Below the pieces are notes generated by a model. That model had not been told where the DNA came from. It saw only the letters and a program-made list of their open reading frames with translations, and did no database searches. A DNA stretch of 35,014 nt, from positions 994,321 to 1,029,334 of the forward strand of contig NW_014577075.1 of assembly GCF_000485595.1 (NCBI RefSeq). The letters are read 5' to 3'. This DNA is from Priapulus caudatus. Taxonomy: Eukaryota. Every line of letters begins with the position of its first letter. Position 1 is the stretch's first letter. The translations under genes were made by a program, and so were the position numbers. Positions 1-35,014 of this stretch are shown in pieces.

Positions 1-1195
1 CAATTATTTCATAGGGTTAGGTTTAGGGTTAAGGAGTAGGCGTAGGCGACTCCCTAGACTCGTTAGTGGAGTAGGCGAGGTACGGTCCGGCATGTTAGAT
101 AGTACCATGGTACGTTCCGACAGTACCCCGGGCGCACGCACGCACGCACGTACGCACGCACGCACGCATGCACGCACACAGAGGGAGAGAGAGAAAGAGA
201 GTTTAAGAATGTGCGTAACTGCGTTAGTTCAACATGTCTTAATCATAAAACGAAAATTACATGATTAGTTATAGTGATCTTTAGTGATCACATCTTGTTG
301 CTAATGAAGAGAATAGTTCTACTAAAAAGATTATTGTTGTAGTCAGAATGAAGGCTGTACATTTAGTCATTTACTCAAAAGTGCCTCAAATACCATCTCC
401 TGCTATCTACATTTTCGAAATTTTCTGGGGGAGGACCCCCAGACCACCCGCCTGTGTGCGTACACATCCATTTACCCCTAGCTACGCCCCCGGCAGTCTG
501 ATAGAGCTAGCTGCCCAATTTTTTGCACTGGAACACTGCTATAGAACCATAAGAAATAAAACACTACTAGTTAGGCTAAGTTAGAATGTAGATGCGTCGA
601 TCGCCCTGCACGAAAAATGACACGTGCCCACAGCAAGTAGTCTGTCTCTATATACTGCAATGACTAAAATAGTGGTAGATGGTGCTTTTTAGAGAAGGCA
701 TTTTAAAGATTAGGCAATGCAAGAAAAATAGTAATGTAAAACTATGTATAAAAGTGAGAAAAAAAAACATGTAAAAGTACATTATAGATTATATTATTTT
801 AAGAAATTTTAGCCGACACCAATTAAGGATGGACCGAGGGTCTTCAACCGTCTTGGTTCAACCGCTTGGGGTTAAGCGGGTCAATTTAGCTTGACTGTGG
901 ACTTCACCAGCCGGCGACGCTCCACACGCGCAACCGGTTCCCACCTGTGGCGGACTGCCTTCCCACCCAGGGGAGGGGGCACTCCATATATATTGCATGG
1001 TAGGTATGTGCCGCGGGAGAGATCCCATGCATTTTCAACCCTAAACTTCCGTTCCAGTGCATCGCATTTTTAAGAATATCTCGTTCCAGAGCATCACAAG
1101 TTTAGTTACCATGCAGATCTTACATTTTTGCCGTTCCGGAGACCCTAGTTTTTAATATTCCCGTTCCAGTGCATCGTACTTCAGAATAAGTTGAC

Positions 1196-1198
<3 letters not shown>

Positions 1199-1267
<69 letters not shown>
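1199..1267. repeat. (TG)n microsatellite
   Basis: Direct observation. Confidence 0.98.
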
Positions 1268-1269
<2 letters not shown>

Positions 1270-4200
1270 TAACCCTAACACTACACGTATCCCTAACTAA
1301 AACCTAATAAACCAACACATAATAGTATAAAACCATTGTAATTCCATTAAAACACTTACTATTGTGGTCCTGGAATCCTAAGTGGAAAAAATAAATTCAT
1401 CGTCCTCTCACAGGGATACGGATATCTACACATGGATACTTACCTCAGTCACAGACTGCTATGCTCCCGACCCGAGTGGAAGCACAGCCCTTCCGCTGAA
1501 CGCAACACCACACAGGGGATCTCGCCCCTGTATATTGCACAGCGTGTAGGAGCAGGCTTGAAGCGTTTGAACAAACCTGCGCCCGTCGCCCCATGACAAG
1601 CTACCAGTTACAGCTGCAACACCTGACATTCATACCATGCACCGCATTTGTCAAATCCCTGTACCCCCCCTGTCAAAACAATCAACCCATCAACTATAGC
1701 AAGGCTTAGCGAGCGCATCGTGCAGCATACAAAGCGCTACCGATTTCCCCATAGAACACGCTCAATCTATACACGCAGATCTTTACTATAGCTGAACTGG
1801 AATGAGCACGCGTCCGAGTATACTATACTATCATCCACACTTCATGAACTATCGAATGATTATTCATCCTAAGCTGCACTACTTGTATAACAACAAGATG
1901 TTTTACGCCATAATCCCCAGGTCCTTCTACATATCTAACAGTCACGATTTTTAATCCATACCCTGAATCTATGGAATTGGCCCTCATTAAATATACAAGA
2001 ATACACACAGATATAGCAGTAATTGTAACAAATGAAGCCCGCAATATCGCACAAACGCTAATTCTCGCAGTACTAACGAGCAAACAAACTCGTGTCAGCA
2101 TATCATACACCTCGTTATGACAAAATAACACCTGGTCTCCCTCCCACATTCACTGCGCACCTTCTCGTCTATAACAGGTATTGACAAATACCTCCAAATG
2201 CTGTTGAAATCTCCGATTTTTTGACACTTCTTCCCTGCCAACCGCAACCGTACAGCAAATGCAACCCGTAGCAACACGTGACAGTCACCTAACCAATCTC
2301 GAGCTAAATTGTTGCAACACATCGCGTGCCGCCAGACTGCCAGAATTCGCCACCTCTTTCTTGCTGTCTTAAACAAACGCCGCGAAATGGAAGGAACTAC
2401 GAGTTTATCTGTCCATAAGTCATTACTAATCATGACACGACCAGTATTGCTAGTCTACGTACTCAGATTAGCGTTAATGCGCATATCGGCATAAGCGCAT
2501 GTAAACTGCAGCACTTTCTACATGCATAGGAAATCAAAAGAATGATTCGCGTAACATCATGTAAGAAAATTCATCAGCAGCTGATCAAAAGTTAGTAATA
2601 AGAAAAAACATAGTCCACGACTCACACATAACAGCTCTGCAAATAGCCTACTACAGCTTTTTTATACAAGCACCAAAATTCGATACCAACAACCATAATG
2701 CCACTAATACGCCACCTATACCGTACATCAAACATCTAAAACGATCAAGAATCCACCTCGCAATCATATGAAACTAGAGTAACGATACGAGGTCCACAGA
2801 CTCTTGATCTATAATAGCTAGCTCATTCACCCCTAATATGGATAAACTATCATGCAATACGATTAGACAATATCCTAAACACGAATAATTTTTCTACGGC
2901 ATGCACATTTATACACCAACCAATCCACGAAATATATTTCACCCTGACACCTTACCTCGATATGACATCAAAGAACAACAAGATAATGTGAACCAGAATC
3001 TGATAGGTCACCACAAACTCCATTCGCCCCCTGTACTCAAACAAGCCAATTCAATATGACAGGAACAATACGCATGCATCCCAACGCCATTCGTCACCCA
3101 CACTGTTGTTATCCATTCAATACAGAATAGTGATTCCTATACATACTACCACGTTGCTTCTCCAGCCGAATTACGCTCCCACCCATAACTAGAGAAACTC
3201 CGCAGCTAAAGAAAACTAAAAATATGTTCAGAAAAACACACCACTGAGTGTTCTGCTTGAAACAACAATTTAACCACATAAACAATGTTAAAATTCGATA
3301 AAACCCCAATCCATCTGAAAACTCCATGAAATCCCATGCATCCATCTGACCCTTCGCCACACGCGTGCCCTAACCGCTAGAACCGACTCTTTCCCGTCTC
3401 CTACACTGTATTCCGCAATCGAGTCGCTGGGACACCTATTTTCCCTTACCTACCTCTTAGTAATGTAATCATTAATTTTAATTCTCATTTTAATTTAAAT
3501 GTCTTATCTTTGATTTCTTATATTTGTAGTGTTGGAGGATTGGATGGATGCATCGATGGCATGATGAGGCAGACATGCATCGATGCGCATGATATGGAGG
3601 ATGGGAGGATGTGCGATGGGAGGATGGATGAATGGAGGATGAATAGACTGCATGCATAGATAGAATAGTTACATTTTGGGCATTTCCTTCAACCAACGGT
3701 TCAACCAACCGATAACCCACGATTCCCCCGGCAACCCGGTAACCGCTAGTTCATCATAACTGCTCATAAATAAATATAAAAAATTACATCAGTAATAAAA
3801 ATAATCCAAATTTAATGATTAGCACGACTATATTAGAAGGAATGTATTAAAAAAAAAAGTCAAATGATAAATATATATGATATACTATGAATAAGAAAAC
3901 AACACCGTTAGGCCCTCCAATACATACCCATATCCTACCACATCAAGCAGCTAACAACCATTGCTAAAATTTCATAACATAATATCATAACCTGACACCA
4001 TAAGTCCAGAAATGTCCATGTCTTCGAATTGTTACAGAAACTGCATCCGCAATAACAAGTTGCAAAGTAATCAATGATCTACACCGCAATTATAATGCCT
4101 TTCATTCTAGATAAATACAAAGTTCGAACTGTGCCTGTACATACAAGAACAACATCAACCAGATATCCTTCTCCACTCTTTCTTTACCTCCAAACCTTCC

Positions 4201-6789
4201 ACCATAGAGTGTAGCAGTTACTGATAAGACCAGGTAGAACTTTGAAATTCACAGCTGAAAAAATGACAAAGAATTAAAATTGTACACATATTATGTCCTT
4301 GTCTTATATAGATTGTGAGATTAACAAAATCTTGCAATATCATCGCATTCATGTCTCACACTTTATACAAGTGGCAATATGTACCCTATTCACGGACAAA
4401 TATATCATCTCTGTTGTATCGCAACACATGGCTGAACACGCCTTGAAATCTCATTCAAAAACTTAATGAGTTCCTGTTTCATTGTCCTATCCAACAAATG
4501 CTAATAAATTTACCTGGCACCTTATTAGATGTAATCACTTGCAACAACTATTGAGCCCTCTTCGTAAAGACACAGTACACGCGCTGGGCCTAAACACCGC
4601 CCTTTACGCACCTGAAGCAGAAATAACAGTATTAAGAGTTTTAAGTTTGGGGCTCGGAAGAAATACTTAATAGCATCTAGCATATAGACCTGGCTACATA
4701 TTAACCTGGGTTTTGCGAGAAAGTTGGTAGTTATATTGTATGTAAACTTACTTACTAAGTCACACTGAGTATTTTCAAAAGTGCACAGGATGGTTTTTGT
4801 TAACTTTCCTATCCAATAGTTTGGCGTATCATTTAGTAAATGGCTTATGAATCAGACTTCATATCCTAGGAACCACTTAATCAATGCATACTGCATAGCA
4901 TAAAATGAACACGACAATAGAAATATGACAATAGTTCGTAGATGAGCATATAAATATGGACTTTATAGATTTTTGTAGCCATGTAGAGTCTTGCGTAACT
5001 ACTTGGGCAAACATACATAAATACCGACATATTGGCGGTTCGCTCATGAAGTGTCCTTGTACCTCATCAAGCCTAGATCCGTGAAGTGTGATCAGGATTG
5101 GCTAGTATATATATTACTCCCTCACTGCATAGGAATAATTTAACCGATACCGCAATAAAACTTCTGATCTATCGAGCAGCATCACACGGTCTGTGCCTGC
5201 ACCTATATTTAGCATTACACTCACCTCACACTACTCACATTTTCACTCAACATTCATCTCTGCGCTACCATGGAGCACACCTTCAACTGAAGTTGATGTT
5301 TCCCCACGCTGCACTATCTGTCTCCATCTAACACCCAGTCTACACCAATCAGGCCTAAAACAGAAAGAAGCATATATACCCATTAATAGAAGCAGTACAC
5401 GTTAATAATCATAAGGTGAACAAGTGCTCTAAATGATAAGGAAAACTAAAAAAAAGAAACATTCCAAAAAAGCTCCTCACCACAAAACATGAATTTTCAT
5501 AGCATCTATGATCATTCATAATCATCTCTGGTTGTAATCCAGAGATTTCTATTTCCATATATTGAATATAACGATCCCACTAAAACTTGTTACACTTATT
5601 TCTTACCATTAGGATTGCATCACACGCACCATGCTATTAATATACGAACTAACCATATATATGTGATTATAGATAAATTTCTGTACATAAATTAATGACA
5701 TCAATAGCTAAACCTTCTCCACTATCATAGAATACAGATTCCCAAAATTCCAGCCTGCAGGTCGCTCATCTCCAGACATATCACCCTGTCCATATAAACG
5801 AACCATGCACAATCCATGTTCTGGCACCCAGTCACCGTCGTAGCAACACTGCCTGTCGTAATACCAACCCTCTACTCATAACAAATAAAGCCTCTTCTCC
5901 TTAATTAATAAAAAAAATCGACCGACACACTTGTAGGATGTATGGATGTCTCATGAGCTTAGTATAGCTCATAGGTCTATGTCGAGGGTACTACTGCCAA
6001 ACGTACCCTGGTACGCCGGTATACTCAGAACTTATCCTGGTAAACCTATATGAGGTTAGGTTAGATAGGTAAGATAGGCGTAGTCACTCCTAGACGCGTT
6101 ATGGAGTAGGCGAGTACGGCCCGCATATAGAATAGTACCAGGGTACATCCGATACCGGACCGAACAGGGTAACGTTTTTTTCTTTTCCGGCAGTACGCTG
6201 GAGGAATAGACCCTGCAGCCTAACTTAAGCCAATAGTCTTAATCCCCCAGGGTAACTGCGAGACGTACCCCTGTAACACTGAATGTTAGGTAGGGTTAGN
6301 NNNNNNNNNNNNNNNNNNNNNNNNCGTAATGTGTGTGTGTGTGTGGCATGTGTGTGCTGCTGTGTGTCGTGTGTCGTGTCGTGTGTCACAAGTGTGTGAT
6401 GTAGCGTGGTCGTTACAGTCTCTACCTGGGTCAGTTTTCCCTCCGTGTACATAACTACACAATTATTGTTCAAGTGTACAGACATAGACAGTATTCAAGT
6501 GCTACGCAAATCACGAGTCCCCACAGTTCCCGGAGAACCCCCTCTTTTAAAACGAGTCAGTTCCTTTATAGGCATTGCATTTCAACGAATCCTAGCTTCC
6601 GAGACCCCCATTTCGAACATAGCAGTTCCAGCAGTATCCCAATTCAACAAATAGTTCCAGAAGACCCCCAATTTCTAGGTCTGGTAGTTCCAGAGCGCCC
6701 TTTGTGAACCTTCGCAGTGGCGACAATAACCTACCCATATGTGGAGGTGAGTGCCCCCCCCCAACGTGACATGCTCGCATGCCATTGGC

Positions 6790-8300
6790 CGCGGGCCGCG
6801 ATGTGTGACTGGGTAGGGACATGGTCCGGGGAACCATCCGCGCGTGTGTGGACTGGGGAGGTGGACATGGTCCGGGCCGCGTGTGTGGACTGGGAGGTGG
6901 ACATGGTCCGGGCGGTGGTGTGGACTGGGAGGTGACATGGGTCCGGGACACGCGTGTGTGGACTGTTTGAGGTGTACTGATTCTGGGCCGCGGTGTGGAT
7001 GGGAGTTGGAGCATGGTCCGGGCCGCGCAGTTGGACTGGAGCTGTGTACATGTCCGGGCCGCGTGATGTGGACTGGGAGGTGGTACCATGTCCGGGCGCT
7101 GTGTGTGGACTGGGAGGTGGATCATGCGTCGGGCCGCGTGTGTGCGACTGGAGGTGCACATGTGCCGGGTCTGCGTGTGTGGACCTGGGCAGGGTACATG
7201 GTCCGGGCCGCTGTGTGTGGACTGGGAGGTGTACATGGTCCGCGGCCGCAGTGTGTGGACTGGGGGTGGACATGGTCCAGGCCCGCCAGTGCTGTGGACT
7301 GGGCCATGTACATGATACTGCGGCGCATCACCATAACCCGCATCGCGGCCCGCGTGTGTGGACTGGGAGGATGGTGTCCGGCCGGCCGTTGTGTGGACGG
7401 GCGGTGCACATGTCGGTCCGCGTGTGTGCGACTGGGAGGTGGAGCTGGTCCGAGCCGCCGTGTGTGCGAATATCGGAGGTGAGCATGGTCCGTGGGGGCC
7501 GCAGTGTGAATGACTGGGAGGTGGACTGCGTTCCAGGGCCGGCGAGTAGTGGCACTGAGGAGCGTGGACATGGTCCGGGCCGCGTGTGTGGCTGGGCCCG
7601 TGACATGGTCGGCCCAGCCGTGTGTGACTGGGAGGTGGACATGGTCCGGGCCGCCCGTGTGGTGGACTGGAGTGTGGACATGGTCGCGCGGGGCCGCTGT
7701 GTGTGGACTGGCAGAGTGGACATGGTCCGGGGCCGCCGGTGTGCTGGGACTGCGGAGGTGGACATAGGTCCCGGGCCGCTGCATGTGACTCGGCCTGTTG
7801 CACATGGCCCGGGCCGCGTGTGTGGAACTGGGAGGCTGGACATGCTGTCCGGGCCGCGCTACCACAGGACCCGCGCCTCCCTTGACCATCCCTGCGCAAA
7901 GGCTCCAGCAACCCAACCAGTGTGTGGGACTGGAGAGCCGTGCGACATGGTCGGCGATTGTGTGGACTGGAGGTGGACATGGTCCGGTGCCGCGTTGTGC
8001 TGGCTGGGCCGATGTACATGGTCCGGGCCGCGTGTGTGGGACTGGTGAGGATGATCATGGTCGGGGCATGCGGTTGGACTGGGCAGGACTCCGTGACACA
8101 TTGGTCAGGCCTGGGTCGTGGACTCGGCATGCCAATGGTCCGCGGCCACCCGTGTGTGGACTGGCGGCCTATTGTACATGGTGCCGGGCGCGGGGGTGTG
8201 GATTGGCGCCGTGTGACGATGCGATCCGGCCGCGGGCTGACTGGACTCGTTTTCCGTGCACATGGTCCGGGCGCGGGTGCTGCGACTGGGCCAATGCACA
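6790..8300. repeat. GC-rich 36-bp minisatellite, copy 1 (~40 units)
   Basis: Unit GTGTGTGGACTGGGAGGTGGACATGGTCCGGGCCGC with heavy indel noise. Confidence 0.95.
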
Positions 8301-8446
8301 TACGTGTCAGACAGTGGCAGCCGCCTTCTCGACGTAGTCGGCGTCCAGGAGCTACAGGACGGTCCCTTCAGTGGTAGGTTGTTGCTGGCCTTGCTGACGG
8401 CAGTGGCACCCGTGCGGCTTCGTCGCTATCTGATCGTTGACGGCCC

Positions 8447-8600
8447 GCGGGTTAGGGAGTAGGCGTAGGCGACTCCCTAAACTCGTTAGTGGAGTAGGCG
8501 AGGTACGGTCCGGCATATTAGATAGTACCATGGTACGTTCCGGTATACCGGACCGTACCCAGGATACGTTCCGGCAGTACCCTGGGGGACATAGACCCTC
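8447..8600. repeat. Dispersed MITE-like repeat with TTAGGG-like core (related copies at 14-130 and ~5972-6299)
   Basis: Shared GGAGTAGGCGTAGGCGACTCCCTA.ACTCGTTAGTGGAGTAGGCGAGGTACGG; terminal GGCAGTACCCTGGGGGACATAGACCCT is inverted relative to ~5972. Confidence 0.7.
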
Positions 8601-8685
8601 TCAGCTTTAGTATAAGTGTCTAGAGAGCTACGCATTGATGTAATAGGTACTGTGAATACAGTCAGTATTAATCATTTTAACGCTG

Positions 8686-8876
8686 TGGCTATATGCCCGG
8701 CAGCCGGGCACGGTCTTCGATTTCCTAAATGCCCGGCAGTTCCTAACCCTAACCCTAACCCTTGTTTACTTGAGATAACGCTGAAAATTAAAAACTGGCA
8801 GCCATTTAGGAAATTGAAGACCGTGCCCGGCAGCCGTCAGATATATGCCAGCTGCCGGGCATATATGATATAGCCA
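8686..8876. mobile_element. Palindromic MITE with internal (CCTAAC)n
   Basis: TGGCTATAT...ATATAGCCA ends; inner inverted repeat CCGGGCACGGTCTTC(G/A)ATTTCCTAAATG. Confidence 0.75.
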
Positions 8877-9854
8877 TGCACTCTGTAATTTTAATGGCCA
8901 CCTAAGTAGACATTCCAGACATATGGCTCATAAAAGCCCACGAGTGGTCCTTTCACAACTCCAATGCATTATACATGTTCTAATTTCTCAAGTAGTTTTA
9001 GTAGGACTAGGCCATGTTGACATCAACAAGTTGAGCACTCAACTTTTTGGAGTTGAGCGCTCACTTTGAGCGTAAACTCTTCAACTAAAGTTGAGGGTGT
9101 AAACCCAGCTTAAATCTCTGGGTCTTAAAGTAAGCTTGACTCGCATAGATAGTGCTATCACACTATGATCAGTCTACATCAGACAGATCAGATACTTGCA
9201 TGTGATACTCGTCAGTCATTAGCTACACAGTTACAGTACTGAGTACACGACTCACGAGTCACGAGAAACTAACCTCAACCAACGAGAAATTTATATCGAC
9301 GTCAGATTTAACAAAACCTCCACATCCAAGTATGTCCTGTGCTCCTATTAATGTAATAGATAATATAAAAAACACTAAAATTGATAAAATATTAGGCATT
9401 TTGACTTGAAAATCATATCACTAAATGAAACATGTATGAACGCAGAGATGAAAGAAATGACTAAAAGGAAACAGCGCCATCTATTCTACAATAGATTAAC
9501 TAATTTTTATTAGACAGAATAATACTCAGACACGGACTTCAGAGTTCAGACACAGCAATCACAATAATTAATTATAAAAATTTAAAGCTTTGCGAATAGA
9601 ATATTAGAATAAGAAAACATCAGGAATGTCAGAGCGCAATAATATATTTGTCCAATCAAAAACTGTAACCAGAACAGGCAGGTTAGCAGTCAGAGGCGTA
9701 GCTACCATAAAACATAACGCTCCATATAATAAAGCTACATAACGCTCCAATTGCTACCATAAAACATAAACAAACATAACGCAGATACGCAGTTTCATGC
9801 ACAGGATACACATGTATCAGTCATCATTTCACCAAAACACATTTTTTATTGCAG

Positions 9855-10021
9855 CGAGAGAGAGCGCGCGCGAGAGAGAGAGAGAGGAGAAAGAGAGCGC
9901 GCGAGAGAGAGAGAGGAGAGAGAAGGAGAGAGCGCGCGCGAGAGAGAAGAGACTTATCAGATGGCGCGAGAAAAAGAGCGGGAGAGAGAGAGAGAGAGAG
10001 AGAGAAGCGAGAGAGAGAGAG
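9855..10021. repeat. Imperfect (GA)n microsatellite
   Basis: Direct observation. Confidence 0.95.
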
Positions 10022-10559
10022 TCTTTTATTTTTGTATTTTTTTTTATTTAGGCAATTTATCCAGCATAACATACATTGCATACTTTTACCATCAAAAATT
10101 TGAATCATAAAATTGGATAATTACCAAGGATAATACACAAAAGCATGATAGCACAACTATATTTACATTGTGGTCGCTTGTTTTGCTATGCCTTAATGAA
10201 TCTAACATGCCACTACTATCAGAAAAACATTGAATATAGCGATTTGTAGTTTTAATCGTCATAGCACTGGTACATTTCACAGATGATACAACTTTTTTTG
10301 CCTTAATTTCGACCCGATTTCTTTAATGAAAAACATCTCCTCTCTGCCTCTATGAATTCTACTTTTCCATCAGAATTCTTAACACTACTACTTAAAACTA
10401 GAATAAACAGGAATTGTCCTAACTGCGTGGTATAGAGAGTCAAGCTCAAATTGCAGCTATAAGTAAAAGAGTTTTCCCAGCTTCCCACCCTCGTTTAAAA
10501 TGACTCTCACCTTCCCTTGTATTGAAACTATGGACTTCTGACGTAACATGAAACTCTGT

Positions 10560-12300
10560 CATATACTCGTGGGGCGAGATTATGTAATAATCTTAAAAGC
10601 CCTATGACCTTCAGTTTGCATTACCCTAAACTCTACAGGAACCCAATTACAGCTTGAACTCTCTAGCCAACCCCTAGTGGCCTAGAACTAGGTTAGAACA
10701 CATCTAATAGCTTTATTTGGAACACTGCAGCTTAGCCTTTGTGTGCTTTGTTGAGGGGACTGGCTTGCCTCATATGCTCTTGCATAGTCAGAAGTGACAT
10801 TGGAATAGCGGCAGAAACTAGTAATCTTTTACATCCGTATTTAAATACTTAGCTTTCTGGAAATAATTCATCTATTGTTAATCTTGATTTTACAACACTA
10901 TTCCCGTTATCTCACCACTCTGGTGTCTTCCAATCTTATCTAATACTTATACTGTATTTTATATGCTGCAATGGACCATTACATCTGATTCCGAGTTTTG
11001 ATTATCCTGAGTTTGTGTATTAGTTCCAAAAAAGTACTTTCAGTTTTTCAAAGATGCAAGGATAAATTATTATCAATGAGCCATTTTATGGAATGAAATA
11101 CTCTACTTAATTTCTGTATAGCCTGTACGCTCTGTCCCTGTAACTACGAAGGCCGAATTCGTCAGCATATAATAAACAGCTTGACGTTAACTGCCTTTGC
11201 CATGTCATTAATATAATCAAGAAATAACAGAGTACCAAATCGAGCCCTGTGGTACTCCAATGTATAGGGTCCTATTAGACGAGAGTACCTCACATCAGTT
11301 AATGCGCTTCTACCAGCAGAGATAAGCAGACCGAACATTCTAACCAGTCCTAACATCCATTTCCGATAGTTTTTAGCTTTGGCTATTAGAATTTACTGGA
11401 TCAACGTATCAAAAGTTTTGAAGATTATAAACCATACCAGTACGTTCCTTCGTCCGAGCGCATTCGAATAAATATCAGTTATGATGGAATTAATATGTGT
11501 CATTGAAAATGTTGAATTCTTAAAGCCAGATTGGACTCATTACGTAAGGAATCTTCTATAATATTCTCTCTATTTGGTTTTAGCATTCGCTCCAAAACTT
11601 TCGACGACACTTAAAATTTGACACAGCCTATAGTTTCCGGGGTTCTGTTTGTGCTATTTTTATGTATCGAGATACCCTGCTGCCTTCATGTCATCAGGGA
11701 TTTTACCTTTGGATGGAATGATTGATTACATGTGTAAGAGCTGGAGCAAATAAACGATTGATCCACTCTTTATAATTTTGCAGGGAATATACGACCCAAT
11801 AAGCCTTACCCGTATTAAATGCTTTTTTCAGCAGCCGTAAGTACCTCTCCTCTCCCACCGCTGTAAAAGTAAGAATTTTTACTACGCTCTTGTCCTGCAA
11901 ATAATTAAGAGAACTATCTTCTCAACGTCCTTCCTTTGTGGGAGCATCGTTCACGCAAGTTGAGGGCACACTTGTGAAAACTTAATAAAATTATTGCACA
12001 ATGCTGTTGTCAAAACAATATTTTCTGCATTTTTAGCCCACCCGCCCAAGTTACTGCAGTTCCCTTATTTTCATCCCCATACTCTTTAAATCTGCCATAA
12101 TTTTTTGGGTCATTTTTGTGGTCCTGCAACCTTTTCCGAATAGTAATTAGCTTTGCTTTCTCATCGTTATTTTGAAGCTTATGTTTCTAGCAATTAAAAT
12201 CCTTGTATGTAATTTCATCTTAAATTCAGTCAGACTAAATTGTTGACAACAAATTGAATTGACTGAAATGTAAAATTACTGACAACATAGAATAATGCCG
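10560..12300 (-). mobile_element. Degraded CR1/L2-group LINE ORF2 (reverse transcriptase)
   Basis: Minus-strand motifs LTHVINHSI..G.IPDDMKAA, GNYR, KTFDTLD and GVPQGSI..TLLFL.YINDM...LYAD (11161-11260); many indels; boundaries approximate. Confidence 0.85.
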
Positions 12301-12384
12301 TGATGTGCAATGAGTGATGTGTGTGTTTGAGCACACACACGCGCCCACACGCACCCGGACACGCTACGCTCGCACGCCGCACGA

Positions 12385-13450
12385 CGCACGCACGCACGCA
12401 CGTACGCTACGCACGCACGCATGCACGCGACACAGAGGGAGGAGAGAAGAGAGTTTAAGAATGTGCGTAACTGCGTTTAGTTCAACAATGTCTTAATCAT
12501 AAAACCGAAGAATCTACATGATAGTTATTAGTGATCTTTAGTGATCAATCTTGCTTGCTAATGAGAGATATGTTCTACTTAAAGATTATTGTTGTAGGTC
12601 GAATGAATGCTGTTACATTTAGTTTACTCAAACGTGCCTGCAAATACCATCTCTGCTTCTCATTTTTGAATTTCTGGGAGACCCCCAGACCACCCGACCT
12701 GTGTGCTTACACATCCACTTGTACCCGCTAGCCTATCGGCCCCGGAAGTCTGATAGAGCCTAGGCTGCCCATTTTTTGCACTGTAACACTGCTATAGCAC
12801 CATTAAGACAATAAAACACTACTAGGTTAGGCTAGATTAGCATGTAGATGCGCCGATTCGCCCTGCACGAAATGACAGTGCCCCAGCAAGTTAGTCTGGT
12901 CTATATACTGCAATGACTAAAATAGTGGCTAGATGGTGCTTTTTTTAGACGAAGGAGTTTAAAGATTAGGCAATGACCAAGAAAAATAGGTAATGTAAAA
13001 CTATGTTCAACAGTGAGGAAAAAAAAACATGTAAAAGTGCATTATAGGTTATATCTTTTTAAGAAATTTTAGCCGACACCAATTTAGCGTGACGAGGCTC
13101 TTCAACGTCTGTGTTTCAACCGCTTGGCGTTAGGGGTCAATTTAGCTTGACTGATTGGGTTCACCAGCCGGCGAGCTTCCGCACGCGCAAACCACGTTCC
13201 CGACCTGATGGCGACTGCCTCCCCCAGGGGAGGAGGGCCACTCCATATTATTGCATGGTGAGTAGTGCCGCGGAGGGATCCCATGATTTTCAACCCTTTA
13301 AACTTTTCCGTTGCCGTGCTTCGCATTTTTAAGATTATCTCGTTACCAGGGCGATCAAAGTTTAAGTTACCATGAGATCTTACATTTTTGCCGTTCCGGA
13401 GACCTAGTTTTAATATTCCGTTCAGGGCTCGTCTTCAGAATACGTTGACG
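12385..13450 (+). repeat. Indel-rich duplicate of ~135-1200
   Basis: Collinear match (gagtttaagaatgtgcgtaactgcg ... gaccta gttttaatattcc) with frequent 1-nt indels. Confidence 0.9.
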
Positions 13451-15555
13451 CGTAATGTGTGTGTGTGTGTGGCATGTGTGTGCTGCTGTGTGTCGTGTGT
13501 CGTGTCGTGTGTCACAAGTGTGTGATGTAGCGTGGTCGTTACAGTCTCTACCTGGGTCAGTTTTCCCTCCGTGTACATAACTACACAATTATTGTTCAAG
13601 TGTACAGACATAGACAGTATTCAAGTGCTACGCAAATCACGAGTCCCCACAGTTCCCGGAGAACCCCCTCTTTTAAAACGAGTCAGTTCCTTTATAGGCA
13701 TTGCATTTCAACGAATCCTAGCTTCCGAGACCCCCATTTCGAACATAGCAGTTCCAGCAGTATCCCAATTCAACAAATAGTTCCAGAAGACCCCCAATTT
13801 CTAGGTCTGGTAGTTCCAGAGCGCCCTTTGTGAACCTTCGCAGTGGCGACAATAACCTACCCATATGTGGAGGTGAGTGCCCCCCCCCAACGTGACATGC
13901 TCGCATGCCATTGGCCGCGGGCCGCGATGTGTGACTGGGTAGGGACATGGTCCGGGGAACCATCCGCGCGTGTGTGGACTGGGAGGTGGACATGGTCCGG
14001 GCCGCGTGTGTGGACTGGGAGGTGGACATGGTCCGGGCCGCGTGTGTGGACTGGGAGGTGACATGGGTCCGGGACACGCGTGTGTGGACTGTTTGAGGTG
14101 TACTGATTCTGGGCCGCGGTGTGGATGGGAGTTGGAGCATGGTCCGGGCCGCGCAGTTGGACTGGAGCTGTGTACATGTCCGGGCCGCGTGATGTGGACT
14201 GGGAGGTGGTACCATGTCCGGGCGCTGTGTGTGGACTGGGAGGTGGATCATGCGTCGGGCCGCGTGTGTGCGACTGGAGGTGCACATGTGCCGGGTCTGC
14301 GTGTGTGGACTGGGCCGTGTACATGGTCCGGGCCGCGTGTGTGGACTGGGAGGTGGACATGGTCCGGGCCGCGTGTGTGGACTGGGAGGTGGACATGGTC
14401 CGGGCCCGCCAGTGCTGTGGACTGGGCCATGTACATGATACTGCGGCGCATCACCATAACCCGCATCGCGGCCCGCGTGTGTGGACTGGGAGGATGGTGT
14501 CCGGCCGGCCGTTGTGTGGACGGGCGGTGCACATGTCGGTCCGCGTGTGTGCGACTGGGAGGTGGAGCTGGTCCGAGCCGCCGTGTGTGCGAATATCGGA
14601 GGTGAGCATGGTCCGTGGGGGCCGCAGTGTGAATGACTGGGAGGTGGACTGCGTTCCAGGGCCGGCGAGTAGTGGCACTGAGGAGCGTGGACATGGTCCG
14701 GGCCGCGTGTGTGGCTGGGCCCGTGACATGGTCGGCCCAGCCGTGTGTGACTGGGAGGTGGACATGGTCCGGGCCGCCCGTGTGGTGGACTGGAGTGTGG
14801 ACATGGTCGCGCGGGGCCGCTGTGTGTGGACTGGCAGAGTGGACATGGTCCGGGGCCGCCGGTGTGCTGGGACTGCGGAGGTGGACATAGGTCCCGGGCC
14901 GCTGCATGTGACTCGGCCTGTTGCACATGGCCCGGGCCGCGTGTGTGGAACTGGGAGGCTGGACATGCTGTCCGGGCCGCGCTACCACAGGACCCGCGCC
15001 TCCCTTGACCATCCCTGCGCAAAGGCTCCAGCAACCCAACCAGTGTGTGGGACTGGAGAGCCGTGCGACATGGTCGGCGATTGTGTGGACTGGACGTGGA
15101 CATGGTCCGGTGCCGCGTTGTGCTGGCTGGGCCGATGTACATGGTCCGGGCCGCGGGTGTGGGACTGGTGAGGATGATCATGGTCGGGGCATGCGGTTGG
15201 ACTGGGCAGGACTCCGTGACACATTGGTCAGGCCTGGGTCGTGGACTCGGCATGCCAATGGTCCGCGGCCACCCGTGTGTGGACTGGCGGCCTATTGTAC
15301 ATGGTGCCGGGCGCGGGGGTGTGGATTGGCGCCGTGTGACGATGCGATCCGGCCGCGGGCTGACTGGACTCGTTTTCCGTGCACATGGTCCGGGCCGCGG
15401 GTGTGGACTGGGCCATGCACATTGTCCAAGTGGCAGCGCCTTTCTCGACGTAGTCGGCGTCCAGGAAGCTACAGACGGCCTTCATGTAGGTGTTGCTGGG
15501 CCTTGCTGACGGCAGTGCACCCGTGGGCTCTCGGTCATCCTGATGTTGACGGCTG
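13451..15555 (+). repeat. Near-identical duplicate of 6325-8445
   Basis: Identical from cgtaatgtgtgtg onward; identical ORFs at 6406 and 13532. Confidence 0.93.
13917..15420. repeat. GC-rich 36-bp minisatellite, copy 2
   Basis: Same unit; nearly identical to copy 1 including irregular units. Confidence 0.95.
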
Positions 15556-16516
15556 TCCCTATGCAAATAGCTTCGAATTTGTCATGTTTCGGATTGGGTT
15601 GGAACAGAAAGGCGGGCGATGTCGACGGGAGCCTTATTAGAAAGTTGTAGGCAACAACTCTGATGATAGGTTAGGCCTGGAATGCAGGTGGTCTCAGCCA
15701 CTCTTATATTATATTATATTAGTATATTAGTATATTATATATTATATATTATATTAGTATATATATATTATATTAGTATGGTACTGAACCCAGACTATTC
15801 AATTTCATTGTACGTGTTTGATGTGATGTACTTCAGCACACGTGATAGCTTCTGGGTGATCCATATATGGCACCGCCATGCTTGTTGTGTTTAATGTAGC
15901 GTTTTGATTTGATTTAACATATAATCGGGATATTATCGCCAACCGGCAATTGTCAGGGTTTATACAGGCCCATTTTGCATATTACTAAACTCACAGCACA
16001 TTTTGATACATTTGACAGCACTTTCCTCACCTACACATGAATCAATAGTTTTGCACGTATGCCATGCTGGAATTTACATACATGATTTTCCTTACTTTTG
16101 TAATCTTTCGACTGAACCACCCCAAAAAATCAAACAAAACTTGTTCTTTTAAATTTGACTAATTTTTGCCTTAACTAGTCACTGTCTTACAAGTGTATTT
16201 GTTTTAGGTATCATGAGTTAGTGGTAACAGGTTATAAGCAACCTGCATTATAGAGCCGAGCATTAATGGAGGTACAGAGTAGGTCTGCTGACTGCTGATT
16301 GATGGCTGTTACACAAGTCCTTAGTTTTAAAAAAGCAATCAGGGTGGATGCAGAAAGGGACATTTGGAGTCAGGCTATTGATCTGCTGCAAAAAGTTTAA
16401 AATCTGTAACAAGTTACAACCAGGCTAAATTTTTGCTGTGCACTAGTAAACAAGTGCCGCAGAGCGACAGCGCTCATCTAACCTCTACTGCGGTGACTCT
16501 GTGGTGGAGTGGTGGG

Positions 16517-17463
16517 NNNNNNNNNNNNNNNNNNNNNNNNNNNNNNNNNNNNNNNNNNNNNNNNNNNNNNNNNNNNNNNNNNNNNNNNNNNNNNNNNNNN
16601 NNNNNNNNNNNNNNNNNNNNNNNNNNNNNNNNNNNNNNNNNNNNNNNNNNNNNNNNNNNNNNNNNNNNNNNNNNNNNNNNNNNNNNNNNNNNNNNNNNNN
16701 NNNNNNNNNNNNNNNNNNNNNNNNNNNNNNNNNNNNNNNNNNNNNNNNNNNNNNNNNNNNNNNNNNNNNNNNNNNNNNNNNNNNNNNNNNNNNNNNNNNN
16801 NNNNNNNNNNNNNNNNNNNNNNNNNNNNNNNNNNNNNNNNNNNNNNNNNNNNNNNNNNNNNNNNNNNNNNNNNNNNNNNNNNNNNNNNNNNNNNNNNNNN
16901 NNNNNNNNNNNNNNNNNNNNNNNNNNNNNNNNNNNNNNNNNNNNNNNNNNNNNNNNNNNNNNNNNNNNNNNNNNNNNNNNNNNNNNNNNNNNNNNNNNNN
17001 NNNNNNNNNNNNNNNNNNNNNNNNNNNNNNNNNNNNNNNNNNNNNNNNNNNNNNNNNNNNNNNNNNNNNNNNNNNNNNNNNNNNNNNNNNNNNNNNNNNN
17101 NNNNNNNNNNNNNNNNNNNNNNNNNNNNNNNNNNNNNNNNNNNNNNNNNNNNNNNNNNNNNNNNNNNNNNNNNNNNNNNNNNNNNNNNNNNNNNNNNNNN
17201 NNNNNNNNNNNNNNNNNNNNNNNNNNNNNNNNNNNNNNNNNNNNNNNNNNNNNNNNNNNNNNNNNNNNNNNNNNNNNNNNNNNNNNNNNNNNNNNNNNNN
17301 NNNNNNNNNNNNNNNNNNNNNNNNNNNNNNNNNNNNNNNNNNNNNNNNNNNNNNNNNNNNNNNNNNNNNNNNNNNNNNNNNNNNNNNNNNNNNNNNNNNN
17401 NNNNNNNNNNNNNNNNNNNNNNNNNNNNNNNNNNNNNNNNNNNNNNNNNNNNNNNNNNNNNNN
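16517..17463. other. Assembly gap (947 N); smaller gaps at 6300-6324 (25 N) and 20945-20954 (10 N)
   Basis: Runs of N. Confidence 1.
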
Positions 17464-17900
17464 ACGGACGCACGGACGATCATGCGATTCTACAAGCTGC
17501 ATCTGACTATGTCAGATGAGCTAAAAACTATAGATTAATCTGGTATAATTTCAAATTCATTATGATTTGCAAAGAAGTACTAATCTATGCCAGAGAATGT
17601 ATACAATAACAGTGGAAAATAATAGGTATAAGAAACATTTCATAGTATAATTTGAATGGACATACAGAATTGTTTCCATTGCTAATGCAATGACGGAGAA
17701 TGTTAATATACTACCATATATTTACCAAGCACTGTTTGTTATGAAATAAGACCATGAAGAGAGTGACTTTGATATAATATTATACAATAGGTTAATCAAT
17801 TTTTCCACTTTTTACTCTTTTAACTGGCCAATTAATATAATGCTTATCAATTTAAAGATTCCATTGTTCATTAACTGTTGTTTTACAATCAAATGCCCAT

Positions 17901-18284
17901 TTATTTCTTAAACTTCTTGTGAATGCCAGTACGCCTGAATTCTGATCGCTCCTCTAAATACTCTTGAGTACACATTTCTTTAAAGGCGCTGTCCTGGTAC
18001 CAAAGCATTAGGCAATTCTTCAGTGATTTATTTTCTTTCCTGCATGCCCACGACATTGACACAGTCCTACCGGCACAACACTCAGTAAAATCTTGCACTT
18101 CTTTCACACACTTCTGCTTTGCTTTATCACGCATCTTTTTCGGTATGAGGATTTCCTGTTCCACTTTTCTCAGCGATCGATTGTCTGGATCGCCGACACC
18201 AGCTGGGCCGCCTCCAAGGTTTGGAGCAACAACACCAGTAGTAGGAACACCTACACTATTAGTTTCATCACTAACAGGAGCCAT
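17901..18284 (-). CDS. CMC1: COX assembly mitochondrial protein homolog (twin CX9C), 127 aa, uninterrupted ORF
   Basis: Translation MAPVSDE...GDPDNRSLRKVEQEILIPKKMRDKAKQKC-x9-C(C)...WAC-x9-CLMLWYQD...EYLEERSEFRRTG matches the remembered CMC1 family pattern. ATG at 18284 is in a strong GCCATGG context. Confidence 0.92.
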   Translation of the reverse strand: MAPVSDETNSVGVPTTGVVAPNLGGGPAGVGDPDNRSLRKVEQEILIPKKMRDKAKQKCVKEVQDFTECCAGRTVSMSWACRKENKSLKNCLMLWYQDSAFKEMCTQEYLEERSEFRRTGIHKKFKK

Positions 18285-18418
18285 GGCATATAAACTGTGA
18301 GCGTATTTCACCTAAATGTTGCTATTAATGGCAAACAAGAACACAGAATTCTCAAGATACACCGTTATCTTATCAGCCTTGAGTTGCATTAAAGACACTC
18401 TTCAGTATATTATCAGTC

Positions 18419-18571
18419 CTAGTCCCACTTGGACTTCTTTGCAGGCGCTCTAGCAATGCTATGATCTTCGGATGCACTGTACATCTTGTTTTCTTCAGTT
18501 GCATGAAGATATGCAATGTATGCAACACATCCACTAATGGTAAGGAGTCCAAAGGCCATAATATATTTATT
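18419..18571 (-). CDS. SMIM8: Small integral membrane protein 8, coding exon 2
   Basis: Acceptor ttttgttacag|AAT, phase 0. Reads [31 protein letters not shown]...KKSKWD*, i.e. the TM helix and the conserved SKWD C-terminus. Total 113 aa. Not present in the supplied ORF track in this frame. Confidence 0.9.
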
Positions 18572-19758
18572 CTGTAACAAAACCGATAACATGATTTAGC
18601 TGTTTGCAAATACTGAGACACGTATCAACACACACACACAAAAAAGTCGCAGCACTAACATTTTCCCATACTTGGTTCTCATGTCTGCCAGGTATAAACC
18701 TAAGTTCTAAACAGCACTACCTGCAGCTGGCTAGGCAAGCATACTGTTTAATAATGAAAGTGTCAATGACACTATAGCTCACCTTGGGTGCAATAGAAGA
18801 GGGAAATTATATTTAAGATTTGGTAAGTGTTTCATTTATTGTCATTATTCCCTGTTTTATACTAATAGAAATTTCACTGCTTTGTTTCAGGGTTAGTTTT
18901 GATGCTAAAATAAATGTTTCAGATCTGAAAGTCTGAAATCTGGGCGAGAGATGGCGCTATGCCTAAATGGTCGCCATTTTGGTTTTTGATTATCGTGTAA
19001 ATAAAAGCAATAAAATATTCCAGTCAAAATTACAGTAACGAAGAATCTAAAACACAATATTACAATTACAAAATAATCACGTCTGATGGCTGACCGTAGC
19101 CTTGCACGTTTTGGTTAGATGGGTTCGCGGCCCACTGTTTCTGACAGGCAGTGCGAGTTTAGCGCTGGAGACCAGTCTACTTCCTGGCTAGCATTGGTTT
19201 ATAATTTTATGACATAATGGCGATGTCACGTGCCGATAGAAACGGCTGTGATTGGCCATTTGTAAAGTGTCGCCGGCGACAGTCGCTGGAAAATAGAAAC
19301 GTTTCTAAATATTTTTGTCGTCGAGGTTGTCGTCGGTCGTCGTCGCGTCAGTGTGCAATGGCTCATAGGAAACAATAGTTACTAATTTTCTGAAAAGTCG
19401 TTTGTCGTTACGGTCGGTCGTAAACCGACCAGGCTCTCCGACTGTTACACGGCGGAGAACACACCTCTCGCCACGTAGTGTTAAGCGAGATGGGAACTTG
19501 TGGCTAGGTCGGTCGTTGTCGCTGCAGTGTGTCTTGGCCTTTACCCGACTGCAACGGCCTGCTCAGTGCCCTAATTTCTAAACAGCACCGTCAATGGGTA
19601 GCTCCAAGAAACGGTATTGCTAGGGTTAGAATTATAGACAAATTATAGACGAATTATAGACACTCCGTCGCACAGCCTGGTCGGGCTACGTCAATGGGTT
19701 ACTACTGCACTGGTTAAGGAATAAAACACCCTCATAATTCATGGAATGCAATAATTAC

Positions 19759-19947
19759 AGGACGTATAAACAGCTCTGGATTGACCGCTCTAAACAATGT
19801 TGTCGTTGTAGTTGATCTCAATCCTGGATCAGCGTATTCTCCTGGTATCGCCGACTTCGGTGAACTTGAACTTGAAGTTGATGTTGAACTTGAAGTATTG
19901 TTAGCATGTGGTGAAGAATTCCCGACACACGGTTTTGTTCTTGGCAT
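19759..19947 (-). CDS. SMIM8: Small integral membrane protein 8, coding exon 1 (63 codons)
   Basis: ...PGLRSTTTTTLFRAVNPELFIRP followed by donor CCT|gtaatt; matches the SMIM8 signature PGLR..TTTLFRAVNPELFIKP. The start codon is the only in-frame ATG in this ORF and is inferred. Confidence 0.88.
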
Positions 19948-20589
19948 TGACTCGGTGGTAGTGAAATATTCCAATGAATTCACAAAAACGGTTATATATG
20001 TGACTGTGAACAGTCACATAGAATGGTGTGGTAACTAGTAACACGAGTTACTCTGCAGTTACCAGCCACAAATGGCCGAACAATTTTGGTGTTGATGCTG
20101 TATCCTACTGCCCTCTAGCGTCGATGTGAAGACATTGCAGAAAGAAATATCACTTTTTATATAAACATTTGATACGGGCATTCTAATATCACATTTCTTG
20201 TGATATCAATATGCTATATTCATAAATATATTTGGTATAAATATATTCATAAATATATGGTTTTAAGATATTAAAAAAAATATTAAAAATATTTAAGATA
20301 TTAGAAAGAAGCCTGAACATATTTCAAACACATAAATGACCAACCGGTCGCTGTGGCTACACCACCTGACGGAATGTCACAACTACACGACAAGACCAAT
20401 TTTACTTCTAATGATTTCTAGACGTCCACGAGTCAACTAACTTGCGTGCATAATGCAAAATATTGCACTCTAGTACCGAATTTCAGCGAAAACAAAATAA
20501 AAAAAGGCCTTTTCTGGGGGCGAAATAGTGTAATTTGCGGTGAACAACTTGTAAAGGCTTGCTGTTGTATACATGTATATTGTTATAGT

Positions 20590-20858
20590 TCAGTGAGCAG
20601 AACAGGTAGCAGATGTAGTGCTTGCAAAACTGCTTGCTGAGCATGTAGAGAGCGAGCGGGTGGACGCAGGAGAAAGGATAGCCGGAAGGCGACGATGCGA
20701 AAGTAGTGCTAGCATTGGTTGTAGTCGCGATAGAGCTCTGTGTGGGATGAAGGTGAACCAGAGCGTGTACGCGTAGGTAGATGTGACGCGGTACCCACAG
20801 CAGATTGACGCAGAAGATGAGAACCATGCATGCAAGCGACCTCCTTCCTTGCCTCCAC
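20590..20858 (-). pseudogene. Decayed TM6-TM7 exon of a CCHamide/bombesin-type neuropeptide GPCR
   Basis: Acceptor ctcttgcag|, then across frameshifts VEARKEVA.MVLIF...WVPRHIY...LWFTF...DYNQC*HYFRIVAF...SCVHPLALYMLSKQFCKHYICYLFC. This resembles the EARKKVAKMVL / WLPRHIY / NSCVNPIALY.LSKQFRKHF motifs. Contains a stop and indels. Confidence 0.72.
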
Positions 20859-20865
20859 CTGCAAG

Positions 20866-21123
20866 AGAGAGAGGAGGGTGTAATAGAGAGGAGGGTGTGA
20901 TAGAGAGGAGGGTGTGATAGAGAGGAGGGTGTGATAGAGAGGAGNNNNNNNNNNCGATGCGAAAGTAGTGCTAGCATTGGTTGTAGTCGCGATAGAGCTC
21001 TGTGTGGGATGAAGGTGAACCAGAGCGTGTACGCGTAGGTAGATGTGACGCGGTACCCACAGCAGATTGACGCAGAAGATGAGAACCATGCATGCAAGCG
21101 ACCTCCTTCCTTGCCTCCACCTG

Positions 21124-21172
<49 letters not shown>

Positions 21173-21640
21173 GGCGTAATAGAGAGGAGGGTGTGATAGA
21201 GAGGAGGGTGTAAAAGAAGAGGAAGATGTCATAGAAGAGAAAAATGACAACCATACGAGCGAGGCTTCTTCCTTGCCTCCACCTGCAAGAGAGAGAGGAG
21301 GGTGTGATAGAGAGGAGGGTGTGATGGAGAGGAGGGTGTAATAGAGAGGAGGGTGTGATAGAGAGAAGGGTGTGATAGAGAGGAGGGTGTGATAGAGAGG
21401 AGGGTGTGATAGAGAGGAGGGTGTAATAGAGAGAAGGGTGTGATAGAGAGAAGGGTGTGATAGAGAGAAGGGTGTGATAGAGAGGAGGGTGTGATGGAGA
21501 GGAGGGTGTAATAGAGAGGAGGGTGTAATAGAGAGGAGGGTGTAATAGAGAGGAGGGTGTGATGGAGAGGAGGGTGTGATAGAGAGAAGGGTGTAATAGA
21601 GAAGAGGGTGTGGTAGAAGAAAGGTGTGATATAGGACAAA
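20866..21640. repeat. 18-bp minisatellite (AGAGAGGAGGGTGTGAT/AAT-type) with (GA)n tract, interleaved with GPCR exon-start copies
   Basis: Direct tandem repetition at 20866-20944 and 21178-21640; (GA)n at 21126-21168. Confidence 0.93.
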
Positions 21641-22124
21641 TATACGAACCATGCGAGCGACCTTCTTCCTTACCTCCACATGCAACTGCAAGAGAGAGGA
21701 AGAGAGGAATATATAGTAGAGGAAGGTGTATAACGAAGAAATTGATGTAATAAAGGATGGTGTGATAGCGGAAATATATTAAAGAGGAAAGTGGGATATA
21801 GGAGGAATATATTAGACAATGAAGATGAGAACCATGCAAGCGACCTTCTTCCTCGCCTCCATCTGCAAGAGAGAGGTTAAAAATGAGTTAATTTCCACTG
21901 GAAGACGGTTTATACATATTTCAATTTCTACTAAACTATGGGTTAAAATGGTTGCATTTCAAACAGAAAATACTGTAAAAATTTACGCTCATTTATAATA
22001 GCGTTAATTTTGCGCACAACGCGCGCGTTAAAATCACACACAATGCGCCAATAACGGTAAAACCTTGCAAAAAACCGCGCGTAAAACAGTCACATTGCCT
22101 ATTAATTGTTAGTAAATAAAAACA

Positions 22125-24490
22125 GACAGATCTATTCATGCACACGTGCCGGATACCACCACCAAAGAAAATTATCTTGGCAGTCAACGGTGACCTAGAG
22201 TCCCTCAATAATTATATAAAGGGACTCTACGCGGGGACCGAGCGAGCGTGCGAGCAAAGGGAATATTATAGATCGGATTTTGTCATGCAACATGTTGCTG
22301 GCTTGCCCGCGACCAGTTTCAACGTATGATAACGGCAGAAGAAACTTATCGTGGCAGTCAACGGTGACCGACGCACGAGCGCTATCTCCATGCACATTTA
22401 TAGCATAGCCAGAATCCGGCAACGGATGCTGCGAGCAAAGGGAATATTATAGATAGGATTTCATCATATGTGCCGTACGTCGGCCCGCCCGCGACCAGTA
22501 TTAACGTATGAGAACGGCTGAAGAAGATTATCTTGGTAGTCAACGGCGACCGACGTCCGTGTGCCATTTTCATGTACATTAGCATAATGCGGAAGCCGGC
22601 GCGCGATGCTGCGAGCAAAGTGAATATTGTAGAACGGATTCATGTATCAAAAACTTCAATATTGTAGAACGGAACCATGTGCACCTGTCGTCGGCCCGGC
22701 CGCGGCCAGTTTTAACGTATGAGATTGGCAGTATGTTGATGGTGGCCAATATAGCGTAGAAGTAAAAGTAGAGATCGGCCGAAGAAAATAATCTTGACAG
22801 TCAACGGCGACCGACGTCCGAGTCCGTCTGAGCGTCGTTTTCATTGTAAGGTGTATACCGTCACGTACGAGTCGAAGCCATTCTATGGGATTCTACAGGA
22901 TTCACACTCAGCCTACAACCTAGGATTCCCGGCAAGCCAGGCAAGGCCACGGCTGCCAGCGTATATAAAGACCGCCTGGGATCGACTCGGGGTGCTTCAT
23001 TCTACCAGACGGCCAGGAGAACCGACCGTGTAAGGATCCAACCCTTACATTTTGGCGCAGTCGACAGGATAGTAGTGGTGTGAACTGGTTCGTTGCGTAC
23101 GTAGAGTGGAGGCCCTGGACAACAAGCTGTACATCAAGCTGTACATCAAGCTAAGTACCTTCTCCAGTATGGGTATCGTAAAGTGTTCGTTGATAAGCTA
23201 GGAGACGTATTGTATATGGCGCACGTAGCGTACAAGATTCAAATACATAATGTGATAGATATAGCACTGGGGTGGCGAAAGACCCTTAGGTCATCAAAGT
23301 CTGCCACCCCTGTACAGTAGGTCTGTCAGCTGAGTGTCAAGCCCGCGTGTTTGTCGCTCAGACTCGTGTATTCACTTTACTCAACACCTCCGTCGTGTTT
23401 GAGGGTTGTTTTTTTGCAGTCAGTCGCGTGTGGTAGCGAATTAGCTTTCAACTGTACTAACGGTAGATAAGGAGATAGGTACGATAGTTGTTCAGTAGGT
23501 GGCGCAGTAAGGCATGTTACAGTAGTATTATGAGTCGTGTATTTCGTTGGTTTTGGCATGTTTTGAGCGTTTGTTTGAGGTTTTGGCATGTTTGAGGCTT
23601 GTTTGGAACTCCCCCTGCGGAGTTGTTTGGGACTTCCCCCGGGGAGTTTGATGGGTCTTTTCCCGTGGGGCTAGTTCGGGTATCCCCCGTTTGGGTTGAT
23701 ACTGTCATTGACACTGGCGGTGCTTCTCCAACCCGGCAAGGCATTGGGTAGAAAGGGTATATTACAGTCGTACGTCTCGGGGGATCATAAGGTTTGGGAT
23801 TTTCATTTGTCGGACTTACAGTTTGCTTTGAACTCCGCGAAGCATGATACGACTAGGCACACGCCGGCTGAAATTTTTCTAGGCCGTAAGTTGTGTTCTT
23901 ATTTTGACCTCCAGTTGGGGGGGGGGAGGAGAGAGTTTCGAACCCGCGGTACAAGCGGAAAAAGGCCAAGCAACGGGCCGCACGGGTCAAATGTAAATAC
24001 GTCCAAGTGAATGCATAACTCGGCAGGGGAAGAGCAAAATATCCTGCCAGTTATGCGCGAACGATTGTGCTGCGCTATGAGCAAGGGTAGCAGCAGCACA
24101 TAACCACATGCTATGAGAAGTGTGATACGGTTGGCATTACAGACTCTCCTCCGGGACACTGCTTCGAAGGAGGGGAGAGTGTAAGGTGTATACCGTCACG
24201 TACGAGTCGAAGCCATATTCTACGGGATTCTACAGGATTCACACTCAGCCTACAACCTAGGATTCCCGGCAAGCCAGGCAAGGCCACGGCTGCCAGCGTA
24301 TATAAGGACCGCCTGGGATCGACTCGGGGTGCTTCATTCTACCAGACGGCCAGGAGAACCGACCGTGTAAGGATCCAACCCTTACATCATGTACATTAGC
24401 ATAGGTCGGAACTGCTATGTGGCGCGATATGCTGTGAGCAAAGTGAATTTTGTAGATCGGATTTTACCATGCACACGTGCCGTCCAAACG
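22125..24490. repeat. Diverged ~180-bp tandem repeat (~4 units) interrupted by the LTR element
   Basis: Motifs TATCTTGGCAGTCAACGG(T/C)GACC at ~22172, 22347, 22530, 22791 and GAGCAAAG(G/T)GAAT at ~22252, 22433, 22613, 24436. Confidence 0.85.
22845..24386 (+). mobile_element. Internally deleted (non-autonomous) Ty3/Gypsy LTR retrotransposon
   Basis: LTRs at 22845-23049 and 24180-24386 (TGTAAGG...CCTTACA; differ by 2 substitutions and a 2-bp indel). 4-bp TSD TCAT. PBS TGGCGCAGTCGACAGGAT (tRNA-Ser-like). PPT GAAGGAGGGGAGAG. Integrase fragment WDFHLSDLQFALNSAKHDTTRHTPAEIFLGR at ~23795-23890. Confidence 0.95.
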
Positions 24491-24679
24491 GTTTACAACA
24501 GTTCATACGCTCCGTTTATAATAAAAATAAGCGTTACAATGTACCGCCTCATTCGCTGGGCGGCGCCACCATGCATGCATTGCGCAAGTCTACCGTCCGA
24601 CCGCCTTCGCAAAATATTATCGGTGAGAAACTGCCGGCTAGCTATATCCGTCTATATTTTGCGGGTCTCACTGTGAAAG

Positions 24680-24866
24680 ATGTCGTCTGCCGATGTACAG
24701 AGAGAATTTGACGTGGTTATTTTCGGTGCCACCGGTTTTACCGGCCAATTTGTCGTCGAAGAAATTGCTCGCGTGGTGCAGAAGGAACATGGCATAAAGT
24801 GGGCAATAGCTGGTCGAAACAAATCCAAGCTAGAGACTGTTTTAAAACAAGCTTCTGAAGTAGTTG
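24680..24866 (+). CDS. SCCPDH: SCCPDH exon 1
   Basis: MSSADVQREFDVVIFGATGFTGQ...AIAGRN; donor G|gtacgt. Confidence 0.93.
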
Positions 24867-27800
24867 GTACGTAAAACTGTCCCGCCCACGGGCCACGGCC
24901 ACAGGCACAGGCACAGGCTTGGAACGTTTCAATAGTAATATTATGGTAAATAATCTACTCTCTTTCAGTTTTACCTATTATTGCCGACAATTTCCTGTAA
25001 ATGCCGTCCAAATGCTCATCTGCAATGCTTGTCCGTTGTCGGCAATAATAGGTGAAAGAGAGTAGAGAAATGTTTCTTAAATTTTATTGAAACGCTCCAA
25101 GTGCCTGTGCCGCAACACACGTATACCGTACACGGTACCGCACTCACGCCGCTGTGCACAAACATCAAGAATAAAGCGACTCCCACAGCGGCGTACGTAT
25201 GCAAGCCAGGCGAAGATTTTCGTAGCAAATACATTTTGCGTGTATTTACCATCATTTTACTATTGAAGCGTTCCAAGTTCTTGTGGTCCCGGTCGCCCTT
25301 CTTCGCATGCAACGTCCATATATTTATGTGTACGCCTATTTTGAATATTTGGTACAAAAACACGCTTTCTTGTTTACAGGGAATGATGTCACTGGCACGT
25401 CCATCATCATTGCAGATGTTGCGGATGAGGAATCATTGCTCTCCATGTGTAGGCTCACCCGTATGATCCTAAACTGCGTTGGACCGGTTTGTATTGCAGT
25501 TGAAAGCTTGTAATTTAGTGGACACATTCCAACCTTTTGCACAGTTTTGATGCAGTCTAACCCTGTGATCAACATCATGTGGGTCAGGTGATTCATGTGT
25601 GTATCACGCACGTAGTACAGCAAGCTGGGCTTTGCAATGTAATCATTATAGTAATCGGGCGCGTAGCTAACTCATTTTGTGTGTGTGTGGGGGGGGGGGC
25701 AAAGCCACGTGTGTGGTGTGTTTTGGGGAGGTGACCGCCATCGACCACATATTGTATCTACTTTTTTTCTGGGGGGGGCAACTGCCCCTTGCCCCCCCCC
25801 CCTGCTAGCTACGGCCCTGGTAACGATATAAACATAAGAGTTTCAATACTATTTCGTATGTCTACTCCTGGTATAATCACATTTAGCTCGTATGTTTTAA
25901 TGGCGAATTTAACTGGATAGAATACGAATGCCATGTTGATTCAGATGTTGACCTGTATTTCAGTATCGCTTTTTTGGAGAGCCAGTTGTCAAAGCCTGTG
26001 TGGAGGCAGGGTCCCATCACCTTGATATAAGCGGGGAGCCACAGGTAATGTGGAACGTACATATCACAATAATATATCAACAAATAGACAACGCATATAT
26101 ACATCTGTGAGATCATGTGGTTTTCATTATCCATACCTTCAAGAAGTTGACGTTAACCTGTAACCATGTCTGCGAGATACTACGCCTATCGATCCATGGA
26201 ACGTTAGAACGTCTTATCATAGCAAAGCTTGCCTAGAGGCATCTGGCAATCATGGCAGGGAGATTGCGTGACTGCCTTTAACAATGTAGCCCAGTGTGTA
26301 ATCTCACACGTGTTGTAGTTTATAGAGACGATGCAGCTGAAGTATCATGACGCGGCGCAGAAGGCTGGATGCTACATCATCAGCACCTGTGGATTTGACA
26401 GCATACCTGCCGACCTGGGAGTCATCTTCACCAGAGACGTGTTCAAAGGTATGCTGGCTATATCAAGCTAGATCCTCTCTTAACGTATTCCCGCTCATTA
26501 TCTTCACTGCAGCATACGAAACGTACGTTATATATCTACTAAACCAGTTACACTACCATTGATGAAACATGCACCATGAAAAGTTTTGGGTGCTTCCTTG
26601 GAAATACAGTGTATAATTAACAAAATTTAATGTTTTTATTATGAAGGAGATCTGAACTCCATAGAGGCTTACCTCAGTATAAACACTGGGCCAGAGGCAA
26701 GTAGAATATTTACATCTTCTCGGTTATCAATCTGTAGCATTTAATATATCACAAAAGCAACTAGACATGTTTTGGAATACATGATACTTTCTCAGACTGT
26801 TTGGTTTTGACAGACAGCAAATTTTTCAACCCACTTCTCTGTGAATATTTATGTCTAATCTGAGTGGGAGAAGTTTGAAATTTATAATATATATTTAATA
26901 CTTGATATCCATGTTATCATATTATAACTATACAAAAGCCTATTAGTAGTCCACATAATTAGTTTAATTACAATGAGCTATGGTTTATTCATATATGCCC
27001 GTTCCCTAGGAAAGTTCTTGTTTATGTGTTGGTTCTGTCTATCCTCATGCCAGGGAGGATCATGGAATTATGGAACGTATCAGACAGCTATACATTCTGT
27101 ACCCCATACCAGAGATGAGCTACTGTTTGGCAAGAAGTTAGTTTCTTATGAAGTCCCCCCACCTGCCCATAAGGCGACGAAAAGGTAACAACGAACACTA
27201 GGTCAACGCGAACCATCAAGCATGCCTTTGCTGTTAGTAATGACACCGAAAAAGTAACAAACGCTCGCACTGGTGTAGCGTACAATGATCAGTGCTGCCG
27301 AATAGCAGATGTCATGTCTGGGGGTATGTCTGGTAAGAGCTGGGGGTGGTGGGGGGGATACAGCAATGAACAGGGAATGTAATGTTAGAGTTGTAGGAAT
27401 TCCAAAATACAACAGTGAACAGGGAATTTAAAGTGAGAGTTAGAGGAATACCAAGATGCAACAATAAGCAGGGAATGTTAGGTAAGAGTGTTGGGGAATA
27501 CAAGAATATAACAATAAATGGAATTTCAGGTGAGAGTGGGAGGGTGGGATACAAGAATACAACAATAACTAGGGAACATCAGGTGAGAGCAAGGGCATAC
27601 AACAGTAAGTGTTGAATAGTTGTTTACTAACTGCCAAGGCATGTTCGATGGTCGCTCGATCCCATGATCTCATCTCGCGCACCTTCATTCCATTTTCTTA
27701 TGCGTCTAGGGAGGCGGCGGTCACTACGCTACGTATGAGTCGGCCATTCACGGGTTTGCGTCTGTCAAAGAGTTGTCGGCACTGAGGAAAACCCTATTCG

Positions 27801-30800
27801 TTAAACCTCTGCCAAAGCCAGCCCACAGACTGCAGAGAAGGTACAGCCAGCATAGCAAGAGATAGAGGGGTGCTGGTACTCTGATGTGATCGGGGACGTA
27901 TTCGTCCCGCACGGATGCTCGCGCCACGCACCGATGTTGCCATGGTGACCTTCATGTGTGTGATTCTTGCAGGCCGCAATTGTTTCGCGGGGAGAGGGTT
28001 GGAAGCGACTGGTGCGTTCACTTCCAGGGAGCAGATCGCTCCGTCGTGCAGAGGACACAGAGGTTCAACTACGAGCAGCTTAAAGAGCGGCCGGTACGCC
28101 CCAGTTCATAGATGTAATCGTAACGCGGAGAAGCGTGCAGAATTAGTCGACCTATTAGCCGTTCATGTGCGTGTGAGCTGACCAGGCTATATCCTCTCCA
28201 ATGCGGTCGGTCAAGCGCACACAGATTGTACGTGCATATTTGGACGCCAAAGTGTTGGCTTCGCGGCACTTCGTTGTTAAGCATAGTTTTTAGAGTCTGC
28301 CTATGCCTGCACTTATTGGCTAGAGTTGTCTGTCGATCAGCCAGGCGAATATTAGGATTGCAGCAGCTCACCTGATTGTATAGTATGCTGTTATAGATAC
28401 ATTTGTAGTGTGGAAGCCAAGGCCATCCTTAAAAAATTATATGTTTGCTGTCCTCCGACCGACCCACGAAAATAGCCGCGACCCAAAAGTTTTTTTTTAC
28501 ATTTTGGGTTCCATATTTTTAACATTTTTTTACATTTTTTTTTTACATTTTTCATAATTAAGACTGAAACACAAAGCATGTGTGGCAAACATGAGGACAG
28601 ACTTAAAAGAACTATTATGCCTCACAAAAAAGAAGACCTACCTACCTACCCACTAAAAAAATCATGGGTCGGAGGACAGCAAACATAGAATTTTTTAAGG
28701 ATGGCCCAAATGCAAAACCAACTGTTATTGTGCATACAGGGCGTCCGATTCAGTTGTAATTACAGTGGAAGTAAGATCACACTCGGTCACGCCAACTCAG
28801 TCGGTAGCTTAGCAGTGGTTAGTACGCAGTCCGTACGTGAAATGTGCACTTGATTTTCAGGTGCAGTTCAATCCATTTGTGAGGATTTCCTCCACATTCT
28901 GGCTTGTCATCATTGCACTCATGACCACCATCTTCTCCCTGCTCGCAAACTTTAGCTTTGGAAGAAGCCTGCTGGAAAAGGTGAGCATGTTGTCTGGGAA
29001 CTGTTGACACCGAGGTGTAATGGCCACGGGCACGCTGTCAGAAACAAATTTTTTCATTCCCTTAGGTGTGCAATGTTTCTGTTTACAGTATGAGAGAAAA
29101 AGTCAATGTTAAGACTGGCATTTGGAATAATTTTGTTTTTGAAAACTGGCCCCTGGATGCTATTCCAGAGAGAACGGGACACGCATTGAGAAAACGTTGG
29201 AGTTGGCTAGTCGTTTCTGCTTTTTCGTGTCATGTCGATGATAATATGGGTCAAGACGTCAAGGTTAATTGTAATTACCTCCGCCCAACGGAGTTGGAGG
29301 AGGTTATGGTTTCGCTATTGTGTGTTCGTGTGTTCGCGCGATCGATATTAGCGCGGCGGTCGATCGATATCACCCAGCGAGCCAGCGAGGCAGCAAGCAT
29401 GTCGCTGGCGGAGGTATGCACTCTGTGAGTGCACTCTGTCTAGTTCATATTTGTAACAAGTGTTCCTCTTGTACGGTTTACAACGATTGCTTGTGACCAT
29501 TGAAGGAAATCATGTTTATTACTTAATTTCATTATAAATAATATCATTACTGAACTATCTGTGTGAATAGCTAGAATTATATTTTATACCTGTCTTATTT
29601 GTTACAGTTGCCTGATTCTAATATAGTTCTCCTGTATATCTCTAGGCATAAGGCATGAGTGTGGCGCAGTGCCACATTAAAGCTAATTACATTATTGATG
29701 GAGTGATTGCAGTGTAGTGATTCACGTTGTATTTGGCAAGTTGACAACTCACTGTTTCTTTATTATTAGTACCCCAAGATATTCACTCTCGGATATTTCA
29801 GCCACGAAGGTCCCACGAAGAAGCAGGTTGGTTATCCTTCACTTTTGGCAGGTGTACATTTCATGTAGAAACGGTAGAAGTGCATAATAGTCAATAGTTG
29901 TTGATAATTATAAATAACAGGCATATCAAATACATATATGCACTACTGCATGGTCATCAAACGGGATTGTGTGTAACAAAACGTGGAAACAAGAAAACAG
30001 CGACAAGTTCTTAGGTTCTTGTTTTCCATGCCTGCAGATTGAGGGTTCCTCCTTCTCCTGGCATTTTGTCGGGGAGGGATACGAAACGAAGATCGCGGAT
30101 CCTGACCAGCAACACGATGATAAGCCGTCAAAGATGATTGAAACACGAGTGTGCGGGCCGGGTATGTGTTCTCGACGCTCGTGACAGAGTTGCCGTACCG
30201 TTCTAGAACGTTACCGTTGACAACGTAACATTTTTTTGAAATGAAAGTATGTGACCATTGATTTATACAATGATTCGATGAATCGATTTGTACTCGATCA
30301 CCGATTGATGGTCTTTCATCGAAGGTTTTGTAGATGGATGCACTGCAGAAACTATCATTTTCCTGTTATGGTTGCTCGCCGACTTCTAATAGTGCAACTG
30401 TTTTACTTTGGTAGGAATATATATTACGATTGAAGTGAATATGATGCAAGTCATCCAACTATACTCTTATTCACATCACCAGTTAGTGTTCCTGTTCATA
30501 CTGCATATTGTTCATTATATTATGTCACTGTCTTTAAATATGATTGTGATTGTGTTGCGTGCACAGAGCCAGGATATGTTACCACCCCTATCTGCCTGGT
30601 CGCTGCCGCCATGACAGTTCTAAAGGAAGCCGAAAAAATGCCACTCGAGTAAGTATATGCATTATGCACCTTGAAGGACTGTTTCAGACTACTAAATGCC
30701 TGCAGCAGTTTACACGTATTTAGTTTGCCAGAGACCTGACAAAAAGGAATAATCTTTTGCCATTTTTGCATGTATGTAATGTGAAATTCCGTTTCGTTTA

Positions 30801-30904
30801 TTCCCCTCTGCAGTGGTGGAGTGCTGACCCCTGGTGGTGCATTTAGAAAGACGTCGCTGCGTGACAGACTCACTGAGGCTGGCATGAAGTTTGAGAAGCT
30901 GTAG
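24680..30904 (+). CDS. SCCPDH: Saccharopine dehydrogenase-like oxidoreductase, 12 coding exons, 426 aa: join(24680-24866,25380-25486,25964-26044,26319-26448,26647-26696,[27054-27184 or 27710-27840],27973-28093,28861-28980,29770-29826,30038-30161,30567-30648,30814-30904)
   Basis: Rossmann motif FGATGFTG, then LNCVGPYRFFGEPVVKAC, DISGEP, CGFDSIPADLG, PGYVTT and GGVLTPG. All intron phases are compatible and the exons sum to 1281 nt ending in TAG. Confidence 0.95.
25380..25486 (+). CDS. SCCPDH: SCCPDH exon 2
   Basis: Acceptor tttacag|; IIIADVADEESLLSMC...LNCVGP; donor |gtttgt. Confidence 0.92.
25656..25819. mobile_element. hAT-type MITE in SCCPDH intron 2
   Basis: Ends GGGCGCGTAGCTA...TAGCTACGGCCCTG with subterminal GGGGGCAA/TGCCCC motifs; no clean TSD. 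Confidence 0.6.
25964..26044 (+). CDS. SCCPDH: SCCPDH exon 3
   Basis: Acceptor tttcag|; YRFFGEPVVKACVEAGSHHLDISGEPQ; donor |gtaatg. Confidence 0.93.
26319..26448 (+). CDS. SCCPDH: SCCPDH exon 4
   Basis: Acceptor ttgtag|; FIETMQLKYHDAAQ...CGFDSIPADLG; donor |gtatgc. Confidence 0.93.
26647..26696 (+). CDS. SCCPDH: SCCPDH exon 5 (GC donor)
   Basis: GDLNSIEAYLSINTGPE then GAG|gcaagt; the 50-nt length restores phase 0. Confidence 0.87.
27054..27184 (+). CDS. SCCPDH: SCCPDH exon 6A (alternative, predicted mutually exclusive)
   Basis: cag|GGSWNYGTYQTAIHSVPHTRDELLFGKKLVSYEVPPPAHKATKR|gtaaca; 131 nt, stop-free, homologous to 6B. Confidence 0.82.
27208..27655 (+). promoter_or_regulatory. Long-range intronic RNA stem (arms 27208-27240 and 27624-27655) between SCCPDH exons 6A and 6B, covering branch point TACTAAC 27625-27631
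   Basis: GCGAACCATCAAGCATGCCTTTGCTGTTAGTAA is complementary to TTACTAACTGCCAAGGCATGTTCGATGGTCGC: 29 pairs (one G-U), 3 mismatches, 1 bulge. Confidence 0.72.
27365..27610 (+). repeat. Degenerate ~50-bp purine-rich tandem repeat (~5 units) in the loop of the intronic stem
   Basis: Recurrent motif AGGGAAT...GTGAGAGT...GGAATACAAGAATACAACA. Confidence 0.7.
27710..27840 (+). CDS. SCCPDH: SCCPDH exon 6B (alternative, closer to the family consensus)
   Basis: tag|GGGGHYATYESAIHGFASVKELSALRKTLFVKPLPKPAHRLQRR|gtacag; 131 nt. Confidence 0.9.
27973..28093 (+). CDS. SCCPDH: SCCPDH exon 7
   Basis: Acceptor ttgcag|; ...WCVHFQGADRSVVQRTQRFNYEQLKERP; donor |gtacgc. Confidence 0.9.
28421..28706. mobile_element. 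PIF/Harbinger-type MITE in SCCPDH intron 7
   Basis: ~40-bp TIR GGCCATCCTTAAAAAATT(A/C)TATGTTTGCTGTCCTCCGACC; flanked by 3-bp direct repeat CAA. Confidence 0.85.
28861..28980 (+). CDS. SCCPDH: SCCPDH exon 8 (hydrophobic segment)
   Basis: Acceptor ttttcag|; VQFNPFVRISSTFWLVIIALMTTIFSLLANFSFGRSLLEK; donor |gtgagc. Confidence 0.92.
29770..29826 (+). CDS. SCCPDH: SCCPDH exon 9
   Basis: tag|YPKIFTLGYFSHEGPTKKQ|gttggt. Confidence 0.92.
30038..30161 (+). CDS. SCCPDH: SCCPDH exon 10
   Basis: cag|IEGSSFSWHFVGEGY...TRVCGP|gtatgt. Confidence 0.92.
30567..30648 (+). CDS. SCCPDH: SCCPDH exon 11
   Basis: cag|EPGYVTTPICLVAAAMTVLKEAEKMPL|gtaagt. Confidence 0.93.
30814..30904 (+). CDS. SCCPDH: SCCPDH exon 12
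   Basis: cag|GGVLTPGGAFRKTSLRDRLTEAGMKFEKL*. Confidence 0.93.
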
Positions 30905-31864
30905 ACGACATTGCTGGCTGGCTGTAGGCCATGTCTGTGGGCAGAGAAGGTAGAGAAGTGGGATAGGAAAGCAGTGATGGTATGGATGCAATTGATGACC
31001 CCTGCTTAATACCGACTACTATTCAGAGACAGCAGCTATATTACACAGAGAGACTTGCTAATGAATCTAGATCGGTATTACCGCTTCGGCTTTCTCATAC
31101 GTTTACTAAAAGCAATTTCAGTTTTTTCAATTTCAGGACAAAAATTTTAAAAGAAATTGTATGTGGTCTGTGTGATACTGGCTACCGACTATACATTTTG
31201 ATGATTCTTATTACAAATATTTTATGGTTAATGGTTAGTCTTCACTCTATATCTAGTGTTGTCTATGTTATTGTGTAGTAACCATTATTATTTGAAGAAA
31301 AAACGAGACTACTTCGTAAAATTTCTTATGCCAAAGATATTATTTTTGATTGAGTATGGAACTTTACTGCTTATACTGATCATACTATTACTCATGACAG
31401 ATATATATATATTATATAAATATCTCTATTATCCACTCCTGATATAATGTTTGAGTACGAGTTGACTGCTAGTGGTTATGTCAAACCAGTGGTTAGGTTA
31501 AATTACAGAGATAAATATCTGTAGATGATGTGGAAGCACTGTAGGGCATATAGTATCATCACTCGATTATTAAAGGTGATATACATCATGGTATTAGTTC
31601 AGTGTTTAAATTTATGTATGCATGTTAAACAAAACAAAGGATTATTCAGAACGATGAATCTATTGTCTCTAATGTCTAGTGTTCCACATGTCAGACATTA
31701 ACAGATTACTTAGAAATGTGAAGAGAATATGAAATTGCAGTGTTTAAAAACGAAACAGGGTAAAAATATAATTGCATAGAAATTTATAGTTGAATATGTT
31801 CTTCGTCAATTTTTATCGGCTGGACAGCTGTATGTGTTCGTTCTCATTCTCAATGTGGCTAGTA

Positions 31865-32520
31865 CAGTAGAACTCGCGTAAGTCGACATCGTCTAAGTCA
31901 TCAATTCGCGTAAGTCGACATGGAAGTCAAAGTCCCGATTCGCTCTCATAGTAAATCCATTGGAATAGCCCCGCCTAAGTCGACATTTATAAGTCGTCAT
32001 TATGAACAAGTCGACGCCCTCAGACAGGTACCATGTAATACAAACAACAGTAATTTCCCATCTGTAATGCTAGCCGCACACTATACGATTTTGCACTGTG
32101 CACAGCACTGAGCCCTCGCACACTATACAACCCGCTCCCGATCGATCGGGAGGCCCCCGCACACTGTCCGACTCAAAGTTGGCGCAAACCATGGCACTCT
32201 CGTGGCGTTCCAAGCGGATTTAGCGTGTACTAAGGGTCGGGAGTGTTTTCCCGCCATTTTTACCGAATGCGGTTCCCATGGCGCTGCTCTGTGATTGGTC
32301 AATTTTCTTCAGCGCTCGGCGGCGGGTCGGATGGCCACGCACACTATCTGAGTCGCGTCGTAAGCCCTCGCACACTATACGACCCGCTCCGCTCCCGATT
32401 CAAAATTCGAATCGGCCCAAAATGACCTCCCGAGCCAAACTTAAGCCTCCTGATGGCAGACGTAAGCCTCCCAATCGCGCTCTGGTCATATAGTGTGCGG
32501 CTAGCATTAGTCGACATTGG
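31865..32520. mobile_element. Tc1/mariner-type MITE left arm (ta|CAGTAGAACTC, repeated TAAGTCGAC) carrying a nested MITE
   Basis: TA+CAGT terminus; GTCGAC motifs resume at 32510 after the nested insertion; right TIR not found. Confidence 0.55.
32065..32509. mobile_element. Nested MITE with perfect 21-bp inverted ends
   Basis: TAATGCTAGCCGCACACTATA ... TATAGTGTGCGGCTAGCATTA; internal CGCACACT repeats. Confidence 0.85.
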
Positions 32521-32715
32521 AAATGCCGATGGCGCAGTGTACGGTCTATAGACCAGTCTTAAATATTATTCATGACCTGGGGTCATCGCACGAAAACGAG
32601 GCTAAGCTAGGCAATTTTGTAAACAATGGCTGCTCAGGCAGGCACGTATAGAGGGGGTACACGCACGTACACGCGGGTACACGGAGATACACGCAGGTAC
32701 ACGCACGTACACGCG

Positions 32716-33733
32716 CAGGGGCGTAGCCAGTATGTAGCACTGTAGGCCCGGCCCTATACTTTTTTTGGCCAAGTTATCTTTTTTTTAAACACCTATAATT
32801 CAAATCCATAAGCTTGCTGGACGAGTTTAAAAGTCTAGACAGGAAAAACTATTGAAATGAACGTAGCAAGAATGTGGCTAAATTAGGTGACCTATTCTTC
32901 TGTCATCTAGGCCTAACGCCTCATGGTTGAATGAACAACCATGGCAAAGGTACTCTGCTAGTAAAGACGGTGTTTACTGTTGTTACTGTCGTTTATTCGG
33001 TACCGGCGGTAGTGGTGAAGCGGATCACAGCCTGTGAGTGACTGGAAAAACATTTCTCTTATGATTAAGAGGCACCTAAAATGTAAGGCCCATCTAACAA
33101 ACACTGTCAAAGCAGAGAGTTTCCTGTCTGTATCACTTGGTAAACAAAAAGATGTACGTAGTCAGTTGTCATCAGCTTTTTCAAAGCAAATAGAACGTAA
33201 CCGTAAAATCATATCTAGCATACTCGATGTAATCATTCTTTGTGGTAAACAGAACATACCATTAAGAGGTAGAACCGAAGACAGAAGCAATTTTATGGCT
33301 CTGATCAATTTCCATGCTAAGGCTAACCCTGTCCTTGAACAGCATTTTGCCAATGCACCCAACAATGCTAAATATCTGTCACCACATATACAAAATGAAT
33401 TGATTGAGCTTTGTGGAGAACAGATAAAGGATACCATTGTAAAAGATTGTAATGATTCTGTTTGCTTCGGCTTGATGGCTGATGAGGCTACCGATTGTGC
33501 AACACTTGAGCAAGTTGCAATGTGTGTTAGATTTGTACAAAGGAAAACAAACAATATCGCAGTATGTGAAGTTTCTTGGCTTCAAAGATGCGTGTTCAAC
33601 TACAGGTGAAGCCTTAGCAAACCAGTTCTGCCAAACACTAGATGAGTGTGGCATCAATGCCAATAAGATGAGAGCCCAATGCTATGATGGGGCCTCTAAT
33701 ATGAGCGGAAAGTATTGTGATGTCCAGCCCTAG
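32716..33733 (+). mobile_element. Truncated hAT DNA transposon with frameshifted transposase (ZMYM1/THAP12-like, DUF4371-type)
   Basis: Left end CAGGGGCGTAGCCAG. W..YSASKDGVYCCYCRLF zinc-finger-like motif. ORF 33034-33609 with CGKQNIPLRG, NAKYLSPHIQNELI, LMADEATD, QVAMCVRFV, then a frameshift to KFLGF...RAQCYDGASNMSG. Confidence 0.88.
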
Positions 33734-35014
33734 TGTTTACGTTTTGTATCGATGCTGACTCTATGTGCGCAATGTGACGCATGCGTGAGCGGACATCCGG
33801 TAATAAGAAATAAAAAGGAGCAGCGGGAATGGATTGGACAGAAACGAGGTTTTTATAATATCCTCGGAGTCTTCAACACATTATGTTTTGATATCATCCA
33901 ATCAACATAACAAATAAGAACATACATTGGCGACGACGATCAATACATCAACTAAGAAGCACGTGAGTGAGGAAATGCAGCCAATTCAGCTAACAACCGC
34001 CTCCGTACGACCGTGGTGTGAATGCCGACGAAGGGGCAAATAATGTCGTATGGGACGAAATGCTGGCGGTGAACTGGAATTAACGTGTTTCGACCGCTTT
34101 GCATGAATAACGCGGTGCAAAAAGAAGGGATACTGCTGTATGTATCGGTGGTTCCGACCTCAAATGAACATGCGGTAGACAGCTTCGATCACAGTTTATG
34201 GAGCGTCTATGCCATCGCGCCTGGAAATCCCAGGGTCGTGAAGGTCAAACAGCTGTGGCAGGGTGCAGAAGGACGTTTACGGGCGATAACGCGGGCCGAT
34301 CACGCTTATTTAACCCGGCGAGCCAACATGAAGTTCAAAGTACCGTCGTCAGAAAGATTAACTGTCGCAGGATAGCACCCAAGCATAGACAATTTTACTG
34401 CGTATCCTAAACAACTTGCAGAACCTCGTATTCGGCGGAGCCTCAATCATAAGTCAAGTCACAGATCATCATGGTGCGGCATAGACAAGGTCCGTACAAG
34501 GGGCTGAGCGATCCACGTAACATAGCACCCAGCTGTTGCAATACCTGCCGGAAACCTGTGAAGTGACACAGTGCTGCAGCAGCGTCCAAGGCGATCAAAA
34601 GAGGTCAAGGGGGTTAAATCTCGCTAAGCACGGAACAAACCAACGTGCATTGCAAATGTCAAAACAGCAGTCCAAAACAGCCATGCCGGGAAATTCACCA
34701 CCTCCGCCATCTCAAAACCAGCTGCCAAACAGCACCTACTAAGAAGTGCCGGAATCTGGGAGGTCAGGGTGCTCACACCAAAGTGATCAAAAAGTCCGCG
34801 AGGTCAAGCCGTAGATAATGTGGAAGCAAAACCCATTTTGCGCGTATTTTTCAACGCAAGAGTGCACTAACATAATTATGGAGGGAGTTAGAAGACAACT
34901 GGAGTTTTTGTACACCTACAAGGAACATAGAAGGCCCAGTGCCGCCTCATGACCGACATTTTTGACATCAACATTGGCAAAACATACCACATCCAGACTC
35001 ATGATGCGGACTCC
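33734..35014 (+). mobile_element. 5' part of a degraded Gypsy-like LTR retrotransposon interrupting the hAT transposase
   Basis: Putative LTR TG...CA at 33734-33926 with AATAAA, directly followed by PBS-like TGGCGACGA; zinc-knuckle-like CNTCRKP at ~34537; pre-RT-like IGKTYHIQT at the window end. Confidence 0.55.

Follow-up and report, generated by a model that had tools for sequence, protein, structure and literature searches.

Two short ORFs for mitochondrial proteins, SMIM8 and CMC1, lie head to tail on one strand of a Priapulus caudatus scaffold. Are they expressed from a single mRNA, and does their pairing say anything about what SMIM8 does? CMC1 is a respiratory-chain (complex IV) assembly factor, and the preliminary description of this DNA had proposed that the two ORFs are co-transcribed, which would tie SMIM8 to cytochrome c oxidase biogenesis. 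We analyzed the whole 35,014-nt stretch that contains the pair (the window). The reading that we favor, and hold to be reasonably probable, is a single bicistronic SMIM8-CMC1 mRNA made from the SMIM8 promoter, likely by way of an intron-free CMC1 that landed in the SMIM8 3′ UTR.

SMIM8 and CMC1 are tandem ORFs separated by 134 nt

The whole SMIM8-CMC1 locus lies on the minus strand. SMIM8 comprises 113 aa and is encoded by two exons. Exon 1 (19759–19947) covers 63 codons, begins in a weak start context and contains the conserved FRAVNPELFI motif. Exon 2 (18419–18571) encodes the transmembrane helix and the KSKWD end, includes an in-frame Met68 in a strong context, and terminates in TAG. The two exons match consecutive positions, 5–31 and 32–81, of the PF14937 (DUF4500) profile with E values of 3.7e-8 and 4.2e-12. 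Together with this match, a single transmembrane helix (19-residue hydropathy of 1.94) and the C-terminal SKWD seen in the alignment place the protein in the SMIM8 family. The intron between the exons (18572–19758; 1187 nt, GT-AG, phase 0) is packed with repeats that other loci transcribe.

CMC1 (17901–18284) is a single exon of 127 aa with a twin CX9C motif. The architecture bears out all that the preliminary description states as fact: the SMIM8 stop at 18419 and the CMC1 ATG at 18284 lie on the same strand with a 134-nt spacer between them; the spacer has neither AATAAA nor ATTAAA; the start context is weak for SMIM8 (tcaATGc) and strong for CMC1 (gccATGg); and the CMC1 ORF, which matches PF08583, is uninterrupted from 18284 to 17901. 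The spacer (18285–18418) is kept in the mature RNA. Its single variant hexamer is AATATA at 18411, and it holds weak AUGs at 18389 and 18289. Stop-codon read-through and a fusion ORF were considered and rejected, as each of the three spacer frames is closed by stops and the RNA data show no alternative joint.

The two ORFs share their flanks. The 5′ leader of the common transcript (19948–20101) has its 5′ end at ~20096–20101, as given by the starts of two cDNA contigs, and contains, 72 nt before the SMIM8 AUG, a start-stop uORF (AUG-UGA, 20014–20019) whose context is weak. The common 3′ UTR (17620–17900) has apparently heterogeneous ends; among its signals, AATAAA at 17905–17900 overlaps the CMC1 stop and AGTAAA lies at 17816. 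An Rfam search of the window returned zero matches.

Contigs and read depth argue for one shared RNA

Seven RNA runs, X1 to X7, were aligned to the window; X1 and X2 are cDNA assemblies from two studies, and X6 consists of raw reads from a third. X1 gave a single 1003-nt contig, in which 20096–19759 is spliced to 18571–17930 with 0 differences from the window, of which it may not be independent. X2, which comes from a different study and carries a different organism label, gave a single 1322-nt contig (20101–19759 and 18571–17620) with 12 substitutions and 3 gaps. The spliced X2 contig contains both complete ORFs; the X1 contig stops 29 nt short of the end of the CMC1 CDS. Contig depth is constant over the spacer, at 73.8 in X1 and 10.7 in X2, and there is therefore no second contig in the spacer. 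The SMIM8 splice joint 18571/19759 was found in 4/4 runs (X1, X2, and 11 reads each in X5 and X6).

The raw reads give the same picture. At a resolution of 37 nt, X6 depth is 36.5x in exon 2, 39.4x in the spacer and 47.8x in the first three CMC1 bins, versus 0.32x in the adjoining intron. The corresponding values for X7 are 7.8x, 6.0x, 11.4x (first CMC1 bins) and 0x. Depth drops to zero in X1, X2, X5 and X6 at the flanks 20164–20271 and 20596–20700; because these flanks are silent in four runs, DNA carry-over is not the source of the RNA signal. Although covered ~40x in X6, the spacer has no joints, no loose ends of the kind left by a poly(A) tail or a leader, no depth step and, among the positions listed, no piles of read starts or ends. 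The only loose end in X6 at the locus is the SMIM8 exon junction. At this depth, the RNA shows neither a dominant start nor a dominant poly(A) site between SMIM8 and CMC1, although a minor isoform may exist.

Base composition is consistent with these data. The CpG observed/expected ratio is 0.54 for the stretch between the 3′ UTR and exon 2, both included, compared with 0.96 for exon 1 and the sequence upstream of it (P = 0.04). Given that invertebrates methylate gene bodies, CpG depletion over the spacer is what one would expect of a gene body and not of a promoter.

The ends of the RNA could also be examined. The X1 contig extends 23 letters past 20096, and these letters match the sequence that a published methods section gives for a template-switch oligo. 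The presence of this adapter means that X1 is cDNA, with its 5′ end at this position and without a spliced leader. An operon resolved by spliced-leader trans-splicing was rejected, given that the spacer has no loose ends and that the 5′ adapter is joined directly to genomic sequence at 20096. At the other end, 20 molecules begin at 17805 in X6, and depth fades by ~17670.

The reads are 51–52 nt long, unstranded and shorter than the 134-nt spacer, so that the linkage of the ORFs is seen at the level of contigs and depth, and a contig that crosses two genes does not by itself prove one transcript. The spliced contigs from two studies and the even spacer depth in a third nevertheless support the proposed co-transcription. 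Contigs and depth together make it very probable that SMIM8 and CMC1 are transcribed as one unit and that most CMC1-bearing RNA carries SMIM8 too.

Variation along the X2 contig is uneven. All 12 substitutions fall in CMC1 and the 3′ UTR (665 nt) and 0 in the 5′ leader, the SMIM8 exons and the spacer (630 nt). Such clustering has P = 3e-4 under an even spread and may reflect a mosaic of haplotypes or a 5′ half that is under stronger constraint.

CMC1 has the features of a working gene

CMC1 matches PF08583 with an E value of 2e-17 (63.4 bits, versus a cut-off of 22), and its best matches, with identities of up to ~60%, are named COX assembly mitochondrial protein homolog. The homologue searches returned an identical match for neither SMIM8 nor CMC1. 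The protein contains C59-C69, C81-C91 and C105, and it retains all 12 invariant columns of a 52-sequence alignment. Scored against a profile built without it, CMC1 reaches 173.9 bits; 26 held-out homologues score 144–202. Its N-terminal GGPxGxGDP motif is common to the arthropod, nemertean and Aplysia rows of an alignment and is not found in the echinoderm or primate rows, as would suit an invertebrate host that is probably a protostome. Of seven variants in the CMC1 ORF, five are synonymous, versus 24% expected (P = 0.011); the other two change the protein, one of them at the conserved K83. On these sequence features, CMC1 is likely translated. Its counterparts in yeast and human face the intermembrane space and stabilize COX1 (PMC7909247).

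Nine AUGs precede the CMC1 start

How would CMC1 be made from the shared RNA? The spliced sequence up to the CMC1 AUG is 625 nt long and contains 9 AUGs, of which one opens the start-stop uORF, one is the weak start of SMIM8 and seven are further ones. Two of the nine lie in the spacer, and SMIM8 Met68 is in a strong context. The context is weak in 7/9 (P = 0.08). The count of 9 compares with 10.8–14.7 expected, a depletion that is not significant (P = 0.08–0.36). Because nine AUGs come before the CMC1 start, simple leaky scanning to CMC1 is doubtful, and the mechanism implied by the preliminary description is weakened.

We give a slight preference to inefficient synthesis of CMC1 from the shared RNA by leakage and reinitiation over a clean scan to the tenth AUG. 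Ribosomes would leak past the weak uORF and SMIM8 starts, translate short internal ORFs and then, at low efficiency, reinitiate at the strong CMC1 AUG; a low CMC1 output may suffice for an assembly chaperone. The Trp-Asp codons of SMIM8 spell UGGGA, the motif of calicivirus-type termination-reinitiation. This mechanism was rejected, since any W-D pair spells UGGGA and the next start is 134 nt off. A conserved assembly factor placed after nine AUGs is a translation puzzle, and one that is testable.

The obstacle that nine upstream AUGs pose to scanning is also an argument for a mixed locus. Here, the read-through RNA would contain both ORFs, but CMC1 protein would come from a minor monocistronic RNA that arises by an internal start or by processing, and on the long RNA CMC1 would be 3′ UTR. 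Two AGs in the spacer, at 18313 and 18296, resemble acceptors, and just 45 of 159 dicistronic loci in Drosophila are exclusively dicistronic (PMC4528330). Depth, too, climbs from 5′ to 3′: in X6 it is ~13–21x in exon 1 and increases inside the CMC1 ORF from 48x to 74x, the latter in its 3′ half. However, this rise does not set in until within the CMC1 ORF, which is too late for a full-length CMC1 mRNA, and depth has no step in the spacer, where loose ends, joints, listed start piles and a second contig in X1 and X2 are likewise absent and CpG is depleted. The rise is most simply a 3′ bias, which could hide a minor shorter or monocistronic RNA. We consider a mixed locus unlikely.

The pairing is absent from the three other species checked

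The preliminary description had named a lack of conserved adjacency among the observations that would refute its proposal, and such a lack is what we see. SMIM8 and CMC1 are unlinked in 3/3 other species in which both could be placed, a sample that includes none known as close kin. In the millipede Chamberlinius, CHUAL_008127 and CHUAL_000809 lie on separate contigs (7.5 and 15.9 Mb); the nemertean Tubulanus also has the two genes on different contigs, of 31.9 and 16.5 Mb; and the human genes, whose aliases are C6orf162 (SMIM8) and C3orf68 (CMC1), are taken as unlinked. The two invertebrates come from a look-up of 28 SMIM8 and 2 CMC1 clusters, in which Chamberlinius and Tubulanus alone could be paired with a CMC1. 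In a third homologue search, the best 120 matches were vertebrate or unnamed proteins.

A metagenome scan with the CMC1 alignment yielded at least six loci (L001 to L006), of which 0/6 contain SMIM8; these loci are too short or too spurious to count. L001 and L002 carry only ~50 and 135 nt upstream of the CMC1 start, L003–L005 are without the first exon, and L006 is without a CMC1 profile match. On L001, an insect-like contig, another ORF (~520–1158) lies on the opposite strand, tail to tail with CMC1; judged by eye from a motif, it is a putative tRNA-splicing endonuclease subunit ORF. Runs X3 and X4, from other organisms, gave no alignment at 80% likeness and are uninformative on synteny. The bicistronic unit is most likely limited to this lineage. 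At the level of literature listings, our open-access search returned no report of a SMIM8-CMC1 transcript.

The locus is a weak clue to SMIM8 function

Could the two genes nevertheless be kept together by function? In an operon-like pair, SMIM8 would act in complex IV biogenesis, for example in copper supply or assembly of the COX1 module, and the bicistron would be kept to fix the protein ratio, as for sloth1/sloth2. Both products are mitochondrial (SMIM8, MitoAtlas preprint; CMC1, PMC7909247), and we would not, a priori, have thought a chance insertion beside a second small mitochondrial gene very likely. Human SMIM8 is described as a single-pass protein of the inner membrane with a predicted AGK contact (MitoAtlas preprint), and an all-by-all prediction for human proteins pairs it with AGK, SLC25A3, SLC25A1 and ARF5 (PMC13601606). 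The SMIM8-SLC25A3 prediction has an ipTM of 0.59–0.70 in 7/7 species, and SLC25A3 is listed under copper metabolism (PMC13601606); yeast Cmc1 binds Cu(I) (PMC7909247). These two copper connections provide a thin link between SMIM8 and complex IV.

Other observations point the other way. The genes are unlinked in all three other species, and no SMIM8-CMC1 fusion occurs among 274 proteins from the SMIM8 searches, as judged from the best 150 of 228 representatives. SMIM8 and CMC1 are not paralogues: they belong to different Pfam families, and the CMC1 profile matches 0/274 of the same proteins. The four predicted human partners of SMIM8 include no complex IV factor, and in the same table the predicted pairs of CMC1 are DNA2, AIFM2 and ACOT13, with no SMIM8-CMC1 row; this is a weak point, as the table also misses known partners of CMC1 (PMC13601606). 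A functional pair thus appears improbable. The role of SMIM8 in cytochrome c oxidase biogenesis, which the preliminary description had derived from the pairing, finds no support in a locus whose adjacency is absent in 3/3 species and whose proteins are unrelated, and we rate a functional link of SMIM8 to complex IV as having a low probability.

A more elaborate version of this idea would be that the retroposed CMC1 replaced the ancestral gene and has been kept behind SMIM8 through a common process. SMIM8 would be an unrecognized inner-membrane factor that acts via SLC25A3 in copper delivery or in assembly of the COX1 module, and the SMIM8 ORF and the uORF would throttle CMC1 synthesis past nine AUGs in a stress-responsive manner. 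This is a long shot; if true, the locus would point naturally to what an orphan mitochondrial protein does in humans.

With good probability, the promoter is shared because both proteins are broadly expressed housekeeping components of the mitochondrial inner membrane and intermembrane space, and not because SMIM8 acts in the CMC1-COX1 step. As the linkage is not conserved, the locus is a weak clue to what SMIM8 does; the absence of the pairing from three other animals means that it likely says little on this question.

CMC1 may have reached the SMIM8 3′ UTR by retroposition

The structure of CMC1 in other loci bears on how the bicistronic unit arose. In the insect-type loci L003–L005, CMC1 is interrupted at two points where the window ORF runs on without a break: L003 and L004 have an acceptor before the GDP motif and an intron of 297–316 nt ~35 codons later, and L005 has an acceptor and a donor. 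L001 and L002 likewise read as uninterrupted CMC1 and may be cDNA. CMC1 in the window is an intronless downstream ORF with intron-bearing homologues, as is characteristic of a retroposed ORF. A target-site duplication was not found around CMC1, where the best direct repeat is 8 nt long and was matched by 334/500 shuffles, and a poly(A) remnant is not evident in the window sequence. Both marks of retroposition decay in old insertions. We are somewhat inclined towards retroposition, rather than intron loss in place following a rearrangement, as the origin of this CMC1. An intron-free copy would have come into the SMIM8 3′ UTR in this lineage, and the SMIM8 promoter would then have driven a single bicistronic mRNA.

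Two last readings are very unlikely. In one, SMIM8 and CMC1 would be independent genes with overlapping or abutting UTRs that only the assembler has joined; in the other, CMC1 would be a retrocopy in the SMIM8 3′ UTR that is transcribed but not translated. De Bruijn contigs can merge overlapping transcripts, AATATA lies directly past the SMIM8 stop and a parental CMC1 may exist elsewhere. Against both readings, coverage neither dips nor peaks in the spacer, the reads show no sign of a poly(A) end or a start there, and the CMC1 ORF is intact, with all 12 invariant residues, a strong start context and an excess of synonymous variants.

Comparison with known bicistronic systems

The sloth1-sloth2 locus of Drosophila (SMIM4/C12orf73) resembles SMIM8-CMC1 in that one transcript encodes two small mitochondrial proteins of the respiratory chain, with a weak upstream and a strong downstream start context (PMC9681215). 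In contrast to SMIM8 and CMC1, which are unrelated, sloth1 and sloth2 are likely paralogues that act in one complex; their spacer is 5 nt long and leaky scanning has been shown, whereas CMC1 follows a spacer of 134 nt and 9 upstream AUGs; and they are linked in choanoflagellate, sea squirt, lamprey and fly, whereas SMIM8 and CMC1 are unlinked in 3/3 species (PMC9681215). Amphioxus SYCP1 offers a parallel for the proposed origin: a gene that ancestrally had several exons is expressed there as a single-exon copy from a neighboring promoter, in a retrogene replacement with co-opted regulatory elements (PMC5803294). CMC1 is at most a candidate for such a replacement, and its copy sits behind another coding ORF.

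The closest precedent, STREMI-SLC35A4, has several features in common with SMIM8-CMC1. In that transcript, an upstream ORF of ~100 aa encodes a microprotein of the mitochondrial inner membrane, the downstream ORF is unrelated and intronless with intron-containing homologues, and both genes predate their linkage, which is confined to one lineage (PMC13303939). The same source gives no direct functional interdependence of the STREMI and SLC35A4 proteins despite their co-transcription, and it counts intronless downstream ORFs as 50% in human bicistronic transcripts (PMC13303939). SMIM8-CMC1 would be an invertebrate example of the route derived there from vertebrates, in which an intronless gene is captured behind a gene for a mitochondrial microprotein (PMC13303939). 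It differs from STREMI-SLC35A4 in that the downstream product, CMC1, is also mitochondrial and the host is an invertebrate, and its linkage is known from contigs and short reads under just two organism labels, which are near-identical. Annotation pipelines would tend to lose one of the two ORFs at such a locus.

The putative fly CMC1, CG17996, is absent from the dicistronic set in File S1 of the Drosophila survey, and the SMIM8-CMC1 pair was not seen among the entries covered (PMC4528330). The loci of that survey are similar to SMIM8-CMC1 in other respects: the partners are unrelated in 82%, the spacers range from tens to hundreds of nt, mitochondrial cases such as Ccdc56-mtTFB1 (88 nt) are included, and most loci fail simple scanning rules (PMC4528330).

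Repeats and other genes in the window

The SMIM8 intron is rich in repeats. These (18650–19740) are abundant in RNA from other loci, with reads that are mostly 90–99% alike and have many loose ends, and they include a 19-nt direct repeat with copies 871 nt from each other and a 24-nt inverted repeat with arms separated by 224 nt. The repeats are likely nested non-autonomous transposons. Another short repeat (20371–20498) precedes the SMIM8 start by ~270 nt and has an RNA depth of up to ~1570x in X5 and no Rfam match; its reads come from another copy of the repeat, because they show fixed differences from the window.

The window also contains longer duplications. A 2.1-kb segment, which includes a 36-bp GC-rich minisatellite, occurs in two copies (6325–8444 and 13451–15553) of 97.8% identity, and a 1.1-kb segment in two copies (133–1247 and 12385–13512) of 86%. 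Long repeat-derived ORFs have no Pfam match. The duplications reflect either tandem duplication or assembly redundancy near gaps. At 20693–21631, a 262-bp unit is duplicated over a 10-N gap, together with a 17-bp minisatellite and a (GA)n tract, and has no Pfam match; on the minus strand, its units combine a pyrimidine tract with AG and resemble repeated acceptor sites.

On the plus strand, a multi-exon saccharopine dehydrogenase-like gene (24680–~27200; PF03435, E 5e-5, slightly below the cut-off) is divergent from SMIM8 and starts 4.6 kb from the SMIM8 start. Further along the same strand, 33061–33730 holds a DUF4371 fragment, derived from a hAT/ZMYM-type transposase and apparently split over two frames.

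What the first reader, a model, noticed from the sequence alone, without database searches (positions are those of the whole stretch)
27054..27840. Tandemly duplicated, predicted mutually exclusive exon 6 (6A/6B) in SCCPDH
Seen: two stop-free exons of exactly 131 nt, both entering in phase 0 and leaving in phase 2, both with AG/GT boundaries. They align without gaps (GGSWNYGTYQTAIH...PPPAHKATKR vs GGGGHYATYESAIH...PKPAHRLQRR). Including both or skipping both shifts the frame, so only one can be used per mRNA. Strong amino-acid divergence with preserved length and frame implies an old duplication kept by selection. Inference: two isoforms differ in the segment after the NAD(P)-binding domain, possibly changing substrate preference of an enzyme whose function is poorly defined. 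I do not know of a described mutually exclusive exon pair in this gene.
Basis: partly seen in the sequence, partly recalled or inferred. Interest (0 to 1): 0.85.

Follow-up and report, generated by a model that had tools for sequence, protein, structure and literature searches.

The report
Repeatedly duplicated switch exon in SCCPDH
A penis-worm gene for a poorly understood NAD(P)-dependent enzyme carries two interchangeable versions of one exon, both found in RNA and very likely used one at a time, and scallops, mussels and a periwinkle swap the same protein segment, probably after separate duplications, which likely marks a segment that tunes what the enzyme acts on.

Summary
Confirmed. Two 131-nt, same-phase exons (6A 27054-27184, 6B 27710-27840) lie in the Priapulus caudatus SCCPDH gene. 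RNA reads join 5>6B, 6B>7 and 6A>7; no 6A>6B joint was listed; 6A+6B depth (23.8) roughly equals flanking exons (26.5-27.8). Coverage is thin and 5>6A was not seen. Both isoforms already exist as automatic RefSeq models (X1, X2). 6B is the ancestral type; 6A is strongly diverged but frame-intact and is predicted to fold. New here: RefSeq isoform pairs of 8 mollusc species (scallops, mussels, Littorina) differ only in this same segment, and a 44-column tree groups copies by family, favouring separate duplications (gene conversion not excluded). Amphioxus swaps a different segment, the hydrophobic anchor. The 6A-6B intron holds a 29-bp inverted repeat covering a perfect TACTAAC, a candidate branch-point mask, though transposon-like repeats score as high. 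Frame shift with NMD is the likely backstop. A substrate switch is inferred, not shown. No paper on this pair was found; the scan has not reported SCCPDH before but has reported the same architecture in other invertebrate enzymes. New member of a known kind; interest 0.5.

The parts
24680..30904 (+). SCCPDH (saccharopine dehydrogenase-like oxidoreductase) coding span, 12 exons per mRNA, 426 aa
   Evidence: model A reads as RefSeq X2, model B as X1; PF03435 at aa 12-146; 10 joints listed
26647..26696 (+). exon 5, ends in phase 0 at a GC donor
   Evidence: joint 26694>27708 with 3 ambiguous letters
27054..27184 (+). exon 6A, diverged copy (RefSeq X2), aa 186-229
   Evidence: exon-shaped depth in 3 of 3 raw runs; 3 reads in X3 continue into exon 7
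27208..27240 (+). 5' arm of intronic inverted repeat; holds GTTAGTA (27233-27239), the exact complement of the TACTAAC below
27358..27537 (.). 49-nt tandem repeat (3.7 copies) in the loop between the arms
27624..27655 (+). 3' arm of the inverted repeat, covering TACTAAC 27625-27631, predicted distant branch point of 6B (69-nt AG-free zone follows)
   Evidence: branch point predicted from consensus only
27710..27840 (+). exon 6B, ancestral-type copy (RefSeq X1, X3)
   Evidence: 5>6B 3 raw reads and 6B>7 5 raw reads, each also in the X1 contig; X2 contig
27973..28093 (+). exon 7, common acceptor of 6A and 6B

Best explanation
Exons 6A and 6B are tandem copies of one exon of SCCPDH, both are spliced to exon 7 in RNA, and they are very likely used one at a time to give two 426-residue proteins that differ only in residues 188-228 and likely differ in substrate handling or activity. 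Shown: anatomy, both exons in mRNA, 6A>7 skipping 6B, 5>6B skipping 6A, frame shift if both or neither are used. Inferred: 6B is the ancestral default and 6A a fast-diverged derivative kept in frame by selection; wrong products are removed by nonsense-mediated decay; the choice for 6A is possibly helped by a 29-bp intronic stem that would hide the predicted branch point of 6B (about 35%); the swapped loop and two helices open the second domain and likely face the substrate side of the cofactor cleft (by recalled analogy with saccharopine reductase and carboxyspermidine dehydrogenase). The same segment is swapped in scallops, mussels and Littorina, probably through separate duplications.
For: Junctions: 5>6B 3 raw reads + contig, 6B>7 5 raw reads + contig; 6A>7 3 reads, agreement 1.0; no 6A>6B joint listed among 69 reads laid. 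Depth summed over 3 runs: 6A 8.2 + 6B 15.6 = 23.8 against exon 4 26.5, exon 7 27.8, exon 8 27.6 (exon 3, 81 nt, 18.7); 6A share of aligned bases 0.39, 0.18, 0.54. RefSeq X1/X2. 6B 49% and 6A 28% mean identity to 119 homologues, 1 of 119 closer to 6A. AlphaFold2 mean pLDDT 95.6 (6B) and 94.7 (6A); both match carboxyspermidine/lysine/saccharopine dehydrogenases, best Z 29.1, rmsd 3.5, 343-348 aligned. Same-length isoform pairs with all 8-19 differences inside aa 187-228 in 8 mollusc species. Copies group by family (scallop 95/85, mussel 97/93) and by type within scallops; AU test rejects one pan-mollusc second-copy clade, p 1.7e-6. Stem: 0 of 300 shuffles reach its score; each arm is the other's best partner in the pre-mRNA, -42.7 against -26.7 and -33.3 kcal/mol.
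Against: Low coverage: the 5>6A junction was not listed, joints under 3 reads are hidden, the three raw runs are one study, so modest co-inclusion is not excluded. Differences in 6A share between runs are not significant (p 0.13 on estimated read counts). No 6A orthologue found. 6A changes S196T, G200S, A202P, L207E, R211G, P218E and its residues 201-220 model less well (pLDDT 82-84 against 92-95), which fits decay as well as retuning; the 6A model leans on an alignment of 6B-type rows. Positions 187-189, which differ in most pairs, are variable in the family anyway. The stem is absent from the equilibrium fold (5.2 kcal/mol worse when forced), and 4 of 63 gap-free 525-nt tiles and introns 1 and 7 hold inverted repeats as strong or stronger. 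Mollusc genomic DNA was not seen; the tree has 44 columns, the AU group was named after the first tree was seen, and 6A is a long branch of unsure place.
Confidence: 0.7

Rival explanations
1. Real mutually exclusive pair, but 6A gives a crippled or low-activity protein: an off/dimmer isoform or a copy drifting under relaxed selection, not a second specificity.
For: 6A scores 31.9 bits on an exon-6 profile against 79.1 for 6B and 50.6-82.8 for 16 mollusc segments; it loses residues conserved in 83-100% of homologues, and puts a proline at 202 inside a predicted helix. Second copies in Argopecten also run long.
Against: No stop or indel although third positions are near saturation (14 of 43); T193, A197, Y191, I198, K212, L214, P220, R229 kept; roughly a third of transcripts; fold predicted intact.
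Confidence: 0.25
2. One ancient protostome (or molluscan) duplication, with the two copies homogenised by gene conversion in each lineage and lost elsewhere, rather than repeated duplications.
For: Parallel differences across families: 187 V/I/T against L in Mizuhopecten, 4 mussels and Littorina; 212 K against R/H in all scallops and mussels; 225 R/Q against K in 6 of 7 bivalves and in Priapulus. Annotation can miss copies: Ylistrum's single model carries only the second type.
Against: Copies group by family and the AU test rejects a pan-mollusc clade; single exon-6 types in the Haliotis, Patella, Magallana, unionid, Daphnia, Limulus, Lingula, amphioxus proteins seen; 0 of 50 metagenome loci hold a tandem exon 6 (many are transcripts or distant eukaryotes).
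Confidence: 0.3
3. The intronic inverted repeat is the decayed terminal repeat of a small transposon, and exclusivity rests on frame shift plus NMD and protein regulators alone.
For: Stronger inverted repeats in introns 1 and 7 coincide with multi-copy read pile-ups; a tandem repeat fills the loop; the stem is not in the equilibrium fold. 60% of human clusters have lengths not divisible by three (PMC5740500, passage).
Against: The arms draw no read pile-up (depth 0 at 27191-27355, at most about 1.4 at 27620-27685), no further copy in the window, no clear target-site duplication; a 29-nt arm covers the heptamer by chance about 5% of the time and TACTAAC occurs 3 times on the + strand of 35 kb.
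Confidence: 0.55
4. 6A is an unused or rarely used pseudo-exon, or a cassette included together with 6B.
For: 5>6A junction not listed; both assembled contigs (X1, X2) carry 6B only.
Against: Exon-shaped depth on 6A in 3 of 3 raw runs, 3 reads 6A>7, 6B depth only about 57% of its neighbours; RefSeq X2.
Confidence: 0.05

Closest known systems
Tandem duplicated exon substitutions / homologous mutually exclusive exons (PMC5740500, PMC9741552: passages; PMC8373072: listing and one supplement search)
   Same: Adjacent homologous exons of equal length and phase, bridging junctions, frame shift on co-inclusion; convergent origin in orthologous genes is described as common.
   Different: SCCPDH is not named in PMC9741552's main text nor in the supplements searched; 6A is unusually far from the family consensus.
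coq-2 exons 6a/6e of helminths, molluscs and annelids (PMC7434440, passages)
   Same: Equal-length (134 nt) mutually exclusive exons in a metabolic enzyme, one ancestral-like and one derived, patchy across invertebrate phyla, single or repeated origin unresolved.
   Different: There the substrate switch is shown by knock-outs and the derived exon is recognisably shared; here no function is tested and the derived copies do not form one clade.
RefSeq automatic models XP_014667897.1 (X1) and XP_014667904.1 (X2) of Priapulus caudatus, and X1/X2 of Argopecten, Pecten, Mizuhopecten, four Mytilus, Littorina
   Same: Exactly these isoforms.
   Different: Machine annotation only; no interpretation attached.
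RNA-pairing control of mutually exclusive exons: Drosophila srp (PMC4691838, passages), docker-selector model (PMC6071210, passages), ATE1 (PMC7797038, listing)
   Same: Long-range intronic complementarity beside an exon pair.
   Different: Here both arms lie inside the intron between the copies and would hide a branch point rather than loop out an exon; no competing partner of similar strength was found; no conservation or mutational test.
Saccharopine dehydrogenase / carboxyspermidine dehydrogenase / lysine dehydrogenase fold (PDB 8H50, 8DEB, 3ABI, 5L76, 1E5L)
   Same: Whole-chain fold, Z 23-29; the CGFD motif aligns by sequence with 8DEB and 4INA.
   Different: 12-16% identity in the structural alignments; SCCPDH's reaction is uncharacterised (PMC12281486, passages); it carries a hydrophobic segment in exon 8.

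Membership tests
Homologous mutually exclusive exons (criteria of PMC5740500) | Neighbouring exons, similar sequence, same length and reading frame, no in-frame stop | tested here: met
Homologous mutually exclusive exons (criteria of PMC5740500) | Junction reads bridging the other exon for each member | tested here: met
   5>6B bridges 6A (3 reads + contigs); 6A>7 bridges 6B (3 reads)
Homologous mutually exclusive exons (criteria of PMC5740500) | No exon-joining reads unless joining shifts the frame | tested here: met
   none listed (threshold 3 reads) and joining shifts the frame; low power
Homologous mutually exclusive exons (criteria of PMC5740500) | Upstream junction 5>6A observed | tested here: inconclusive
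   not listed; below the tool's reporting threshold or absent
Steric-hindrance type (donor to branch point under 50 nt) | Branch point close to the upstream donor | tested here: not met
   intron 525 nt; only CTRAY match is about 440 nt from the donor; branch point predicted, not mapped
U2/U12 incompatibility type | U12-type splice sites on one copy | tested here: not met
   donors GCAAGT, GTAACA, GTACAG; none has the U12 consensus (consensus recalled)
RNA-structure-controlled exon choice | Complementary intronic elements beyond chance | tested here: inconclusive
   0 of 300 shuffles, but 4 of 63 window tiles as strong, and not in the equilibrium fold
RNA-structure-controlled exon choice | Conservation with compensatory changes; mutational rescue | not testable with these tools
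   no related eukaryote genome on hand
coq-2-like substrate-switch exon | Isoforms differ in substrate or product | not testable with these tools
   needs enzymology
coq-2-like substrate-switch exon | Swapped residues line the active site | tested here: inconclusive
   segment placed at loop 182-190 and helices 191-214 after the first strand of domain 2; no residue-level mapping to a ligand-bound structure was returned
SCCPDH (saccharopine dehydrogenase-like oxidoreductase) | PF03435 domain and full-length similarity to animal SCCPDH | tested here: met
   61.9 bits against cut-off 25.1; 44-59% identity over 97-100% to the other 119 of the 120 listed hits

The most novel reading that the evidence does not exclude
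SCCPDH exon 6 is a recurrent evolutionary switch: duplicated at least four times (priapulid, scallops, mussels, periwinkle) to give one orphan NAD(P)-dependent enzyme two substrate pockets, perhaps as a coq-2-like metabolic change-over in animals that endure low oxygen (their tolerance is recalled, not tested), with Priapulus choosing between copies by an intronic anti-branch-point stem, while amphioxus uses a second duplicated exon to switch the same enzyme between membrane-anchored and soluble forms.
Probability: 0.12. Interest if true: 0.8.

Novelty: new member of a known kind. Interest (0 to 1): 0.5.

Why it matters
SCCPDH is conserved from cnidarians to humans, is found on lipid droplets and binds several drugs, yet its reaction is unknown (PMC12281486, passages). 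Natural isoform pairs that differ in one 44-residue segment, arisen apparently several times, are ready-made matched controls: comparing them could point to the substrate and to the specificity residues. The case also adds a metabolic enzyme to the list of genes with convergent exon duplication, and offers a compact, testable splicing element (a stem over a predicted branch point). The architecture itself is well known and the isoforms already sit in RefSeq, which caps the surprise.

Tried and rejected
No whole genome held, so no relatives' introns, dN/dS or covariation. Run search listed no holder on record as RNA; raw runs of the same species label were laid instead. X2 ('organism B' label) is near-identical over 6B (0 differences), so it is no test of conservation. 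Peptide searches: 6A found only its own RefSeq model, 6B nothing; phmmer of 6A over 1.84 billion representatives gave 3 hits, two of them tandem-repeat proteins and one 3240-aa record with no aligned stretch that I did not read. Metagenome scan: 50 loci of 132 pattern matches, 0 of 50 with a tandem exon 6; L022, L045 and L047 are whole-gene tandem copies. Only 21 clusters of the 120 listed hits were opened for isoforms, chosen partly for an isoform label. Whole-intron folding gave z 0.51 and no long-range stem; local accessibility values were uninformative and not used; the top three tiles were N-gap artefacts and were dropped. First gene model had wrong boundaries, corrected. Foldseek 'pdb' listing was not obtained; VIA-align second looks were used. 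Sequence search of PDB did not reach exon 6; PMC6264447 passages gave active-site residues I could not map. A link to mycobacterial Rv2953 enoyl reductase (recalled) was searched (listing only) and not pursued. No complex prediction was run, as no binding is claimed.
Full report
Observation. The window shows two exons at 27054-27184 (6A) and 27710-27840 (6B), each 131 nt, AG before and GT after, stop-free in frame. They align without gaps: 14 of 43 residues, BLOSUM62 score 72, 0 of 100,000 shuffles as high; 61 of 131 nt, with 19, 26 and 14 of 43 identical at codon positions 1, 2 and 3. After correcting boundaries, a 12-exon model (24680-30904) gives 426 aa with either exon; both together stop at aa 254 in 6B, neither stops at aa 222 in exon 7, each several junctions before the last. 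Exon 5 ends in a GC donor. No third copy is in the window.

Identity. The 6A peptide matches, at 100%, a protein labelled by its source as saccharopine dehydrogenase-like oxidoreductase isoform X2 of Priapulus caudatus. Its cluster holds X1, X2 and X3: X1 and X2 differ at 29 positions, all in aa 188-228; X3 has another first exon and 6B. The pair is therefore already in automatic annotation. No genome was held.

RNA. Three raw runs of the same species label (one study, 51-52 nt reads, about half of each read) and two contig sets were laid. Joints listed: 5>6B 3 raw reads and the X1 contig; 6B>7 5 raw reads and the contig. On the narrow stretch, 69 raw reads were laid; 3 reads of X3 leave the end of 6A into the first letters of exon 7 (agreement 1.0), 4 reads of X4 leave 6B into exon 7, no joint 6A>6B is listed and no loose end at the start of 6A (threshold 3 reads per listing). 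Depth is exon-shaped on 6A in 3 of 3 runs. Summed depth: 6A 8.2, 6B 15.6, exon 4 26.5, exon 7 27.8, exon 8 27.6, exon 3 18.7 (from the bins): the two copies add up to about one exon, as exclusive use predicts and a cassette on top of a constitutive 6B does not. The 6A share is 0.39, 0.18 and 0.54 by run, not significantly different (p 0.13 on estimated counts). Power is low; modest co-inclusion cannot be excluded.

Which copy is old. Against 119 homologue representatives 6B averages 49% identity, 6A 28%; 1 of 119 is closer to 6A. On an exon-6 profile 6B scores 79.1 bits, 6A 31.9. 6A keeps G186, Y191, T193, A197, I198, K212, L214, P220, R229 and changes S196T (S in 100%), G200S (94%), A202P (90%), L207E (83%), R211G (97%), P218E (74%). 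No stop or indel despite near-saturated third positions argues for constraint (inference); the codon-position pattern alone does not, since constraint on 6B could produce it. No 6A orthologue was found.

Relatives. Of 13 species whose labelled RefSeq isoforms I compared, 9 have same-length pairs differing only in this segment: Priapulus, Argopecten (19 differences), Pecten (14), Mizuhopecten (15), Mytilus trossulus, californianus, edulis (9 each), galloprovincialis (8) and Littorina saxatilis (10), all within aa 187-228; Limulus, Haliotis rufescens, Branchiostoma floridae and B. belcheri do not. Only 21 clusters of 120 listed hits were opened, with a bias to isoform labels, and no mollusc DNA was seen, so tandem exons there are inferred from the protein pairs. 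A 44-column tree groups copies by family (scallop 95/85, mussel 97/93; Littorina pair 93/85 in the smaller tree) and, within scallops and mussels, by type across species, so each pair predates those radiations. An AU test rejects one clade of all mollusc second copies (p 1.7e-6; group named after the first tree). Separate duplications are favoured; one old duplication with gene conversion remains possible given parallel differences at 187, 212 and 225. 6A is a very long branch and cannot be placed. 0 of 50 metagenome loci show a tandem exon 6. Amphioxus swaps a different 40-aa segment, matching exon 8: hydrophobic (best 19-residue Kyte-Doolittle mean 2.3) against polar (0.9), in both species.

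Structure. AlphaFold2 gives mean pLDDT 95.6 (6B) and 94.7 (6A); residues 201-220 fall to 82-84 in 6A, and the two helices 191-202 and 204-214 merge. Both match carboxyspermidine dehydrogenase (Z 29.1, rmsd 3.5, 343-348 aligned), lysine dehydrogenase and saccharopine dehydrogenases. The swapped segment follows the NAD(P) domain (PF03435, aa 12-146) and the first strand of domain 2. That this loop and helix face the substrate is my recollection of this fold, not measured here. Positions 188-189 differ in all four lineages but vary across the family too.

How exclusivity is likely enforced. Steric hindrance and U12 incompatibility are not met. Frame shift with NMD is available (mechanism per PMC5740500, passages). 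The 6A-6B intron holds an inverted repeat, 27208-27240 with 27624-27655, 29 pairs, -42.7 kcal/mol as a duplex, beyond 0 of 300 dinucleotide shuffles; each arm is the other's best partner in the pre-mRNA. The 3' arm covers TACTAAC (27625-27631), the intron's only CTRAY match and the only TACTAAC in the gene's 12 introns, followed by a 69-nt AG-free zone. If formed, the stem would hide 6B's predicted branch point and send 6A to exon 7. Against: it is not in the equilibrium fold (forced, 5.2 kcal/mol worse); 4 of 63 gap-free tiles and introns 1 and 7 have repeats as strong, those two with multi-copy read pile-ups; no competing partner or conservation is shown. The arms themselves draw no pile-up. 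I put a regulatory role at about 35%.

Literature. Searches for saccharopine dehydrogenase + mutually exclusive exons (1 paper, fungal transcriptomics), SCCPDH + splicing (46 papers, 20 listed, none about this by title or abstract start, none read), saccharopine dehydrogenase-like + alternative splicing + exon (1, unrelated by title) and Priapulus / mutually exclusive / exon duplication (157 with two terms, 20 listed, 0 of the 20 mention Priapulus) found no description. SCCPDH is absent from the main text of PMC9741552, from 1 supplementary file of PMC8373072 and from 10 of PMC5740500 (tables may use other identifiers or be cut; preprint supplements were closed; most subscription papers are not searched). 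Seen as passages: PMC12281486 (SCCPDH uncharacterised, lipid droplets, drug off-target), PMC7434440 (coq-2; mrp-1 independent origins as cited there), PMC9741552 (convergence), PMC5740500, PMC4691838, PMC6071210, PMC6264447. Listing only: PMC7797038, PMC7969005. The scan's own index has no SCCPDH note but several on duplicated exons in other invertebrate enzymes (unchecked).

Verdict. A real, expressed, very likely mutually exclusive exon pair of a familiar kind, already in machine annotation, made more interesting by apparent repeated duplication of the same exon in molluscs, a second switch in amphioxus, and a candidate branch-point-masking stem. Function of the isoforms is untested. New member of a known kind; interest 0.5.

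Noticed in passing
proteins P0029/P0062, P0070/P0103, P0084/P0099 (Branchiostoma); window equivalent exon 8, 28861-28980: Amphioxus SCCPDH isoforms swap a 40-aa segment matching exon 8: a hydrophobic copy against a polar copy, in B. floridae and B. belcheri; B. belcheri X1 (470 aa) carries both in tandem. Predicted membrane-anchored against soluble forms.
   Followed up: partly
window 24571-24622: Alternative first coding exon (RefSeq X3, 381 aa) splices to exon 2 and drops the glycine-rich dinucleotide-binding motif; would likely not bind NAD(P).
   Followed up: partly
window 26697-26698: GC donor (GAG|GCAAGT) on the intron just upstream of the exon pair, supported by the 5>6B joint; a weak donor may matter for the choice.
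   Followed up: partly
window 24918-25277, 28421-28706, about 29200-29430: Multi-copy repeats in introns 1, 7 and 8 with heavy, divergent read pile-ups; the first two have terminal inverted repeats, MITE-like.
   Followed up: no
window about 6300-8400 and 13450-15500; N gap about 16500-17470: Near-identical block repeated about 7.1 kb apart, each with a GC-rich 36-37-nt tandem array, next to an assembly gap: segmental duplication or assembly artefact.
   Followed up: no
window 33019-33609 +: 196-aa open frame that looks like a hAT-type transposase fragment (recalled resemblance, not searched).
   Followed up: no
L022, L045, L047: Metagenome loci with whole SCCPDH-like genes duplicated in tandem, another route to two versions.
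   Followed up: no
P0040 (Ylistrum balloti): The single annotated protein carries the second scallop exon type, suggesting an unannotated first copy in that genome.
   Followed up: no

Follow-up and report, generated by a model that had tools for sequence, protein, structure and literature searches.

The window analysed here, a 35,014-nt (35-kb) stretch of the Priapulus caudatus genome, carries in its 3' third the gene for SCCPDH, a saccharopine dehydrogenase-like oxidoreductase (Table 1). The gene model matches the RefSeq proteins XP_014667897.1 (isoform X1, with exon 6B) and XP_014667904.1 (isoform X2, with exon 6A). Exon 1 matches PF03435 slightly below the cut-off, and a search for solved structures returned just two distant N-terminal matches, with exon 6 outside both. 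The peptides encoded by exons 6A and 6B are 33% identical. A message that includes both exons meets its first stop at codon 254 and one that includes neither at codon 222, compared with codon 427 normally. Double inclusion and double skipping thus each lead to a premature stop, the frame arrangement of mutually exclusive exons (MXE) that are backed by NMD.

Table 1. Features of the SCCPDH gene and of the intron between exons 6A and 6B (positions in the window).
Feature	Positions	Strand	Remarks
SCCPDH coding span	24680..30904	+	12 exon positions; 426 aa with either exon 6; frame intact
Exon 5	26647..26696	+	followed by a GC (non-GT) donor; RNA joint 26694>27708
Exon 6A	27054..27184	+	131 nt; divergent copy; RNA depth in 3/3 raw-read runs
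Arm 1	27208..27240	+	predicted extension 27201-27244; one GCATG; starts at intron position +24
Probable decayed tandem copy of 6A donor and arm 1	27247..27313	+	offset 69 nt; weaker cryptic donor at 27254
Degenerate purine-rich tandem array	27347..27593	+	49-nt period; most of the loop
Arm 2	27624..27655	+	predicted extension 27619-27662; one GCATG
TACTAAC, candidate distal branch point	27625..27631	+	A27630 at -80; 446 nt from the 6A donor
AG-free zone, pyrimidine tract and 6B acceptor	27639..27709	+	AG positions and proximal adenines in the text
Exon 6B	27710..27840	+	131 nt; family-typical copy; joints 5>6B and 6B>7 in reads and one contig
Exon 7	27973..28093	+	exon model; RNA joints
Intron-7 MITE (positive control)	28421..28706	+	40-nt terminal repeats; CAA target duplication; high copy

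Both versions of exon 6 are covered in three raw RNA runs, of which about half each was examined, for a total of 66 million reads with lengths of 51-52 nt. Summed over the three runs, the depth of 6A and 6B is 0.89 of the mean depth of exons 4, 7 and 8. The share of 6A is 0.37, 0.19 and 0.54 by run and 0.34 when pooled, values that derive from about 4-18 reads per exon per run. The joints listed are 5-6B, 6B-7 and 7-8; at this low depth, none for 5-6A, 6A-7 or 6A-6B rises above the listing threshold. At the joint that leaves exon 5, three letters fit either side, and the RNA reads place a GC..AG splice to exon 6B there. The contig set differs from 6B at 0 positions. With two 131-nt homologues, the annotated isoforms X1 and X2, and a summed depth of 0.89, the locus has the makeup of tandemly duplicated mutually exclusive exons. 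We conclude that 6A and 6B are a real either/or pair; because no 6A joint lies above the listing threshold, this conclusion rests on depth and annotation rather than on junction counts. Frameshift and NMD alone could enforce the exclusivity.

The two copies differ greatly in how well they fit the family. Exon 6B scores 100.3 against the profile and 6A 11.6, the minimum among 97 relatives being 41, and several near-invariant residues are gone from 6A. The score of 6A is nevertheless far above that expected from neutral decay (mean -83): of 20000 simulations run, 3106 kept an open frame, and none of these reached it. Identity by codon position is 19, 26 and 14 of 43 for positions 1, 2 and 3, respectively. 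Exon 6A is thus under purifying selection, which makes control of its inclusion worthwhile. Relatives of the 6A peptide are scarce. Of six candidates in one search, a single protein was a relative, SCCPDH isoform X2 of the window itself at 100%, whose cluster also contains X1 and X3, both with 6B; there was none among short proteins. Three repetitive proteins that matched the 6A peptide in a 1.84-billion scan were discarded as spurious.

The 525-nt intron that separates the two exons contains two complementary arms 383 nt apart. The first-pass annotation had described them as a 29-bp stem whose first arm starts 24 nt after the 6A donor, and we find both statements to be correct. The ungapped core (27212-27240 with 27624-27652) comprises 25 Watson-Crick pairs, one G.U pair and three mismatches over 29 positions; the outer three pairs (27208-27210 with 27653-27655) and one bulge bring the full helix to 29 pairs. 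The predicted energy of the arm duplex is -40.6 kcal/mol, or -47.0 kcal/mol with the predicted extensions. The stem is beyond chance: its score of 21.0 compares with a shuffle mean of 11.5 (sd 1.3) and is reached by none of 300 dinucleotide shuffles. Significant inverted repeats occur in three of the 12 introns of the gene (1, 6A-6B and 7), those in introns 1 and 7 outscoring the one studied here, and the other nine are not significant (60 shuffles each). The core holds one G.U against one A.C, so that a strand bias is absent.

Most of the loop consists of repeats. The tandem array is called by TRF at 27358-27537 with a period of 49 and 3.7 copies, and its five units are 57-80% alike. The probable tandem copy of the 6A donor and arm 1 has a seed with 13 of 14 positions identical, and no shuffle in 2000 reaches the local score that includes this seed. 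Beyond the seed 32 of 53 positions are identical, a level reached by 115 of 5000 shuffles in the global and 207 of 2000 in the local comparison, and by 27 of 810 empirical windows.

The heptamer TACTAAC does lie inside arm 2, as had been noted. The 3' end of arm 1 is its exact complement, and the top eight pairs of the stem, all of them Watson-Crick, span the motif including A27630. Across the 12 introns it is the sole perfect match in the last 120 nt. On the plus strand of the window the heptamer is found three times against 2.7 expected; by chance it would fall into an 80-nt 3' window with a probability of 0.6% per intron, or 7% over 12 introns, and inside an arm with a probability of 10%. 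The AGs near the 3' end of the intron are those at 27604, 27608, 27618, 27637 and 27708, with no others; the last one before the acceptor AG follows A27630 by 7 nt, a spacing that fits a distal branch site. The stretch from 27639 to the 6B acceptor is therefore free of AG, as claimed before, but it is ordinary for this gene: the first upstream AG is at -73, and three of the 11 other introns have longer zones (-104, -107 and -82). Distant branch points have been defined, in the part of PMC1431707 that we draw on, as at least 100 nt upstream with an AG-free zone of at least 100, and the values here, -80 and -73, fall short of both. Three weak candidates lie closer to the acceptor, A27664 (-46), A27672 (-38) and A27689 (-21).

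Mutually exclusive splicing can follow from a linear distance of less than 50 nt between donor and branch point (PMC5740500). At 446 nt, linear steric exclusion of 6A-6B joining is out. The folded intron differs: along the single strand outside the helix, the path from the 6A donor is predicted to be 31, 39 and 56 nt to the adenines at -46, -38 and -21, respectively, and 17, 25 and 42 nt with the extended helix.

Whether the stem appears in predicted structures depends on how much of the intron is folded. The first-pass annotation had proposed to fold the intron against shuffled controls, and this check is negative. The fold of 27185-27709 has an energy of -126.7 kcal/mol (z +0.51), 71 of 100 shuffles being as stable. 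The single long-range stem that the arm pairing predicts inside this inter-exon intron is absent from the minimum-energy structure of the whole intron; the fold that contains it is 5 kcal/mol higher, and at temperatures of 5-37 C the whole intron forms the stem with a probability close to 0. The stem is missing because the free pyrimidine tract, the last 20 nt, pairs with the loop repeats. For transcripts that end between 27656 and 27690 the stem probability is 0.98-1.0, and for an end at 27695 it is 0.04. It is 0.98-0.99 if the tract is kept unpaired, 1.0 without the repeat array, and 0.77 without G.U pairs. The rival helix between tract and loop has three other partners within 1-2 kcal/mol and is probably compositional. 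Together with the stem it would form a pseudoknot, which is beyond the model of the folding program. A search of Rfam with E values up to 5 gave only two chance matches far below the cut-offs, so there is no snoRNA or other known RNA in the sequence searched.

We tentatively put first, with a confidence that stays a little below an even chance, the explanation that the stem is a single, non-competing clamp, which likely masks the strong branch point and leaves a shorter path from donor to branch point, with NMD as a backup. The stem would form once arm 2 is transcribed and would persist while protein occupies the pyrimidine tract. U2 would be denied the strong branch point, and the donor path to the two nearest weak adenines would be cut to 31-39 nt (17-25 nt with the extended helix), less than the minimum of 42 nt modelled for yeast. 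Splicing of 6A and 6B to exons 5 and 7 would remain possible, for instance across the 1 kb from exon 5 to 6B or from 6A to exon 7, and no second structure would be required. A weakening of the 6B acceptor would bring the divergent 6A into about one third of messages, and NMD would likely clear the double-exon 6A-6B message. A constant clamp is favoured by the non-random stem, by the lack of a rival partner for either arm among the windows of the gene, by the high stem probability in transcripts that end by 27690, by the purifying selection on 6A and by a folded path below the yeast minimum for two of the three weak adenines. The candidate at -21 retains a path of 56 nt, spliceable by the yeast rule, which counts against the clamp. 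Further evidence against it comes from the whole-intron fold, from the stronger repeats in two of the 11 other introns (one of them a MITE), from the ordinary AG-free zone, from the lack of a strand bias in the core, from the possibility that the frameshift by itself accounts for exclusivity, and from the modest tandem-copy clock (p about 0.02-0.03 beyond the seed and 0.10 for the local score).

An alternative explanation, which we take seriously as a possibility without considering it probable, is that the inverted repeat is a neutral relic, derived either from the end of an old transposon with few copies or from a local duplication in inverted orientation. If this were the case, then splice-site competition and NMD would give the exclusivity, and TACTAAC would be an ordinary branch point or a chance occurrence. 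The presence of inverted repeats in three introns, the absence of the stem from the whole-intron fold and the 10% chance of a heptamer in an arm are in line with this explanation, as is the premature stop that follows from both joint inclusion and joint skipping, a frame property reported for 60% of human MXE clusters in the relevant passage of PMC5740500. The arms also resemble the terminal inverted repeats of a MITE, which enclose a short non-coding stretch (33-nt arms, 383-nt interior), but they are only about 85% complementary.

However, the search for further copies in RNA reads gave no sign of a high-copy MITE. The MITE in intron 7 was detected with a depth of 42- to 214-fold per bin in three raw-read runs, and its two tips both show loose ends among the rows listed; just five reads sufficed to pick up a small repeat near 28277. 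In contrast, the bins over arm 1 were empty in all four runs (three raw RNA runs and one contig set), the bin near arm 2 held about two reads in one of the four, and no extra arm copies were seen in the 66 million RNA reads at 85% likeness, in one contig set or in the 35-kb window; RNA reads sample transcribed DNA only, and members of an old family at about 85% identity might be missed in part. In a metagenome scan, a 20-base piece of arm 1 had one match, located between bacterial-type genes and with no further likeness, which we attribute to chance. At the ends of the helix, matches that could represent a target-site duplication comprise just two to three letters, all inside the helix, whereas the control MITE shows CAA at its exact ends. 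Moreover, arm 1 is identical to the complement of arm 2 at 30 of 37 positions and to its own probable tandem copy in the loop at 23 of 37. The arms are thus less diverged than the internal repeats, the opposite of what an untouched insertion would show. This modest alignment suggests that the pairing was maintained, or that arm 2 is a later local inverted copy. That the stem exactly spans the one perfect branch motif likewise fits poorly with a neutral relic.

A bolder form of the clamp, which we consider unlikely, is that a constant stem without competitor turns the 525-nt intron into an unspliceable pseudo-micro-intron. Arm 1 would then act as a built-in anti-U2 for the seven branch-point bases, the path to the other adenines would be too short, and the loop would be free to grow by repeats, with both exons still usable.

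The first-pass annotation had proposed that the stem acts as a structural switch for 6A versus 6B. In a two-state version, the closed stem would lead to 6A, whereas the open stem would let U2 bind at A27630 and lead to 6B, the state being set by a protein (e.g., a GCAUG binder of the RBFOX type) or by the helix between tract and loop. We find this improbable, even though several parts of the proposal stand: the exons are an either/or pair, the stem is not due to chance, and the best branch motif is covered. The predicted loss of the stem as the transcript grows from 27690 to 27695 and the range of the 6A share across the three samples (0.19-0.54) could reflect two states, although the latter derives from the few reads per exon given above and the alternative helix becomes weaker without G.U pairs and might coexist with the stem. 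A perfect TACTAAC also suggests that the motif is used. GCATG occurs at 27220 and at 27639, and FGFR2 uses a stem together with Fox sites (PMC2471395, in the passage concerned); however, the two arm copies are not independent, GCATG is present 10 times in the 6.2-kb gene, and TGCATG is absent near exons 6A and 6B.

The search for a second partner of the arms speaks against the switch. Among 584 sixty-base windows of the gene, the best partner of each arm is the other arm (-30.3 and -32.1 kcal/mol); the next-best partners reach -17.0 and -16.1 kcal/mol, a gap of 13-16 kcal/mol. In the intron before 6A, the best arm partner reaches -8.4 kcal/mol, in the top 9% of the 584 windows, and the best candidates for silencing 6A when the stem is open (-8.4 to -10.3 kcal/mol) rank in the top 9-10% only. 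A pairing of the 6A acceptor region with the region of donor and arm 1, considered as an ATE1-like R1, was rejected at this same rank of top 9-10% only. The 6B acceptor region pairs with the 6B-7 intron at -38.3 kcal/mol, but unrelated partners give -37.3, -37.2 and -36.1 kcal/mol, and this pairing is not specific. The intron flanks of 6A and 6B show no significant homology, 24 of 300 and 35 of 300 shuffles reaching the observed levels. Since this search of the gene gave no second arm partner, a two-state switch is not supported, nor are designs of the docking/selector type, in which at least two elements compete for one site, or of the ATE1 type. A constant clamp or a ratio-setter fits better.

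Finally, we regard as very improbable that the stem works as a zipper, bringing the 6A donor near the 6B acceptor and promoting 6A-6B joining into a decay-bound message that tunes the level of SCCPDH: stems between donor and branch point do aid splicing in yeast (PMC12350175, part of the text) and the linker to the -21 candidate, 56 nt, lies within the 42-85 nt range, but the best branch motif is buried in the stem, two of the three proximal candidates are less than 20 nt from the helix, and the summed depth of 6A and 6B is about one exon's worth with no 6A-6B joint among those listed, although decay would hide such a message.

Control of either/or exons by an inter-exon stem is of a known kind, and the stem discussed here likely helps to keep 6A and 6B unjoined. 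The FGFR2 IAS2/ISAR stem sits in the intervening intron. Like the priapulid intron, FGFR2 has a single stem between either/or exons; there, the stem and Fox-type GCAUG activate the upstream and repress the downstream exon (PMC2471395), and the geometry of the priapulid stem would predict the same direction, with the upstream exon favoured and the downstream exon repressed. The FGFR2 stem has been tested experimentally and is cell-type specific, and in that passage of PMC2471395 a cover of the branch point is not described. In human ATE1 (PMC7797038), the pairing R3R4 joins an element in the inter-exon intron to one upstream of the second exon, hinders the 3' splice site and favours the first exon, which is similar to the arrangement in Priapulus. 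In contrast, ATE1 carries before its first exon a homologous element, R1, that competes with R4 for R3, and the ATE1 elements are conserved across vertebrates (PMC7797038); we found no such competitor in the SCCPDH gene. Models for Dscam1 and 14-3-3zeta rest on competing docking/selector pairings as well (PMC6071210, partial text).

Steric hindrance combined with RNA structure is already published for the Drosophila Dscam exon 17.1/17.2 cluster; to judge from its title, that study joins the same two ideas, RNA structure and a steric block between donor and branch point, in a two-exon cluster (Yue et al. 2013, cited in PMC7969005). In Priapulus, with a linear donor-to-branch distance of 446 nt, a block could arise only from the fold. 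The exons 4a/4b of OGDH share in kind with the priapulid pair a duplicated length that is not a multiple of three, a distant branch point and an accessibility set by a hairpin (PMC7969005, excerpt). In OGDH-type genes the branch points are near the donor in the linear sequence and the length of the intron is restricted (same excerpt of PMC7969005), whereas the priapulid intron has grown by repeats in the loop. Zipper stems in yeast join the donor region to the branch-point region and loop out the rest (PMC12350175, same part), a layout also found here. The rule derived for them asks for a linker of 42-85 nt and a stem that ends at least 20 nt before the branch point (PMC12350175, same part); a branch at A27689 would fit this rule, whereas one at A27630, A27664 or A27672 would not. 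The arms in Priapulus, at +24 to +56 and at -86 to -55, are close to the positions of conserved intron stems in Drosophila, which average +60 and -80 (PMC2724269, partial text). The stem described in PMC12772994 follows the second exon, and exclusivity is not explained there. In the literature, searched by listings, we found no account of the SCCPDH exon 6 pair; supplementary catalogues of predicted either/or exons could list SCCPDH.

Exon 6 is variable in other animals as well. In a survey of 20 protein clusters, in which 19 pairs were compared, equal-length X1/X2 isoforms differ only in the exon 6 segment in all eight mollusc species with such pairs (four Mytilus, Littorina, Argopecten, Pecten and Mizuhopecten). 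The X1/X2 pair of Limulus has no substitutions, and among oyster-type Logan members just scattered alleles are seen. The amphioxus isoforms swap the exon 8 segment instead. In a tree of 43 columns the copies group by lineage, with support of 96/92 for Mytilus, 94/86 for the pectinids and 93/86 for Littorina with Babylonia; most other forks are unresolved, and 6A sits on a very long branch. This grouping suggests separate duplications, or homogenisation, and from the sequences it seems that the duplication of SCCPDH exon 6 took place independently in the priapulid and in at least three mollusc lineages.

A neutral stem would only add another inverted repeat to the introns of a genome rich in repeats. 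If it is functional, then the control of either/or exons by RNA structure extends to Priapulida, in a simple two-element case that achieves exclusivity without competing pairings, a point that is open for several two-exon clusters according to the accessible part of PMC12772994. Separate duplications would provide natural replicates of which locking device (short intron, stem or decay) evolves after exon duplication, and if the pseudo-micro-intron reading is true, the duplications in mussels, scallops and periwinkles would show whether clamps recur. That this exon was duplicated repeatedly suggests that the region is tuned, in an enzyme of which little is understood.

The exon 5 donor of the SCCPDH gene (the saccharopine dehydrogenase-like oxidoreductase), which lies immediately 5' of the either/or exon pair 6A/6B, is of the GC type, and the rest of its consensus is near-perfect. 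Within the loop of the stem in the 6A-6B intron, a short stretch is a probable decayed tandem copy of the 6A donor together with arm 1, the 5' strand of that stem; read-through of 6A to the cryptic donor in this copy would lead to an immediate stop. According to the RefSeq annotation, the first exon of X3, the third isoform and a carrier of 6B, substitutes for the N-terminal nucleotide-binding motif.

Features in and around SCCPDH (window positions)
Feature	Position	Strand	Remarks
Duplicated block pair, 87%	133-1251 and 12385-13512
Duplicated block pair, 98%	6325-8444 and 13451-15553
Purine-rich tandem array	21204-21692		17-nt unit, ~20 copies
Short non-coding LTR element	22846-24387		~290 nt upstream of SCCPDH start
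X3 upstream ATG and alternative first exon	24571-24626		RefSeq annotation
Nested inverted repeats, intron 1	24910-25285
Exon 5 GC donor	26697-26698	+	5-6B joint in RNA reads confirms
Probable tandem duplicate (69 nt, decayed) of 6A donor plus arm 1	27247-27313		inside loop
MITE, intron 7	28421-28706		40-nt terminal repeats, 3-bp target duplication
Open frame with DUF4371 match	33019-33606		E 2e-12

The MITE in intron 7 is high-copy and heavily transcribed, and the nested inverted repeats of intron 1 likely represent two related MITE-like elements. The LTR element has TG..CA ends, terminal repeats of 206-208 nt that are 98% identical, a 4-bp target duplication, and stretches resembling a primer site and a purine tract. 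The DUF4371 open frame is probably the remnant of a broken hAT-type transposase, a class to which we take DUF4371 to be linked. The duplicated blocks are near-identical, contain a GC-rich satellite (36-37 nt) and adjoin assembly gaps (N at 6300-6324, 16517-17463 and 20945-20954); some of them may be assembly artefacts.

Equal-length SCCPDH isoforms from four species of Mytilus, from Littorina and from three scallops carry different versions of the segment corresponding to exon 6 (P0018, P0025, P0030, P0050 and P0127-P0146, set against 27054-27840).

In amphioxus SCCPDH, the 40-aa exon 8 segment exists in two versions, one hydrophobic and the other more polar, and one model carries both in frame (P0027, P0060, P0068, P0101, P0082 and P0097, set against 28861-28980).

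The copies of exon 6 cluster lineage by lineage, which suggests that this SCCPDH exon was duplicated repeatedly.
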